Assembly: GCA_030682385.1 (NCBI GenBank)
Contig: JAUXOG010000085.1
Span: 696-64,695, forward strand
Direction: 5' to 3'
Length of the DNA stretch: 64,000 nucleotides
From: Bacteroidota bacterium
GTDB lineage: Bacteria > Bacteroidota > Ignavibacteria > UBA10030 > BY39
A program made the position numbers and the translations under genes. The notes under the pieces are model-generated. The model made no database searches, was not told where the DNA came from, and worked only from the letters and a program-made list of their open reading frames with translations. Each line of letters starts with the position of its first letter. Within the stretch, counting starts at the first letter, position 1. Below are positions 1-64,000 of the stretch, piece after piece.

Positions 1-408
1 CCCCTTTGTAAAAAAATAATGAACACGCCCCATTCCTAACAACATTATTATACCTTGATCGCCGATAACTCGAGGGGTAAAATGTGTAAAAACCGAAGTA
101 TCCTGCCGCACTCCACGCATCATTTTATGAAATACATCGAGCGCCTTTAACGTATCCGGAAATGTAGAAATATATAGCTCGCACTTAGTATCATCATTCT
201 CATAAAACGCGACGATGTTTTCTGTACCAGAAACAAATTTATTATGTAATTGATTTACATTTTGCTCGGCTTCCTTATTATCTAAGGTTCGTTGCAAATC
301 CATTCCGGCAAGTTTTTCAGGGACTAAATATTCTATGTTACTTTTTTTACTACACGCTGAAAATGAAACTATAAAAAAAAGAAAGATAAATATTTTGGGA
401 GCCGTCAT
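1..408 (-). CDS. Hypothetical lipoprotein, 3' end runs off the window (missed by the ORF track)
   Basis: Hand translation from ATG at 408 (ATGA overlap with the upstream stop at 405-407) is open to position 1: MTAPKIFIFLFFIVSFSACSKKSNIEYLVPEKLAGM...; hydrophobic leader with FSAC lipobox. Confidence 0.7.
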   Translation of the reverse strand, partial: MTAPKIFIFLFFIVSFSACSKKSNIEYLVPEKLAGMDLQRTLDNKEAEQNVNQLHNKFVSGTENIVAFYENDDTKCELYISTFPDTLKALDVFHKMMRGVRQDTSVFTHFTPRVIGDQGIIMLLGMGRVHYFFTKG

Positions 409-3400
409 TTTAATAGAATCATTTTCCGGATTTCAATATAGTTACCTGCCGAAAATTTATAATAATAGATCCCGCCAGATAAATTTTTAGCATCAAACTC
501 CACGCTGTAACTGCCCGTCTCCTGAAATTTATCAACAACAACTGCAACTTCCTTCCCCAAAATATCATATACTTTTAGTATAACGAAACTACCAGACGGT
601 ATCTGATAAGTAATCATCGTTGACGGATTAAAAGGATTGGGATAGTTCTGCTTCAAAGCATAGTTTGTTATTTCTCCACTTTGAGCGGTACCAGCAAGTC
701 GCTCCAATGAAATCGATTTTAACAATTCGTCGTTAATAGAAATAGATCCTGTACCTTTCAATTCATAATCGAAATTTCCCTGCCGGTCAGCAATTCTGTA
801 AATCACGTTATCCGTAATCTCCCACTCAAGCTGCAGCGGAAGCGATGAAGTTTGTAATAATATGCGATGCTTTTTATGATCGTTGATTAAAGCCGCTGTA
901 CGTCCTGATTCAAATCGAATATCAAAGGCATCGGTCGGTGGGATAGGTGGCAGTTCAAATTTATCGAGAGGCAAATTAACTTCGTCCATAAAATATAAAA
1001 CCTGCTGTTTGCCTCCTCTATCTGTAAACTTCAGTTTATTCGCATTAAGCTGAGAAGCTGCGGTGGCGTTTTTAGAATTTGATTTGGAAACACTATTCAG
1101 TATTAATTTTCCCGAACCATTTGCTTTCACCCAGTAACCTTTCATCGGTTCAATATTTTCGGCTGATGTGTATCCGTTATCGTAACCCCAAAAAACTGAA
1201 CTTATTAAACCAGATGGATCCTGTAAAATGCTGCTTGTCGTAACAGGTGTGGTGATAGAACCAATTATATTCCATCCGTTCGTTAAATTAATCGTATCGT
1301 TTTGTAATGGATCACCGTTGACCTCAATTGATTGTGCCGAAGGAAATTTTAACCAATAACCAGAACCTTGGGAGAGTGTATCTCTCAAAACATATCCACC
1401 TGAAAAAGCATAAGCAGGCGAAGTGCTGAATGGAAATACGGAAATATTTCTTAGTTCAGTTCTCAATGTCGGGACTGATACCAAATTCCAACCCTGATTC
1501 ACATTTCTTGATACCGAAAACGAGCCGGTTGTAATATATTTGAAATCAACCATTGAGTTAACGTCATTGTCCACATTCCGAGCCAGAGTCATAATAAAAT
1601 ATTCGGTGGCAGCATTAAGCCCAACTACTTGAACTCCTGCATTCCCGTTCCAAGATGAATAAGTTTTCCAAACAGGATCAATTCCCAATGTTCCATCGTT
1701 TTGAACATAAGAATCGATTAAACTGTCGCTTGTAACTTTTATCGCATATTCAGTTACACTTGGGTTTGATTTTGTATCAATCACGATATAAATCGAAGTG
1801 GTTCCGTATGTAAATTTGTCTTTGATATCCGGCTTCATAGCTAATGTATAACTTGTAGCCGTGGCAAAATTTCCTTCACCTTGCAGATTGTAAGCTAATA
1901 CTTCATAAATATATTGAGCATTCGGTAACAGAAGAGTATCAGTAAACGAAGTTGTATTGGGCGGAAGGTCTCCGCTAACATTTGATTTTGCAAGACCGTT
2001 GTGACGGTAAACGCGGTAACCCAACTCGTCGTTTGCATTATCAACCCATGTGAACTTAATTTGCGAGTCCGATTTTTCGGTTACTACTAAATTTGAAGGA
2101 GCTACAGGTACATTAGCAATTGTGAAACTTCGTGGCGAACCTGTGCCTACAGTGGTTCCGGTAGCATTCTCTGCTACCACTTTCCAATAAAACGTTTTGC
2201 CCGATGTTAAATTCTGGTACTCAAACGAGGTGGCAGTTTGATTCGAACTTACAACCGTTAACGGATTACTCAGCGTATCTAAGAAAACATCATAACCGGC
2301 TGCTTGTGATGATGTACCCCATGTTAAATTTCCCGATCGAGGTTGATTGATAGCGCCGTTCGTTGGCAGCAACAAATTAAAACCACCCGGTGCAGCTAAT
2401 GCGAGAGTTTTAAAATTCCACGGTGAGCCCGTCGCTTCAAGTGTATTAGTACTATTTTTTGCTACAACTTTCCAATAGTAAGTTGTGTTATACGCGGTTC
2501 CGCTATAAGAAAACGAAGTACCTGCTTGATTCGTGCTTACGATTGTCGTAGGTGGATTGGTAGTTCCAAAATAAACATCATAACCGGTTGCACCGATAGA
2601 AGCTTGCCAGGTAAGCAAACCGCTGAGTGATTGATCTATAGAATTATTAGCTGGCGATAGTAAATTAAACGCCGACAAAGATTGAAAAACATATTTTGCT
2701 ACAACAGGAATATGGTCGGCACCATAATGCAGTCCATGCGCAACGCTATCAGGAACAGCAGAGTTCGGAAGACGATTTATCGAATCATTAAAATGGTTGC
2801 CGTCATTTCCATAAGCTTTGTAGGATGCACTAATAAGATTGTCGGTGAGGCTGAATGAATTCAACAACATATCAAATCGGTCGTCCATCCCGCCATTCGC
2901 ACCACCACCAAAGGCTCGCGTGCGCGGAGACTGCGTGTGATGAATTGCGTAAACGCTCTGGTTCCATGTACCGGTCAAAGTTTTCGGATCGAAACATCTT
3001 CCATCGTTATCAGCTTCGCTTCCTATTAATTTTTGATATGCAGGTTCAGAGCTTTTGTATATGTTAAAGTCGCCGCCCACAATAAAATTTGTATTTGCAG
3101 GTAAGGCATTCATATGATTCCTCAAGATCGTTACTTCAGCAAGCCTCTTATTTTCATCATCCGTAGTCGCACTGGCTTTAAGATGTAGTGAATATATTTT
3201 TATGACTTCACCACTGTTAGTGTGCCGAAATGTGTATTCTGCAATCTGCCTTAAAGCTGTGTTGATGTATTGGGCACCGAGATAAGTTACCTTGTCCGAC
3301 CGATAATAAAAACTATTATCAGTATCTGGACCATCATTAAAAGTTACCGTAGAGTAAAGTCCAGGTTGATATTTATTCATTACTTCATTCAAGAAAGTGG

Positions 3401-3629
3401 TTACTCCGGTTTGACTTATCATCTCTTGAACAATCAGCACATCGGGTTTCATGGAATGGATAACAGGACGGAAGAATGGATTTCGGATAGCGGCATCTGA
3501 ACCGGGATAATTTAAAATGTTGTAAGTGACTATAGTCAAAGTATCGGTTTGACTGTAAGATGCTGACGCGAAAATGCAGCACGATATTGCTATTATGTAT
3601 ATTACAATAGCGCTCGGGAGACGGCGCAT
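405..3629 (-). CDS. Secreted endonuclease/exonuclease/phosphatase (EEP) domain protein with FN3-like repeats and T9SS C-terminal sorting domain
   Basis: Signal peptide; EEP motifs TYNILN, VQEM, GGDFN, DDRFD, ADHIPV; two TW..A.GYDV..YYWKVVA repeats plus an FN3 domain; C-terminal QNYPNPFNPST...RKMILLK. Confidence 0.85.
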   Translation of the reverse strand: MRRLPSAIVIYIIAISCCIFASASYSQTDTLTIVTYNILNYPGSDAAIRNPFFRPVIHSMKPDVLIVQEMISQTGVTTFLNEVMNKYQPGLYSTVTFNDGPDTDNSFYYRSDKVTYLGAQYINTALRQIAEYTFRHTNSGEVIKIYSLHLKASATTDDENKRLAEVTILRNHMNALPANTNFIVGGDFNIYKSSEPAYQKLIGSEADNDGRCFDPKTLTGTWNQSVYAIHHTQSPRTRAFGGGANGGMDDRFDMLLNSFSLTDNLISASYKAYGNDGNHFNDSINRLPNSAVPDSVAHGLHYGADHIPVVAKYVFQSLSAFNLLSPANNSIDQSLSGLLTWQASIGATGYDVYFGTTNPPTTIVSTNQAGTSFSYSGTAYNTTYYWKVVAKNSTNTLEATGSPWNFKTLALAAPGGFNLLLPTNGAINQPRSGNLTWGTSSQAAGYDVFLDTLSNPLTVVSSNQTATSFEYQNLTSGKTFYWKVVAENATGTTVGTGSPRSFTIANVPVAPSNLVVTEKSDSQIKFTWVDNANDELGYRVYRHNGLAKSNVSGDLPPNTTSFTDTLLLPNAQYIYEVLAYNLQGEGNFATATSYTLAMKPDIKDKFTYGTTSIYIVIDTKSNPSVTEYAIKVTSDSLIDSYVQNDGTLGIDPVWKTYSSWNGNAGVQVVGLNAATEYFIMTLARNVDNDVNSMVDFKYITTGSFSVSRNVNQGWNLVSVPTLRTELRNISVFPFSTSPAYAFSGGYVLRDTLSQGSGYWLKFPSAQSIEVNGDPLQNDTINLTNGWNIIGSITTPVTTSSILQDPSGLISSVFWGYDNGYTSAENIEPMKGYWVKANGSGKLILNSVSKSNSKNATAASQLNANKLKFTDRGGKQQVLYFMDEVNLPLDKFELPPIPPTDAFDIRFESGRTAALINDHKKHRILLQTSSLPLQLEWEITDNVIYRIADRQGNFDYELKGTGSISINDELLKSISLERLAGTAQSGEITNYALKQNYPNPFNPSTMITYQIPSGSFVILKVYDILGKEVAVVVDKFQETGSYSVEFDAKNLSGGIYYYKFSAGNYIEIRKMILLK

Positions 3630-3715
3630 AATAATTACTTTCTATTGTTATTTATATGTTTTTTTCTACTTAATTCTAATGCTTTTATCATTAAAAATCA
3701 ATTGTTGGATAGGAC

Positions 3716-3741
3716 GACGCGGATATCTGTGATGTGCTTCA
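3716..3741 (-). promoter_or_regulatory. Candidate ECF-sigma promoter upstream of the EEP nuclease gene
   Basis: Minus strand TGAAGC-N16-CGTC, resembling the TGAAAC-N16-CGT(A/C) ECF consensus, in a GC-rich patch of an AT-rich spacer just after the anti-sigma gene. Confidence 0.3.
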
Positions 3742-3762
3742 ATATAAAAAAAACGGGTAAAG

Positions 3763-4026
3763 CTATAAGCTTGAAATATTACTCTTTTTAAGAGATTTTG
3801 AGGGTATTTCTAGATTTAAGGAAAGCACTAAATTCTTTCGGGCAGATTTTCCTAATTTTGGACTTTTTTGATTTTTGTATAACAGAACAGTTTTTTTGAG
3901 TGTCTCTAAATAAGCAGTGCAATTAGGACAATGGTCTAAATGTTTTTTGATTTCGATGCAGGTCGGAGAATTTAGGTTGGCATCTAAATTTTCACATATA
4001 TAACGATATGTTTTTTTACAAGTCAT
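3763..4026 (-). CDS. Zinc-finger (ZAS/zf-HC2) anti-sigma factor, soluble
   Basis: HLDHCPNC (HxxxCxxC) motif plus N-terminal Cys; directly downstream of an ECF sigma; no transmembrane segment. Confidence 0.85.
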   Translation of the reverse strand: MTCKKTYRYICENLDANLNSPTCIEIKKHLDHCPNCTAYLETLKKTVLLYKNQKSPKLGKSARKNLVLSLNLEIPSKSLKKSNISSL

Positions 4027-4028
4027 TT

Positions 4029-4622
4029 TTAGTGAGTTAAATATTTATTCAATTCATCACGTAAAAAAACCCGAGCACGCCGCAAACGCGATTTAACTGC
4101 GGGCACGGAGAGTTTTAAAATTTTCGCAGTTTCTTCTGCCGAGCGTCCTTCAATATCGCGCAGAACAAATACGACTCTATAGTCCTGCGGAAGTTTTAAT
4201 ATTGCCGCATCCATTTTCTCCTGTAATTCTTTATCCATTAATAATTCAGCGGGCGACGGGTCCCACGCAGCGAATTCACTTGGTTCCATTCCCTCAGCCG
4301 GTGGTTCATCATACGAAATCCACAAATCGTCTAACTTTCGTTTGCGGTGTTTCATCATACAATTGTTCGTAACAATACTGTAAAGCCAGGTCGAAAATTT
4401 TGAGTCGCCTCTAAAGCTTGAAATATTTTTATAAACGTTAATGAAAGTATCCTGCAGGGTCTGCTCAGCTTTTTCTTTGTTTCTGCACACCTTGTACGAG
4501 AAACTGTAGATCATATCTTCATAACGGCGCACAAGCTCGGTAAAAGCGCGTTCATCACCCATCCCGGCTTTTTGAATCAGCCCCAGTTCGTTGTCTTCAA
4601 TATTTAATTGTTTTGATACCAC
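4029..4622 (-). CDS. ECF RNA polymerase sigma factor
   Basis: Region 2 (AEQTLQDTF..FRGDSKFSTWLYSI) and region 4 (LPQDYRVVFVLRDIEG.S.EETAKIL..SVPAVKSRLRRAR). Probable GTG start at 4622; track start is TTG at 4661. Confidence 0.9.
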   Translation of the reverse strand: MVSKQLNIEDNELGLIQKAGMGDERAFTELVRRYEDMIYSFSYKVCRNKEKAEQTLQDTFINVYKNISSFRGDSKFSTWLYSIVTNNCMMKHRKRKLDDLWISYDEPPAEGMEPSEFAAWDPSPAELLMDKELQEKMDAAILKLPQDYRVVFVLRDIEGRSAEETAKILKLSVPAVKSRLRRARVFLRDELNKYLTH

Positions 4623-4665
4623 AATTGATTTGAATATAAGATAAGCGAATATGATTAGCAAAAGT

Positions 4666-5328
4666 TTATAACTTATTAACTCCGTGTTTTACTAATCGAG
4701 CTTGTGTTATAAAAATAACTTCCTCGGCAATGTTTGTGGCAAGGTCGGCAACTCGTTCGAGGTTATGGCTAATACGCATCAGATGTAAACAGCCCTCAAT
4801 CATTTCACATGAATCTTTCATAACAGCAATAACATCCTTCGCTGTTTTGCGATTCATATCGTCCATAATATCATCTCTATCAAGGACGGATTGTGCGAGT
4901 TTTGGATCCTGGTGTATAAAACTATCAATAGCATCGCGAAGCATATGCTGAGCAAGTTCACACATTTTAGGAAGGTTTAGCATTGGCTCTTGGACGCCGG
5001 TTTGAGCTATCGTGAGTGCCGACTCTGCAATGTTCACCGCGTGGTCGCCAATCCGTTCAAGGTCGTTATTAATTTTTTGTGCAGCAAGAATCAATCGCAA
5101 ATCTACAGCGACCGGCTGCTGTAAAGCGAGTAAGTCGATGATAGCAAAATCAATTTCTATTTCGAGCAAATTAATTCGCTTATCGCCCTCAATAATTTGT
5201 TTAGCAAGCTGCTTATCTTGTTCAAGAAATGCTTTGAGCGATGAGCCGACTGCATCCTCAACCGCGCTCGCCATTTTAATTAAATTGGTTTTTAAACTTT
5301 CTAATTCTTTTTCAAAGTGTCGCTGCAT
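4666..5328 (-). CDS. phoU: Phosphate signalling complex protein PhoU
   Basis: Two PhoU repeats (DLERIGDHAVNIAE; NLERVADLATNIAEEVIF); follows pstB. ATG 5328 has a GGAG SD; track start 5358. Confidence 0.95.
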   Translation of the reverse strand: MQRHFEKELESLKTNLIKMASAVEDAVGSSLKAFLEQDKQLAKQIIEGDKRINLLEIEIDFAIIDLLALQQPVAVDLRLILAAQKINNDLERIGDHAVNIAESALTIAQTGVQEPMLNLPKMCELAQHMLRDAIDSFIHQDPKLAQSVLDRDDIMDDMNRKTAKDVIAVMKDSCEMIEGCLHLMRISHNLERVADLATNIAEEVIFITQARLVKHGVNKL

Positions 5329-5415
5329 ATTAGCTCCGTTTTTCTTTGTATAATGCAAAATAATCTCTAAATCCGAAATTTTTCCGGTTGAATATCGAAT
5401 ATTGATTTACTTTTC

Positions 5416-6183
5416 TCATCCAAAACGCCCCGTAATGTAGTCTTCAGTCTGCTTCTTCGATGGAGTAGTGAATATTTTCTTTGTTAAATCGTACTCAATA
5501 ATTTCACCTAAATAGAAAAATGCAGTGCGATCGCTTACACGGGCTGCTTGCTGCATATTGTGAGTTACAATTACAATAGTGTATTTTTCTTTCAATTCAA
5601 ATATAAGTTCTTCAATCTTCGCAGTAGCCAGGGGGTCGAGGGCACTTGCCGGTTCATCCATCAGTAAAATTTCAGGGTCAACAGCTAATGCACGAGCTAT
5701 ACACAAACGCTGCTGCTGCCCACCCGAAAGAGCTAATCCGCTCTTATTCAACTCGTCCTTTACCTCATCCCATAAAGCTGCCCGTTTAAGACTTCTTTCA
5801 ACGATTTCATCTAAAATATTTTTATTACGGATGCCATTTATCTTGGGACCGTAGGCAACATTTTCGTAGATGGACTTAGGAAACGGATTCGATTTTTGAA
5901 AAATCATACCGACCTGTTTACGTAGCTCCACTACGTTTATGTTCTTATCGTAAATATTTATTTCATCTACATAAACTTCGCCGGTTGTCTTTACATTATC
6001 AATCAGGTCGTTCATCCGGTTTAACGAGCGCAAGAAAGTCGATTTACCACAACCCGACGGTCCAATCAATGCTGTTACATTGTTCGGCAGAATATCGAGT
6101 GTTACATTCTTCAAAGCCTGTTTTGCACCGTAAAAAAGATTTAATTCTTGTGTTCGTATTTTTATATTTTGATTCATCCGCAT
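5416..6183 (-). CDS. pstB: Phosphate ABC transporter ATPase
   Basis: GPSGCGKS Walker [16 protein letters not shown] signature, [27 protein letters not shown] end. Confidence 0.97.
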
Positions 6184-7088
6184 TAGTGGATTGCTCTTTT
6201 CCTGATTTTATATCTTAAAAACATTGCTGCAAAAGTTAATGTAAAAGTTAAAACTAAAAGCACGAGTGTAGTAGCATACTGGATTCCGAGTGTTGCTTCA
6301 ACATCGTGCGATTGAGTTGCCATAACATAAACGTGATAACCTAAATTCATAAATTGGTCGGACAAACTGCCGGGCAAATGCGGAAGATAATATGCGACTC
6401 CTGTAAAAAGAATCGGCGCCACTTCGCCCGCTCCCCTGCCAACAGCGAGTATTGTTCCTGTAAATATACCGTTCAATGAATTCGGTAGAACAACTTTATA
6501 AATTGTTTGCCATTTAGTGGCACCAAGTGCCAAGCTCGCTTCGCGCAAATCTTTTGGAACTGAACGGATAGTTTCCTCGACCGAGACGATTACAACCGGC
6601 AAAGTTAAAAGCGCCATCGTCAAACTTGCCCAGAGAATATTCGGTTGACCCCAGTGCAGTTCAACACCACCGGTTAAAATATTATCCATACCGGTTCCAA
6701 CAAATTGTATAAAAAAACCAAGTCCAAATAAACCAAACACTATCGACGGAACTCCGGCAAGTGTGTTTACAGCAAACCTGACCAAGCGCGTTAAAATTGA
6801 TTTCCGACTTGCATACTCGCTTAAATAGACTGCGGTTATGGTTCCAATCGGAACACCCACTATCGACATAATCAGGACTAACAATACGGTTCCGATAATC
6901 GCTGGGAATATTCCGCCCGCCGTCATTCCCTCGGTTGGGACACCAGTTAAAAATTCCCAGCTTATTAAATCTTTACCACCTAAAATTACATCGGACATTA
7001 TAAGAACAATAGCTGCCACAATTAAAAATGCGGATAGGAAAGTTACACCCACAACGAGCCAACCGGTTATTTTCCGTTGCAGTTTCAC
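6183..7088 (-). CDS. pstA: Phosphate ABC transporter permease PstA
   Basis: [39 protein letters not shown]; GTG start overlaps the pstC stop. Confidence 0.93.
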
Positions 7089-8134
7089 TATTCTCCTCCG
7101 ATGTGTTTCATTAATTTATTTCGAACATAAAATTCGGCAATTGCATTCAGAACGAATGTGAATATAAAAAGTATCGAACCAATCATAAACAAAACATTGT
7201 AATGAGTGTCGCCAAAAACGACTTCAGCCATTTCTGCACCAATCGTTGCCGACATCGTTCGCACCGGCTCGAATAGTTTAATAGACATCAGAGAAGCATT
7301 TCCGGTTGCCATCAACACGATCATAGTTTCGCCGAATGCTCTTCCAACTCCTAATAATATCGCTGCAAAAACTCCGGGAATTGCAGCAGGTAGAACCACG
7401 AACAAAGCTGTTTGCCACTTCGTCGCTCCAAGCGATAAACTTGCTTCGGTAAGAACTTTAGGAACAGAAGCAAGCGCATCTTCGGCTACTGTGTAAACAA
7501 TCGGAATTACAGCTAACGAAAGTGCTATCCCTCCGACAAAGGCATTCAGGCGGTATTCGTATCCAAAATGATTTTGTAAAAAAGTTGCCAAAACTACGAG
7601 GGCAAAAAAACCGATTACTACCGACGGAAAACCTGCAAGCATTTCAATTGTGGGTTTGATCAATTCCTTAACTTTTTTATTAGCAAATGCTGCTGTAAAT
7701 AAGGCAGCCAAGATTGCAACGGGCGCCCCGAATAGAACAGCTATCAACGTTACTTTTAAACTTCCAACCACTAACGGCAGCAGCCCATATTTTGGGTTTC
7801 GTGAAACCGGCTGCCATTCGCTTCCGGTTAAATTTTTGAGAGTTGCCTCCCCCTCATCCCCCGAAGTTTCTAACGGGGACACCACCTCTTTTTTTTCTTT
7901 ATCGGCAGACAAGTATTCTTCGCCGTAGGTTTCCTGAATCATTTCTTCTTTAACTTCTTGAATTTTTTCTTTCGGAAAAAATATTGGCAGCGCCTCTCTG
8001 AACACAAAAACAAATATCAAAATTATAAATGCGAAAGAAATGAACGAAACCCCTTTAATCGTATTCTCTGCTAAAAATTCAGGCAGGTTAAAACTGCGTT
8101 TCAGTAAAGGCGATGTATTTTTATCGGTAGTCAT
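7088..8134 (-). CDS. pstC: Phosphate ABC transporter permease PstC
   Basis: [41 protein letters not shown]. Confidence 0.93.
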   Translation of the reverse strand: MTTDKNTSPLLKRSFNLPEFLAENTIKGVSFISFAFIILIFVFVFREALPIFFPKEKIQEVKEEMIQETYGEEYLSADKEKKEVVSPLETSGDEGEATLKNLTGSEWQPVSRNPKYGLLPLVVGSLKVTLIAVLFGAPVAILAALFTAAFANKKVKELIKPTIEMLAGFPSVVIGFFALVVLATFLQNHFGYEYRLNAFVGGIALSLAVIPIVYTVAEDALASVPKVLTEASLSLGATKWQTALFVVLPAAIPGVFAAILLGVGRAFGETMIVLMATGNASLMSIKLFEPVRTMSATIGAEMAEVVFGDTHYNVLFMIGSILFIFTFVLNAIAEFYVRNKLMKHIGGE

Positions 8135-8135
8135 T

Positions 8136-8957
8136 TTATCTTATCGGAAAATATCCGACTTTTGTTATGATGGATTGCCCTTCGTCGCTGAGTATCCAAT
8201 CTATATATTTTTTTATTTCACCGGTCGGTCTTGTCCGGGTATAGATGTATAAGAAACGTGAAATTGGATAATCACCGGATCTAATATTTTCAGGAGTTGG
8301 TTCAAAGCCGGGCGATTTAGCATCGGTTTTAATTTTCAAGAATTTGATACCTTTTCCGTAAGCAGCACCCCCGTAACCAATTCCATTCTTATCTTTCGAA
8401 ACAGCATTCACAACTGCTGCCGTGCCGGGCATATTTTGAGCATAGGGTACAAAATCTTCACCCTCCAAAATATGGTCTTTGAAATAAACATAAGTACCCG
8501 AATTATTTTCACGACTGTAAAGAATTATTTTAGCATCTTGCCCGCCGACTTGTTTCCAGTTTGTAATATTACCGGTATAAATATTTTTTAATTGTTCCAA
8601 AGTTAATTCTTGAACAGGATTAGTATCGTTCACGTAAACCGAAAGCCCGTCCTTTGCAACTTTTATTTCAACACCGAGTGTGGCATACCGCTGTTTCAAT
8701 TTTTCCCGTTCACTTTTCTTCATAGGTCGCGATGAGTTGCATAAGTCGGTTGTTCCGTTTATCAACGCCGAAATTCCTGTTCCCGAACCACCGCCTGTTA
8801 CTTGTATTCTTACGTTCGGATTTTTTAGCATATATTCTTCAGCCAATCGCTGACCGAAAATTACCATCGTATCGGAACCTTTTACAGTTATTGTTTCGCC
8901 CGGCATCATAAATCCGAATGCTAATATTGTTAAGATTATCATTAAATTTTTAAACAT
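8136..8957 (-). CDS. pstS: Phosphate-binding protein PstS
   Basis: ITVKGSDTM, GGGSGTGI, SSRPMK, SRENNSGTY, YPISRFLY; AAGGAG SD. Confidence 0.93.
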   Translation of the reverse strand: MFKNLMIILTILAFGFMMPGETITVKGSDTMVIFGQRLAEEYMLKNPNVRIQVTGGGSGTGISALINGTTDLCNSSRPMKKSEREKLKQRYATLGVEIKVAKDGLSVYVNDTNPVQELTLEQLKNIYTGNITNWKQVGGQDAKIILYSRENNSGTYVYFKDHILEGEDFVPYAQNMPGTAAVVNAVSKDKNGIGYGGAAYGKGIKFLKIKTDAKSPGFEPTPENIRSGDYPISRFLYIYTRTRPTGEIKKYIDWILSDEGQSIITKVGYFPIR

Positions 8958-8987
8958 ATTCTTCTCCTTTTTTAAAATTTCCGGTTA

Positions 8988-10310
8988 TTAAAATAAATAC
9001 TGCATTCTTAACGTTAGGACATTATCCTTAACATCGCTTTTGAAATTAACTAACGCACCAGCCGCTGCGGCATTCACTGTTTCGTTTTGAACGATGTCGT
9101 AATAAATCATAAATTTTACATTCATATCCCAGTGATATACCCAACCGATTCCTAATGTGCTGTATTTAATATCGGCGACTGTTAAATTGCTTCCAACAAT
9201 TCCTATATCGTTTCCTTCAACATCGGTGTTAGGGTCAAGGACATCGAACTTCATAACAAACTGATTTGATAAACCGATATTTTGAATATAACTTATATAC
9301 CATCCTGTAAAATTGCGATTGTATAATTTCGGTGTAGCATCGGTTGGGGTTGGATAATAAAAGCTGTTCGATTTTTCTGTGCCGGGTTGTTTTCCTGTGA
9401 TAATCTCAGTTCGGATCGACATTCCACCGAAATTGGGAATATCATAATACAACTGAAAATCGGCGCCGTAATAATTACGCTCGAAATTTTTACCAATATT
9501 TGCAGCGGCTGAATCAACATCGTATCGCCGCACGGGGGATGACTCATCCATTTTGTAAACGTATTTAGAAGTAGTTGTAACTTTACCTAAATATAACGAA
9601 AGTCCACCATCAATCGATAAGTTTTGTTCGGCGAAAGGAATTTTGAAACCAGCTCTTCCGATAAAATCTTTGTTCCGGTCGTTTTCGTTTGCAGTCGGTA
9701 GAACACCATTAAAAAGACCGGCTTTGAAATTGATATAACTCAGCACACCTTCCTCGGCATTAGCTTCAAATTTCACGCCTAATTCTCTTTCACCTGGAAA
9801 CAGAGTTTGAAAAAGTCTGGATCGTTCTGCAGTTTCGCGCATACCCGAAGGATGGGAAATTTCAAATCCGAAAGGTCTATCGAACACACCCCCCGTGAAA
9901 GAAAAAGTTCTAATCCACGGGTCTCTAATCATCGCAAAGGCATCCTTAATACCAACTCCATTTTGTGTAATATCTATTTGAAGTACGTACTGAGTAATTT
10001 CCTGATCATAAACGAACTTAATTCTCCCGCGGCGAACTTGTAATCGGGAATTTACATTCGCGGGGAAACTGCCTCCTGCATAAGAACTTATCCCGGCACT
10101 CTCAGCCGTTTGATATTGGGTTTGAATATAACCCGACCATTTTATTTTTCTGATTATATCAACAAAATTTTTCATTTCAGTTATAGTTTCGTTCATACCT
10201 TCGATTGTTCCTTTAACCTCGCCGATATCATCTTTTGTAGCTAAAGAATCTTGGGCATTGATATTTATAGAAAATAATAAAAGCGTTATAATAGTAGAGG
10301 TTATTTTCAT
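8988..10310 (-). CDS. Outer-membrane porin, phosphate-selective OprO/OprP-like
   Basis: Signal peptide, short coiled segment, RRGRIK, FDRPFGFE, terminal aromatic (LRMQYLF); first gene of the pst operon. Start 10310; track start 10343. Confidence 0.75.
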   Translation of the reverse strand: MKITSTIITLLLFSININAQDSLATKDDIGEVKGTIEGMNETITEMKNFVDIIRKIKWSGYIQTQYQTAESAGISSYAGGSFPANVNSRLQVRRGRIKFVYDQEITQYVLQIDITQNGVGIKDAFAMIRDPWIRTFSFTGGVFDRPFGFEISHPSGMRETAERSRLFQTLFPGERELGVKFEANAEEGVLSYINFKAGLFNGVLPTANENDRNKDFIGRAGFKIPFAEQNLSIDGGLSLYLGKVTTTSKYVYKMDESSPVRRYDVDSAAANIGKNFERNYYGADFQLYYDIPNFGGMSIRTEIITGKQPGTEKSNSFYYPTPTDATPKLYNRNFTGWYISYIQNIGLSNQFVMKFDVLDPNTDVEGNDIGIVGSNLTVADIKYSTLGIGWVYHWDMNVKFMIYYDIVQNETVNAAAAGALVNFKSDVKDNVLTLRMQYLF

Positions 10311-10356
10311 TCGGCTACCTTTGATTTGTGAAACAACATACAATTTAAAGATAGTG

Positions 10357-10395
10357 TGTTATGTTAAAGTTAAGGCAATGTTATTAAATTGTTAA
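10357..10395 (-). promoter_or_regulatory. Pho-box-like operator 1 (porin-pst operon)
   Basis: Four half-sites at exact 11-bp spacing on the transcribed strand: TTAACA, ATAACA, TTAACT, ATAACA, followed by a TATCTT -10-like hexamer at 10353-10348. Confidence 0.7.
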
Positions 10396-10429
10396 GATTT
10401 AAACGTGGGTTTTACAATCTTTTCTAAAG

Positions 10430-10548
10430 GAGGTTGTCCAAAAAGTAAAATTTCCCGTCTGTCTGAACTTGTCGAATGCTAATTGCAGATCACTTTCACA
10501 TTTCGACAATCTCAATGTGCGACGCCTTCGGACTTATTGGACAGCCCC
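10430..10548. mobile_element. Candidate MITE / nested REP-like palindromic element, about 119 bp
   Basis: Terminal inverted repeats GGTTGTCCAAAAAGT (10432-10446) and ACTTATTGGACAGCC (10532-10546) pair at 13/15; inner inverted pair TTGTCGAA (10469-10476) and TTCGACAA (10502-10509); non-coding. Confidence 0.5.
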
Positions 10549-10579
10549 TGAGTCAAAGGAGTGATGAGAGGGGAAATAT

Positions 10580-12184
10580 TTACTTCAACAGTGTCATCTT
10601 TTTCGAGATAACATTTGATGGTGTTTTAAGTGTATAGATATATAATCCGCTTGAAAGTTCCTTATTATCAAAAATCACTTCATAACTACCGGCCTGTCTG
10701 AAATCGTTTACCAATGTTGCAACTTCCTGTCCTAAAATATTAGTTACAACTAATTTGACATTCATAGCTTCAGATATTGAATATTTTATTTTAGTTGTTG
10801 GGTTAAATGGATTTGGATAATTCTGACTCAACTCAAAATTCTCTGGTATTTCACCTATTTTAATTTCTTCAACTGAAGTTACATAGTTACCGAGATTGAA
10901 CTTAGACCAGTTCTGAGTCCAATTAACCGTTCCGAAAGCCCCAACAAATGTTGCAGTTGTATCAAAAAAACCATCATTCGGTGGAGCTGCAGCACCGGAT
11001 AATGCCGGTGAACTAACGATCGGTAGAAAATTAGGGTTAGTTAAATTAAATGGATCCATTAACATTACCTCGGCATTGGTTGTATATTTTCTTCCACCAT
11101 TACCAGTAAACCAGGTATCAATGTTAAATATTGCGCCGCCTGAACTGACAGTGTCCAATGCGGCAGAAGTATATCCGGCAACAATACTGTTATTCAACCA
11201 CATCAAATTATTGATAGCTCCCTGAATTGTGTTCGTTCCTTCTAATCTGACCCCTGTGGGCCAACCCATTACAATCGTATTAGAAATTTTATTTCTCGAT
11301 GATCTTCTAAGATGCATTCCTCTTTTATAAAGAATATTTATTGGGGTGCTCGAGTTAACTTTTGGTCCTAACATTGTTACATTCCACCATGTTGGTGAAG
11401 TAATTGGTTCATTCAATGAACCAGAACCGTCGTTATCAGATTCAAAACCATTTGAGCTCGATTGATCTGCAATTTCCGGATCTCTTAAAGCAACTAAATA
11501 CTGAAGCTTTCCTGAATAACCAAAGTCAGTATCAAAATCATCGTCCCATCCTCTGAAAGCAATTAAATATTTACAATTAACTGTTCCGCCAAACCACTCA
11601 AATGAGTCATCACCGGAATAGCTAACTTGGACGTGATCGATAATAGTTTTTCTTCCGACGCCACCAAATGTGAGCCCGTTAACTTCATTATTTGGTGAAA
11701 ATGCTATTCCCGGATATTCAATTCGAACATAACGAAATATGCCGCTCGAATCATCGTCATTTGTACCGCCATACGTATCTCCAGTACCTTCGATACCAGC
11801 AGTTCCACCCGGAACATTGATCTTTGCATTGCCAAGTATTATTATTCCGCCCCAGTCACCATATATCGGCAGTCTAGAAGAGCCTGCTTTTGCAAATTCA
11901 CTTGTGAAAACAATAGGAGCAGTTTCTGTGCCTACTGCATTAATTTTAGCGCCTGGTTTAATTATTAATGCACCTTGAGTTGTGTTTTCACCAAAAATAA
12001 TTGTTCCCGGTTCGATTGTTAAAGTGGCAGGTGATTGCACTCTAACAAATCCACGAAGCAAATATCTATTGTTCGAAGTAAGCGTAAGGTTAGAAGTTAT
12101 ATTACCTTCTAATAATATCTCCTGAGCATACGAATGAATGCTAATCGAAATCAACATTGAAAGTATAAACAAAAATTTTTTCAT
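10580..12184 (-). CDS. T9SS-sorted beta-helix-like protein, partner of the upstream TonB receptor
   Basis: SPI signal peptide (no lipobox); Gly/Asn/Asp-rich repeats (GDWGGIIILG, YVRIEYPG, DDSFEWFGG, DDDFDTDFG, SSNGFESDNDG); C-terminal QNYPNPFNPTT...KMTLLK. Confidence 0.75.
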   Translation of the reverse strand: MKKFLFILSMLISISIHSYAQEILLEGNITSNLTLTSNNRYLLRGFVRVQSPATLTIEPGTIIFGENTTQGALIIKPGAKINAVGTETAPIVFTSEFAKAGSSRLPIYGDWGGIIILGNAKINVPGGTAGIEGTGDTYGGTNDDDSSGIFRYVRIEYPGIAFSPNNEVNGLTFGGVGRKTIIDHVQVSYSGDDSFEWFGGTVNCKYLIAFRGWDDDFDTDFGYSGKLQYLVALRDPEIADQSSSNGFESDNDGSGSLNEPITSPTWWNVTMLGPKVNSSTPINILYKRGMHLRRSSRNKISNTIVMGWPTGVRLEGTNTIQGAINNLMWLNNSIVAGYTSAALDTVSSGGAIFNIDTWFTGNGGRKYTTNAEVMLMDPFNLTNPNFLPIVSSPALSGAAAPPNDGFFDTTATFVGAFGTVNWTQNWSKFNLGNYVTSVEEIKIGEIPENFELSQNYPNPFNPTTKIKYSISEAMNVKLVVTNILGQEVATLVNDFRQAGSYEVIFDNKELSSGLYIYTLKTPSNVISKKMTLLK

Positions 12185-12200
12185 CTATTTTTCTCCTTTA

Positions 12201-14987
12201 TTAGTTTAATTGATATGATAGTCCTAATGAAATATTTCTTCCTACTCGTGATAATTCGGATACTTTATCTCCATTAGGGGCTCGCTGTATAAATAGTCTT
12301 TCCTGATTTAATAAATCTTTAACGGTAAATTTTATTGAGAATAATTGGAATAATTTTTTGGAAATTGAGAAGTCAATTAAATCAACTGGTTTTTCAATAA
12401 TATCTCCCAAATCATTCGCTCCGACTTTTGCAATTCTGCTTCCAACCTTGTTGTAAACTATAGATGAGTTCAATCCTAAATCAAAATTATCATAGTAAAT
12501 GCCCAGGTTGAAGACGTAATCTGCTTGACCCTGGAGTGGTCTGTTTGATTTTTGGAAATTAATTTCTTCATCATTATTCAGCTTAACTTCAGAATTAATT
12601 ACGGTAGCATTTCCAACGAATGAAAAGTAAGGGACAAAATCGCTGATAAAATCAAGAGACTTTCTTATTTCTATTTCAACGCCGTAATTTTTGGCTGCAT
12701 CTGCATTCGCATAAGAACGGATCGGTTCATTGCTTGATGAAGCTGTTAAGATTTCTTCAATCGGATTTTCAAATCTTTTATAGAAAAAGCTTAACGCTAC
12801 CAGCTCTCCGCCTTTTGGGAAATATTCGAATCGTAAATCATAATTGTTTATGAGAGATCTTTTCAGTTCAGTATTCCCCTGAACAAGTTCATTCGTTATG
12901 AAGTCAAAGTAACTGAATGGTGCAAGCTCACGAAATTCTGGTCTGGCAAGTGTAGTGCTATATGCTAACCTGATGTTAATAAAATTATTGAGTAAGTAAG
13001 TGAGATTAATTCCCGGAAGCCAATCACGGTAATTTTTCTTAACATTAATGTTTTCACCAGTTTGTGAAAATGAATGCAAGACTTGAATCGAATATTCAAA
13101 TCTAACGCCTCCAGCGACTCTAAATTTTTCGAGTAGATTAGTATCAAACATCAAATAACCGGCTGCTACTTTTTGATTTGACTCGTAACTATCCGATGGT
13201 TTGGTAATTTCGGTTACAGTAATGAAAGTTCTATTAATATTTTCCGGACTGAATATTTCTTCAACTGATCTTTGTAAAATACTGTCTTCAGCAAGAAAAT
13301 TTCCACCGGGAACATTTTTGAATCCAAATAATCTTGCGTCAAAATTCCTCTCTTTTTTATTATAAAATAAACCAAACTTAATTTTCGGAAGTTCAGGGCT
13401 TTCAAATACTTTCAAATTGAAATTAGTTCCTCCGTTAAAATCGTGGTCCAATAAATTTCCAAAATATCTGGTAGCTAAGGATTGGTCCAATTGAAAACGT
13501 AATGGTTCATTTGGATCATCGAGCCCTCTGGAATACACATATCTTCTCGCATCCGGCTCGTTACGCTCGGATTGTGAATAACTAAACGTCCAGTCGAAAT
13601 TCAAACCATTAAGAATATCAAATCGATGTTCTCCAAGAAGTTGGGAGGATAGCAATGATCTTGATACGAATCTTAATGATGTTATTTCCCGATATTGATC
13701 AGCGTATCTATAATCTCCCTTAAAAATTGTTACTTCATCATCTGAGTTCTGATTATAAACATTCTTTAAACTGATTTTATTTGTCATTCCGAACTTAACG
13801 CTGAAATTGAGCATACCGCTCCACATCACGTTGTTAGAATAATTATTACCGTTATATAAATATCTCGGACCGGTGAAGTCATAAAAATTTCTTTCATTCT
13901 CCGCAGCACTAAACGAATTTGAATAAGAAACCGAACCGATATAACCAAGTATATTTTCATCAAAAAATTCCATCTTATCACCTATGGTCAGCTTCATATT
14001 TCCATTCATAGGTACTCTTTTATTATTCACATTCCAATTATTCTTGAACGAAGAAGCGATATTTAATATTTCATCGTCTGTGAAATTGCCACGTGTTAAT
14101 TTTAAGTTACTAATAGCAGACGGATAATCACGAGATCCATCATCATATCCCAAAAAATCAGTTTTCCCGCCCGAATATCCGGTAAAATCCTTGAATGAGG
14201 TATAGGTATTAATTCCACTTGTCAGACTGAAATCTGTAGTAAACCTCTGCGGAAATTCAATGGTGGTTATTTGAATTAATCCACCCGAAAAATCAGCCGG
14301 TTTATCGGGTGTGGATGTTTTTGCAGTTATGACATTTTCGATTAAACTTGCTGGAATGATATCGTATGAAAAACTTTTTTTTTCGGGATCAGTGCTTGGC
14401 AGATTTGCACCATTAAGCAGTGTGTTGTTATACCTATCTCCCACTCCCCTTACAAATGCATATTTCCCTTCGGAAATGGTAACTCCGGTCATCCGTTTTA
14501 AAACATCGGTTCCATCAGAGCTGTTGTTCTTTCTAATCAGTTCTGCGCTAATACCATCAACAATATTTGCTGAATTCATTTGGATTTTCAGAACGTTAGT
14601 TTCTGTGTTTTTTAATACGCTCGCAGATACAACAACTTCGTGTAATTCAATTGTTGATGGATTTAGTTGAACATCAATCTTAGTATCTTTGCCCTCTTCC
14701 ACTTTTATATTGTTAACTGTTACTGATTGGTAAGAAATATAAGATATTCTTAAGCTGTATTGACCCGGCGTTAATCCACGAATAACATATTTCCCATCAA
14801 TGTCTGTTGTAGTTCCTGTTGCAGTTCCAACGATCAGAAGGTTTGAACCTATAAGTATTTCGTCAGTTTTTTTATCTGTGATAGTTCCTGTAATTGAACC
14901 ACTGCCCTGAGAATATGCAATGTTATAGAGTGGTAATAATAACGATAGTGTTAAGAATAATAAGTAAAGTGGTTTGATAAATTTCAT
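12201..14987 (-). CDS. TonB-dependent receptor
   Basis: N-terminal carboxypeptidase-regulatory-like domain (GTITDKKT..TTTDIDGKY), plug (VRGVGDRYNNTLLNGA), barrel ending LGLSYQLN. Confidence 0.92.
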   Translation of the reverse strand: MKFIKPLYLLFLTLSLLLPLYNIAYSQGSGSITGTITDKKTDEILIGSNLLIVGTATGTTTDIDGKYVIRGLTPGQYSLRISYISYQSVTVNNIKVEEGKDTKIDVQLNPSTIELHEVVVSASVLKNTETNVLKIQMNSANIVDGISAELIRKNNSSDGTDVLKRMTGVTISEGKYAFVRGVGDRYNNTLLNGANLPSTDPEKKSFSYDIIPASLIENVITAKTSTPDKPADFSGGLIQITTIEFPQRFTTDFSLTSGINTYTSFKDFTGYSGGKTDFLGYDDGSRDYPSAISNLKLTRGNFTDDEILNIASSFKNNWNVNNKRVPMNGNMKLTIGDKMEFFDENILGYIGSVSYSNSFSAAENERNFYDFTGPRYLYNGNNYSNNVMWSGMLNFSVKFGMTNKISLKNVYNQNSDDEVTIFKGDYRYADQYREITSLRFVSRSLLSSQLLGEHRFDILNGLNFDWTFSYSQSERNEPDARRYVYSRGLDDPNEPLRFQLDQSLATRYFGNLLDHDFNGGTNFNLKVFESPELPKIKFGLFYNKKERNFDARLFGFKNVPGGNFLAEDSILQRSVEEIFSPENINRTFITVTEITKPSDSYESNQKVAAGYLMFDTNLLEKFRVAGGVRFEYSIQVLHSFSQTGENINVKKNYRDWLPGINLTYLLNNFINIRLAYSTTLARPEFRELAPFSYFDFITNELVQGNTELKRSLINNYDLRFEYFPKGGELVALSFFYKRFENPIEEILTASSSNEPIRSYANADAAKNYGVEIEIRKSLDFISDFVPYFSFVGNATVINSEVKLNNDEEINFQKSNRPLQGQADYVFNLGIYYDNFDLGLNSSIVYNKVGSRIAKVGANDLGDIIEKPVDLIDFSISKKLFQLFSIKFTVKDLLNQERLFIQRAPNGDKVSELSRVGRNISLGLSYQLN

Positions 14988-15057
14988 ATTGTGGCTCGTT
15001 ATAATGTTTATTAATGTTTTTTCTTTCCTTCAAGTTCGCATTAATATAAAGATTATG

Positions 15058-15096
15058 TGTTTTGTTTGAGTTACGGCAATGTTATTAAATTGTTAA
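15058..15096 (-). promoter_or_regulatory. Pho-box-like operator 2 (TonB receptor operon)
   Basis: Half-sites TTAACA, ATAACA, GTAACT, AAAACA at 11-bp spacing; 15070-15096 matches 10369-10395 at 26/27 nt. Confidence 0.7.
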
Positions 15097-15126
15097 AATA
15101 TATAATACCTTAAAACTGTGTAGAGT

Positions 15127-15660
15127 TTAGGAGATGAGAATTTTTGTTAACATAATTGAAACTTTCCCACTAAGAAATCCCAACAATCCACCTACGAAAA
15201 CATCTGTTGGATAATGTACCCCAAGGTAAATTCGAGAAAATCCGATGCCGACGGCAACAGTTAATAAAATCGGCACGAGGGCCGGTACGGAATGTGCCAG
15301 TACAGTAACCATGACAAATGCTGCAGCGGTGTGCCCAGACGGGAAAGAATACCGGTCGGGGGAAATAACCAATCTACTCACACGAGGCAAGAAATCGCAC
15401 GGTCTGAGTCTGGGAAGGAATGATTTGGACAATTTGTAAATACTGAGTTCCATCGCGTAAGCAATAGCGAGGTGAATAACGATCATTGTGCCGTGTGGAT
15501 GCAATACCAGCAAAGCGAGTGAGAGAACTATCCACAGAGGTCCATCGCCAAGGCGGGTAAGAAACTTCATCAACGGTGTTAAGCTCATCCGCCGCTGCGA
15601 TGCTACGAATGATACAAACAAAATGTCGAAAAGCTCAATTTTCTTGATTAAGGCAGTCAT
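15127..15660 (-). CDS. PAP2-family membrane phosphatase
   Basis: Three PAP2 motifs: K..LPRLRP, SFPSGH, SRIYLGVHYPTD; several hydrophobic helices. Confidence 0.9.
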   Translation of the reverse strand: MTALIKKIELFDILFVSFVASQRRMSLTPLMKFLTRLGDGPLWIVLSLALLVLHPHGTMIVIHLAIAYAMELSIYKLSKSFLPRLRPCDFLPRVSRLVISPDRYSFPSGHTAAAFVMVTVLAHSVPALVPILLTVAVGIGFSRIYLGVHYPTDVFVGGLLGFLSGKVSIMLTKILIS

Positions 15661-15663
15661 AGT

Positions 15664-16044
15664 TCAATTCATGGTAAAAATTTTCAACCTGACGACCGGA
15701 TCGTTTGTCGCGGCAAGAAGTTTCTCGATGCATTCGATAACACCATTCAACTTCAATCTTGCGTGCCAGACCTGAAATTGATCGCGAACGTCGGCAGGAA
15801 AGTTTCCTTCCGCAAATGTACTTATGCCTTTCCCTTCGGTAGCCAGATATTGCGCCTGAATGCAGCCCGGCCATTTTATTTTTCTGATTATATCAACAAA
15901 ATTTTCCATTTCTGTTACAGTTTCGTTCATCCCTTCGAGCGTTCCCTTAACTTCGCTGATATCATCTTTTGTAGCTAAAGAATCTTGGGCATTAATATTT
16001 ATAGAAACTAAAAATATCGTTATGAGAGTAAAGATTATTTTCAT
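15664..16044 (-). pseudogene. Truncated paralogue of the phosphate porin (about first 100 aa) fused to an unrelated tail
   Basis: AQDSLATKDDISEVKGTLEGMNETVTEMENFVDIIRKIKW versus AQDSLATKDDIGEVKGTIEGMNETITEMKNFVDIIRKIKW in the porin; similarity stops near RLKL/RIKF, so almost all of the barrel is missing. Track start 16059. Confidence 0.8.
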
Positions 16045-16083
16045 TCGGTTGCTTTTCATTTGTGCAACAATTTAATAATAATG

Positions 16084-16122
16084 TGTTTTGTTTGAGTTAT
16101 GGTAACATTATTAAATTGTTAA
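16084..16122 (-). promoter_or_regulatory. Pho-box-like operator 3 (truncated porin - PAP2)
   Basis: Half-sites TTAACA, ATAATG, ATAACT, AAAACA at 11-bp spacing, followed by TATTAT at 16080-16075. Confidence 0.6.
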
Positions 16123-16206
16123 GATTAAATCGTGGGTTTTACATTCCTTTTGCGTTTTTGTGATAAAATGCAGTTATTATATTTAGAAAAATTCTTTGGA
16201 AAGAAA

Positions 16207-16974
16207 ATGAAGCAATGGTATGAAGCTTTGTTCGAGAACTACGCGAACAAATATGAAAAAGAGAATTTCACTCAAGGCACAATTGGTGAAGTTGATTTCA
16301 TTGAGACCGAATTAGTCCGCAGTTGGGGGGATGATAAATCTTGCAAAATTTTAGACATCGGATGCGGGACGGGACGGCATGCAATCGAATTGGCAAAACG
16401 AGATTATAAAGTTGTAGGTGTAGATTTATCTGAAAACATGCTTGCAAAAGCTCGTGATAATGCATTGCTATACGGAGTTGAAGTAAAATTTGTTTGTGCC
16501 GATGCTCGTGAGTTGATATTCAAGAATGAATTCGATTTGGTAATTATGATTTGCGAAGGTGCCTTCCCTCTGATGGAAACGGACGAGATGAATTATAAGA
16601 TATTACAAAACGCTGCACAAGCTTTAAAGCAAAATGGAAAATTTATTTTCACAACATTAAATGGTTTGTATCCACTTTTCCATTCTGTAAAAGATTTTGT
16701 GAACGACAATATTGTTGATGGCAGAAGCAGTGGAAACACATTTGATTTGATGACTTTCAGAGATCATTCGACATTTGAAGTTGAAGATGATGATGGAAAT
16801 CAAAAAGTGATGGCATGCAACGAACGGTATTATGTTCCTTCCGAAATCAAGTGGCTTCTGAAATCATTAAATTTTAAACAGATAGATATATTCGGTTGTA
16901 AAATAGGTGTATGGAGTAGAAACGATAAGCTAACAACCGAAGATTTTGAAATGCTTGTTATATCGGAGAGGTAA
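16207..16974 (+). CDS. Class I SAM-dependent methyltransferase
   Basis: ILDIGCGTGRHA motif I, VGVDLSENML, ADAREL. Likely start MKQWYE at 16207; track start 16132 overlaps a regulatory region. Confidence 0.88.
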   Translation: MKQWYEALFENYANKYEKENFTQGTIGEVDFIETELVRSWGDDKSCKILDIGCGTGRHAIELAKRDYKVVGVDLSENMLAKARDNALLYGVEVKFVCADARELIFKNEFDLVIMICEGAFPLMETDEMNYKILQNAAQALKQNGKFIFTTLNGLYPLFHSVKDFVNDNIVDGRSSGNTFDLMTFRDHSTFEVEDDDGNQKVMACNERYYVPSEIKWLLKSLNFKQIDIFGCKIGVWSRNDKLTTEDFEMLVISER

Positions 16975-17050
16975 ATATTACTCGATATAAAACAATAAAA
17001 GACTAAACATTTTTTTATACCAATAGATAAATAAAAATTAATTATATAGG

Positions 17051-17899
17051 ATGAATATGGATTTAGAAAATCTTATCTATAAATTTCAAAATACAGATTT
17101 AAAAAATTTATCAAAATATGAAGATAAAATAACTACAAAAAATAAAGATGGTATTTTTTTCCCTCCTTATATTCCGTTTGTCGGAAATAATTACCAAGAA
17201 TTTAAGTTACTCTTTTATGCTTCAGCTCAAAACATTCCTCAGAATAGTGAAGTTTCTATTCAATATTCCAAAAATTTCGATAAATTGGTAGAGCGACTTT
17301 ATTATAATCTTAATTTTGATAAAAAGTACCCTAAAGACAATTTTGATTTCTCCGAAATATTAATCGCCCCATATCAAAAAGGTATTTTACCAGCAATTGC
17401 TGGTATTTATTTTTATATTTTCAACAAAAAACTATTTAGAGATTTTAACATAATACAAGATAATATAGCTATTTCGAATTATTATAAATTTTCTCTTTAT
17501 TCTGCCAATAGAGATATAAATCCAAATACACTTCAATCCGGAGAAGAATATTGGGATTTAAATGACAAATTAGTTAAACAAGAGTTACAAATATTAGAGC
17601 CATCAATTATTATCACCTTTAACGGGCGACACGTTAATTTTTTGAAAGAACTGGGTTATCAAGTAAAAAGTATAAATGACCCTTCTTGGATATTGAGAGG
17701 CGCCAAAGGATGCTTAACTAAACCATTTGGGTCTTGGTATAAACTGATAGAAAACGGAATAAAAGACGATGATTTAAACGGAGTTGTTGAAGATTATTTA
17801 AATCAAATTCACAATCCATACAAAAGAAAAAAAGAACAAGTCAAAATATACCTATTAAAATATTCTTTAGATTGGCGAAATTTGCTATATGTTAAATAA
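17051..17899 (+). CDS. Hypothetical AT-rich protein, possible uracil-DNA-glycosylase superfamily fold
   Basis: 282-aa ORF; PYIPFVGNNY-LLFYASAQN, SNYYKF and ELQILEPSIIITFNG resemble UDG-superfamily motifs; visibly more AT-rich than its neighbours. Confidence 0.5.
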   Translation: MNMDLENLIYKFQNTDLKNLSKYEDKITTKNKDGIFFPPYIPFVGNNYQEFKLLFYASAQNIPQNSEVSIQYSKNFDKLVERLYYNLNFDKKYPKDNFDFSEILIAPYQKGILPAIAGIYFYIFNKKLFRDFNIIQDNIAISNYYKFSLYSANRDINPNTLQSGEEYWDLNDKLVKQELQILEPSIIITFNGRHVNFLKELGYQVKSINDPSWILRGAKGCLTKPFGSWYKLIENGIKDDDLNGVVEDYLNQIHNPYKRKKEQVKIYLLKYSLDWRNLLYVK

Positions 17900-17923
17900 T
17901 TGCGAACATTCTAAATTTTCAAC

Positions 17924-19075
17924 ATGCAACAAACTTACATAGCACATATCGACCTCGACTGTTTCTTCGTTTCAGTTGAACGAATCAAAAACCCGACACT
18001 TATCGGGAAGCCGGTAGTCGTTGGCGGCAGCGCAACGGGTCGCGGAGTGATTGCTTCAGCTTCGTATGAAGCGAGGAAATTCGGTGTGCGCTCGGCTATG
18101 CCGACTGCGAATGCTTTGAAACTTTGCCCAAATTTGATTGTTGTTTCGGGCAGTCACTCGGATTACTCCGCTTACTCGAACCGCCTGTATCAACGAATGC
18201 TTGAATTTGCACCGACAGTTGAGCGGGCTTCCATCGACGAAATGTATCTCGATTTTACCGGCTGCGAAAAATTGTATAACAACGACTTGCCCGGCTTTAT
18301 GAAAATACTTCAGCAGTTAATCAAAGCGGAGTTTCAGCTTCCTTCAACAATTGCACTTGCTTCAAACAAATTAGTCGCGAAGATAGCCGCTAACACAGTG
18401 AAACCGGAAGGTGTGATTTATATCCCACACGGGACAGAATCGCAATTCCTCGCTCCATTGCCAATCGAGGTTATACCCGGTGTTGGAAAAAAGACCGAGG
18501 AATTTTTAAGACAAAAAGGTTTCCGGACAGTTGCCGATCTTCAAAATGGTTCCCTCAAAACTTTATTTAATTTATTAGGTGCAAACGGCAAGTGGATTTA
18601 TAACGCATCTTTTGGTCGCGGCTCCACGTTACTCACAACTTCACATATCCCCAAAAGCATAAGCCGTGAGGAAACATTTTCAACCGATATTTCCGAAACA
18701 GACAAGTTAGAGAAAATACTTTTTTCGCTCGTTGAGAGTGTATGTTCGACTCTTCGTTCGCACACTTTCAAGGCAAGGACTGTTACACTGAAACTTCGCA
18801 ATTCCAAATTTACGACTTCAACTCACCGGCAAACCATCGCACCAACTAATTATGATCCGGTGGTTTTTAAAACAGCAAGCAAACTCTTACAAAAGAATCA
18901 CGCTAATAAAACTCCAATCAGGTTAATCGGTATCGCTTTATCAAACTTTTCGGACGATACACAAACCGAGTTAGAGCTTTTTCAGACGACAGAGAAGAAA
19001 GACGAAATTGTAAAAGCAGTGGATAAAATCCGTGATAAGTTTGGAGACGAGGCAATCAGGATTGGAAATGTATAA
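17924..19075 (+). CDS. dinB: DNA polymerase IV (Y family)
   Basis: HIDLDCFFVSVE, ASYEARKFGVRSAMP, SIDEMYLD, NKLVAKIA, KSISREETF little finger. Confidence 0.95.
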   Translation: MQQTYIAHIDLDCFFVSVERIKNPTLIGKPVVVGGSATGRGVIASASYEARKFGVRSAMPTANALKLCPNLIVVSGSHSDYSAYSNRLYQRMLEFAPTVERASIDEMYLDFTGCEKLYNNDLPGFMKILQQLIKAEFQLPSTIALASNKLVAKIAANTVKPEGVIYIPHGTESQFLAPLPIEVIPGVGKKTEEFLRQKGFRTVADLQNGSLKTLFNLLGANGKWIYNASFGRGSTLLTTSHIPKSISREETFSTDISETDKLEKILFSLVESVCSTLRSHTFKARTVTLKLRNSKFTTSTHRQTIAPTNYDPVVFKTASKLLQKNHANKTPIRLIGIALSNFSDDTQTELELFQTTEKKDEIVKAVDKIRDKFGDEAIRIGNV

Positions 19076-19181
19076 ATCTCGCATTACCATAAATGGTAAC
19101 GCTAAAAAACAAAGAATCGTAAACGATCCTAAAATATAATAATTGTAACAGGTAAGATATCGGAAATCTTGCTCTTCAACA

Positions 19182-19577
19182 CTAAAGTTTTAGCCGTTTA
19201 CAATTGGCTTCTAACCAATTTGAGAGTTGTGCTTTATTCATTTTGCCGCTTGCAAGATTCATCATCATTTCATAGGCGGAAGTTTCATCTGCAATTAGCT
19301 GCCAACCGTTTTTCTGTAAAAATATATCCATTAACACCAATGAGACTCGCTTGTTGCCATCGACAAAAGGGTGATTTTTACAGACATGAAATCCATAAGC
19401 AGCAGCTTTATCGAAAATGGTTTTATGCAAATATTTTCCCGCCATAGTTATTTTGGGTTGAGCAAGTGCTGATTCAAGCAAATTTTTGTCACGAATGCCA
19501 GGGCTCCCGCCATAACGTTCGAGTAGAATTGAATGAATAGTAAGAACTATTTCTTCAGGAATGAATTTTATCGCCAT
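19182..19577 (-). CDS. Doc/Fic-family toxin
   Basis: HPFVDGNKR Doc-type motif; GGSPGIRDKNLLESAL; one-base overlap with the antitoxin stop. Confidence 0.9.
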   Translation of the reverse strand: MAIKFIPEEIVLTIHSILLERYGGSPGIRDKNLLESALAQPKITMAGKYLHKTIFDKAAAYGFHVCKNHPFVDGNKRVSLVLMDIFLQKNGWQLIADETSAYEMMMNLASGKMNKAQLSNWLEANCKRLKL

Positions 19578-19801
19578 TACTTTGCTAATTTATGCAGAGT
19601 GTTCCGATATTTTTTATTTGTCCTTTCAAAAGCATCTACCCATTCTGAAAACTTCGGGTCATATGGGGTTAACACAATTCCATCCTCTGTTTCAATGATG
19701 TTCATTTCGTCTCCCTCGTCTAAATGATAATTATCAATTATCGTTTTGGGCAGAGTAATACCAAAACTATTACCCACTCGCCGTATGTTTGTTTTTAACA
19801 T
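19577..19801 (-). CDS. AbrB/MazE-type antitoxin
   Basis: MLKTNIRRVGNSFGITLPK..L.EGDE...IVLTP swapped-hairpin motif; start 19801 lies just downstream of its own promoter; track start 19870. Confidence 0.88.
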   Translation of the reverse strand: MLKTNIRRVGNSFGITLPKTIIDNYHLDEGDEMNIIETEDGIVLTPYDPKFSEWVDAFERTNKKYRNTLHKLAK

Positions 19802-19814
19802 TTTCGTTGAACCT

Positions 19815-19852
19815 TTTTGTTGTATTATAACATTTGTAATAACAAAAGTCAA
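19815..19852 (-). promoter_or_regulatory. Sigma70 promoter of the TA pair overlapped by an inverted repeat (likely autoregulatory operator)
   Basis: TTGACT (19852-19847)-N17-TATAAT (19829-19824); TTTTGTT...AACAAAA inverted repeat spans 19815-19847. Confidence 0.7.
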
Positions 19853-19881
19853 CATCCCCCCAGTCATCACATAATTTAGGA

Positions 19882-21327
19882 TTACTTCTTCAACACAAAA
19901 CTGAATCGGCTTCCCTTTCCAACTTCGCTCTCGACTTCAACCTTGCTGCCGTGTGCTTCTACGATGTGTTTAACAATTGCGAGTCCTAGACCTGTGCCGC
20001 CTACTTCGCGCGAGCGGGCTTTATCAACTCGGTAAAAGCGTTTGAAGATATGTTGAAGGTGCTCTTCGGGTATCCCGCATCCGTTATCAATCACAGAAAC
20101 ACGAACACCCTCTTCACTTTTTTCAGTGCTAATTGTTACCTCTCCCCCTTCCACCGTATATTTAACCGCATTATCTACAAGGTTAATAACAACTTGTTTT
20201 ATTCTATCTTTATCTCCGTAAACTTCAGCCCCGCCGTCATCGGAAACAACTTTTGCACGAATTTGTTTAGGTTCAAAATGTGCCTGCATTTCATTTACAG
20301 TTTGAGTGATTAGTTCATTCAACTTAAAATATCTGAAGCTCATTTTCATATCGCCCGATTCAATCCGAGAAATTTCTATTAAATCGAACAACAGTGCATC
20401 AAGTCGCTTAGCATTATTCAATGCTTTATTCAGAAAATCTTTATTAACATTAGAATCGTTGATAGCGCCATTTAATAAAGTTTCTATCGAAGCTTGAATC
20501 GCAAAAATTGGAGTTCGAAGTTCGTGCGACACATCGCCTAAAAATTCTGTCCTCACTTGTTCTAGCTTTTTCATCTGCACAAGATCATCGTTTAATTTAT
20601 CGACCATATTGTTTATCGTTTCAGCTAATTTCCCAAATTCATCTTGTGCGCGAACCTGTATCCGTTTATCTAAATTCCCACCTCTAATTTCTACGGCTGC
20701 AACTGATATTTCATTAAGTGGTCGTGTAAGTGTTTTTGATATAAAGAATGCCATCACAATTATAATCAAGAGAACTACGGCGCTAATAAAAAATACTTTG
20801 CTTTGAATATTTCCGAGTAAATGATTTATATCAGTTGACGATAATCCTACTCTAATAAAATAAATTTCCGACTCCAATCCTTCCACTTTCAGCGGTTCAT
20901 CAATTTTTTTTGCTATGTAGATCATCTCTTCGTTTAGTGTTGCGCTTCGCCTCTGAACCTGCCCTTTGCCACTCTTTGCGGCTTCGATAATTTCAGGTCG
21001 GTTAAGATGATTTTCGCACAGCGGTATTTGGCTTCGATCTATTTGTGAATCAAACAGAACTACTCCATTGGCTGATATTAGAGTCAAACGAACATTTGCT
21101 AAATCTGATAGTTTCTTGTAATACTCATAAGAAAATTTATTATCCGGCAGAGAAAGCGAAAGATTTTTTAAGTTATATTCAACCTGATCAATTTGCGTAT
21201 CAAGTTCATAAATCACCCTCTCTTTGAAATAACTTTCTAATTCATTTGTTATGAAATATCCAGCACTTGAGAGAATGATAATCGAAAGACTTATAAAGAA
21301 TAAATAAATTTTGGTTTGAACTCTCAT
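19882..21327 (-). CDS. phoR: PhoR-like sensor histidine kinase (HAMP-HisKA-HATPase)
   Basis: ENHLNRPEI periplasmic motif, two TM helices, HAMP, VSHELRTP H-box, NLVDNAVKY, DNGCGI, FYRVDKARSREVGGTGLGLAIVKH; pst cluster nearby. Confidence 0.8.
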   Translation of the reverse strand: MRVQTKIYLFFISLSIIILSSAGYFITNELESYFKERVIYELDTQIDQVEYNLKNLSLSLPDNKFSYEYYKKLSDLANVRLTLISANGVVLFDSQIDRSQIPLCENHLNRPEIIEAAKSGKGQVQRRSATLNEEMIYIAKKIDEPLKVEGLESEIYFIRVGLSSTDINHLLGNIQSKVFFISAVVLLIIIVMAFFISKTLTRPLNEISVAAVEIRGGNLDKRIQVRAQDEFGKLAETINNMVDKLNDDLVQMKKLEQVRTEFLGDVSHELRTPIFAIQASIETLLNGAINDSNVNKDFLNKALNNAKRLDALLFDLIEISRIESGDMKMSFRYFKLNELITQTVNEMQAHFEPKQIRAKVVSDDGGAEVYGDKDRIKQVVINLVDNAVKYTVEGGEVTISTEKSEEGVRVSVIDNGCGIPEEHLQHIFKRFYRVDKARSREVGGTGLGLAIVKHIVEAHGSKVEVESEVGKGSRFSFVLKK

Positions 21328-22010
21328 TCAATTTCTTTCAATCTATAGCCAACACCTTTAATAGTTTCAATATAATCTCCATACTTGCCGAGTTTTTCAC
21401 GAATTTTTCTAATATGAACATCCACAGTCCGTTCGAGAACATACACATCGCTTCCCCAAATTGTATTTAAAAGAGTTTCACGATTAACGACACGCCCTGC
21501 CTGCTGTATCAAATATAGCAATACTTCAAATTCCTTTTTAGGAAAAAAAACTTCGTTATTGTTTACCTTCACGATGTGTTTCGTTTGGTTGATTAGAATT
21601 GCACCAATTTGTATTTCCTCTCTCGGGGAAATATTTTTATCCTCAAACCGTTTCAAAACAAGTTTTATCCGTGCTAATAATTTTGGGATGCTTACGGGTT
21701 TCACAATATAATCATCTGCGCCCAACTCCAAACCTACAATCTCATCAACTTCTGAACCCTTTGCAGTTAAAAATATTACCGGTAAGTTTTCTGTAAATTT
21801 TTGTTTTCTAATTATTTTTATAACATCGAAGCCATCAATTTCGGGCAACATTATATCTAAGAGAATCAAATCGGGCTGGTGTTTCGACAGCTCAATTGCC
21901 CTCTTCCCATCATAAGCAGTGAGTACTTGATAACCTTCTTTCGTTAAATTATACTTCAGAAGATCGACAATATCTTTTTCATCATCAACTACTAAGATTT
22001 TTTTGATCAT
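21324..22010 (-). CDS. phoB: PhoB/PhoP-like OmpR-family response regulator
   Basis: ILVVDDE, LILLDIMLP, GADDYIVKP, RTVDVHIRKIREKL, TIKGVGYR; overlaps the kinase gene. Confidence 0.8.
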   Translation of the reverse strand: MIKKILVVDDEKDIVDLLKYNLTKEGYQVLTAYDGKRAIELSKHQPDLILLDIMLPEIDGFDVIKIIRKQKFTENLPVIFLTAKGSEVDEIVGLELGADDYIVKPVSIPKLLARIKLVLKRFEDKNISPREEIQIGAILINQTKHIVKVNNNEVFFPKKEFEVLLYLIQQAGRVVNRETLLNTIWGSDVYVLERTVDVHIRKIREKLGKYGDYIETIKGVGYRLKEIE

Positions 22011-22434
22011 ACTTTAATTTATTTTTTGAAGTGTGATATATTAAGATCGTAAACAACATTAACCCAATATCTTCCCAAAAGCGCATCCAACTCAACGGCG
22101 AACTGTTGGGACCAAAGCATCCGCAATCAATCGTAAGTCCGCGCAGTAAACTAACTGCGATGATAATCGAAAATGCAGCAAACAAACTTGCTGAAAGTAT
22201 TGCGCTACCACGAAGCATAACTCCGACAATTAAAAATATTCCGATAAGCAATTCGGCCCACGGAATAAGTAATGCAGTAAGGTTTATTAATATTGTCGGG
22301 ATTAACTGATAGGCTTCAATAGATTTGGCGAAGGAGGAAGGGTCGGCGATTTTGGGAATTGCTGCAATTATAAGAACGAAGCCCACCGCTAATCGAAATA
22401 CGAAAAGGAGATATTTATTACTTAGTATCTTCAT
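21985..22434 (-). CDS. MauE/DoxX-family membrane protein
   Basis: AAIPKIADPSSFAKSIEAY, PWAELLIG, GLTIDCGCFG. Confidence 0.82.
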   Translation of the reverse strand: MKILSNKYLLFVFRLAVGFVLIIAAIPKIADPSSFAKSIEAYQLIPTILINLTALLIPWAELLIGIFLIVGVMLRGSAILSASLFAAFSIIIAVSLLRGLTIDCGCFGPNSSPLSWMRFWEDIGLMLFTILIYHTSKNKLKYDQKNLSS

Positions 22435-22949
22435 TGCTTCACCTCAAGCGGAAGGTTTTGTGCGTTCCATACTTCTATACCATCGTGATAGAGAAATATT
22501 CTTGTGAAGTTCATTCCTTTTAAAAACTGAGATAAATTTTTACTCAACTCGCAATGAATTCCTTCGCAATAAATAATTATAAGAGTATCGCGCGGAACCG
22601 ACTGTAAAGTTTCAACATAATTGAATACATCGAGGAATGGAATATTTATCGCGGTTGGTATGTGACCTTTGATGTAAGTTTCTGAATTTCTTGCATCTAT
22701 TATCAGAGCGTTGCCGGTTTTTAAAATCTGCTTCATCTGATCGGTCGTTACAATCACATTCGTTGCTGTGTCGGAATATATATGAGAAAATAAAACCGAA
22801 TCACTTGCAACTTTTAACTTTTCAGATGTCTTAAATAATGGAATGCCTTTCCCTGAAAAATAATTATAAACGAGTGCAATGACAACACTGAAAAGAACGA
22901 TTGAAAGTATTTCGCTCAGGGTTGATTTATTCTTTAGGGAACCAAACAT
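22431..22949 (-). CDS. Membrane-anchored rhodanese-like domain protein
   Basis: N-terminal TM; IIDARNSETYIKGHIPTAINIP; YCEGIHC loop; GIEVW. Confidence 0.82.
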   Translation of the reverse strand: MFGSLKNKSTLSEILSIVLFSVVIALVYNYFSGKGIPLFKTSEKLKVASDSVLFSHIYSDTATNVIVTTDQMKQILKTGNALIIDARNSETYIKGHIPTAINIPFLDVFNYVETLQSVPRDTLIIIYCEGIHCELSKNLSQFLKGMNFTRIFLYHDGIEVWNAQNLPLEVKQ

Positions 22950-23869
22950 TCGAATCTATCCCCCTCTTTAATTTTAAAACCACGTAAAAATTCTTCAGCG
23001 TTTAAACGGCGTTTGCCCTCTAATTGCAGTTCAAGAATTTTTATAATTCCATCCTTCGCAGCAACCACCAATTTCTTATCGGCATCGATTACAACACCAG
23101 TGGGTTTACCCGTATGAACATTTTCTTCAACTGTCTTATAAATTTTGACCATCTTTCCGCTTAAAAAAGAAAACGCACACGGAACAGGTGAGAGCCCGCG
23201 AACAAGATTATGAATCTGACAGGCGTCTTTGTTCCAATCAATCCTGCAATGTTCTTTAAATATTTTTGGCGCCGGAGTGGCTAACGTGTTATCCTGTGGC
23301 TTCGGGTTTGCTTTTCCGACTTCGATTAAACGAACGGTGTGCAGCACAATTTCAGCCCCTATTTCAGCAAGCCGGTCGTGTAACTCGCCGGCAGTTTCGT
23401 TTTCCTTAATTGGTAAGCGGGCTTGCAAAATAACGTTACCGGTATCCACTTTTTCCTGTAGAAAAAAAGTTGTTACGCCGGTCTCCTTTTCACCATTAAT
23501 TATTGCCCAATTGATAGGAGCCGCACCGCGGTACTTCGGCAGCAGAGAAGCGTGTAAATTAAAAGCACCAAGTTTCGGTATAGTAAAAACTTCCCTCGGG
23601 AGGATACGGAAAGCAACTATAACAAACAGGCCGGCATTCAATTCTTTTAATTGAGAGATAAAGTTTTCGTCTTTCAACGATTCAGGTTGCAGGACTTTTA
23701 AGTCCTTCTTCAAGGCAAACTGTTTTACTGCAGAAAAAGCCAAAGCTTGTCCTCTCCCCTGAGGTTTATCAGGAGTTGTAACAACTGCCGCAACATCGTA
23801 AGAATTTTCTAACAACAAACTTAAACTGGGGATCGCAAATTCGGGAGTCCCCATAAATATAATTCGCAT
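22934..23869 (-). CDS. fmt: Methionyl-tRNA formyltransferase
   Basis: MRIIFMGTPEFA, NLHASLLPKYRGAAPINWAI, next to def. Confidence 0.97.
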   Translation of the reverse strand: MRIIFMGTPEFAIPSLSLLLENSYDVAAVVTTPDKPQGRGQALAFSAVKQFALKKDLKVLQPESLKDENFISQLKELNAGLFVIVAFRILPREVFTIPKLGAFNLHASLLPKYRGAAPINWAIINGEKETGVTTFFLQEKVDTGNVILQARLPIKENETAGELHDRLAEIGAEIVLHTVRLIEVGKANPKPQDNTLATPAPKIFKEHCRIDWNKDACQIHNLVRGLSPVPCAFSFLSGKMVKIYKTVEENVHTGKPTGVVIDADKKLVVAAKDGIIKILELQLEGKRRLNAEEFLRGFKIKEGDRFECLVP

Positions 23870-23900
23870 TTCGCTTTCAGTTTAATCGAATTTATGTTCT

Positions 23901-24458
23901 TTATAAAATGACTCTTTGTGTAGTTACGACGGGATATTTTGTGGCAACATCGCCGTTCTGAATTTTTTCGATTGCTTCTTTTAATTCTTGCTTCTTCGAC
24001 TTAGTCAAATAATCAACGAACAAAACACCGTTCAAATGATCCAGCTCGTGTAGAATTACCCGTGCTAATAAATCTTCAGCTATTAATTGTTGTTCCTGAA
24101 ATTTAATATCCCGGAAATTTACAACAATCTTTTGGGGTCGCTCAATTTCGCCTCGCACGTCCGGAACACTCAAACAACCCTCCTCCATAGTGCATTTTCC
24201 TTCTTCAGAAATCACTTCAGGATTGATAAGGGCGAATGGTTTTACATTTTCATATTCTTCGAGACAAGAAATATCTACTACGATTATCCGTTTCAAAACG
24301 CCAACCTGATTAGCCGCCAACCCGATACCGTCGGCGCTGTGCATCGTCTCGAACATGTCCATTATGAACTTCAGAGTTGCATCATCTATTTTAGAAACCG
24401 GTTTCGCCTTTTTTCGAAGCGGCTTTGTGCCATCTAAATATATGGGTAATACTGACAA
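23901..24458 (-). CDS. def: Peptide deformylase
   Basis: GIGLAANQVG, EGCLS, HELDHLNG motifs; TTG start. Confidence 0.96.
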   Translation of the reverse strand: MSVLPIYLDGTKPLRKKAKPVSKIDDATLKFIMDMFETMHSADGIGLAANQVGVLKRIIVVDISCLEEYENVKPFALINPEVISEEGKCTMEEGCLSVPDVRGEIERPQKIVVNFRDIKFQEQQLIAEDLLARVILHELDHLNGVLFVDYLTKSKKQELKEAIEKIQNGDVATKYPVVTTQRVIL

Positions 24459-24516
24459 AAATTTTTTCCTTTGATAATATTTCTTTTAGCTGTTTTTTAA
24501 ACTTCTATAGCGATAT

Positions 24517-24726
24517 TTAGGCAAATACCAAACGTCCTTTAGGTTCGGGAATAGTGCGGCCTAATTCCGCAGCAGTTTCAAGCCATTCATTAATGACCAT
24601 TTCGACATTTGCTAAGGCTTCATGATATGTTGACCCATCTGCTGCACAGCCCGGTAACTCTGGAACTTCAGCTATAAACGCTTCGTCTTCTTTGCTCCAA
24701 TAAATTATTACTTCATATTTGATCAT
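24517..24726 (-). CDS. hicB: HicB-family antitoxin (short)
   Basis: YEVIIYWSKEDEAFIAEVPELPGCAADG.T..EAL...WLETA...GRTIPEP. Confidence 0.88.
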   Translation of the reverse strand: MIKYEVIIYWSKEDEAFIAEVPELPGCAADGSTYHEALANVEMVINEWLETAAELGRTIPEPKGRLVFA

Positions 24727-24976
24727 TTTCTACTCCTAATCTGTATTTTAAAATAAGGTTACGAACTTGTTTTACCTGATACGGTTTTGAATTTGTTCCT
24801 CTTGGCTGTATGTTAATAATTTCCTCGATACCAGATTTAGTAAAGATATGATGACTTCCTCGAATTCGTTCTTCAAAATTCAAATTACGCAATAAGTGGC
24901 ATAACTCACTAAAATTAATGTTCGCATCGGAAGTACCACTTAGGATTTTTAGAATAATCTTGTTTTGTTTACTCAT
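24713..24976 (-). CDS. hicA: HicA-family toxin
   Basis: RIRGSHHIF, INIQP..KPYQVKQVR; overlaps hicB. Confidence 0.85.
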   Translation of the reverse strand: MSKQNKIILKILSGTSDANINFSELCHLLRNLNFEERIRGSHHIFTKSGIEEIINIQPRGTNSKPYQVKQVRNLILKYRLGVENDQI

Positions 24977-25018
24977 TTAACAGTTAAAGTTAAAATAAAT
25001 ATAAAAATTTATACAACA

Positions 25019-25630
25019 CTATTCAACTACTCTCCTCGCACCCACGTATCTTTTTTTATAATATGTACTTTGCATAGATGATATCGTAACTCCGAAAGAA
25101 CGACTCGCATGAGCAAATAAATCATCACCTAAATAAACTCCAACGTGTGAAGGATTACGGCCGGTTGTATTGAAAAAAACCAAGTCGCCAAATGCTAAAT
25201 CGGTTTTTGGAACCGATGACCCAACACGATATTGTTCGTCGGTTGAACGTGGTAATTTAACACCGAAAGATTTTTCAAATATTTGGCAGGAAAAACTGGA
25301 GCAATCGATTCCATTCGAATCGTTACCGCCGTAAGAATACGGAGTACCAATTAAACTTAAAACTTCGATTAATACTTTGTCACGCCCGATACGTTCGGAA
25401 CTTCTCGGTTGTGTAGATTTGAGTATTTGGTCTTTTACCGATGGTATATCAACCTTGCGGTCATCTTCTGCAGATTCTTCGCTTGCAAAACGGAATTCTT
25501 TGTTCGTATCCTTTTCCTCTGCCGCTCGAAATTCCTTTGCCTTGAATCGCGGGTCAGAACTTGAACACGCAAAAAAAAGAAATGAATTACCAATTATTAA
25601 AATCGAGATAAATATTTGTTTACAAGTCAT
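25019..25630 (-). CDS. NlpC/P60 (C40) peptidase lipoprotein
   Basis: FFAC lipobox; GTPYSYGG..GIDCSSF, GDLVFF, HVGVY, FAHAS. Track start 25675 lies inside the rpoD terminator. Confidence 0.88.
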   Translation of the reverse strand: MTCKQIFISILIIGNSFLFFACSSSDPRFKAKEFRAAEEKDTNKEFRFASEESAEDDRKVDIPSVKDQILKSTQPRSSERIGRDKVLIEVLSLIGTPYSYGGNDSNGIDCSSFSCQIFEKSFGVKLPRSTDEQYRVGSSVPKTDLAFGDLVFFNTTGRNPSHVGVYLGDDLFAHASRSFGVTISSMQSTYYKKRYVGARRVVE

Positions 25631-25644
25631 CAAATAATCCACAG

Positions 25645-25672
25645 TAAAAATTAAAGCCCCAAATAGGGGCTT
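25645..25672 (-). terminator. Intrinsic terminator after rpoD
   Basis: Minus strand AAGCCCC-TATTT-GGGGCTT followed by TAATTTTT, 6 nt after the stop codon. Confidence 0.7.
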
Positions 25673-25678
25673 CAAATA

Positions 25679-26536
25679 TCATCCTAAATAAGAACGTAAG
25701 TGTTTGCTGCGAGAAGCATGCCGCATTCTTCGGATAGCTTTTTCTTTTATCTGCCGGACACGTTCGCGTGTTAGTGCAAATTTTTCGCCTATCTCTTCTA
25801 AAGTCAACGAATGCTCTCTGCCTAATCCGAAATACAACCGGATTACTTCCGCCTCTCTGTCGCTCAATGTATTCAGTGCGCGTTCGACTTCTTTACTGAG
25901 CGATTCTTTCATTAATTCCTGATCGGGCATAGGGGTTCTCTCGTCTTGGATAACATCCAACAGACGGCTTTCTTCACCTTGAACAAATGGCGCATCCATC
26001 GAAACATGCCTGCCCGAAATTTTCAAAGTGTCAGCAACTTCATATAGCGACATATCTAATTCTTCGGCTAACTCGCTTGCACTCGGCTCGCGTTCAAATT
26101 CCTGTTCCAACGTGCTGAACGCCTTGCCTATTTTATTCAATGCACCGACACGATTCAAGGGTAACCGAACAATTCGTGACTGCTCGGCTAAAGCTTGCAA
26201 AATTGATTGGCGAATCCACCACACAGCATAGGATATAAACTTAAATCCGCGTGTCTCATCGAAACGTTTTGCAGCTTTAATCAAACCTAAGTTTCCTTCA
26301 TTGATCAAATCACCAAGAGATAATCCTTGATTTTGATATTGCTTTGCTACACTTACAACAAAACGTAAGTTTGCTTTAGTTAATTTCTCAAGAGACTTTT
26401 GATCGCCTTTTTTTATCCGGCGGGCAAGTTCGATTTCTTCTTCTTGATTCAGTAAATCTACTTTTCCAATTTCCTGTAAATATTTATCCAGGGATTGGCT
26501 TTCTCTATTTGTGTATTGTTTAGGTATTTTACCCAT
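25679..26536 (-). CDS. rpoD: Primary-type sigma70 factor, short Bacteroidota/Chlorobi form lacking region 1.1
   Basis: [10 protein letters not shown] (1.2), [33 protein letters not shown] (2), [15 protein letters not shown] (4.2). Confidence 0.85.
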
Positions 26537-26572
26537 TCAATTACCTTATATTATTAGTCAAAATTTATTTTT

Positions 26573-26854
26573 TTATTTTAGATATTCTTTATTCACATCT
26601 ATACGGTCAACGATACCAACAATTGTTGCATCGACGGGCGCCATTTCTGCCGGAAGTGGGATTGTAGCTTCTCGTGCTGTAATGTAAAAAACTGTTTCGC
26701 CCGGACCGGCACCGATAGTATCGACAGCTACAATAGGGTCTCCGGCTTTTTCGCGATGAGCATTCAGTGGCTGAATGAACTGAAGCTTGAAACCTATCAT
26801 ATTCGGGTCTTTCTGTGTTCCCCAAATTGTGCCTATTACTTTTGCAAAAAACAT
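26573..26854 (-). CDS. EutN/CcmL-family microcompartment pentamer (BMC-P) protein
   Basis: AKVIGTIWGTQKD, VAVDTIGAGPGETV, PVDATIVGIVD. Confidence 0.9.
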   Translation of the reverse strand: MFFAKVIGTIWGTQKDPNMIGFKLQFIQPLNAHREKAGDPIVAVDTIGAGPGETVFYITAREATIPLPAEMAPVDATIVGIVDRIDVNKEYLK

Positions 26855-27126
26855 CAGTTCTCTTCGATATCTAATTTATCTACAACTGCCATAATTACAG
26901 CATCAACAGGTTTGTTTTTTGTTAAAGTCGTTTGCCGGGCAGAACTACCGCTGCAAACTAAAACAATATCTCCGATTCCTGCTTGAACTGTATCGACAGC
27001 TACTAAAAAAGTATCTTTAACTTTGTAATCTAAACCAATATGTTTTACAATTTGCAACTTGAAACCAACCAGCTCCTCGTCCTTACGAGTTGCCCAAACA
27101 GTTCCAACTACTTTTCCAAGAGTCAT
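26854..27126 (-). CDS. EutN/CcmL-family microcompartment pentamer (BMC-P) protein
   Basis: GKVVGTVWATRKD, VAVDTVQAGIGDIVLV.SGSSAR, PVDAVIMAVVD. Confidence 0.9.
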   Translation of the reverse strand: MTLGKVVGTVWATRKDEELVGFKLQIVKHIGLDYKVKDTFLVAVDTVQAGIGDIVLVCSGSSARQTTLTKNKPVDAVIMAVVDKLDIEEN

Positions 27127-27135
27127 AATATTTAA

Positions 27136-28326
27136 TTATTTATTAATTAATGAATGATAAAAGCTTGTACCACTTATTTGCGATGAAGAATCATCGAGTT
27201 CAAAAATTTCTCCGATGGTTTTAGCTAAATCGGCAAACGAACTTCGTGTACCTAAATCGTTGCCGACTTTATTATCCGGTGAATAACAAAGTATTGGAAC
27301 ATACTCACGCGAATGATCGGTGCTCGGAGTAATAGGATCGTTGCCATGGTCTGCTGTGAGTATTAACCAATCGCCGTCGCTCAAAGTTTCCGCAATTTTA
27401 GGTAAAGCCAAATCAAATTCTTCGAGGGCTGCAGCAAAACCTACCGCATCGTTCCGATGACCGTATAATTGGTCGAAATCAACTAAATTCGCGATAATTA
27501 GACCCGGCTTATATTTTTTACTCTGTTCAATTATCGAACGTACACCTTCAGCATTGGATTTAGTGTGAATAATTTCGGATAATCCTCTTCCGGCAAACAA
27601 GTCGTCAATTTTTCCGATACCCACAGTTGGAATATTTTTTTTTTTTAAAATATCCAATAAAGTATTACCGTGTGGTTCTAAAGAAAAATCGCGTCTGTTT
27701 GCAGTACGTTTATAATTACCCGGATGACCAGCGAATGGGCGTGCAATTATACGTCCGACCGAGTGTTTACCGACACAAACTTTCGTTCTCGTTATTTCAC
27801 AAATTTCATAAAGTCGTTCGAGCGGTATAGTTTGCTCGTGTGCTGCAATCTGAAAAACAGAATCTGCCGATGTGTAAATAATCGGAAAACCTGTCCGCTG
27901 ATGTTCTTCACCTAAATCGTTAATTATAACTGTACCTGAAGCTGCAGTATCGCCTAAATATCCTTTCGTGTCTGTTGCCGATAAAAATCTTTCCAATAAA
28001 TCATCAGGAAATCCGTTGGGGTATGTAGGAAACTCTTTTTCCGTAATTACACCCAATAATTCCCAATGCCCTGTGGTGCTGTCTTTACCTTTCGACTTTG
28101 CCGCCATTTTTCCAAAGGAAGCATCCGGTTGTTCAGCCGGCGGTACAAACTTAATTGGTATAATATTCCCCAGACCAAATTTTTGTAAATTCGGCAACTT
28201 GAGGCTGGCAACATTGGCAGCTAAATTAGCGAGTGTGTTGCTGCCTTCATCCTTATACAAATTTGCATCCGGTAATTCGCCTACACCGACTCCGTCAAGG
28301 ATAACAAGAATAACCTTTTTATGCAA
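27136..28326 (-). CDS. deoB: Phosphopentomutase
   Basis: VILDGVGVGELPDA, GKDSTTGHWE, YTSADSVFQIAAHE, DFDQLYGHRND, TADHGNDP..TDHSREYVP. Confidence 0.95.
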   Translation of the reverse strand: MHKKVILVILDGVGVGELPDANLYKDEGSNTLANLAANVASLKLPNLQKFGLGNIIPIKFVPPAEQPDASFGKMAAKSKGKDSTTGHWELLGVITEKEFPTYPNGFPDDLLERFLSATDTKGYLGDTAASGTVIINDLGEEHQRTGFPIIYTSADSVFQIAAHEQTIPLERLYEICEITRTKVCVGKHSVGRIIARPFAGHPGNYKRTANRRDFSLEPHGNTLLDILKKKNIPTVGIGKIDDLFAGRGLSEIIHTKSNAEGVRSIIEQSKKYKPGLIIANLVDFDQLYGHRNDAVGFAAALEEFDLALPKIAETLSDGDWLILTADHGNDPITPSTDHSREYVPILCYSPDNKVGNDLGTRSSFADLAKTIGEIFELDDSSSQISGTSFYHSLINK

Positions 28327-28339
28327 GGTTTATCCTGGA

Positions 28340-28534
28340 CTAAGAATAAACCTCTTTTTCGTTGCACTTACAAATCTGAAGACGTTTTTGATTGAATTTC
28401 CAAGAGCCTGTATTTGCTAACATGCTCGATATAACCAAAATCGGTTCAGTGATAGATTCGCATTTCGGACATTTACGTCCACGTTGTTTTGCAGCTTTTG
28501 CAGCTTTGTCAGCAAATGATTGTTGTTTTGCCAT
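28340..28534 (-). CDS. Small basic Zn-ribbon-like protein (64 aa)
   Basis: Strong AGGAG SD; CPKC and CKC motifs; Lys-rich N-terminus; in strand with its neighbours. Confidence 0.75.
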   Translation of the reverse strand: MAKQQSFADKAAKAAKQRGRKCPKCESITEPILVISSMLANTGSWKFNQKRLQICKCNEKEVYS

Positions 28535-28569
28535 TTATAATTTTCTCCTATTAATATTTCTTATGTTAT

Positions 28570-30576
28570 TTAAAAAACTCTTACTGTGTTTCCACCACTC
28601 TCAGTGGCTTTTTGTAGAACTAATGAAGTATTTTTGGTTAGTTCTTCTTTCGTCATTCCTTCGCTCGCACCGGAGACACCAATGCTGAGTGTAACGGAAA
28701 AACTTTTATTCTCAAATGATACTACAACCGATGCGATTGTTTTGCGAATTTTTTCAGCCCATAAATATGCTTCATTGGCTGGCGTTCGTACTAATGCGAT
28801 TCCGAACCGGTCTTTATCTAATCTTCCGACAAGGTCGTATTGCCGTACACTGCTACGAATGACCTTCGATAAGGTTACTAGCAAATGATTGATACCGTTC
28901 TGACCATAACGAACGAGTAATTCGGGGTAATTATCCACACTTAAAAACAATAAAGATAAATCTTCACCGAAATCGTCGGCTCTGGATAATTCATCATTAA
29001 ATTTTTCGTTCCAGAATTTTTTCGAATAAACGCCCGTCAATTCATCGACGATAACATACTCGTCGATTATTTTGTTCATATAAAAAACTTCTAAAGCGGC
29101 GGCGGCATTTTCTGTAAGCCGGTATAAAACTTCGATATCCTGTTTCGAGAAATTATATTTATCTTTGCTCTCGACGTTTAATGCCCCATAGCATTTATTC
29201 ATCGAACTAATCGGAATCGAAATAAACGAACCGGAATTATTTATTTTTTCGCCTTCAAAATATCGACATCTGTTTTGCGATCCGATATCTTCTATCAATT
29301 CGTGTGAATTATTTTTTATCACTTCACCGACTATGCTCGTATAAAAATCAATTGTAGTATCAGGTCGAATATAAATTTCGCCGCTACGGTTAATAACTTT
29401 TTGGACAGTCCAGATCTGTTTCACTTCGTCCTGCATCACGACCGAGATGAAATCCCATTTCAATAATTTTGTGGATTCATCAACAAGCGATTGCGAGATT
29501 GTTGAGACAGTTAAATCTGCCTTTATCTTTTCTTGAAAACGATGTATTGCATTCAAAAGTTCGGCATCAAGTAGTAAGTCATATTTATCGGTATAACTTT
29601 TGATCAAGCCTGAAATCAATTTTGTACACTGTCCCAATAGAAGCAATGTTTCATAACCGAATGCTTCTTCTGTTTTGCTATCTATCGCGACAACGGCAAC
29701 AGCTTCATCAACTGATTTATTTGCTACTACATTTTTAAAGAATACCGGTACGCCAACAAACGATTTAATGAATTGCGGCTGGGAATAATAAGCTATCAAT
29801 TCGTGTTCGGAAACGGGATTAACGCGTGTAATAATTTCGGGCTTCGATTGTAGAGCGATTTTGCTTACTATATCATGCCCGATATTAAAACGACGAGAAT
29901 CTAAAAAGTTATGACTATCTGTAATTTTTTCTTCACACACCATTTGTTGCTTTTCCTGGTTCGCCCAGAAAAAAGCTACTGTGTGGGCAAAAGTAACTTC
30001 TTTAATTACTGCAAGAACCTTATTCAATAAGTAATCAAATTCAGTTCGCGGTTCTGAACCACCTTTATAAACATCAGCGTTCACATCAAAAAAATCAGAA
30101 ACCTGAAACTCACGAACCGCTTGCTTTGCTTCAGGTTTAAAAGGCTTAGTAACCATAACTTTTTTCTCCTCTTTTGGAGTTTGAGTTGCCACGGTTTTAT
30201 TTGTCGAACGGACTACCACATCATCGTCAATTTCCTTGACCACACATTTCCCCAGTCGGTCGCTTTGGAAATCATCGAATACTAGTTTTTTCATCTCGTT
30301 TTCTTCCTCTGATGTTCTTACTTCTGAAATGTCCTCGGATTGTTTTACATCCGGAGACATCGTGGCTGTTAGTTCTTTTTGTTTAAACTTAATTGATAAA
30401 ATGAATAAGCAAACAGCCGTGCAAAATATAAATGTAAATATAGATTTCCAGAACAGATCATCAATCCAAAAAGTAATACTGATGGCTATGAGTCCCACCA
30501 ATAATATAAGCCCATCAATATTCTGAACAAATCGAAAAACTTGGTCCCAATGCGATTGGGTTCTTAAATTCAACAT
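28570..30576 (-). CDS. Membrane-anchored GAF-GAF-GGDEF protein with degenerate active site
   Basis: Two N-terminal TMs, two GAF-like domains (SFVGVPV; SFISIPI..YGALNVES), DELTG, and RQYDLVGRLDKDRF in place of RxxDxxxRxGGEEF. Confidence 0.82.
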   Translation of the reverse strand: MLNLRTQSHWDQVFRFVQNIDGLILLVGLIAISITFWIDDLFWKSIFTFIFCTAVCLFILSIKFKQKELTATMSPDVKQSEDISEVRTSEEENEMKKLVFDDFQSDRLGKCVVKEIDDDVVVRSTNKTVATQTPKEEKKVMVTKPFKPEAKQAVREFQVSDFFDVNADVYKGGSEPRTEFDYLLNKVLAVIKEVTFAHTVAFFWANQEKQQMVCEEKITDSHNFLDSRRFNIGHDIVSKIALQSKPEIITRVNPVSEHELIAYYSQPQFIKSFVGVPVFFKNVVANKSVDEAVAVVAIDSKTEEAFGYETLLLLGQCTKLISGLIKSYTDKYDLLLDAELLNAIHRFQEKIKADLTVSTISQSLVDESTKLLKWDFISVVMQDEVKQIWTVQKVINRSGEIYIRPDTTIDFYTSIVGEVIKNNSHELIEDIGSQNRCRYFEGEKINNSGSFISIPISSMNKCYGALNVESKDKYNFSKQDIEVLYRLTENAAAALEVFYMNKIIDEYVIVDELTGVYSKKFWNEKFNDELSRADDFGEDLSLLFLSVDNYPELLVRYGQNGINHLLVTLSKVIRSSVRQYDLVGRLDKDRFGIALVRTPANEAYLWAEKIRKTIASVVVSFENKSFSVTLSIGVSGASEGMTKEELTKNTSLVLQKATESGGNTVRVF

Positions 30577-30612
30577 AGTTTTTTGATTGAAAATACTATC
30601 GAAAATCGGCTT

Positions 30613-30641
30613 AATTTAAACAATATTACAAACAAAGTCAA
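30613..30641 (-). promoter_or_regulatory. Sigma70-type promoter upstream of the GGDEF gene
   Basis: TTGACT (30641-30636)-N17-TAAATT (30618-30613), 36 nt before the start codon. Confidence 0.55.
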
Positions 30642-30677
30642 CAAAATCATTGAAATTTATTAAATAACAGCATTCGA

Positions 30678-31940
30678 TTAACGATTATCAGCATAAATAA
30701 GGTATTTTTGAGCGTTTTTTTTAAAGTCCTTTATACCGACTTTGTGGAACTTTTCGACAGCTTTTCTACCATTTTTAATATTTAGGTTCTCAAAAACCTT
30801 CTTATCGCCTGCTAACTTATCGAAAAAATTACGATTATATTTTAAAGAATCAGGAAATAATTTTTGAATTATCTGAATCACAAAGAGGACAGATTCAACA
30901 GGTCTGTATTTTTGTCTGTCCAGAATGTTAAAATAAATTCCGCTACATTTTCGATTAGCATATTTTGGGTTTGCAGCGCTAATCGAATCCGGTGTCGGTG
31001 TAAATTCGATTGGTTCAAATCGCACACCGTTCAGTTTCAGATCATTTAATTTCTTCGCTAACAATTTTCCGTTTATCCATGGCGCCCCGATATATTCAAA
31101 AGGTTTTTCTGTACCGCGTCCTTCTGAAATATTCGTCGCTTCAAAAAGACAATTTCCCGGATACACAACTGCCGTAGAAACAGTTTTCATATTTGGAGAG
31201 GGCGACACCCACGAAAGTTTTGTTTCATCAAAATACATTTTCCGTTTCCAATTTTCCATCGGAATTACAGTTAAATCAATTTGAATATTTTTTTCAATCC
31301 AATTTTCGCCGACTGCCATTTGTGCAATTTCACCCAACGTCAAACCATGACGTATAGGAATAGGAAAAAAACCAACTGCTGATTTCAAATCTACATCGAG
31401 TAGAGGCCCTTCGACATCAACACCATTTATAGGGTTGGGGCGGTCGAGCACGATAAACCGGATTTTATTTTCCGCAGCAGCTTGCATAGCATAAGCCATC
31501 GTAACATTGTAAGTATAAAACCGTGCCCCAACATCTTGTAAATCGAACAGCAATACCTCGATTCCTTGAAGCATATCCGGAGTTGGTTTGAGTGTCTTCC
31601 CATACAACGAAAATATTTTTAAACCGGTTATAGAATCTGTTTGGTCTTGAACTTTTATACCGGCAGGTACTCTGCCTCGTATGCCGTGTTCAGGACTGAA
31701 TAATGCAACTATATTTACATTTCTTTTTTGAAGTGAATCAACAATGTGGACACCATTAGATAGCAAAGATGTATGGTTGCAAATTACACCGACTCGCTTC
31801 CCGGATATTTTCTCAAAATATTTTTCGAAGAATACATCAGCACCGTATCTAACCTTGCTGTGTTGCGAATAGAGTAGAACGTTGCCCGAAAGATAAATAA
31901 ATAAAAACGTCAATATGTTATATAGCACTTTTGTGAACAA
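30678..31940 (-). CDS. namZ: Exo-beta-N-acetylmuramidase NamZ-like (DUF1343)
   Basis: RVGVICNHTS, ALFSPEHGIRG, FDLQDVGARFYTY, VLDRPNP, RHGLTLGE, SPSPNM, SEGRGT..PFEYIGAPW. Confidence 0.8.
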   Translation of the reverse strand: MFTKVLYNILTFLFIYLSGNVLLYSQHSKVRYGADVFFEKYFEKISGKRVGVICNHTSLLSNGVHIVDSLQKRNVNIVALFSPEHGIRGRVPAGIKVQDQTDSITGLKIFSLYGKTLKPTPDMLQGIEVLLFDLQDVGARFYTYNVTMAYAMQAAAENKIRFIVLDRPNPINGVDVEGPLLDVDLKSAVGFFPIPIRHGLTLGEIAQMAVGENWIEKNIQIDLTVIPMENWKRKMYFDETKLSWVSPSPNMKTVSTAVVYPGNCLFEATNISEGRGTEKPFEYIGAPWINGKLLAKKLNDLKLNGVRFEPIEFTPTPDSISAANPKYANRKCSGIYFNILDRQKYRPVESVLFVIQIIQKLFPDSLKYNRNFFDKLAGDKKVFENLNIKNGRKAVEKFHKVGIKDFKKNAQKYLIYADNR

Positions 31941-31941
31941 G

Positions 31942-32475
31942 TTATATTTTATCCATCGCTAAAATCCATGCGGCAAGCGTCATTCCGTCCCATATTTCAT
32001 TTGATTTAATTTTGGACTCAATCTCTTCCCTGCTCAAAATTATCCTTTCAAATTCTTCGGTATCATCGTGAGGGATATCAACAGGTGTTAGTTTACGAGC
32101 TATGAAAACATTGCACATTTCGTCCGTTACACCGTTATAGGGATTATAAGTACCTGCAAAAGTCAATTCACCCGCTATTACGCCGGCTTCTTCTGCCAAT
32201 TCTTGAGCTGCCATTTCCTCGATAGTAGCACCGTCGGCGATGCTGCCGCAAGGAAATTCAAGACTTTCTTTTCCGGCGAGGTAACGATATTGTTTGACCA
32301 TCAAAATTTTACCGTCGTCGAAAACCGGAATTATTAAACTCGACCCATTCGTGTGGACATAGTGATACTCACCGAATTTTCCTGAAGGAAGCTGAACCTC
32401 ATCAACTAAATAAGTCCACCAATTATTCGGAATTTTATTTATCTGCTTTAATTTTTTCCATGGTTTCAGTTTCAT
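31942..32475 (-). CDS. NUDIX hydrolase (ADP-ribose pyrophosphatase-like)
   Basis: VKQYRY, LEFPCG, variant Nudix box [30 protein letters not shown]. Confidence 0.85.
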
Positions 32476-32897
32476 ATAACTTCAATTAATTCTTTTACAG
32501 AGAAAAAGAATGCTATCTCAATTTTACCATTTTCGGGTGAGTCGGATCCGTGCACGATATTCTCACCTTTGTTGTCGGCAAAATCTTTCCTGATAGTACC
32601 GGGCACAGCTTCAGCCGGATCGGTTGCGCCGATCAAAGTTCGGAAATCTGCGATTGCATTCTCTTTTTCTAAAGCTATCGGAACACAGGCACCTGAACTC
32701 ATAAATTCGACCAAACCATCGTAAAAGGGCCTGCCTTTATGAACCGCATAAAATGCACCGGCAGTTTCTTGGGTAAGCCGGGTTTTTTTCATGCCGATTA
32801 TTTTAAATCCTGCTTTTTCGATTCGTGCAATTACTGCACCTGTTAAATTTTTTCTAACGCAATCAGGCTTCAGAATTGCTAATGTTCTTTCTATCAA
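32472..32897 (-). CDS. ndk: Nucleoside diphosphate kinase
   Basis: [33 protein letters not shown]; TTG start with AAGGAG SD. Confidence 0.96.
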
Positions 32898-32910
32898 CTG
32901 TTACTCCTTT

Positions 32911-34008
32911 TTATTTTTTACTTTTAGATTTTTTTACAGATTTAACTTTTTTAGCTTTCGCCGGTTTTGCCTTTTTGCGGGATGACACTTTTTTATTCTT
33001 CTTTTTGTCAACAGCCGCAGAGTACAATTTTTTCAATTTGGCGCTCAACTTTGGTTTTACAACCTTTTTCTTTTTTCTAACAGATGCAGTAATATTTTGG
33101 GGTTTCCTTTGTTCAGCCAAAACTTTTTCTACGGTTTCACCAATCAGCGCCGGACTTTCAACAACATGAATCCCCGCTTCACGCATCGCTTGCATTTTCT
33201 CAACAGCAGTTCCCTTGCCTCCTGAAATTATAGCGCCGGCGTGTCCCATTCTCCGTCCGGGAGGTGCTGTTCTTCCGGCAATAAATCCGATTACCGGTTT
33301 ATTAAATTCTTTCTTAATATATTCAGCGGCTTCTTCTTCGGCAGTTCCCCCAATCTCGCCAATCATAATTATTGCTTCGGTATCCGGATCGTTCTTAAAT
33401 ATTTTTAACGCATCTGTAAATTGTGTTCCGATAATCGGATCGCCGCCTATTCCGATGCAAGTTGACTGGCCTATGCCTCGCTCGGTAAGTTGCCAAACTG
33501 CTTCGTATGTTAACGTACCACTACGCGAAATCAGTCCGACTTTCCCTGGCAGATGAATAAAGCCAGGCATAATTCCGATTTTTGCCTTCCCCGGTGAAAT
33601 GATTCCCGGACAATTCGGACCTATCAAACGAACATTTTTCTTATTAAGATATTCTTTCACACTTACCATATCTTTTGTAGGGATTCCCTCAGTAATACAG
33701 ACGATTAACTTAATCCCGGCATCGGCAGATTCTTTTATCGCATCTGCGGCAAAAGCCGATGGGACAAAAATCACCGAAGTGTTGGCACCTTCATTTTTAA
33801 CTGCATCGGCAACGGTGTTGAAAACTGGTACCGGATGTGCAAACGAATCTATTTCGTTTCCTTTATACATCATCCCGCCTTTACCGGGGGTTACGCCGGC
33901 AACGACTTTCGTTCCGTATGCAATCATTTGCGATGTATGAAACGTTCCTTCGCCGCCTGTTATTCCTTGAACTACTAAACGTGTTGTATTATCTGCAAGT
34001 ATGCTCAT
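32911..34008 (-). CDS. sucD: Succinyl-CoA synthetase alpha subunit with a 67-aa Lys-rich C-terminal extension
   Basis: [46 protein letters not shown] (phospho-His); extra tail EQRKP...KSKSKK. Confidence 0.95.
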
Positions 34009-34051
34009 AAATTATTCTTCTTAATTTTGTTAAACATTATTTTTCGTTATT

Positions 34052-34240
34052 TTATATTTCGCCTCTGCGAAATTTCTGTAAAGTTTCCCATTGTTCAGGA
34101 GTTAGTGTGTTATAAATAAATTCCTGCCATTCTTCAAACCATTCGAGTCGTTGGTCTATCGGTATTTGTTTATATCTTTCTATTTGTTCGTCGGTAATGT
34201 GATAAGAATAACCGCCTTTCTTTTTTTGCTTCTCATCCAT
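34052..34240 (-). CDS. Small hypothetical protein (62 aa), partner of the nucleotidyltransferase
   Basis: Overlaps the NTase stop by 8 nt, co-oriented; LEWFEEWQEF amphipathic segment. Confidence 0.65.
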   Translation of the reverse strand: MDEKQKKKGGYSYHITDEQIERYKQIPIDQRLEWFEEWQEFIYNTLTPEQWETLQKFRRGEI

Positions 34241-34727
34241 TGTTAATCTCTTTAATTTTCTTCAATGCTTCAATATCATCCTGATCTTGCTGTCGCCCAG
34301 CTAATGATTTTAAATTTATTAAATCGTCGATGCTTATGACAGATACCGGAATCGTGTTAGAATAAACAATTTTTCTTCTTGAGTAACATTCATCGAAATC
34401 AAAAACATTTTCTATAAATATATCGATTACCTGAAATACTTTATCTTTATTAACAAACGAAAGAACTAACATATTCTTTTCGTTTCGCCATTTTTGCCTA
34501 TTATCTGGATTAACAAATTCTTCCACTTTAATAGGAACAATCGGAAACCAGCCAAGAGAATTCAGTTTATTCCAAAATGAATATATATTTTCTGGCTTAA
34601 GAGATATCAGCAAATCTATATCATAAGTCGAGCGTGGTATTCCGTGTAAACTGACTGCCATACCGCCAACAACAAGATACTTGATTTGGGACTCGTTCAG
34701 AGCTTTGAATAATTCCTGATATACCAT
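34233..34727 (-). CDS. Pol-beta-superfamily nucleotidyltransferase-like protein
   Basis: YLVVGGMAVSLHG.PRSTYDIDL (GG...DxD), VISIDDLINLK..AGRQQDQDDIEAL. Confidence 0.8.
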   Translation of the reverse strand: MVYQELFKALNESQIKYLVVGGMAVSLHGIPRSTYDIDLLISLKPENIYSFWNKLNSLGWFPIVPIKVEEFVNPDNRQKWRNEKNMLVLSFVNKDKVFQVIDIFIENVFDFDECYSRRKIVYSNTIPVSVISIDDLINLKSLAGRQQDQDDIEALKKIKEINNG

Positions 34728-34735
34728 TACGTATT

Positions 34736-34936
34736 TTATTGATCCTTCTTCTCTTCCACTTTTGCAGAATCCTTTGGTTGTTCGATGTCCGTTTGGATAT
34801 CTCGTGCTGCTTTCCGGAATTCACGTATGCCCTTGCCTAAACCTTGAGCTAAATCCGGAATTTTTTTCGCACCAAAAAATATTAAAATGAAAAGAAGAAT
34901 TAATAATATTTCAGTCGTTCCTAAATTGCCAAACAT
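34736..34936 (-). CDS. tatA: Twin-arginine translocase TatA
   Basis: [37 protein letters not shown]. Confidence 0.93.
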
Positions 34937-34951
34937 AATTTTACCTTTAAG

Positions 34952-35674
34952 TTAGTTAAACACTTTTTCATGAATTAAATTTTTAATAACTGATTCAAAC
35001 ATTTTTTTACCATCTGTATGACACAGTATTTCATCCGACGCCCGTTCGGGATGCGGCATCATACCGAGAACATTCCCAGCTTCGTTTATGATTCCCGCAA
35101 TATTGTGAAGAGCACCATTCGGATTCGCTCCGTCGGTAATTATCCCATTCACATCACTGTAACGGAATACTATTTGACGGTTTTGTTCTAATCTATTAAT
35201 CGTTTCTGCATCCGCAAAATAATTACCATCACCATGAGCAATTGGTATTTTAATTACTTCACCTTGTGTGTATTCCGAGGTGAATGGGTTAGAATTATTC
35301 TCGACCCGCAGATAAACATAATCGCAGATGAACTTGAGCGATTTATTACGCAACAGAACACCGGGCAGCAGCCCTGTTTCGCAAAGTATTTGAAAGCCGT
35401 TGCATATTCCTAATACAACTCCACCTTTGTTAGCAAACTCAATTACAGCTTTCATAATAGGTGAAAATCGGGCAATTGCACCGCATCGTAAATAATCGCC
35501 GTAAGAAAAACCGCCAGGCAAAATCAGCGCATCAACATCCGCAATCGATGTTTCTTTGTGCCAGAAAAATTGCACTTCCTGATTTAAGATATTTTTAAGT
35601 ACATAATAACAATCGTGGTCGCAGTTTGAACCAGGGAAAACCACTACGCCAAATTTTACATCCGAACGAGTCAT
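34952..35674 (-). CDS. purQ: FGAM synthase glutaminase subunit
   Basis: [50 protein letters not shown]. Confidence 0.97.
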
Positions 35675-35686
35675 TTATTAATATCT

Positions 35687-36001
35687 CTAATCCCATCGCG
35701 ATAGTGAATGCAGCAGATCTAATTTGGTTATCATAAGCACGATTATGAGAATCGAAAAAAAATATAACAGCAATTGAGCTTTCAGAATTAAATTTTTATT
35801 CTGCCCAAGGAATAAGATTACTTTAATCCGATCGAGCGAAGCAGCAACAAACAATGTTGATATGCCGATTAATAACAAAACCAAATGTGAAATGGGTTGA
35901 AAAAAATGATTCAAAAATAAAGATAAAATACCTATTAACGCATAACCAACAATTGAAAATTCAACCCAGGTTTTTTTAAAATAATAATATAATGTATCCA
36001 T
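35687..36001 (-). CDS. Hypothetical membrane protein
   Basis: 104-aa ORF with three hydrophobic helices filling the purS-purQ gap on the same strand. Confidence 0.65.
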   Translation of the reverse strand: MDTLYYYFKKTWVEFSIVGYALIGILSLFLNHFFQPISHLVLLLIGISTLFVAASLDRIKVILFLGQNKNLILKAQLLLYFFSILIIVLMITKLDLLHSLSRWD

Positions 36002-36016
36002 AAAATACCCTTCTAT

Positions 36017-36268
36017 TTAATTTATTTCTTCGATAGTAAAGGAGTAGTTTTCCATAATAACGTTCGACAGGAGCTTTTGACAAGCATCCTCGGTTTGTCG
36101 TTTAGCTTCTTCCATATTGTTGCTATTAATTTTCATTTCTATGTATTTACCTATTCTAACATCCTGAATGGAAGAAAAGTTTAAACTCTCAAGAGCATGA
36201 TAAACCGCTTTGCCTTGAGGGTCAAGAATAGATTTTTTTAAAGTGATTGTTATTTTTGCTAAAAACAA
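36017..36268 (-). CDS. purS: FGAM synthase subunit PurS
   Basis: LKKSILDPQGKAV, VRIGKYIEM, LLSNVIMENY. Confidence 0.93.
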   Translation of the reverse strand: MFLAKITITLKKSILDPQGKAVYHALESLNFSSIQDVRIGKYIEMKINSNNMEEAKRQTEDACQKLLSNVIMENYSFTIEEIN

Positions 36269-36283
36269 AATCCACCTGTAAAT

Positions 36284-37045
36284 TTACACATCGATACTCG
36301 TTTTTTCAGGATCTTCTTCAATTATTTTTTCATCTTGGAATAATTTTGGGATCGTTAAAATAGTCCATCTGATAATTCCTGAGAAAGAAAATAAAACAAA
36401 GAGGGGGAAAATTGCCGCCCCTTTGGTAGCTAAAATAATTATAACAGCCGTTAGGAATATACCGAATTTTAATGGATACTCTTTGATATTCCGTTTATTG
36501 AATTTGGGTAGAGTATCATATTTAAATGTGCTGACCATTAAAAGCGATAACCATATTATAAGAACAATAAAAACATCGGCTTTCCAACCGGCAATACCAT
36601 CGGCTTCCGAAAAATATGTTAGAACAAAAGCTACTAAGGCAATTGCTTGAGCCGGGATCGGAAGTCCTTTAAAAAAATCTTTATCGAAACCGACCAACTG
36701 GACGTTAAAGCGAGCGAGACGTATTCCACCTAAAATCAAAGGGAGCGAACTGATAATAATTCCCAATCCTTCGAGGTTGTGCAGATAAATTTTATACGCC
36801 ATAAAAGAAGGTGCTGCACCGAATGTTATCAAATCGGATAATGAATCAAACTCGACACCGAATTTGCTGGACGACTTCGTAATTCGTGCCATAATTCCAT
36901 CTAATGAATCGAATACAGCACCGAGTATGATAAGCCAAGCAGCAACTTCAAAATTTTCTTTACTCGAATGAATGATGGAGAAAAAACCGCAAAACATATT
37001 AAGGACGGTAAACAAACTTGGAACAACAGCGCGGGTAATTTTCAT
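36284..37045 (-). CDS. pssA: CDP-diacylglycerol--serine O-phosphatidyltransferase
   Basis: FDSLDGIMAR..SSKFGVEFDSLSDLITFGAAP, RLARFN, FKGLPIP; adjacent to psd. Confidence 0.92.
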   Translation of the reverse strand: MKITRAVVPSLFTVLNMFCGFFSIIHSSKENFEVAAWLIILGAVFDSLDGIMARITKSSSKFGVEFDSLSDLITFGAAPSFMAYKIYLHNLEGLGIIISSLPLILGGIRLARFNVQLVGFDKDFFKGLPIPAQAIALVAFVLTYFSEADGIAGWKADVFIVLIIWLSLLMVSTFKYDTLPKFNKRNIKEYPLKFGIFLTAVIIILATKGAAIFPLFVLFSFSGIIRWTILTIPKLFQDEKIIEEDPEKTSIDV

Positions 37046-37060
37046 TTTAAAATTTCATCC

Positions 37061-37720
37061 TTATTCACCTGTGAATTCAGCTATTACAGTTTCGCCGGCA
37101 GATACCTTTTGGTCAAGACTTACTTTAACTGTAACTTTATCTTTCGGCAGGAGCACGTCAACGCGCGAGCCGAACTTAATCATACCAAACCGCTCGCCCG
37201 TTTTGGCAGGCATTCCGATTTTCAAATCGGCTACAATTCTTCGAGCCACAGCTCCTGCAATTTGTTTAAACAAAACTTTACCATTTTTACTTTCAATGCC
37301 GATTAAGGTTCGCTCGTTTACATCGGAGGCTTTATCTTCGAATGCGACCAAATATTTGCCCGGGATGTGTTCGAAATATTGTATCGTGCCATCAACCGGG
37401 TAGCGATTCACATGGACATTTAAAGGCGACATAAAAATGCTGATAAGTACGGCATCGCTTTTTAAAAATTTATCTTCATAAATATCTTTAATTGAAATAA
37501 TTTTTCCATCGGCAGGTGATATTATCAAGTTATCTCCTGCCGGTGTAACTCGATCCGGGTCTCTAAAAAAATAGAGAGTGAATAAAATAAATGCTGAACT
37601 GAAAATAATCAGTATGTATTTTAATAAATCGATTCGAATAAAAAATGTTGAAATTAAAATCAGTGCAAAACAAATGAACGAAACTACACCGACAACATCG
37701 AGACCATATTTAGTTATCAA
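37061..37720 (-). CDS. psd: Phosphatidylserine decarboxylase proenzyme
   Basis: FFRDPDR, ISPADG, IFMSPLNVHVNR, GMIKFGSRVD self-cleavage motif. Confidence 0.94.
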   Translation of the reverse strand: MITKYGLDVVGVVSFICFALILISTFFIRIDLLKYILIIFSSAFILFTLYFFRDPDRVTPAGDNLIISPADGKIISIKDIYEDKFLKSDAVLISIFMSPLNVHVNRYPVDGTIQYFEHIPGKYLVAFEDKASDVNERTLIGIESKNGKVLFKQIAGAVARRIVADLKIGMPAKTGERFGMIKFGSRVDVLLPKDKVTVKVSLDQKVSAGETVIAEFTGE

Positions 37721-37736
37721 GAAATTCTCCTATTAT

Positions 37737-38453
37737 TCAAACTTTATGCGAAAGTCTGTCGTTTAATTCTGAAAATACTTTATAAATATTTTCATTTGAA
37801 TGATTAAAATAATCGCGCTGATATTTTCCATCTTCCGAGATATTCCAGAAGCGGCAGGTTAAAGGTGAAAGCTCGCCGCTTAGTACGATTTTATCTTCGA
37901 TATGTCCGAATTCAAGTTCAACATCAGTTAAGACCAAATTTCGCCTTTCACAAAGCGATCGCAATACAGCATTCGTTTTCGTTGCCAACCGGTTGATTGC
38001 CTTGAAATCCTCAATAGAAACCATCCCTAAAGATAGGATGTGTGTTTCGTTAATCGCTGTTTTACTTTTATCTTTGTTAAAATAACAGTATTCAAGTATC
38101 GGAAAAGTCAGAGGGTCCCCCTCTTTCAAATCGAATCTTTTGCTCAACGAAGTTGTAGCATAGTTATACACATGCACTGTCGTTTGTATCGGTTTATTTT
38201 GTTTAATGAGCAACTCGGAATCGGTCAAAGTTCTAACAAAATCAGTAGGAATTTGATATTTTTCTAAATATGCGAATAGATAAGAAGATATTTCAGCCCG
38301 GAGATTAACAAGACTTTTAGTTTTCCCACGTAGCTTTTTGATATCATGGGATTCTGAAATAAATTCCATTACCAACAAGTTAGGTTGGTCGGCAGTGTAT
38401 AGATTTTTTGTAGTGCCTTGATATATAAGTTCGCGTCCTTTTGATTTAGTCAC
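37737..38453 (-). CDS. PurC (SAICAR synthetase)-like protein with degenerate catalytic motifs
   Basis: PurC spacing recognisable (LIYQGTTKNLY, LVLTDVELEFG, LSGELSPLTCRFW) but key residues are replaced. GTG start 38453 has a GGAG SD; track start 38534 is the -35 box. Confidence 0.75.
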   Translation of the reverse strand: MTKSKGRELIYQGTTKNLYTADQPNLLVMEFISESHDIKKLRGKTKSLVNLRAEISSYLFAYLEKYQIPTDFVRTLTDSELLIKQNKPIQTTVHVYNYATTSLSKRFDLKEGDPLTFPILEYCYFNKDKSKTAINETHILSLGMVSIEDFKAINRLATKTNAVLRSLCERRNLVLTDVELEFGHIEDKIVLSGELSPLTCRFWNISEDGKYQRDYFNHSNENIYKVFSELNDRLSHKV

Positions 38454-38505
38454 TTTATCTCCATTGAGAGAGAATCTAACGATAATTATTAACGAATACG
38501 GTAGT

Positions 38506-38534
38506 ATATTAGCAAAAAAAAAGAAGAATGTCAA
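38506..38534 (-). promoter_or_regulatory. Sigma70-type promoter for the purC-like/psd/pssA/purS string
   Basis: TTGACA (38534-38529)-N17-TAATAT (38511-38506). Confidence 0.65.
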
Positions 38535-38536
38535 GG

Positions 38537-38565
38537 TTGATTATAATGGCACAAATAAGTATATT
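38537..38565 (+). promoter_or_regulatory. Sigma70-type promoter for the tRNA pair (divergent, back to back)
   Basis: TTGATT (38537-38542)-N17-TATATT (38560-38565), 20 nt before tRNA-Gln. Confidence 0.55.
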
Positions 38566-38585
38566 GGACGCAGAAAAATTTCTAT

Positions 38586-38658
38586 TGCCCTGTGGTGTAA
38601 TTGGCAACACACTTGACTCTGGATCAAGTTAGTTCAGGTTCGAATCCTGACAGGGCAG
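38586..38658 (+). tRNA. tRNA-Gln (anticodon CTG)
   Basis: Acceptor TGCCCTG/CAGGGCA, anticodon arm CTTGA-CTCTGGA-TCAAG, T-loop GGTTCGAATCC; 3' CCA not encoded. Confidence 0.95.
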
Positions 38659-38735
38659 CAAAATTAGTTATTGGTCTTTGGTAACTTGTTATTCGTAAGT
38701 ACAAATTACTAATGACTGTTGACGATTTACCAATG

Positions 38736-38807
38736 GGCGCTATCGTCTAAGGGTTAGGACACCGCCCTCTCAAGGCGGGAATACGGGTTCGAATCCCGTT
38801 AGCGCTA
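38736..38807 (+). tRNA. tRNA-Glu (anticodon CTC)
   Basis: Acceptor GGCGCTA/TAGCGCT, anticodon arm CCGCC-CTCTCAA-GGCGG, T-loop GGTTCGAATCC; 3' CCA not encoded. Confidence 0.95.
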
Positions 38808-38811
38808 CTTC

Positions 38812-38918
38812 CAATTTGACATAATTTAACAAACCGCACCTGCGGGAAGTTAAATTATAAGTCAAATTGAGAATCCCGCTGAAGCCCGTGGAACGGGCTA
38901 AACGAAGTGAAGCGGGAT
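38812..38918. repeat. Two tandem nested palindromes between tRNA-Glu and the convergent ABC operon
   Basis: CAATTTGAC-ATAATTTAAC...GTTAAATTAT-AA-GTCAAATTG (38812-38869) enclosing CCGCACCTGCGG; ATCCCGCT...AGCGGGAT (38873-38918) enclosing AGCCCGT-GGA-ACGGGCT. Confidence 0.7.
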
Positions 38919-38952
38919 ATTTTATGTAATCTGAAAATGATATTTTTTCCGT

Positions 38953-39771
38953 TTACTCTTTTACTGCACCAGCCATCAAACCGCTGATGTAATATTTTTG
39001 CAATGCAAGGAATAATACCATAACCGGCATGATGGTAATTACAGATCCAGCCATCATAAGTTCAGTGTCTTGTACGTGCTCACCAGCAAGATTGGCAAGC
39101 GCAACCGGCAGAGTGTACATCGAATCGTCGGTCATGACAATTAGGGGCCAGAGAAAATCGTTCCACGTTCCCATAAACGTGAATATCGCAAGCGTGATCA
39201 GTATAGGTTTGCATAAAGGAAGTATAATAGAACGATAGATTCTGAAATCGCTCGCTCCGTCGATGCGTGCGGCGTCAATCAGACTGTCAGGAATCGAAAG
39301 AGCGTATTGGCGGATAAGAAAAATTCCAAAAATACTCGCCATACCCGGAATGATCACACCGAGATAGGTATTAATTAATCCCATCTTGTTCAGCATCAAG
39401 AATAATGGAAGCATTGTAACTTGTGCGGGTATCACCATTGTAGATATGAGCAGCTTGAACAGACGGTTACGACCGGGAAATCGGTATTTGGCAAACGCGT
39501 ATCCTGCCATCGAATTAAATAAAAGTGATATAAATGTTACCGCAGTGCTAATTAAAAAACTATTTATGAAGTAACGCAACACATCTAAACGTGTGAATAG
39601 CACAGCGTAGTGGTCGAGTGTAACGGATTCGGGGAAAAATTTTGGTGGATACGTGCTCGCCTGCCCTGCCGGCATCACGGATGCAGATAACATCCAGAGA
39701 AGTGGCGTCAGTGTGGCGACGGCAAAAAAAACGGTAATAAGAAACAACATAGTTTTTAGAGTTTTTTTCAT
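38953..39771 (-). CDS. Carbohydrate ABC transporter permease (MalG-like)
   Basis: EAA loop DSLIDAARIDGAS, WNDFLWPL; ATG 39771 overlaps the upstream stop (ATGA); track start 39876. Confidence 0.92.
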   Translation of the reverse strand: MKKTLKTMLFLITVFFAVATLTPLLWMLSASVMPAGQASTYPPKFFPESVTLDHYAVLFTRLDVLRYFINSFLISTAVTFISLLFNSMAGYAFAKYRFPGRNRLFKLLISTMVIPAQVTMLPLFLMLNKMGLINTYLGVIIPGMASIFGIFLIRQYALSIPDSLIDAARIDGASDFRIYRSIILPLCKPILITLAIFTFMGTWNDFLWPLIVMTDDSMYTLPVALANLAGEHVQDTELMMAGSVITIMPVMVLFLALQKYYISGLMAGAVKE

Positions 39772-40685
39772 CCTTCCTCTCCCCGTTTTTGTAGTTTGAA
39801 CTGGACGAGTGATCCGATCAGAATTATTACGAACAGCACAAACGCCAATGATGCTGAGTATCCCATGTTCCACCAACGAAATCCTTGCTGGTACATCAAT
39901 AATACAATGCTGAGTGTGCTATTGAGTGGACCTCCTTGTGTCATCACATACGGCTCGGCGAATAGCTGGAAATATCCAATCATTGTTATAATGCTGACGA
40001 AGAGTGTCGTGGGAGCTAACATCGGAATTGTGATATAAAGAAACTGCTGCCGGGCATTTGCGCCGTCGATGCGCGCGGCTTCATACAGTTCATCCGGGAT
40101 ATTTTGCAATCCAGCAATAAATATGATCATGTTATATCCGAAGTTTTTCCAGACCGCCAACAGGATGATAGCAGGCATTGCATAAGTTGGATCGCCTAAC
40201 CAATCGATGGGATTAATTCCGAAAAAGCTTAAAAAGTAATTCAGTAGCCCAAACCTTGGATGGTAAACGAATCGCCAGACTACAGCGATGGCGACAAGTG
40301 TAGTTACGACGGGGGCAAAGTAAATTACGCGGAAGAAGCTTTTGAAACGCACGAGTTTTGAATTGAGAAGTATTGCCGCGCCTAACGAAACGGCAACAGA
40401 TAACGGTCCGCCAACAAGCACAAAGTAAAAAGTATTTTGAAGAGCTTGCCAGAAAAGGGGATCGTTAAAAAGTTGTAAATAATTACGGAAGCCGACAAAA
40501 CGGACATACTGAATATTGCCTAAAGAGTAGATGTCGAAATCGGTAAAACTCATGACGAATGCCGCAATGACGGGTAAGAAGAAAAATATAAATATGGCTG
40601 CTAAAGCCGGTGTAAGAAAAAAATAAGCCGCGCTATAAAAACTTTTCGTGAATGAATTCGTTATTTGTCTCGTTCCCTTATACAT
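39768..40685 (-). CDS. Carbohydrate ABC transporter permease (MalF-like)
   Basis: FVGFRNY, GLQNIPDELYEAARIDGAN, MTQGGP. Confidence 0.92.
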   Translation of the reverse strand: MYKGTRQITNSFTKSFYSAAYFFLTPALAAIFIFFFLPVIAAFVMSFTDFDIYSLGNIQYVRFVGFRNYLQLFNDPLFWQALQNTFYFVLVGGPLSVAVSLGAAILLNSKLVRFKSFFRVIYFAPVVTTLVAIAVVWRFVYHPRFGLLNYFLSFFGINPIDWLGDPTYAMPAIILLAVWKNFGYNMIIFIAGLQNIPDELYEAARIDGANARQQFLYITIPMLAPTTLFVSIITMIGYFQLFAEPYVMTQGGPLNSTLSIVLLMYQQGFRWWNMGYSASLAFVLFVIILIGSLVQFKLQKRGEEG

Positions 40686-40688
40686 GCA

Positions 40689-41966
40689 TCACTTCCTGTT
40701 CAGCATCCACCTGCGTTTTTCTAAAATTATATTCACGTCCTTGTCGAGTTCTGCAAGAGCTTGATTAACGGACATTTTTTGAGCAGATGCAGACTCAGCA
40801 TATTGCTGAACTTTCATTGCGATTTGTTCCCACTCAGGAATTTTTGGTGTCGGTACAACGTGCTTGAATTGTTCATAAAAAGCTTTTACATAGACATTGT
40901 TCCTAAATAATGTATCGTTCCAAGCTTCTTCGACAGCAGGTAGATTCCCTGTAACTTTGTAAAATTCTAACTGCTGCTGCACCGCCGAAAGATATTCTAT
41001 GAATTTCCACGCTTGTTCTTTCTTTGTCGAGTTGCGAAAAATCACCAAGCTGGCACCTCCGGCAAGTGAGACGCCGGGTCTATTCTTCTCGGGACCGGGG
41101 AGCGGTGCCGTTATCCATTTATCTTGAAGCGCCGGTGGCATTCGTTTTTGAAATTCACCGATATTCCACGGGCCTGTTATGTACATTGCAAAAAATCCCT
41201 CAGCCATTCCCTGATAGATGTTTGTAACTTGCGTGATACCTACAGGCGCAAGCTTCTTCTGGTAAAATCGCATTATGTACTCAAAAGCTTTGGTAAACTC
41301 TTTACCGCTGAAATCGCCGTATCGGTTGCCATCTTTCAACAACGTAGACCCGTTTTGTAATCCCGCTACGACAAACGGAACCCATTCGTTTGTAGGCAGT
41401 AGAACTGCGTATTTTTCTTTCCCACCGGCTAATTGTTTAATCTTCATCGAAGCATCGAACCACTCATCCCACGTTGCAGGCGGATTTTTGTAGCCCGCCT
41501 GTTCTAAAATATCTTTACGATAAAACATCACCCGAGTGTCAACGTACCAAGGTATGCCATACGGAATGTCGTCTATAACATTTGTTTTCCATATCCCTTC
41601 GAAATAATTTTCCTTTTTGATGAGTGATGATTTTTCGATCCAGAGATTTAAATTTTCTATAGCATTCAGGAGTGTGAATTCGGGAATCCAGGTATTTCCA
41701 AGTTGTGATACGTCGGGAGTTGAGTTTCCGGCATACGCTGTAAGTAATTTTTCGTGAGCGGCGGTCCAAGGGATTGATTGGACTTTTACTTTAATCCCGG
41801 GATTTCTTCGCTCAAATTCAGGAATCAGTTTCTGAACATTTTCGCCTTCAGCACCCATCGCCCAAAAAATAAGAACCGTTTCGGAAGATGGTGATGAGCG
41901 GCAGCCTAATTGTGAGAGGGTTATCAACAAGAGCGAGGCAATCAAGTATGTAAAAATTTTATTCAT
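40689..41966 (-). CDS. Sugar ABC transporter solute-binding lipoprotein
   Basis: LGC lipobox; FERRNPGIKVKVQ, TPDV, YGIPWYVDTRVMFYRKD, PATWDEW, GFFAMYITGPW. Confidence 0.9.
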   Translation of the reverse strand: MNKIFTYLIASLLLITLSQLGCRSSPSSETVLIFWAMGAEGENVQKLIPEFERRNPGIKVKVQSIPWTAAHEKLLTAYAGNSTPDVSQLGNTWIPEFTLLNAIENLNLWIEKSSLIKKENYFEGIWKTNVIDDIPYGIPWYVDTRVMFYRKDILEQAGYKNPPATWDEWFDASMKIKQLAGGKEKYAVLLPTNEWVPFVVAGLQNGSTLLKDGNRYGDFSGKEFTKAFEYIMRFYQKKLAPVGITQVTNIYQGMAEGFFAMYITGPWNIGEFQKRMPPALQDKWITAPLPGPEKNRPGVSLAGGASLVIFRNSTKKEQAWKFIEYLSAVQQQLEFYKVTGNLPAVEEAWNDTLFRNNVYVKAFYEQFKHVVPTPKIPEWEQIAMKVQQYAESASAQKMSVNQALAELDKDVNIILEKRRWMLNRK

Positions 41967-44614
41967 TAAGAATTAGCATATTCAAAAAGATTCAACAAAT
42001 ATTGTTGTATCACCGGGTCAACACGGCGGTCAAAAAGTCGAGAGGAGTTCGATTTATTTACTAATCGTCCTCTCAACTGCAATCGCGAAACAATTACCTT
42101 ACCTTTACCGATAGGAATTTCGAACACAACCGAAGTTTTCAGTTTCAAACCGCAACGGGCAAATACTTTTGAAACACCGTCGGCTGTAACATCGTGTTGC
42201 GAGACAACCTCGCCACCATAGCCACCGTTAAACATTTTTAAATGTTCTTTCAATATATTTTTCCACAAATGATGTGAATGATCTTCTGCGAAAAGGTACG
42301 AATCGTAACCGCCGCGGTCGGTATCAGAACGTTTTTCAATTGTCAATTCAAGTCCGCGGGCAACAGTGACAATTACTTTTGCATTGACACCGTATTCGGG
42401 TTCGTTAATAATCAATGTACCGCCCGACTTAATAAATTCTGTAATTTCATTTAATAACAATTTATATGTTTTGTCCTGTAACGAACTTCTATCTACAACC
42501 AGTGTCTTGAATTTACTGAAATTTCCATGAAAAACAATATGAGGTATCTTCATCATACTTAAAAAATCTGAAATCTCTCCATTAGCTTCTAACAATCCAA
42601 CAGTAATCCGTCTCATTTGTGCTGAAGCTTGCGGTGGATCGAACACGTGTGCAATTTTTTGACTGAAGGCTATCTGTATATTTTTATCACCGACGAATAA
42701 TTCTGACCGGATGTAAAATGTGCCAGGTTCTGAAGGCATTCTGAATACAATTGGATGTTCCATACAAGTACTACCATCCACAGATACATCTTCATTTTTT
42801 TTCCAAAGGCATTTTCCCTCACCGTCTGTAATGCCGTAAAGTATCTGCCCTTTTTGCTTCTCGTTGGTATCATTAAAAATAAAGAGGCGGATTGTGCGTT
42901 CTTCGTTAATGAAGAAATGCCTATCCCATAACTCTAAACTTAAACCGAACGGAGAAAATGCATTTTTTAAAGTTTCAAGTACCGGCTTTGGCTGCAAATC
43001 TTTTATGTTACCCGCAAACCAATGACCTGTCGGTCCATCGTTATTGCTCAAATAGACAAATGGCTGGATTGCACGAACACGCATACGACGGAATAATTCG
43101 ACTAACTCCTGAGCAAGAAATGATTGATGACTAATCAACTCTTCTTGTGTGTAATCTTTTCCGAGCCATCGTTCGATAACATCTTTTGTCAGCGAGGTCG
43201 GTTGAAAATTTTTATCTAACCACCACCATAGAAATTCATTTACTACAGGAGGTGTCACCGAATGTTCGATTTCTTCTAACGAGACGGTGAAGCCGAATTT
43301 ACAGTCATTCAACACCGGACCGAGCGAGTAAATGTATGGATGCTGCTCTATAAAATCCACAGACTCCCACGCACGGGTTGGATCGAGTTCCTTCATCTTC
43401 GGCACGATTTCTTTCTGGACGACATCATCCGTTGATTCATTTATCGGGTCCCAGAAAATGACGCTCGGATGATTCCAATTATCTTGCAGCCAACGGGTAA
43501 ATTCTTTCGTGATTTGTTCTTTCGTTCCGGAAGTCGTCCAGAATTGCCACTCGTTTTGAATTAGTATCCCGTACTCATCTGCAATGTCGTACCAGCGGTT
43601 GTACATTTGTCCGAGGTGATTGCGGAAAAAATTGAAGTTGTGTGCTTTTGGAATATCAACCAAGATTTTCTTAATCCATTCAGAATTCCAAGGAAGTAAT
43701 CCCCTGTCAGGGTCTGAAAGAAAGCGATGAAAAGCAATGTTGCCGCCGCGTAGAAATATTCGCTTTCCGTTTAGGTAAAAATCGGAACCGGTTATTTTGA
43801 ATTCGCGCATACCGAAAGTCGTAAACGTTTGGTCAACCACTTCTCCTCCATCCTCAATGGCAATCTCTACCTCATACAGAAATGGATATTCAAGAGACCA
43901 AAGCTGCATATAATCGATAGAAATTAAAAGAGTTACGTTTGCTTCCGAGTTAGCTGAAACTGTTACCTCGGTTGCAATAATGTTGGAGCTTTGAATTTTA
44001 GATTTCTTCTCCCAAATTTTTCCAACAATCTTCACTTCTTTGTTTGATGCTAAACAGTTCTCGATTGTAATTTTCACTTCTGCTTTATGAGAGTCAATAT
44101 GTGAAATAACTTGAACCAGTTTAACACGAAGGCTACCTGATAAGTTGATATGTACATCTCCCCAGATACCAGGGATAAATGTCTCTCGCTCCTGGTCTTT
44201 GCCAACAGCGCTTGCAGGCGGAAGCGTGTTACGAGACCCTACTCGCACTAATAGTTCATTCTCCTTTCCATATAAAAGTGCATCCGTACAAATGTATTCT
44301 TGAGATGTGTAGCAAGCTATATCGCCGCCAATATGCTTTCCATTCAGCCATATTTCAGTTCCGAACATCGCCTGTTCGATAATCAGTACGGCAATCTGAT
44401 ATTGAGAAACCTCATCTAAACGGAATGTTTTCCGGTACCAGTGATAGTCGTATGTTTGCCAGTTATATTTTGGTTTGACGCAATCCACTAGAGCCGGAAC
44501 TTGGACTTCATAATCCCATTTTGATGGTAAGCTCTCTTTTCCTCCGGGTTGTAATTCCCAAGAACCGTTGAGAGAGATTTTTTTTCTCGGTTGTTTAAAA
44601 ACGTTTGTACTCAT
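41966..44614 (-). CDS. Glycoside hydrolase family 2, no signal peptide
   Basis: SLNGSW, WYRKTF, FGMREF, LNGKRIFLRG, NFFRNH, NHPSVIFWDPINES. Confidence 0.82.
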   Translation of the reverse strand: MSTNVFKQPRKKISLNGSWELQPGGKESLPSKWDYEVQVPALVDCVKPKYNWQTYDYHWYRKTFRLDEVSQYQIAVLIIEQAMFGTEIWLNGKHIGGDIACYTSQEYICTDALLYGKENELLVRVGSRNTLPPASAVGKDQERETFIPGIWGDVHINLSGSLRVKLVQVISHIDSHKAEVKITIENCLASNKEVKIVGKIWEKKSKIQSSNIIATEVTVSANSEANVTLLISIDYMQLWSLEYPFLYEVEIAIEDGGEVVDQTFTTFGMREFKITGSDFYLNGKRIFLRGGNIAFHRFLSDPDRGLLPWNSEWIKKILVDIPKAHNFNFFRNHLGQMYNRWYDIADEYGILIQNEWQFWTTSGTKEQITKEFTRWLQDNWNHPSVIFWDPINESTDDVVQKEIVPKMKELDPTRAWESVDFIEQHPYIYSLGPVLNDCKFGFTVSLEEIEHSVTPPVVNEFLWWWLDKNFQPTSLTKDVIERWLGKDYTQEELISHQSFLAQELVELFRRMRVRAIQPFVYLSNNDGPTGHWFAGNIKDLQPKPVLETLKNAFSPFGLSLELWDRHFFINEERTIRLFIFNDTNEKQKGQILYGITDGEGKCLWKKNEDVSVDGSTCMEHPIVFRMPSEPGTFYIRSELFVGDKNIQIAFSQKIAHVFDPPQASAQMRRITVGLLEANGEISDFLSMMKIPHIVFHGNFSKFKTLVVDRSSLQDKTYKLLLNEITEFIKSGGTLIINEPEYGVNAKVIVTVARGLELTIEKRSDTDRGGYDSYLFAEDHSHHLWKNILKEHLKMFNGGYGGEVVSQHDVTADGVSKVFARCGLKLKTSVVFEIPIGKGKVIVSRLQLRGRLVNKSNSSRLFDRRVDPVIQQYLLNLFEYANS

Positions 44615-47600
44615 CTTGCGGGTTTCAGAATAACGGTTGCCGGCATTGTTTCAATCACGATATCGCGATTTGTATGCCTTACCGGTTTGCCATTAATTTG
44701 GACTGAAACAATTGGATTGCTAAAAGGTGAATGGAGAATAATTTTACCGGGAGGGATTTGGATGTTACCGGTGATTTCGACGACCAAGTTTTCGCCGACT
44801 TTTTTCATGCTATAAGTAAGACTGCCATAGTATGTTGGCAATTTCTTAACTTCGATGCTGTCCGGTTCGTTCAGCCAATCTTCGGGAATACCCGCCCCGA
44901 TAACAAGCGAAGAATCTTTTTCCCGCTCGTACACAAACATACTTCGAATAGAACGAATGAAATCCGAAGCCACCCACGTGTGCGGCATATCTCCGATAAA
45001 TCTTGGAGTATCCGGATTCTTCCACACGACTTCAGCCCAATGGTTCCACCCTTTCGGACGCTGGTCTTCAAAAAAGAAATTCAACAACTCGTGAGCGCGT
45101 TGTTTCTGATCCATATAAACAAACGCGCCGATTATTCGAACTTCGTAAGGAGTATAATTCACCCAATCAATTTTACCATCGCGCCTGTCCATAAAGAATT
45201 TGTAATAACGATCGAATGTATTCGTGAGCTGCGGTTTGGGAATGTTGCCCAACTCGCCAATAGGATTTACACCGATTGCAGTTGAAGTCGCATCGAAATC
45301 ACCAAGCTCAACACAGCCGGGTATGTAATCAATATTCTTGTTTTGCATTGCAAGATGCATCGAAGCGTACAAACAACTCTGGAAATCATCTGTTTCAGAT
45401 TTGAATTCTTTTTCTATTTTTTCCTCACCCAAAATTTGTGCGATAGTAGTTGCATCTTTTAGTCCGCGCAATACCCAAAAGTCGTCCCAGTACGAATGCA
45501 TCGGCTTGGCTGAGTAACCCTCGTGGCTTATCGATTCGGGAACCAGACCAAACATAGCTTGCTGGTCTGGTGTGCCATATTTGAAGTCGTCGGTTTTACG
45601 TTGACTGCGGAGGAATTGTATATATCTGACGGCTTTTACAATATTTTCAAACTTTCCGCGCAACCAGATTGTATCTTTTGTAAAATGAAAATATTGCATT
45701 ACTATATAAATAAATTCACCGTGACTGTCGTGTTCGGGAACCGGGTCAGCCCCGCGGCTATCAACAACGCAAGGTATTTTTCCATCGGGGAATTGGTACT
45801 TTGCATACCAATCAATATATTCACGCACTTCATCTGTTAAACCCATATAGAGAATCGCTGTGGAAGTTAGCGCCCCGTCTCTTATCCAAGAACGCTCATA
45901 CGAGCGAGAACCGGGCTGAATAGCCGGTCCATCCCGGTTTATCAGTATATAAGCAATATTCGATTTCAATGTGTTTACAATTTTCTCGGCTGTTTTGGGA
46001 AGTTTAAATTCTACCACACTAAATTTAGATTCCCAAAATTTCTGAGTCTTGTCTAAAAGTTCACTCACAAATGATTCTGATTTATCGTCCTCCATGTTCG
46101 GTTTGATGTTAGTAGGTTCTTCGCCGAACGGAACAATCAGATAAACGTCCTTCGAACCACCAGATGGCAAAGTTAGGTAATATTCGAATGCAGCAGATGC
46201 ATAACCGAAATGATCGGTGATATTACGAGTAGGTGGAACTTCTCCACGAGAAATGAACGATGTTATGTCGCCTTGGTCAAATTCTGCCGCGCCGAAGGCG
46301 TTATGCGTTGAGAGAGATAACACTTGCGTTACATCGTTGACTGTAGCTATCCCATCAGAATACTTTATTGAACGAATATTTGTCGTCCCGCCTACCATAT
46401 TCAAATCCTGCGATGGCGGATTAACTTGAAATGGACGCAATGTAACAAATAATTTCCCCTCAACCATCATATCGCTTTTATTCTCTACATTGTAATTGAC
46501 AACCAATACCGGTTTGCCTTCTACATTGACGGCAAATGTCGTTGTCTTCAGAATGAAATCATTATATTTCCACTCCACGATAGGAATTGGAAGGTAGTTG
46601 CGGTCGAGCGACTGAGTAAGCCGAACATCATTCCAGGTAATAAATTTACCGTTGAGATATAAAAATGGTTCGAGAGAAAAACTTGCTTTATCAACCTCTA
46701 TCATCCCTTCTTCGTTTATCATTGCTTCCTTCGTATCGCCGCTGACGCCGACGATAGTCCAATACGACATTTGTTTGGAAAAATATTTTGGGAAATATCC
46801 TCGCGGCGCATCACTCGCAACCGCTGTGAAAAATTTGTTTGGAGACGCACCAAATTCCACACTTTTCACATCTACATTGCAGATGCCGTAGTTTTTGTTG
46901 TCGCTGCTCTTCTTTAGATTCAATCTGAGAAAACGAGTTTCCGCCTCAGGTAAATAGATATAATCGCGGTCTCCATTTCCACCCATTACTCGATAGACCG
47001 TCGTCCAATTTTTACCATCTCCCGAAAGGTCAACATCATATTGTCTTGCATACTTTTCCTTTACCCAATCAATTACTAATCCGCCAAACTCACGCTCCTG
47101 ATGAAAGTCGATAACCAACCACTGGCGCTCCGACTTTCCGCCGCTCACCCAACTTGTTGTAGTATTTTCGTCTATCGCAAATTGCGGTGAAGAATTTTTG
47201 GCAGTTGAAGAAGCAGTTACAACCGGCTTTAAGTTTGGTGTCGCTTCTGTAGTTGGTTCTATTTTGAATTCATCAATGTAAACTGTCCCCTTGCCGCCGC
47301 CTGTTCCTGCAGATACCACAAACTCAATCTTATCTACATATTTAATTTCACCACCGCCGGCAGGTCCCCAAGCAAAAGTAATATGTCGCTTCTTGATTTT
47401 TTGCTTCGTCCATTCCTTTGGGAAATCAACATTCAGTTTCTTAATCCAGAATACATTGTCTGCGGTGTCGAGCAGCTTAAACTCAAAATTATTTACGGGT
47501 GCGTCTCCCCGAAGATAGAATGTAAACTTATAGTTTTGAGGTAGATGAAGTTTGAACTGCTTTTGAGCAATTGCATAACCTGAGCCGTGAAATTCAAAAT

Positions 47601-47775
47601 GAAGAGCAAGCCCTTTTCCTCTATAACCCTGCGTTTGAGTGATATTCATCGAAGCACCGTCGGAGACAATAGGCATCCAGGATTTGATGTCTTCGAAATT
47701 ATCGAGAAGGCTCACTTGTGTAACCGCTGGATGCAGTAATAAGAATAGTAGCACAATTATTTTTATAACTTTCAT
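44611..47775 (-). CDS. Secreted protein: CBM-like + F5/8 (discoidin) + (alpha/alpha)6 glycosidase-like domain
   Basis: Signal peptide from ATG 47775 (track start 47826); AIDENTTTSWVS..QWLVIDF discoidin; QPGSRSYERSWIRDG, EHDSHGEF, GLVPESISHEGY, HSYWDDFW. Confidence 0.72.
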   Translation of the reverse strand: MKVIKIIVLLFLLLHPAVTQVSLLDNFEDIKSWMPIVSDGASMNITQTQGYRGKGLALHFEFHGSGYAIAQKQFKLHLPQNYKFTFYLRGDAPVNNFEFKLLDTADNVFWIKKLNVDFPKEWTKQKIKKRHITFAWGPAGGGEIKYVDKIEFVVSAGTGGGKGTVYIDEFKIEPTTEATPNLKPVVTASSTAKNSSPQFAIDENTTTSWVSGGKSERQWLVIDFHQEREFGGLVIDWVKEKYARQYDVDLSGDGKNWTTVYRVMGGNGDRDYIYLPEAETRFLRLNLKKSSDNKNYGICNVDVKSVEFGASPNKFFTAVASDAPRGYFPKYFSKQMSYWTIVGVSGDTKEAMINEEGMIEVDKASFSLEPFLYLNGKFITWNDVRLTQSLDRNYLPIPIVEWKYNDFILKTTTFAVNVEGKPVLVVNYNVENKSDMMVEGKLFVTLRPFQVNPPSQDLNMVGGTTNIRSIKYSDGIATVNDVTQVLSLSTHNAFGAAEFDQGDITSFISRGEVPPTRNITDHFGYASAAFEYYLTLPSGGSKDVYLIVPFGEEPTNIKPNMEDDKSESFVSELLDKTQKFWESKFSVVEFKLPKTAEKIVNTLKSNIAYILINRDGPAIQPGSRSYERSWIRDGALTSTAILYMGLTDEVREYIDWYAKYQFPDGKIPCVVDSRGADPVPEHDSHGEFIYIVMQYFHFTKDTIWLRGKFENIVKAVRYIQFLRSQRKTDDFKYGTPDQQAMFGLVPESISHEGYSAKPMHSYWDDFWVLRGLKDATTIAQILGEEKIEKEFKSETDDFQSCLYASMHLAMQNKNIDYIPGCVELGDFDATSTAIGVNPIGELGNIPKPQLTNTFDRYYKFFMDRRDGKIDWVNYTPYEVRIIGAFVYMDQKQRAHELLNFFFEDQRPKGWNHWAEVVWKNPDTPRFIGDMPHTWVASDFIRSIRSMFVYEREKDSSLVIGAGIPEDWLNEPDSIEVKKLPTYYGSLTYSMKKVGENLVVEITGNIQIPPGKIILHSPFSNPIVSVQINGKPVRHTNRDIVIETMPATVILKPAR

Positions 47776-47807
47776 TTTCCTATCAGTTGTGTTTGCCGTA
47801 TGAGATA

Positions 47808-49199
47808 TCAATTTCCTTCCAGCCATCCACCTTTGAAACCGGCACGCTTTAATCCTTTAATGATGTACGGATTTTTTTTCATTACATTCCACACAAAACT
47901 GTTCCTATAATTTTCAATCATTATTGCGATTGGACCTTGATCAATTCCCAAATAATCATTATCGAACCAACCGATTGGATACTCCTGTGTTCGATAAGTC
48001 GGATTGAACGCATCTATAAAACCATACTTTCGGAATACGAGAATGTCATATTTATTTCTGATTGCTTTCAATGTGGGAATGCATATTTCAGGGGCAAAAG
48101 GGATCGAACTAGAGGAGGCGGTCGGTGCGATAGTTCCGTCGTCGTTCGTCCAATCTATCGAAGGCCCACGAGCGGCATATCCTTCAAACTTTCTTCTTTT
48201 ACCATCAATTATAAAGGATGTATCTTTTGGCCCGTCGCAAGCGGTGAAACCCCAGATTGTGTCTGAATAATCTTTAAACTTGCCCGGATTTTCTTTTGCG
48301 TATGCTTGCTGCGAGTATGTTGCTCGGCGAGAATTCTCGAAGTAATCAATTCCTTTTCCCTTCATATACTCATCTTGAATCCCCTTGAAATCTATCCAAC
48401 AATGTGAAAACTGATGACCGAAAAGGGGTGCAAAGCTAATAAACTCATATCCATAAAATTTTGCCCACAGATATGTTTTTGTCCAGGCATCCCAAACACT
48501 TTCGGGAACTGAGTGCGTTGGAGAACCAAGTGCAAGAATGTAGAGAATCATCGCCTCATCATAGCCGTCCCAAATATCCGAATGGAATCCGCGCTCGGGC
48601 GTCCAACCGAGAGTAATCCCATTTCGTCCAGCCATTGCCCATTGCCAATCGACTCTGCGATAAAGACTATCAGCAAGCTGACGGATTTCTTTTTCAATGT
48701 TCGTAGCTCGATCAAAATAAGTTTGACAGAAAAGAACACCAGCCATGAGCAAGCCCGTATCGATTGTGGATAGCTCACAGTTCCAGGTTCGCTTGCCTTC
48801 TTTGAGAGTCAGGAAGTGATAATAGAATCCTTTATAGCCGCTTGCGTCCGGCTTTTCACTTTGTTCAAGTTTCAAAAGGAATCGAAGCGTATTCAACACC
48901 CGTTGAGCTGCTTGATTGCGTGTAATGATGCCGCGCTCAACAGAGATTGGATGAGAAGTTAGTGCGAATCCGATTGCAGCGACACTCGATGGCGAATACG
49001 ATGCGGGCCAACGGTCGGGAGTTAAACCTGTAGTAGAATCAGTAACGTCGAGAAAAAATTGTAGTGTACGCTCTTGAAGTGTATCGAGAAAAGAATCCCA
49101 TTTTATAGAATCATCCTTTACAGTGTTTTGTTGACTACATCCAATGGTTATGAATATTATTTGGATAAAAATTATTATGGTAATTTTTCTGGTTTGCAT
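47808..49199 (-). CDS. GH144-like (glucoamylase-family/DUF3131) lipoprotein
   Basis: IGC lipobox; SSVAAIGFAL, GFYYHFL, ELSTIDTGLLMAG, GYDEAMILYILALGS, FGHQFSHCWIDF, LGIDQGPI. Confidence 0.8.
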   Translation of the reverse strand: MQTRKITIIIFIQIIFITIGCSQQNTVKDDSIKWDSFLDTLQERTLQFFLDVTDSTTGLTPDRWPASYSPSSVAAIGFALTSHPISVERGIITRNQAAQRVLNTLRFLLKLEQSEKPDASGYKGFYYHFLTLKEGKRTWNCELSTIDTGLLMAGVLFCQTYFDRATNIEKEIRQLADSLYRRVDWQWAMAGRNGITLGWTPERGFHSDIWDGYDEAMILYILALGSPTHSVPESVWDAWTKTYLWAKFYGYEFISFAPLFGHQFSHCWIDFKGIQDEYMKGKGIDYFENSRRATYSQQAYAKENPGKFKDYSDTIWGFTACDGPKDTSFIIDGKRRKFEGYAARGPSIDWTNDDGTIAPTASSSSIPFAPEICIPTLKAIRNKYDILVFRKYGFIDAFNPTYRTQEYPIGWFDNDYLGIDQGPIAIMIENYRNSFVWNVMKKNPYIIKGLKRAGFKGGWLEGN

Positions 49200-49235
49200 A
49201 GCGTTAAATTATTTTACGATGGATGGGCACGGATA

Positions 49236-50825
49236 CTATTTCATCAATAAAAGTTTTTTCGTTTGAACGAATGTTCCAGCACATAATTGATAGAAGTAGA
49301 TGCCGCTTGAAAGCTCGAAATCCGATCCCGCCCCAGCAAAACGAAATTCGATATTGTGTTTGCCAGCAGTTTTTTGTTCATCGATTAATGTTGCCACCAC
49401 TCGTCCAAGCAGATCGTATATCTTCAAACTCACTTGTGCTGTTTTCGGTATATCAAACTGAATCGTAGTAACTGGATTGAAAGGATTTGGATAATTTTGA
49501 AAGAGCTTGAAATCTGAAATCGATATTGAAGGTTCATTTACATCGGTTACGGGTTCAAAACCTGCACGCTGTAATCCTAATTGTATATATGGACTCTTCA
49601 TAAAACGATTCCAAACAGATTGAGTCCGATAGTTTTCTATCATCACGATTATCGGCCCTTGGTCAATGCCGATTACATCAGGTCCCCACCAATTCACTTT
49701 TAGATTGAAAGCATCTCGGAAACCATAATTTGTCCAGAGTTGAGGGCGGAACGTGTTGTAGAGTTTATGAGCGACTGCAAGAGATTGTTCTGGAGTAAAT
49801 GGTATTGAACTTAAAGCAGCAGTCGGTGTTATTGTTCCGTCGTCGTTAAAAGCCGGCGGCGCACCACGTGCAGCGTATCCAGTTGGTCCGTCAGAAGCAG
49901 TGAGTCCCCAAACAGAATCGCTGTAACCGACAAAGTTTCCCGGATTGTCAATACAGTATTCACGCTGAGCCAAAGTCGCACGGCGCGAGTTCTCAAAATA
50001 ATCTATACCTCTCCATCGCATATAGGCATCGCGAATATTTCTGAAATCAACCCAGCAGTGCGAATACTGATGTCCGAAGAGCGGTGGGAATGGGACGTAA
50101 GAATATCCGTAGTATGTTTCCCACGTATAACCGCTCGTCCATGCCTGCCAGGCGGTTGTGGGAACAGGTTTGGTTGGAGAACCTAACGCGAGAATATATA
50201 AAATCATTGCTTCGTTGTAACCAATCCAATAACCCATTGTGCCGAATTGAGTTTCGGGCTTCCATTCCATCATAATTCCGGAGTTAAGGTTGCGCATCCA
50301 ATTCCAATCGACACGGCGGTAGATTGAATCGGCATACGCACGGATGAGCGTTTCTATCGAGTCGGCTCCAGCAAAGTATTGTTGTGCGTCCAAAATTCCT
50401 GCTAACAACAACCCTGTATCGATAGATGATAGCTCAGAATTCCAAGCCCGGGTTGCAGTTGTCATATCCAAGAAATGATAGAAGAAACCTTTGTAACCGA
50501 TTGTACCTGATACAGCGCTTCCCTGTGGCTTATGCCAAAAAGTTTTAAGAGTCGTCAGCACGCGGTCTCTTGCGGCTTCTCTTGCGACCCAACCTCGATC
50601 AACACCAACACAAATTGCCGATAGTCCAAAGCCAACTGATGCAATACTTGACGGAACCGAGTATGTATTGCGATCTTTTATCAGTCCATTCGAAGGATTG
50701 GCTTCATACCAGAAAAAACGGAAAGCTGAATGCTGAAGCGAGTCTAACAGCTCATCATCACTTTGGCCAAACAAGTTTGGCGATAAAATAAAACTGATAA
50801 GAATGATTGAAAAGAATGGCTTCAT
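49236..50825 (-). CDS. GH144-like (glucoamylase-family/DUF3131) enzyme with T9SS sorting domain
   Basis: SPI signal; SSIASVGFGL, GFFYHFL, ELSSIDTGLLLAG, YNEAMILYILALGS, FGHQYSHCWVDF, IGIDQGP; QNYPNPFNP...KLLLMK. Confidence 0.8.
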   Translation of the reverse strand: MKPFFSIILISFILSPNLFGQSDDELLDSLQHSAFRFFWYEANPSNGLIKDRNTYSVPSSIASVGFGLSAICVGVDRGWVAREAARDRVLTTLKTFWHKPQGSAVSGTIGYKGFFYHFLDMTTATRAWNSELSSIDTGLLLAGILDAQQYFAGADSIETLIRAYADSIYRRVDWNWMRNLNSGIMMEWKPETQFGTMGYWIGYNEAMILYILALGSPTKPVPTTAWQAWTSGYTWETYYGYSYVPFPPLFGHQYSHCWVDFRNIRDAYMRWRGIDYFENSRRATLAQREYCIDNPGNFVGYSDSVWGLTASDGPTGYAARGAPPAFNDDGTITPTAALSSIPFTPEQSLAVAHKLYNTFRPQLWTNYGFRDAFNLKVNWWGPDVIGIDQGPIIVMIENYRTQSVWNRFMKSPYIQLGLQRAGFEPVTDVNEPSISISDFKLFQNYPNPFNPVTTIQFDIPKTAQVSLKIYDLLGRVVATLIDEQKTAGKHNIEFRFAGAGSDFELSSGIYFYQLCAGTFVQTKKLLLMK

Positions 50826-50828
50826 GGT

Positions 50829-53216
50829 TTACCTTCCGAGTGTAATTTTTATTGTATGTGTTGAACCATCTTCAAAAACCGGAAGAACATTTTTAAGTCC
50901 AGGAGTTTTAGAAATGAAAGGATTTCCATCAATTAGAATTTCTTTAACGCTGCATTCGACGCTCGATGGATTACTGACTTCAATCAAATAAGTTGCGCCG
51001 CGAAATTTTCGTTTGACAGAATATTTTTTCCACGTTTTAGGAATGCAAGGGTCGATAATCAGTCCTTCAAAAGTGGACCTTATGCCGAGTATCCAATCGA
51101 TTGTAACCTTAAACAACCAGGAAGCAGAACCTGTGTACCACGTCCAACCGCCACGACCGTAGAACGGAGATTCAGGTCCTTCGATGTTGCCCGGTGTAAC
51201 ATAAGGTTCAGCTACATACTCATCGGGTTTGAGTCCTCTGTTAATCGGATTTATTTTTGAACATATCCGGTAAGCCGCATCAGCACGTTTAAGCAAAGCT
51301 TCTGCAATAACCACCCAAGTAGCTGCGTGTGTATAAACGCCACCGTTTTCACGCATTCCTGCGGCATAGCGAGTAAGATAACCGATGAATGTATCGATAG
51401 TTTTATATGCCGGATATAAAAGCAGAGGTCCTGCTTTATACTCAAGTTCTTTTTCAACTACATCCATAACTTGGTTAGCCCGATTTCTATCGGCTACCTC
51501 AGCAATAACCGACCAAGTCTGAGCATTTAAAAAAACTTTACCTTCAGCATTTTCATTACTGCCAATCTTTTCGCCTGAATCTTTAGTCGCACGGTAATAC
51601 CACTCGCCATCCCAAGCGAGATTATTTAATTTTTCTTTTAATAATTTTGCCCGTTCAAGGTAGGCATTTGTTTTTTGAGTATCGCCGTAGCGCCAAGCAA
51701 TTTCTGAGAAATCGAGAAGTATCCGGTGAATAAAATGCCCAAGCCAAACGGACTCGCCTTTCATATCAAGCCCCACAGCGCTCAACCCGTCGTTCCAGTC
51801 GCCGCCGCCAATCAATGGTAAACCTCGCGCGCTGAACCTTTCGAGCGCCTTGTCAATTGCAAGGATACAATGATCGTAGAGTTTTACAGGTGTCGCATCA
51901 TCCACAAAAGGCTCTTTACAATCGAGTATCGAAAAATCGTTAGTCTCCAAAAGATAATTGTTAACAACAAACGGCATCCAAAGTAAATTATCTGAAATTT
52001 TTGACTTCAGACCGATTTCAGAAATAGGATGCCACCAGTGATAAACCGTTCCGTCTTTAAACTGATGCCGGGCGTGAAGAAGAATTTGCTGTTTAGTTTT
52101 TTCGGGATCTATTGGAAGGAAGATTTGACTATCTTGCAACTGATCTCTGAACCCAAAAGCGCCACCAGTCTGATAATAAGCCGTTCTTCCCCACATCCGT
52201 CCGGAGATTGCCTGATACTTCAGCCAGGTGTTCATCATTATGTTCATCGCATCGTCGGGAGTGTGAATCTCTACCGTGTCGAGAAGTTCATTCCATCTTT
52301 CTCGAACATTCAGAAAAGCTTCATCGACATTCTGAAACGAAGAATATTTTTTAATTAAATCGAGAGCTTGCGGTTTTGAATCGGCAGCGCCGAGTGTAAA
52401 AACAATTGTGATTTCTTCTTTTGGTCCGAGTGAAATGTTATTTTGAAGACTGCCGATAGGATCGAGCATATTACCGCATTTTTTATGGAGCTTTCCTTTA
52501 GTAACTGCTTCAGGATTACTTAACGACCCATAATTACCGAGAAAAGATTCTTTATCACAATCAAAAGAAGCGGGTTTAATGTTAGACGAGTGGAAAGCTA
52601 TATAAGCCCAATCGGCATTCCAATGGCCTCTTTCAGCTGGAATTTCCCACATCCTTTTTGTAGCGAAGATTGCGTTTTCGTCAAACTTTGTTTCGATAAA
52701 AGTTTTGTGGAATTCCCTATGCCAGTCGGGCGATGCGCCAAGTCCCCACTCAAAATAAGTAAATGTTCGAAGTCGGCGTGGACGACGAGTTTTGTTTTTA
52801 ATAGTAAGTCTCCAAATTTCAAGCGGTTCGTTGTTCGGAACAAAGATAAGCAGCTCGGTCTCTATTCCGAAATTCGTAGAATCGATTTTAGTATAACCGA
52901 TACCGTGTTGACAAGAGTAAGAATCCGGCTCATTGCAAACAGGTTTCCATCCAGCGGACCATATATTACCCTTCTCATCTCGCAGATAAATATACTTTCC
53001 CCAATCATCTTTTATTAAATCTTGTTCCCATCGTGTGATTCTGTTTAACTGAGCGTGTGTGCGCCAGCTATAACCGCTGCCGGTTTGCGAAATTGTAATT
53101 CCATAATCACCGTTACTTATTACATTTATCCAAGGTCGGGGTGTTCTTGGTGTTGTGATGATATATTCTTTTCCGTCCGGAGAAAATTTTCCGTACTTAG
53201 TAGCAAATTGTTTCAT
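50829..53216 (-). CDS. GH94 glycoside phosphorylase
   Basis: TPRPWINVISN, YQTGGAFGFRDQLQD, GDWNDGL, GESVWLG, ENGGVYTHAA, WTWYTGSA; no signal peptide. Confidence 0.88.
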   Translation of the reverse strand: MKQFATKYGKFSPDGKEYIITTPRTPRPWINVISNGDYGITISQTGSGYSWRTHAQLNRITRWEQDLIKDDWGKYIYLRDEKGNIWSAGWKPVCNEPDSYSCQHGIGYTKIDSTNFGIETELLIFVPNNEPLEIWRLTIKNKTRRPRRLRTFTYFEWGLGASPDWHREFHKTFIETKFDENAIFATKRMWEIPAERGHWNADWAYIAFHSSNIKPASFDCDKESFLGNYGSLSNPEAVTKGKLHKKCGNMLDPIGSLQNNISLGPKEEITIVFTLGAADSKPQALDLIKKYSSFQNVDEAFLNVRERWNELLDTVEIHTPDDAMNIMMNTWLKYQAISGRMWGRTAYYQTGGAFGFRDQLQDSQIFLPIDPEKTKQQILLHARHQFKDGTVYHWWHPISEIGLKSKISDNLLWMPFVVNNYLLETNDFSILDCKEPFVDDATPVKLYDHCILAIDKALERFSARGLPLIGGGDWNDGLSAVGLDMKGESVWLGHFIHRILLDFSEIAWRYGDTQKTNAYLERAKLLKEKLNNLAWDGEWYYRATKDSGEKIGSNENAEGKVFLNAQTWSVIAEVADRNRANQVMDVVEKELEYKAGPLLLYPAYKTIDTFIGYLTRYAAGMRENGGVYTHAATWVVIAEALLKRADAAYRICSKINPINRGLKPDEYVAEPYVTPGNIEGPESPFYGRGGWTWYTGSASWLFKVTIDWILGIRSTFEGLIIDPCIPKTWKKYSVKRKFRGATYLIEVSNPSSVECSVKEILIDGNPFISKTPGLKNVLPVFEDGSTHTIKITLGR

Positions 53217-53231
53217 GTATTTAATGTGCAG

Positions 53232-54236
53232 TTAAAAAGATAATCCGATTGAAAACCGTTGAACACTTTCCAAACGGCCGTAGTCATTCCAAGCGTAATC
53301 CATTTTAAATTCATAACCACCGACGTCGAAATAAACGCCGGCGCCTAATGTTAAACCTACTTCCGAATCTTGTTGAAAAAGGTTTTGATAGCCGCCTCTA
53401 ATAGCAAAAGTATTTCTGAACATCCATTCAGCGCCAAAACTTATACTTTCCGTGTTATCGTTCGGATGAAAAGCATCAACAGTAAATTGGAATTTATTAT
53501 AATTTCCGATTTGCCACGGCATACTTACACCCACACGGAAAAACACGGGCAATGGGAATTCTTCTGTAAAAAATTGTCCCGGCAGAGCGCTGTTGTCTCC
53601 ATACCGTGTAGGATCTCTATCGAACTGAATACGCAAATCATCACCGGAATATTTTGCCCTTGTACCGAAGTTTGAAATACTTGCACCTATGTGCAATCCA
53701 TCCGGTGAGAGGCGATAAATAGTTCCGACGTTGATAGCAAACGCAGAAAGAGAACTGTGCCAAATCATCTCCTGCATATACGTTACCTGGATGCCGGCAG
53801 AAAATCTATCCGAAATTTGTTTGCCGTAGCCAAGCCCTACTGCAAAGTTGGATACCGTATAACGTTCACCCGTTCCGAGCGGCTGCGACACTGTTCTGAC
53901 CTCAATCTCACCCGAATTTAATGATGTTACACTTGCAAAAAGATTTCCCCACTCACCGGGTTGAATTGAAACTGCCGCATAATTGTAAGCTATGTCTGCG
54001 AGCCAAAGACTATGTGCGAACTGAACTTGATAACCCGACAGCATCCCTATTGCACCCGGATTATAATAAGCAGCAAAGACTTCGCCGTACATTGACGAAC
54101 CTGCATTTCCCATTGCTGAAACACGAGCGCTCGGTTCTATAAGAAGGAATTGACCTACAGTTGTTCCAGTCTTTGTTTGAGAAAATGATGTCTGAAAAAA
54201 TAAATAGATAAAAAATAATATTAAAATCTTTTTCAT
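53232..54236 (-). CDS. PorV/PorQ-family outer-membrane beta-barrel
   Basis: Signal peptide; TTVGQFLLIEPSARVSAMGNA, YYNPGAI, terminal RFSIGLSF. Confidence 0.82.
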   Translation of the reverse strand: MKKILILFFIYLFFQTSFSQTKTGTTVGQFLLIEPSARVSAMGNAGSSMYGEVFAAYYNPGAIGMLSGYQVQFAHSLWLADIAYNYAAVSIQPGEWGNLFASVTSLNSGEIEVRTVSQPLGTGERYTVSNFAVGLGYGKQISDRFSAGIQVTYMQEMIWHSSLSAFAINVGTIYRLSPDGLHIGASISNFGTRAKYSGDDLRIQFDRDPTRYGDNSALPGQFFTEEFPLPVFFRVGVSMPWQIGNYNKFQFTVDAFHPNDNTESISFGAEWMFRNTFAIRGGYQNLFQQDSEVGLTLGAGVYFDVGGYEFKMDYAWNDYGRLESVQRFSIGLSF

Positions 54237-54250
54237 AGCGTGTCTTCCTA

Positions 54251-57200
54251 CTACTTAATAATAGAAAATTTCCCGATACTTGTACCTACCTCGGGTGCAT
54301 CCACATGAAAAATGTATAGTCCAGGCGCAACATCGAGATTATCTTTAGTCCGTAGGTTCCAAGCTACATAACCGCTTGTGGTACCATCGTGGTAAAGCGT
54401 TTGCACAAGTTCACCTCTTATCGTGTAAATTCTAATAGTACAATTTTGTGGAATGTTTCTGAATTCGAGTCGTCGTTCACCACGACCGGAAACTGCGAAA
54501 CGTTCCGGTTCAAAACTCGCTGAGCCGACATAGGGATTAGGCACGACATACGGTTTCTTAGCAAACTGTTCTTTTGCTTTCGTGTTATCAATAAATTCTG
54601 CTTTAGTGACAAACTTAAAAGTATCTTGGACACCATAAGGAACATCTATAACTAAATTGTACACATCCCCTTCAGCGGGTGGAGCAAGCGTTCCTCGAAC
54701 AGATTGACCGATCGTATCGAGTTGAATCCTCCAAGTTTGTCGTGCTGTAGATGGAGCCGATTTCGCATAAGTTACAATATCGATGTATTCATCTGCTCTG
54801 CTTATAGTACTATCTCTGTTAACGTCAAAAAATACGAACTTCATTCGCATATTACCGGTATCGGTTTTAGCGGTAATTCTAAATTTGGCAGGCCGAGCAG
54901 GGCGACCGACACCAAAAGAAATAGATGAATCCATGAATGTATTGGCAAACGTAATTGTAATATCGTCAGGGAAACCGGGACGACGTAAGTTGATTGGCAG
55001 AACATGTATATAATTTGTTTTCAATCGAGCATTCGTCGGACTCGTTGGTGTGAATCCTGTTCGTAACGTATCAAGAACAACTGTCTTTGGGGTCGTAATG
55101 ACTGGAAGTATTCCAGAACCCACCTGTCCGATGCCTTCACCATCAAGGTCATATCCGTTTTTTATTACAACCTTTCCGGTAGTACTGTCGGTTAAATTGT
55201 AAGAAAATGCACGGATACTGTCCGGCGATTGTGTGTTGAATGTAATATAAAAAGTATGATCATCAGGAACCAAATCAGAATTTAAAATCTTTATATCTAC
55301 ATAACCGATTCCTTCTCCGTTAATTCGGACAGTTTTTGATGCGGCAGCAGGTGTATAGCCGAGGGATTTCGGATTAGGTCTGACTTCAGCTACGTTAGAA
55401 GGAAGAATCACACCGCCGCGTGGTGTGCGCGAGACGTTGATAGAATTTTCTGACGGAAAAAATTCTAATGAATCAGATCCGAAATCGTAAGCTGTAACAG
55501 CATAATAATAAAGTTGACCATTGGTTACAGTTGTGTCGATAAACGTATGTGTTATTCCTGTTTCATCGCCAAGGTAATATGCAACACCTTCTACAGTTTG
55601 TTTCGAGAAACCGCTGATGCCGTTTTTCAAATCGAATTGGGCGATGGGCTTTCCATTACCGAATGGACCTGTTCCTCGCCCGGTTGTAATTACTTTCGGG
55701 TCTCGAAATTCAGGGTCTGTTGAGCGGTAAATTCGATAACCCTCGAAATCGTTTATGTTTGTAACGGGGTCAACACCCCGTTCGGCAACATCATCCCAAG
55801 TTAACCGCACGTAAGTGTCGCCTGCTTCTGCTTTTACAGTTGGTAATGGCGGTGGAACAGCAAATTGGTAATTAGCATTGTAAATTTGCTGAACAGTTTT
55901 AACTGTACTACGCAGTTCGATCAGGTCAGCACCGTAACCAAGAGCGAGGCTGAAGCGTTCGGTTTTGCCGGCTTTGAGTTTAAAAGTTCCTGAAGCAAAT
56001 AAAAATCCGATGTTGTAGTTGAGAATAAGAGCAGAATCGAAATGATTAGAAAAGACAGGATCGGTAAATTTTTCATAAAGCCGCTGTGGCCAATTTCGAC
56101 CGTCATCAAAGAAGGCGATGTTGTCTGTTTCAGTGCTCGGGTTACCAGCTCCGGGGGCAATGCGATTCATTTTAAAACCAGTAAGACCGATTTGATCAGA
56201 TTCATTCAAGTCAGTTTTATCAAAATAAGGTTCGCCATTTGTAGGAATTCCGTCTCCCTCGCCTGTATCAAAAGTTTCCGGAACACCATCAGCGCCGTAG
56301 TCGTGTAATTCTGCCACCCAATCGAGGTCCTCATCTCCTGTCCACCATCTTCCGGCTCTATAAGCCGGTCGTTGATCTAATTTTCCGTAAGCAGCTTCAT
56401 ATTTAGAACGGTTATAGTTGGTTTCTACATAAACCCGTATCGCTTGTTGACCTTCAATCAGTTGTCCCGGTCCACCATCTCGTTTTTCATCGGTTATTCC
56501 ATCCTCATCGTTGTCAATACCATCTGCTGCATTCCCTGGAGTTTCAAGATAGGCATAACCGAGGTATCCGGTTTTTGTGCAGTTACCTGCCAAACTCACA
56601 CCATTTCCAAGTTTATCCCAGGTGTAAACCAAATTCAAACCAGAAGACCTGTCGAAGTAAGCATTGTCGTCGTCCGATTCATAAACGCCATCGCAAGAGC
56701 GTGCCGAACCACCGACGCCGGCATCCATATAAATTCCAAAAATTATATTGTCATCGTAATCGGTTGTTCCCTCGTTTGTAATATCATAATGCCAGAAGAT
56801 TACATTACTTGCTTGCGGGTTAGCCCACTGAAATCCCCGCACTTCTATTCGCAAGCCAAGCCCGCGTCGTGTTGTATCGCGATTATCTGGATAAAAATTC
56901 CAAGCATCATAAAATTGGTCATCCATCACAGTAAAGCTCTCTAAGTCGGCGGCTGCTCGTTTGCCGAAGTAACCATTCCATTTTCCAGACCAGCCCGGAT
57001 CATCTATATCATTTAATTTATCTTGCCATTTATCGGGCCAAGTTCTCGGGTCGTTACTCACGGCAGGTGAACGTCCGCGGTTTATTGCCGGATCGGGCTG
57101 AAAGTATCCGGGACGCGGTTCATATCGCATTATTCGGTTATGATATGGACTCAGCCCCTGCCGCTCGCGATAACCAGTTTCCATAATATAAGCATCGACT

Positions 57201-57520
57201 CCGTTTCGTTGGGTAATCTTTGCAAGGACGAAAGGAGTTATACCGTCGCTGTAATTAAGTCCGCTTCCTTTTGGTATTTCTACTGAATGAAAAACACTTA
57301 GATCTACGTTTCCCGGATCGGGTGGATAATCGCCCACCATTCCGAAATTGTAAAAGATAGTCCGGATGTTAGCTGCATCGTGAAAGCCAGCACGCTCAGC
57401 ATCTACCCTTCCCCTCAATTCAGGCGGGACTACAGGTTGAAGTTGTGCGTTTACTTCCAAATAGTTATATATGAAAATAAAAAGTAAAGCGTTTATGATT
57501 TGTCGATAATATTTCTTCAT
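54251..57520 (-). CDS. Large exported hypothetical protein with Asp-rich Ca-binding-like motifs, FN3-like domain and atypical T9SS-like C-terminal domain
   Basis: Signal peptide; DGIDNDEDGITDE and DGVPETFDTGEGDG; VRLTWDD..FEGYRIYRS; C-terminal VVPNPY..IRIYTIRGELV..WNLRT..VAPGLYIFHV..KFSIIK. Confidence 0.75.
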   Translation of the reverse strand: MKKYYRQIINALLFIFIYNYLEVNAQLQPVVPPELRGRVDAERAGFHDAANIRTIFYNFGMVGDYPPDPGNVDLSVFHSVEIPKGSGLNYSDGITPFVLAKITQRNGVDAYIMETGYRERQGLSPYHNRIMRYEPRPGYFQPDPAINRGRSPAVSNDPRTWPDKWQDKLNDIDDPGWSGKWNGYFGKRAAADLESFTVMDDQFYDAWNFYPDNRDTTRRGLGLRIEVRGFQWANPQASNVIFWHYDITNEGTTDYDDNIIFGIYMDAGVGGSARSCDGVYESDDDNAYFDRSSGLNLVYTWDKLGNGVSLAGNCTKTGYLGYAYLETPGNAADGIDNDEDGITDEKRDGGPGQLIEGQQAIRVYVETNYNRSKYEAAYGKLDQRPAYRAGRWWTGDEDLDWVAELHDYGADGVPETFDTGEGDGIPTNGEPYFDKTDLNESDQIGLTGFKMNRIAPGAGNPSTETDNIAFFDDGRNWPQRLYEKFTDPVFSNHFDSALILNYNIGFLFASGTFKLKAGKTERFSLALGYGADLIELRSTVKTVQQIYNANYQFAVPPPLPTVKAEAGDTYVRLTWDDVAERGVDPVTNINDFEGYRIYRSTDPEFRDPKVITTGRGTGPFGNGKPIAQFDLKNGISGFSKQTVEGVAYYLGDETGITHTFIDTTVTNGQLYYYAVTAYDFGSDSLEFFPSENSINVSRTPRGGVILPSNVAEVRPNPKSLGYTPAAASKTVRINGEGIGYVDIKILNSDLVPDDHTFYITFNTQSPDSIRAFSYNLTDSTTGKVVIKNGYDLDGEGIGQVGSGILPVITTPKTVVLDTLRTGFTPTSPTNARLKTNYIHVLPINLRRPGFPDDITITFANTFMDSSISFGVGRPARPAKFRITAKTDTGNMRMKFVFFDVNRDSTISRADEYIDIVTYAKSAPSTARQTWRIQLDTIGQSVRGTLAPPAEGDVYNLVIDVPYGVQDTFKFVTKAEFIDNTKAKEQFAKKPYVVPNPYVGSASFEPERFAVSGRGERRLEFRNIPQNCTIRIYTIRGELVQTLYHDGTTSGYVAWNLRTKDNLDVAPGLYIFHVDAPEVGTSIGKFSIIK

Positions 57521-57527
57521 AAGATAA

Positions 57528-60200
57528 TTAATTGTAATTAATCGTTAAACCTATCTCAATCCTGCGCGGTGGATAGAAACGAGTCGGGTTTGCTAACAAA
57601 GCCCGGTCGCCAATTGTATTGAGAGAATAATCGGGATTGCCCGTATCGCCGAATACAAAACCGTTTGCGAATCTCGAATCGAACAAGTTAAAAACTCTGA
57701 TAAATGTGCTGACAGGAAACCCAGCGAAGGTAAAATATTTTTCACCGCGTAAATCTACAATTAAATGGCTGGGTTTTCGACCTGAGTTCGCTTCGAGTCC
57801 CTGACCGAATCCTGCACCGATAGCTGGCGTGTATGGTTGCCCACTACCAAATCGTGAAACAGCGCTGAAAGAAAAATTCTTAGGATCCTGCAACATAACT
57901 GTGAGATTTAAAGTGTTCCGCTGATCCCAATTAAGTGGAACTTGTCTGGGTCTCGGATCTTCGCCTGCAGAAGCTCTTGTAGCGGTCTCTCTTGGGTCGC
58001 TGGAATTTCCCTGCGCCATTTGCCAGGTATAATCTAATGATGTGCTTAAAAGTCCAATTCTTCGTTGATCTAAAGAAAGAGTAAACCCTATTACATTTCC
58101 GAAATCAACATTAGTTAAGCGGGCATATTCTGCGGCAGTATAAGTGGAGATGAATTCTACACCGAGTAGGTCTCTGATGTCTTTGTAGAACACACTGATG
58201 TCCATACCAAGGAAGTCGGTTAATTCGTGTTTGTAACCAAATTCATATTGAATTGTTCGTTCGGGTTTTATATCTGGATTTCCGAGCACGCCGTAGCTGA
58301 TTCCACCCGCTTGTAATTCTTTTAAAATTGTGTAATCGGAATTAGTAAATATTTGTCCCAACCCCGGCAACTGATAGAAATGTCCATAAGCAAAAAAGAG
58401 AGCAGACCGTGTTGTTATCGGATACGACACGCCCAACCGTGGTGCAACTGTGATTTTTTTTGTTGCTTTTATTGGATATGATTTTGGTGCACCTGCGATA
58501 TTATTTGCCGGGTTTTGCAAATCGCTTGGGATAGTTGCGCGCGAGTCGAAATATTCCGAACGAGCGCCAAACCTGAGTGTAAGGTCCTGCCATTCAATTT
58601 GATCTTGTGCATAAGCCGAGATCGATATAGGACGATAAGTCGAGATACCAGGATATTCCGGCGGTTGAGAGAGTTTAGGCCTCAGCACCATTACTCCACC
58701 TTCGGTAGTTTGCAAAATATATCCGGGTGATCCAAACTCAACATCCGAATACTGCAACTCAACTCCAGCTTTCAGTTGGTGGTCGCGTGTTACCTGACTT
58801 GTAACGGATGCCTTTATTACATAAGTGTTTGTTTGTTGCATGAAGCGACTTAAATCGACTCCTTGCACAACTGCACCTAACTCGTACGTCCCATCCGATT
58901 GTGGCGGTCCCGCATCAATATAGCGCGGGTCGAAAACATCTTCATAGACAAAGTCAGTATATTTAAAATAATTTTGCCGAACGCCTATGTTGTAGAATGT
59001 TGAATTAGAAAGTGTGTGGGTAACATCAATGCCGTGCACAAGCGAAATTGTCCTCTGCGTAGGAGTACCCTCAGGGTTTAGCCGCCAAGCAAAATTTGTA
59101 CGCTTTGCTTCAATAGAATTTAGAATCGCTTGATAACCTATTTCAATATGTGCTACGGGTTTATTTGTAATTTTAGCAAGACCCGACCATTCATTCGAGT
59201 ATCCTAATGGTACATCTTTTTGATCGCCTGTCGGTTTAAAAATCTTTTTTTCAAAATCGGAACTATCAGTTGGCGTAAAACGCCGTGTTCCGTAAAAGTA
59301 ATCATTACTAATAGACCGACGAGCATTGAATAAGAAATAGGTCTTTGGGAGAGGCGTCGGTCCACTGACTGCTATTTGGTAATTTTGAATTGAGAAAGGT
59401 CTGAGTTTGTAATTTATTAGTCGTTTGGTACTACCGGGATACAGAAAATCACCGGTATATAGTTCTGCATTCCATTTAAAATCTTCGGTTCCACTTTTAA
59501 GCACAGCATTTACAACTCCACTCATCGCTTGACCGTACTCCGCATCAAACGTACCGCTGATTACTTGGACTTCTTGTAACAATGAACGGTCGAGCCGCAG
59601 TATTGAAGTGTTATCAAACGAGTTATTAACCGTTACACCGTTTACCTGGTATTGGACTTCACCCTGTCTTCCACCGCGGAAGTGTCCGTCTACAACGCCT
59701 GCTTGTAGATTTACAATATCTCGAATTTCTTGAACCGGTAACATCTGGATATCATCGCTGGAAAGCGAAACCATAGAACTTGTCAAATTGATATCGACAA
59801 TCGGTCTTGTAGCAGTTACTATTACAGTTTTTTGTTCGAGCACGGTTTCTTCAAGTGCAGCACCCAATTTCGTCGTCTGATCAGTAGTTATCAGAACATC
59901 CTGGACTATTAGGGTTTGATAACCGACCAAACTAAATTGAATTTTGTATTTACCCGGCGGGATATTAATGACATTATAATAACCATCAATGTCGCTTGAA
60001 GCGCCGAGAGAGGTGCCTACGATTTGAATGTTGGCACTTGGCAGCGGTTCATTAACTTGACTGACAACCCGGCCCGAAAGTTTTCCGGTAGTCCCTCCGT
60101 TCAGATTACTTGAGAAAAAAATAAGTAGCATAAATGGAATAACTAACAAAAAATAAAGATTCGTTCTTAAAAACTTGAAACTGGTTTGCATAATTTTCAA
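57528..60200 (-). CDS. TonB-dependent receptor
   Basis: GTTGKLSGRV..ASSDIDGYY, plug HFRGGRQGEVQYQVNG, SGTFDAEYGQAMSGVVN, NPDIKPERTIQYE, PPRRIEIGLTINYN. Confidence 0.92.
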   Translation of the reverse strand: MKIMQTSFKFLRTNLYFLLVIPFMLLIFFSSNLNGGTTGKLSGRVVSQVNEPLPSANIQIVGTSLGASSDIDGYYNVINIPPGKYKIQFSLVGYQTLIVQDVLITTDQTTKLGAALEETVLEQKTVIVTATRPIVDINLTSSMVSLSSDDIQMLPVQEIRDIVNLQAGVVDGHFRGGRQGEVQYQVNGVTVNNSFDNTSILRLDRSLLQEVQVISGTFDAEYGQAMSGVVNAVLKSGTEDFKWNAELYTGDFLYPGSTKRLINYKLRPFSIQNYQIAVSGPTPLPKTYFLFNARRSISNDYFYGTRRFTPTDSSDFEKKIFKPTGDQKDVPLGYSNEWSGLAKITNKPVAHIEIGYQAILNSIEAKRTNFAWRLNPEGTPTQRTISLVHGIDVTHTLSNSTFYNIGVRQNYFKYTDFVYEDVFDPRYIDAGPPQSDGTYELGAVVQGVDLSRFMQQTNTYVIKASVTSQVTRDHQLKAGVELQYSDVEFGSPGYILQTTEGGVMVLRPKLSQPPEYPGISTYRPISISAYAQDQIEWQDLTLRFGARSEYFDSRATIPSDLQNPANNIAGAPKSYPIKATKKITVAPRLGVSYPITTRSALFFAYGHFYQLPGLGQIFTNSDYTILKELQAGGISYGVLGNPDIKPERTIQYEFGYKHELTDFLGMDISVFYKDIRDLLGVEFISTYTAAEYARLTNVDFGNVIGFTLSLDQRRIGLLSTSLDYTWQMAQGNSSDPRETATRASAGEDPRPRQVPLNWDQRNTLNLTVMLQDPKNFSFSAVSRFGSGQPYTPAIGAGFGQGLEANSGRKPSHLIVDLRGEKYFTFAGFPVSTFIRVFNLFDSRFANGFVFGDTGNPDYSLNTIGDRALLANPTRFYPPRRIEIGLTINYN

Positions 60201-60226
60201 ATTTTAAAATGGATTAAAAATGAAAT

Positions 60227-60250
60227 GGGGGAGAAAACACTTTCTCCCCC
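60227..60250 (-). terminator. Intercistronic hairpin (terminator or mRNA stabiliser)
   Basis: Perfect 10-bp stem GGGGGAGAAA-ACAC-TTTCTCCCCC; on the minus strand followed by an interrupted U-tract (ATTTCATTTTT). Confidence 0.6.
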
Positions 60251-60264
60251 AAAATTCATCAGAA

Positions 60265-62154
60265 TTATTTCAATAAAACCATCTTGCTGAATTGTGTGAA
60301 TAATATTTGGTTACTCTGTGGATTATTCATCTGTAGTCGATACAAATAAACCCCCGAACTTAAACCTTCAGAATTGAACTGAACCAGATGTGTACCAGTT
60401 GTTCTGTAACCTAAAGTTTGAGTAATAACATTTCTACCCAAGACGTCATATACTTTCAATAGCACATCACCCGCCCCATGTGTAGTGAATTTAATTGCCG
60501 TTGATGGATTGAAGGGATTTGGATAATTACCGAGCAGTGTAAATGTTGTGGGAAATCTATTTCTTAGCTCATCATCAACTTTAGTTATAAGAGCCAAAGG
60601 ATCCATATATGCCCAGACAGGTCCAGCTGCACCGCCGTGTTCTCGGAAGAACCAAGTACGAGTTCCATAATTATCCGTAACACTTGCAAATGAGTCACCG
60701 TCGAAAAGTGTAATACCAAAGAATAATATCCTATCACCTAATCCCGAGGGATAACCGAGCTTGGTTAAATCGATAGCAAGTTCTATTGTGTAACCGGAAT
60801 CTTCATCGTTATAATCGTTGATAGTTGTGCCGCCTTTCATTTTAATATCTGCCCATGCACCCATTAAGGTATCCATTAAATATGGTAAATACCCTTCCGC
60901 TATAATCTTACCTGTCGAATCAAAACGAATAGTTAATTCTCGTGGTAGCTGGATTTTATCAAGTACATCAATTGCTCCTCTATCATTAATCGAAAACCTG
61001 ATTCCATCCCACTGGTCAAAATTGTTAATTGACCATACAGCTAAGTCACGCACATCAACACCGAAGTATAATGTATCGTCTCGGAAGAAATATTTAACCG
61101 TTGCATCAGCAGGGTCAAGAACCTGAGCTTTAATTCCACCTAATGAGGGTTGGAATTGTCCGCTGCGGTAAGGACCTATACCCGGATATAACTCGCGAAG
61201 TGCATCATCACCATATCGAATATCTAAACTTGGTGCGTACTTCCAGACCTCTTCCGACAAATAGCCATCGATAATCGGGGCAGAATAATTCACGCCGTTT
61301 TTAACAACGATTTCAGGCCCAATAATAGGTATTGGATCGGTATTAACAGTAACATCGGGCTTTGCATAAATACGCACTACGTTATAAGCGTTTGCGTTAC
61401 CCCATGGACCTTGCCACCATACTCTGTTACCACTAAACTTAGCGGCGTTAAAGGGCCATTGCCAGTCGGCATCATAAATTGAAATGTTAAATTCAATGAT
61501 ATCGCCTTGTGGGCGTTTAACGTTGTAACCTCGTGGAATTAAATTGAAGCAGAGTTCCATTACGTATCCAGTGTCTGGTATAATTATTCCACCGGCACCT
61601 GTATCTTTATTTGCAATGCCATGCACGGTAGTTGCCGCGTTCCAAACAGTTCGGTCGGTAGATGCCCAACCCATAAAGCACGGTTCGGCACCCACATCTC
61701 CACCTGATGGTCCACAACCCCACGACTCAGTAACCCAACCATAAAAATACTCGAAAACCGGCGCGGGTCTATCAGGACTTGCATGATTACGCATATTCAT
61801 CAGAAGACCATCGAATTTATTGTACAGACCACCGCCTACAGAACTATCGCGCGCAATTACAGCCATATACAACGAATCTCCTCTGACTAAAAATTTTAAC
61901 GTAGCTTTTGTGGAATCAGATGCCGTAACACCTGATTCAGATTTCCATCCGCTCCCGGGCATACCTGCACTTTGACCGAATACAACCAGCACTGATTCAG
62001 CAACCGACCAAGCTGGCTCACTCAGTTTTCCATCGAGTGTAATCGCCCCTTGTGTAACCGTGCGCGCCCAAATAGCGTCTGTCCTTTTAATCATTTGAGC
62101 TGATGTTAGTGTAACCACAAATGATAACAAGAATAATATTTTAAATATTTTCAT
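60265..62154 (-). CDS. T9SS cargo with two CBM9/DOMON-like sugar-binding domains
   Basis: Signal peptide; ITLDGKLSEPAW and PIIDGYLSEEVW domain starts, each with a GY.(M/I)EL strand; GNYPNPFNPST...KMVLLK; AAGGAG SD. Confidence 0.72.
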   Translation of the reverse strand: MKIFKILFLLSFVVTLTSAQMIKRTDAIWARTVTQGAITLDGKLSEPAWSVAESVLVVFGQSAGMPGSGWKSESGVTASDSTKATLKFLVRGDSLYMAVIARDSSVGGGLYNKFDGLLMNMRNHASPDRPAPVFEYFYGWVTESWGCGPSGGDVGAEPCFMGWASTDRTVWNAATTVHGIANKDTGAGGIIIPDTGYVMELCFNLIPRGYNVKRPQGDIIEFNISIYDADWQWPFNAAKFSGNRVWWQGPWGNANAYNVVRIYAKPDVTVNTDPIPIIGPEIVVKNGVNYSAPIIDGYLSEEVWKYAPSLDIRYGDDALRELYPGIGPYRSGQFQPSLGGIKAQVLDPADATVKYFFRDDTLYFGVDVRDLAVWSINNFDQWDGIRFSINDRGAIDVLDKIQLPRELTIRFDSTGKIIAEGYLPYLMDTLMGAWADIKMKGGTTINDYNDEDSGYTIELAIDLTKLGYPSGLGDRILFFGITLFDGDSFASVTDNYGTRTWFFREHGGAAGPVWAYMDPLALITKVDDELRNRFPTTFTLLGNYPNPFNPSTAIKFTTHGAGDVLLKVYDVLGRNVITQTLGYRTTGTHLVQFNSEGLSSGVYLYRLQMNNPQSNQILFTQFSKMVLLK

Positions 62155-62180
62155 ATTATGATCTCCTTTCTCATATTTTA

Positions 62181-62213
62181 TTTGATGGGATAACCGAGAT
62201 TACCCCATCAAAA
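62181..62213 (-). other. Intercistronic stem-loop without U-tract
   Basis: Minus strand TTTGATGGGGTAA-TCTCGG-TTATCCCATCAAA (13 bp, one G-U pair), just upstream of the next gene's SD. Confidence 0.6.
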
Positions 62214-62253
62214 ATTATTGTTATAAAATAACTTCTCCTCTTGTCATTTGATA

Positions 62254-64000
62254 CTATTTTATGATGACCATTTTCTTCACTTCGGTATATGTTCCCGCTT
62301 GTCCCGAAGGGATGGCGTTCGCCATAAGTCGGTAGAAATACAAACCGCTCGATAATCCGCCTTTGGCAGACGATGCATTGAAATTCACCGAATAATAACC
62401 CTGTGGCTGTTCCTCATTTACCAATGTTGCAATCTCCTGTCCGAGTGTGTTAAATACTTTCAAAGAAACGACTGAGCGTGAAGGAAGTGCATACTTAATC
62501 GTAGTCGATGGATTGAATGGGTTCGGATAGTTTTGAGAAAGTGTAAAACTCGATGGAACTCCTTCTCTGTCATCAACATTTACAGTTGGTGATAGATAGA
62601 TTTTTCTCATCACATTACCCCATTCACTTCCCCACCACGTTTTGTGATATGCTCGACTGTCAGGACCGACCCATGGCTGCGTGTTAAAATGATAACCATC
62701 GGGATCAAATATATTAATCATGACATCTAATGAATCAACACTCGATGTAAACCCGAGTGAATCTAACTTTATTTCTAATTCGAGTGTGTAACCGTTATCC
62801 ATTTGAGTGGTATCGTATGGAATTGTGCCGCTTGTTACAAGACCTATACCTTTCCCGTAAGTAACCGGAATGCCACCTGTTTCGTAAACTGCGCTATCAG
62901 CGCTCGCCGTACCGTATCTGCCAGGCGCATTGTAAAAAAGTTTGAATTCCTTCTCTTGTCCGGCTGCATTTTTTATCTTCATAAACAGTCCATCGCCTTC
63001 CCAACTATCTCCGAAGCTACCGACAGAATTATCTTTTGATTCGATACCGAGGAAAAGACTCATTCCTTTTCGTAAAAACTTTACGGTCGCATAGCTCGGA
63101 TCCCAATAAGCACCTCGGACAAGAACGCCGCCAGTTACCGATTTTTCATCAACTGTAACCGCCGGATTCGGACCGAATTTGAGATACGGTTTTGCATAAC
63201 TCCAATCGGGTTCATCCATTTTTCCGTCAACTACAATGCTTCCTAAAGATGCTTTCGCCAACATAGTTGGAGGATCATCGTACGCACGCTGTGGTTCAAG
63301 GTAAATTTTTCTGTTCGTCGGTCCCCATTCATTCCCCCACCATGTTTTGTGAAAAGCTCGACTGTCAGGTCCAACCCATGGCTGCGCATCAGAATGATAA
63401 CCATCGGGATCAAAAATATTGATCATGACATCTAATGAATCAACACTCGATGTAAATCCGAGTGAATCTAACTTTATTTCTAATTCGAGTGTGTAACCGT
63501 TATCCATTTGGGTGGTGTCGTACGGAATTGTGCCACTTGTTACAAGACCTATACCTGTCCCGTAAGTAACCGGAATGCCACCTGTTTCGTAAACTGCACT
63601 ATCAGCGCTCGCCGTACCGTATCTGCCAGGTGCATTGTAATACAATTTGAATTCTTTATCTTGTCCGGCTGCATTCTTTATCTTCATAAACAGTCCATCG
63701 CCTTCCCAACTATCACCGAAGCTGCCAACAGAATTATCTTTTGATTCGATGCCCAGGAAAAGGCTCATTCCTTTTCGTAGAAACTTTATAGTAGCATAGC
63801 TCGGATCCCAATAAGCACCACGGACAAGAACGCCTCCTGTTACCGACTTTTCATCAAATGTAACTGCCGGGTTCGGACCGAATTTGAGATACGGTTTTGC
63901 TAAACTCCACTCCGGTTCATTCATTTTTCCGTCAACTACGATGCTTCCTACCGACGCTTTTGCTGTCATTACGGGCGGATCGTCATATGGTCGGTTTGGC
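62254..64000 (-). CDS. T9SS cargo with tandem CBM9/DOMON-like repeats, 5' end beyond the window
   Basis: Frame stays open past the track start (63969) to the edge (...PNRPYDDPPV-M); repeated IVVDGKM.EP.W domains; QNYPNPFNPST...KMVIIK. Confidence 0.78.
   Translation of the reverse strand, partial: PNRPYDDPPVMTAKASVGSIVVDGKMNEPEWSLAKPYLKFGPNPAVTFDEKSVTGGVLVRGAYWDPSYATIKFLRKGMSLFLGIESKDNSVGSFGDSWEGDGLFMKIKNAAGQDKEFKLYYNAPGRYGTASADSAVYETGGIPVTYGTGIGLVTSGTIPYDTTQMDNGYTLELEIKLDSLGFTSSVDSLDVMINIFDPDGYHSDAQPWVGPDSRAFHKTWWGNEWGPTNRKIYLEPQRAYDDPPTMLAKASLGSIVVDGKMDEPDWSYAKPYLKFGPNPAVTVDEKSVTGGVLVRGAYWDPSYATVKFLRKGMSLFLGIESKDNSVGSFGDSWEGDGLFMKIKNAAGQEKEFKLFYNAPGRYGTASADSAVYETGGIPVTYGKGIGLVTSGTIPYDTTQMDNGYTLELEIKLDSLGFTSSVDSLDVMINIFDPDGYHFNTQPWVGPDSRAYHKTWWGSEWGNVMRKIYLSPTVNVDDREGVPSSFTLSQNYPNPFNPSTTIKYALPSRSVVSLKVFNTLGQEIATLVNEEQPQGYYSVNFNASSAKGGLSSGLYFYRLMANAIPSGQAGTYTEVKKMVIIK
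62593..64000 (-). repeat. Intragenic tandem repeat, 705-bp (235-aa) unit
   Basis: Landmarks recur at +705 (gagatacggt 63181/63886; ccgtcaacta 63224/63929); about 20 amino-acid differences over about 228 residues by hand count. Confidence 0.92.

Follow-up and report, generated by a model that had tools for sequence, protein, structure and literature searches.

The de novo synthesis of purines is textbook biochemistry, in which PurC (SAICAR synthetase) is treated as a simple enzyme with one function. Homologues of SAICAR synthetase act as ligases or kinases on new substrates in coformycin/pentostatin-type pathways, and HisZ, an inactive HisRS paralogue, is the partner of HisG and the regulatory subunit of ATP phosphoribosyltransferase. 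Canonical short-form PurC (EC 6.3.2.6) is represented by solved structures from E. coli (2GQR/2GQS), S. pneumoniae (4FE2), G. kaustophilus (2YWV) and C. perfringens (3NUA). Long-form PurC (NF010568/PRK13961; yeast Ade1 1A48, M. abscessus 6YVQ) belongs to the same superfamily as the protein described here but to another subfamily. Second or truncated purC-like genes are known from Thermococcus and other archaea, and Brown et al. suspected them of being inactive or of other function (Brown et al. 2011, PMC3261824). These archaeal genes are C-terminally truncated or transferred, and neither a selection analysis nor a systematic loss of ligands is reported there. A description of a bacterial PurC pseudoenzyme was not found in our literature search, an absence which is not proof.

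The gene considered here lies in a stretch of 64,000 nucleotides (the window) and, like the archaeal genes, is an extra purC-like gene found beside purine genes. Compared with canonical short-form PurC, the fold and the length of its product are alike at 28-33% identity, the gene likewise comes first in a purS-purQ operon, and the structural-core residues N95, P116, E119, N159, F180, G181, E192, S194 and P195 are kept. The differences concern the residues which hold substrates and metal, the family score, which falls below the equivalog cut-off, and the presence of another PurC which most likely does the chemistry. Considering these together, we give a probability of about 75% to the reading of the gene product as a catalytically inactive protein of PurC fold, a pseudoenzyme which natural selection maintains.

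Gene and operon organisation

The degenerate short-form PurC homologue is encoded on the (-) strand at 37737..38453 by an uninterrupted frame of 238 codons. It begins with a GTG start common to five of the five genus members, and the NCBI-annotated homologue P0006 has likewise a length of 238 aa. A Shine-Dalgarno-like GGAG, read from the sequence at 38459..38462 (-), stands 5 nt before the GTG; the preliminary description of this DNA likewise gives an intact, full-length frame with an SD. That description also pointed to a TTGACA promoter. A sigma-70-like TTGACA-17-TAATAT with TG is indeed present at 38506..38534 (-), as a consensus match only (10/12), but its weight is another matter: a scan of the region returned 27 such sites for 19.3 expected from shuffles, hence the match is weak evidence.

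Downstream, psd (phosphatidylserine decarboxylase, 37061..37720, -; PF02666 174.8 bits, NF003678 249.1 bits for a cut-off of 225) starts 16 nt after the stop of the PurC-like gene. It is followed on the same strand by pssA (CDP-diacylglycerol-serine O-phosphatidyltransferase, 36284..37045, -; PF01066 65.8 bits, TIGR00473 136.1 for a cut-off of 107), purS (small subunit of FGAM synthetase, 36017..36268, -; PF02700 105.6 bits) and purQ (glutaminase subunit of FGAM synthetase, 34952..35674, -; PF13507 151.4 bits). The gene was thus correctly seen as leading psd-pssA-purS-purQ, but a hydrophobic ORF of 104 aa between purS and purQ (35687..36001, -) had been missed. This ORF has no match in Pfam or NCBIfam; by tblastn it is found in loci L035-L038 and L042. 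Its occurrence covers the genus of the window and a single genome, G009, of a second genus. From the PurC-like gene through purQ the intergenic gaps are of 12-16 nt, and co-transcription of the PurC-like gene with psd and pssA is plausible, the arrangement being a conserved one. The neighbourhood, which also holds an ABC permease, is one of housekeeping genes with no secondary-metabolite cluster.

Family membership and predicted fold

The protein scores 124.7 bits on PF01259 (SAICAR_synt) for a cut-off of 20, which establishes homology. On the purC equivalog model TIGR00081 it reaches only 109.3 bits, below the cut-off of 189.9, while the long-form PurC of the same genome reaches 273. An AlphaFold2 model built with 44 homologues has a pLDDT of 88.4 and a pTM of 0.87, and Foldseek aligns it to the short-form PurCs 4fe2, 2ywv and 3nua with a TM of 0.82-0.85. 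The nearest solved relatives are short-form PurCs as well (3nua and 2ywv, E ~1e-32), and a search of the ESM Atlas returned generic PurC clusters only. The sole disordered internal stretch of the model, residues 36-42 with a pLDDT below 50, falls at the site of the canonical DDATAF..G..KG loops.

Loss of substrate and metal ligands

In order to compare residues, E. coli PurC was taken from NC_000913.3 and aligned with the PurC-like protein and 20 syntenic orthologues; E. coli numbering is used throughout, and residues of human PAICS were equated with those of E. coli and of the PurC-like protein by motif correspondence. Every motif replacement which had been listed against the PurC consensus is borne out by alignments to solved PurCs and to E. 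coli PurC. Across 25 representatives with all ligand residues, 16 ligand positions are conserved in 24-25; the PurC-like protein keeps 5 of the 16, so that the losses are not due to chance.

The losses touch every functional group. In human PAICS, ATP is bound by G16-K17-T18-K19 and K131 (PMC9376930). In the PurC-like protein the corresponding G-K-x-K loop has changed from GKAK to GTTK (K11 to T) and K123 is F, K13 being the sole survivor of the ATP-phosphate site. Two of the three Mg2+ ions, MgB and MgC, are bridged in PAICS by E97 and D137 (PMC9376930). Here the Mg2+ ligands E90, D129, E179 and D191 read T, K, E and G respectively, only E179 being kept: EVVVRN is now TVHVYN (E90 to T, R94 to Y), YKxDxxxDP is YFNKDKSKT (D125 and D129 to K, P130 to T, beside the K123 change), and DEISPD is GELSPL (D191 to G, D196 to L). 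In the E. coli complex with ADP and CAIR, E179 contacts ADP while R94, S100, R199 and D175 contact CAIR (PMC3261824). Among these CAIR binders R94 is replaced and the other three are kept, although across 45 related species S100 is found in only 14, D175 in 29 and R199 in 18. Aspartate is held in PAICS by K191, K228, R232 and T40 (PMC9376930). In the PurC-like protein the KDDATAF...GKG stretch has been replaced or has become shorter, the T33 loop is replaced, the model shows disorder there, DFKLEFG has become DVELEFG (K177 to E, with D175 and E179 kept), and DKDRFR has become QRDYFN (K211 to R, R215 to N), whereas R215 is otherwise conserved or swapped for Lys (PMC3261824). At two of these positions, K177E and D129K, the charge is reversed.

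According to a quantum-chemical study of PAICS, catalysis is achieved by the positioning of substrates and Mg2+ and not by acid-base residues (PMC9376930). Given that ligands are gone in each functional group and that the same positions are conserved in 24-25 of 25 canonical proteins, we strongly infer that SAICAR synthetase activity has been lost. Some nucleotide or ribose could still be bound through the surviving K13, S100, D175, E179 and R199.

These survivors, together with E192, S194 and P195, are also what speaks for the gene product being still an enzyme, either a weak SAICAR synthetase with a rearranged site or a ligase or kinase acting on a new substrate; related chemistry has been raised before as a possibility for some PurC-like proteins (PMC3261824). 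The cleft is not random either, since position 94 is aromatic in 34 of 45 window-like species (Y in 19, F in 13, W in 2), and the most eroded clade (described below) has fixed R at 100 (78/80), E at 175 (79/80) and K at 199 (79/80). The strong purifying selection reported below would suit an enzyme as well. However, apart from E179 the ligands of all three Mg2+ sites are gone, with charges reversed at K177 and D129. Moreover, the replacements vary by family (T, D, E, G or Q at 11; E, Q, T or M at 177; G, S, N or D at 191), which does not agree with a single new conserved active site across the clade. From the CofB/PenC-type ligases of nucleoside-antibiotic pathways the PurC-like protein is set apart by its gene neighbours and by ligand loss: its gene lies among housekeeping genes, without a HisG-like/tailoring cluster, and its ATP and Mg2+ ligands are lost. 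We therefore regard a surviving or a new enzymatic activity as unlikely, and prefer the reading of an inactive PurC fold.

A long-form PurC in the same genome

A canonical purC elsewhere in the genome had been proposed as a check on this reading, and it is there. The source genome, 99.7% complete, carries on another contig and outside any pur operon a second PF01259 gene (G000:C41:23909-24661; 271 bits), which encodes a long-form PurC of 299 aa with 421.6 bits on NF010568 for a cut-off of 251. PurE, small PurL and PurB are likewise encoded, so that with the long-form PurC the de novo purine pathway is in place. Judging from these family scores, the long form most likely does the SAICAR chemistry in this organism.

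The distribution of the two forms was surveyed in 176 genomes of the same order, each at least 95% complete. The long form is present in nearly all of them, the exceptions being G008, G105 and the two genomes of family f5. The two genomes of f5, a small family, have a PurC-PurE fusion instead, and G105 gave no match in this survey. In G008, a family member which is 97% complete, the degenerate copy alone was seen and no long-form PurC; we treat this as an assembly gap, and it is a loose end. Of the 42 genomes in families f1, f3, f4 and f9, 39 have the short form and the long form side by side. Families f6, f7 and f8 have almost always the long form only.

Purifying selection on the degenerate copy

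Neutral decay of the orthologues had been named as an outcome which would speak against a maintained protein, and purifying selection was found instead. At the species level the frame is open in all of 127 loci (123 wholly within the fetched DNA, four cut by contig ends), with lengths of 218-253 codons and zero stops or frameshifts, although protein identity falls to ~30-35%. Within the window's genus, Nei-Gojobori (NG86) dN/dS values are 0.15-0.25, with codon-bootstrap 95% limits of 0.09-0.44, compared to 0.05-0.2 for the neighbours psd, pssA, purS and purQ. For the most eroded clade, 19 pairs give a median of 0.086 (range 0.03-0.17). The PurC-like gene is thus clearly constrained and is not a decaying pseudogene.

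An alternative is a redundant gene without a function of its own, on its way out. Such a gene could persist because its translation as first cistron aids expression of psd-pssA-purS-purQ, or simply because deletion is pending. In keeping with this, dN/dS is somewhat above that of pssA and purQ, protein identity at the family level is 50% as against 65-77% for the neighbours, which evolve more slowly, and within one order the gene passes from canonical to eroded to absent. On the other hand, dN/dS lies far below 1 in all pairs and is lowest precisely in the most eroded clade, no frame is broken in the 127 loci despite their divergence, and conservation of at least 90% holds in 22 alignment columns over 125 proteins. 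Such constraint on the amino-acid sequence is not what a purely cis or translational role would impose. Departure of a redundant gene is hence improbable in our estimation, and selection for the folded, inactive protein remains the preferred reading.

Orthologues and graded erosion of the active site

The organisms which carry the gene are uncultured Ignavibacteria / Ignavibacteriales known from MAGs; the DNA of the window is contained almost complete in a groundwater metagenome. The order purC-like, psd, pssA, purS, purQ is identical in 20 of 20 relatives from five families, and the full gene order is found in 111 of the 127 species-level loci of the genome collection. The remaining loci are mostly cut by contig ends, with L101 and L102 being outliers outside the group. 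By synteny the gene is orthologous to the short purC heading a purC-psd-pssA-purS-purQ operon. It had earlier been described as a paralogue; it is, however, not a recent duplicate of the working purC of the genome but the orthologue of the operonic short form.

Across Ignavibacteria, Pfam scores of the operonic short purC are graded between 220 and 56 bits. The highest, 207-220 bits, are those of families f2 and f3, which keep most ligands. K177 and E179 are lost in the three f9 genomes read (3/3), with R199 lost in two of them, R94 is lost in f4, and most ligands are lost in the window's family f1. A second large clade, of Ignavibacteriaceae (80 species loci), is the most eroded at 56-72 bits in the same operon, and the long form is present in 5 of 5 of its genomes tested. 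In families f6-f8 the purC-like gene is absent and the operon starts at psd, with psd-pssA-purS-purQ kept. Three families of the same order having lost the gene, its role is dispensable or replaceable there.

Outside Ignavibacteria, five FCB-type MAG loci (L085, L087, L090, L092 and L096), one of them labelled Candidatus Electryonea, have the same five-gene operon with a canonical PurC which keeps 15-16 of the 16 ligands; four of these MAGs have both PurC forms intact and one is without the long form. In a FastTree tree the window's clade adjoins canonical FCB sequences, and ligand scores step down along the tree from 13 to 10, 8, 6-7 and then 5 or fewer. The SH-like support is 0.78-0.99 at most nodes and 0.25-0.4 at three. 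The simplest history, in which the operonic short form coexisted with the long form before its active site eroded inside Ignavibacteria, would account for this pattern. The passage from canonical to eroded to absent also fits the slow loss of a redundant gene.

The same comparisons bear on a purine-phospholipid link, which had been suggested for this gene in the preliminary description. As a regulator, it would couple purine synthesis with that of phosphatidylserine/phosphatidylethanolamine. Its position 16 nt upstream of psd, in a tight operon with pssA, purS and purQ, would be in line with such a coupling, as would the recurrence of the gene order in more than 110 species loci and the more basic character of the degenerate copies (median pI 8.35, versus 5.5 in the canonical proteins). 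Yet the psd-pssA-purS-purQ block persists without the gene in f6, f7 and f8, and the same operon holds a catalytically complete PurC in the other FCB MAGs. The gene order hence predates the degeneration, and neither depends on nor results from it. As for the pI shift, it is modest, and is probably due in part to the disappearance of acidic catalytic residues. Nothing was found which connects the protein with the making of lipids; the proposed link is thus unsupported, and we hold it to be very improbable. The shift was also considered as an argument for binding of nucleic acid or membrane, but it is too small for that, and the loss of acidic catalytic residues offers too ready an explanation.

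Conserved positions outside the former active cleft

Conservation in the degenerate clade was compared with that of canonical proteins. In canonical short PurCs, 53 positions reach a conservation of at least 85%; of these, ~21 are kept in the degenerate clade, 11 are partly kept and 21 are lost. Almost all of the lost positions are ligand contacts, K11, E90, R94, K123, D125, D129, K177, D196, K211 and R215 among them. The 22 columns at least 90% identical across the 125 Ignavibacterial proteins include R155, K159, N161, A162, R170 and R171. The best-conserved parts are the helix 45-64 (..EISSYLFEYLE..) and the long helix 147-171 (..INRxASKxNAVLRSLC[ED]RR..), both outside the former active cleft, with R155, K159, N161, A162, R170 and R171 invariant or nearly so.

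The catalytically complete operonic PurCs of the related MAGs have the same helix signature, which is absent from the PurC of E. coli and from that of the cyanobacterium Nodosilinea. By its distribution in the alignments, it is an older feature of the lineage which outlived the active site. The LC[ED]RR motif had been considered as a mark of new function and was dropped, being common to the canonical operonic relatives. The conservation of the helices may be structural and not that of an interaction surface; it may also be a hint of a preserved non-catalytic property, such as a protein contact.

A proposed history and a possible retained role

The protein has the features of a pseudoenzyme: it is the homologue of an active enzyme with the ligands lost, it is under purifying selection in an intact frame, and an active counterpart, the long form as judged from its family scores, would cover the reaction. 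The suggestion of a maintained non-catalytic or repurposed PurC is supported by the canonical purC found elsewhere and by the selection analysis, the loss of activity being read from residues.

We propose that the purC-psd-pssA-purS-purQ operon of the FCB lineage at first bore a working short-form SAICAR synthetase, and that the long-form PurC of Ignavibacteria likely took over the SAICAR chemistry. The operonic copy would then have shed its ligands for ATP, for the three Mg2+, for the CAIR phosphate and for aspartate stepwise, with fold and reading frame preserved and the leading position in the operon unchanged. A protein under purifying selection must do something which needs a folded protein, and in this case not SAICAR synthesis. 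Given that the helix signature is found already in catalytically intact operonic relatives, taken as ancestral, we think that what has been retained is most likely a non-catalytic role of older date. Candidate roles would be a protein-protein contact, either self-association or contact with a partner in the purine pathway, or the sensing of a ligand.

More specifically, and tentatively, operonic short-form PurC may have had a second, non-catalytic job which predates the loss of catalysis. An example would be a contact made through the invariant basic helix (R155/K159/R170/R171) which helps in the assembly or regulation of FGAM synthetase (PurS/PurQ/PurL) or of a bacterial purinosome-like complex. 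Once the long form supplies the chemistry, the second job would be the sole one selected. Such a role would resemble that of HisZ, a dead paralogue of an ATP-using enzyme acting as non-catalytic partner; in the case of HisZ the partner and the function have been shown, and the PurC-like gene, for its part, is dispensable in some lineages.

Significance for annotation and for the PurC family

Degenerate copies of PurC extend beyond the window's clade. An exhaustive search with the PurC-like protein, together with earlier searches, yielded 192 short-form PurC-like sequences, of which only 26 keep all of the 13 ligand positions first scored; the sample is biased to relatives of the degenerate query and to fast-evolving clusters, and despite this bias it shows that PurCs which read as eroded are common in metagenomes. 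One other degenerate cluster is assigned to candidate division KSB1, and the more eroded Ignavibacteriaceae family comprises 534 clusters at 90% identity. Most degenerate copies are labelled "phosphoribosylaminoimidazole-succinocarboxamide synthase" by the NCBI and JGI pipelines. Metabolic reconstructions which rely on such labels could thus count PurC activity as present in a genome where the evidence for it is a dead copy.

For the family itself, a PurC fold stripped of its ligands and yet under strong purifying selection in well over 100 species would mean that the fold does something besides making SAICAR. The lineages described here amount to a natural experiment, in which a canonical short form alone, a canonical short form with the long form, partly eroded and heavily eroded copies and outright loss are all represented. 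This graded series could be used to find the second role of PurC and to study the transition from enzyme to pseudoenzyme.

Gene content around the operon

Between purS and purQ of the window lies a hydrophobic ORF of 104 aa (35687-36001, minus strand), set off by gaps of 12-15 nt, for which Pfam and NCBIfam searches returned no match. Using tblastn, this ORF was found to be present in all four remaining members of the genus to which the window belongs, as well as in one genome of a second genus (G009); it was not found by tblastn in the other families, where purQ directly follows purS. Downstream of purQ, a DUF6036/DUF2204 nucleotidyltransferase-like ORF of 164 aa (34233-34727, minus strand) separates this gene from the sucD-ndk-NUDIX-namZ genes.

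The order purC-psd-pssA-purS-purQ, that is a purine operon with phospholipid genes inside, is also conserved outside Ignavibacteria, at five loci (L085, L087, L090, L092 and L096, with the match at 4001-4700 in every one), and one MAG bearing it is labelled Candidatus Electryonea clarkiae. Two PurCs, one short and one long, are present in four of these five operon-bearing genomes, and both appear to be intact. A bacterial-type short PurC, sharing 31% identity with the window protein and having near-canonical residues, is furthermore encoded on a contig binned as a Candidatus Heimdallarchaeota MAG (L101, WAPZ01000433.1), which may result from mis-binning or from gene transfer.

PurC complement within the order

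In G008, a 97% complete genome of the window's family f1 with its PurC-like locus at L044:219-926, neither Pfam nor protein searches detected a long-form PurC, and it is the sole near-complete f1 genome in this situation. Either the assembly has a gap or this genome depends on a degenerate PurC. In family f5 of the same order, the sole PF01259 match in the four genomes searched is a PurC-PurE fusion, which in G014 is 491 aa long (L194:901-2376, minus strand), combines SAICAR_synt (214 bits) and AIRC (116 bits) and has the same domain order as animal PAICS. In this f5 genome, the one checked, no purS follows psd-pssA within the 3.6-kb locus.

Other eroded short PurC-like proteins

Many of the metagenome short PurC-like cluster representatives among P0047-P0192 are without most ligand residues; in the tree, such ligand-poor representatives do not group with the Ignavibacterial clade, and one ligand-poor cluster originates from candidate division KSB1. 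A second, larger PurC-like clade is found in Ignavibacteriaceae (80 loci, L114-L193; proteins P0161 and P0220-P0338), in which erosion goes beyond that of the window protein, with Pfam scores of 56-72 bits. At positions that once held ligand residues, this clade has fixed residues of its own, namely L at 94, R at 100, E at 175 and K at 199 (E. coli PurC numbering), and it displays a dN/dS of ~ 0.09. This resembles a new state that has become stable more than an erosion still under way.
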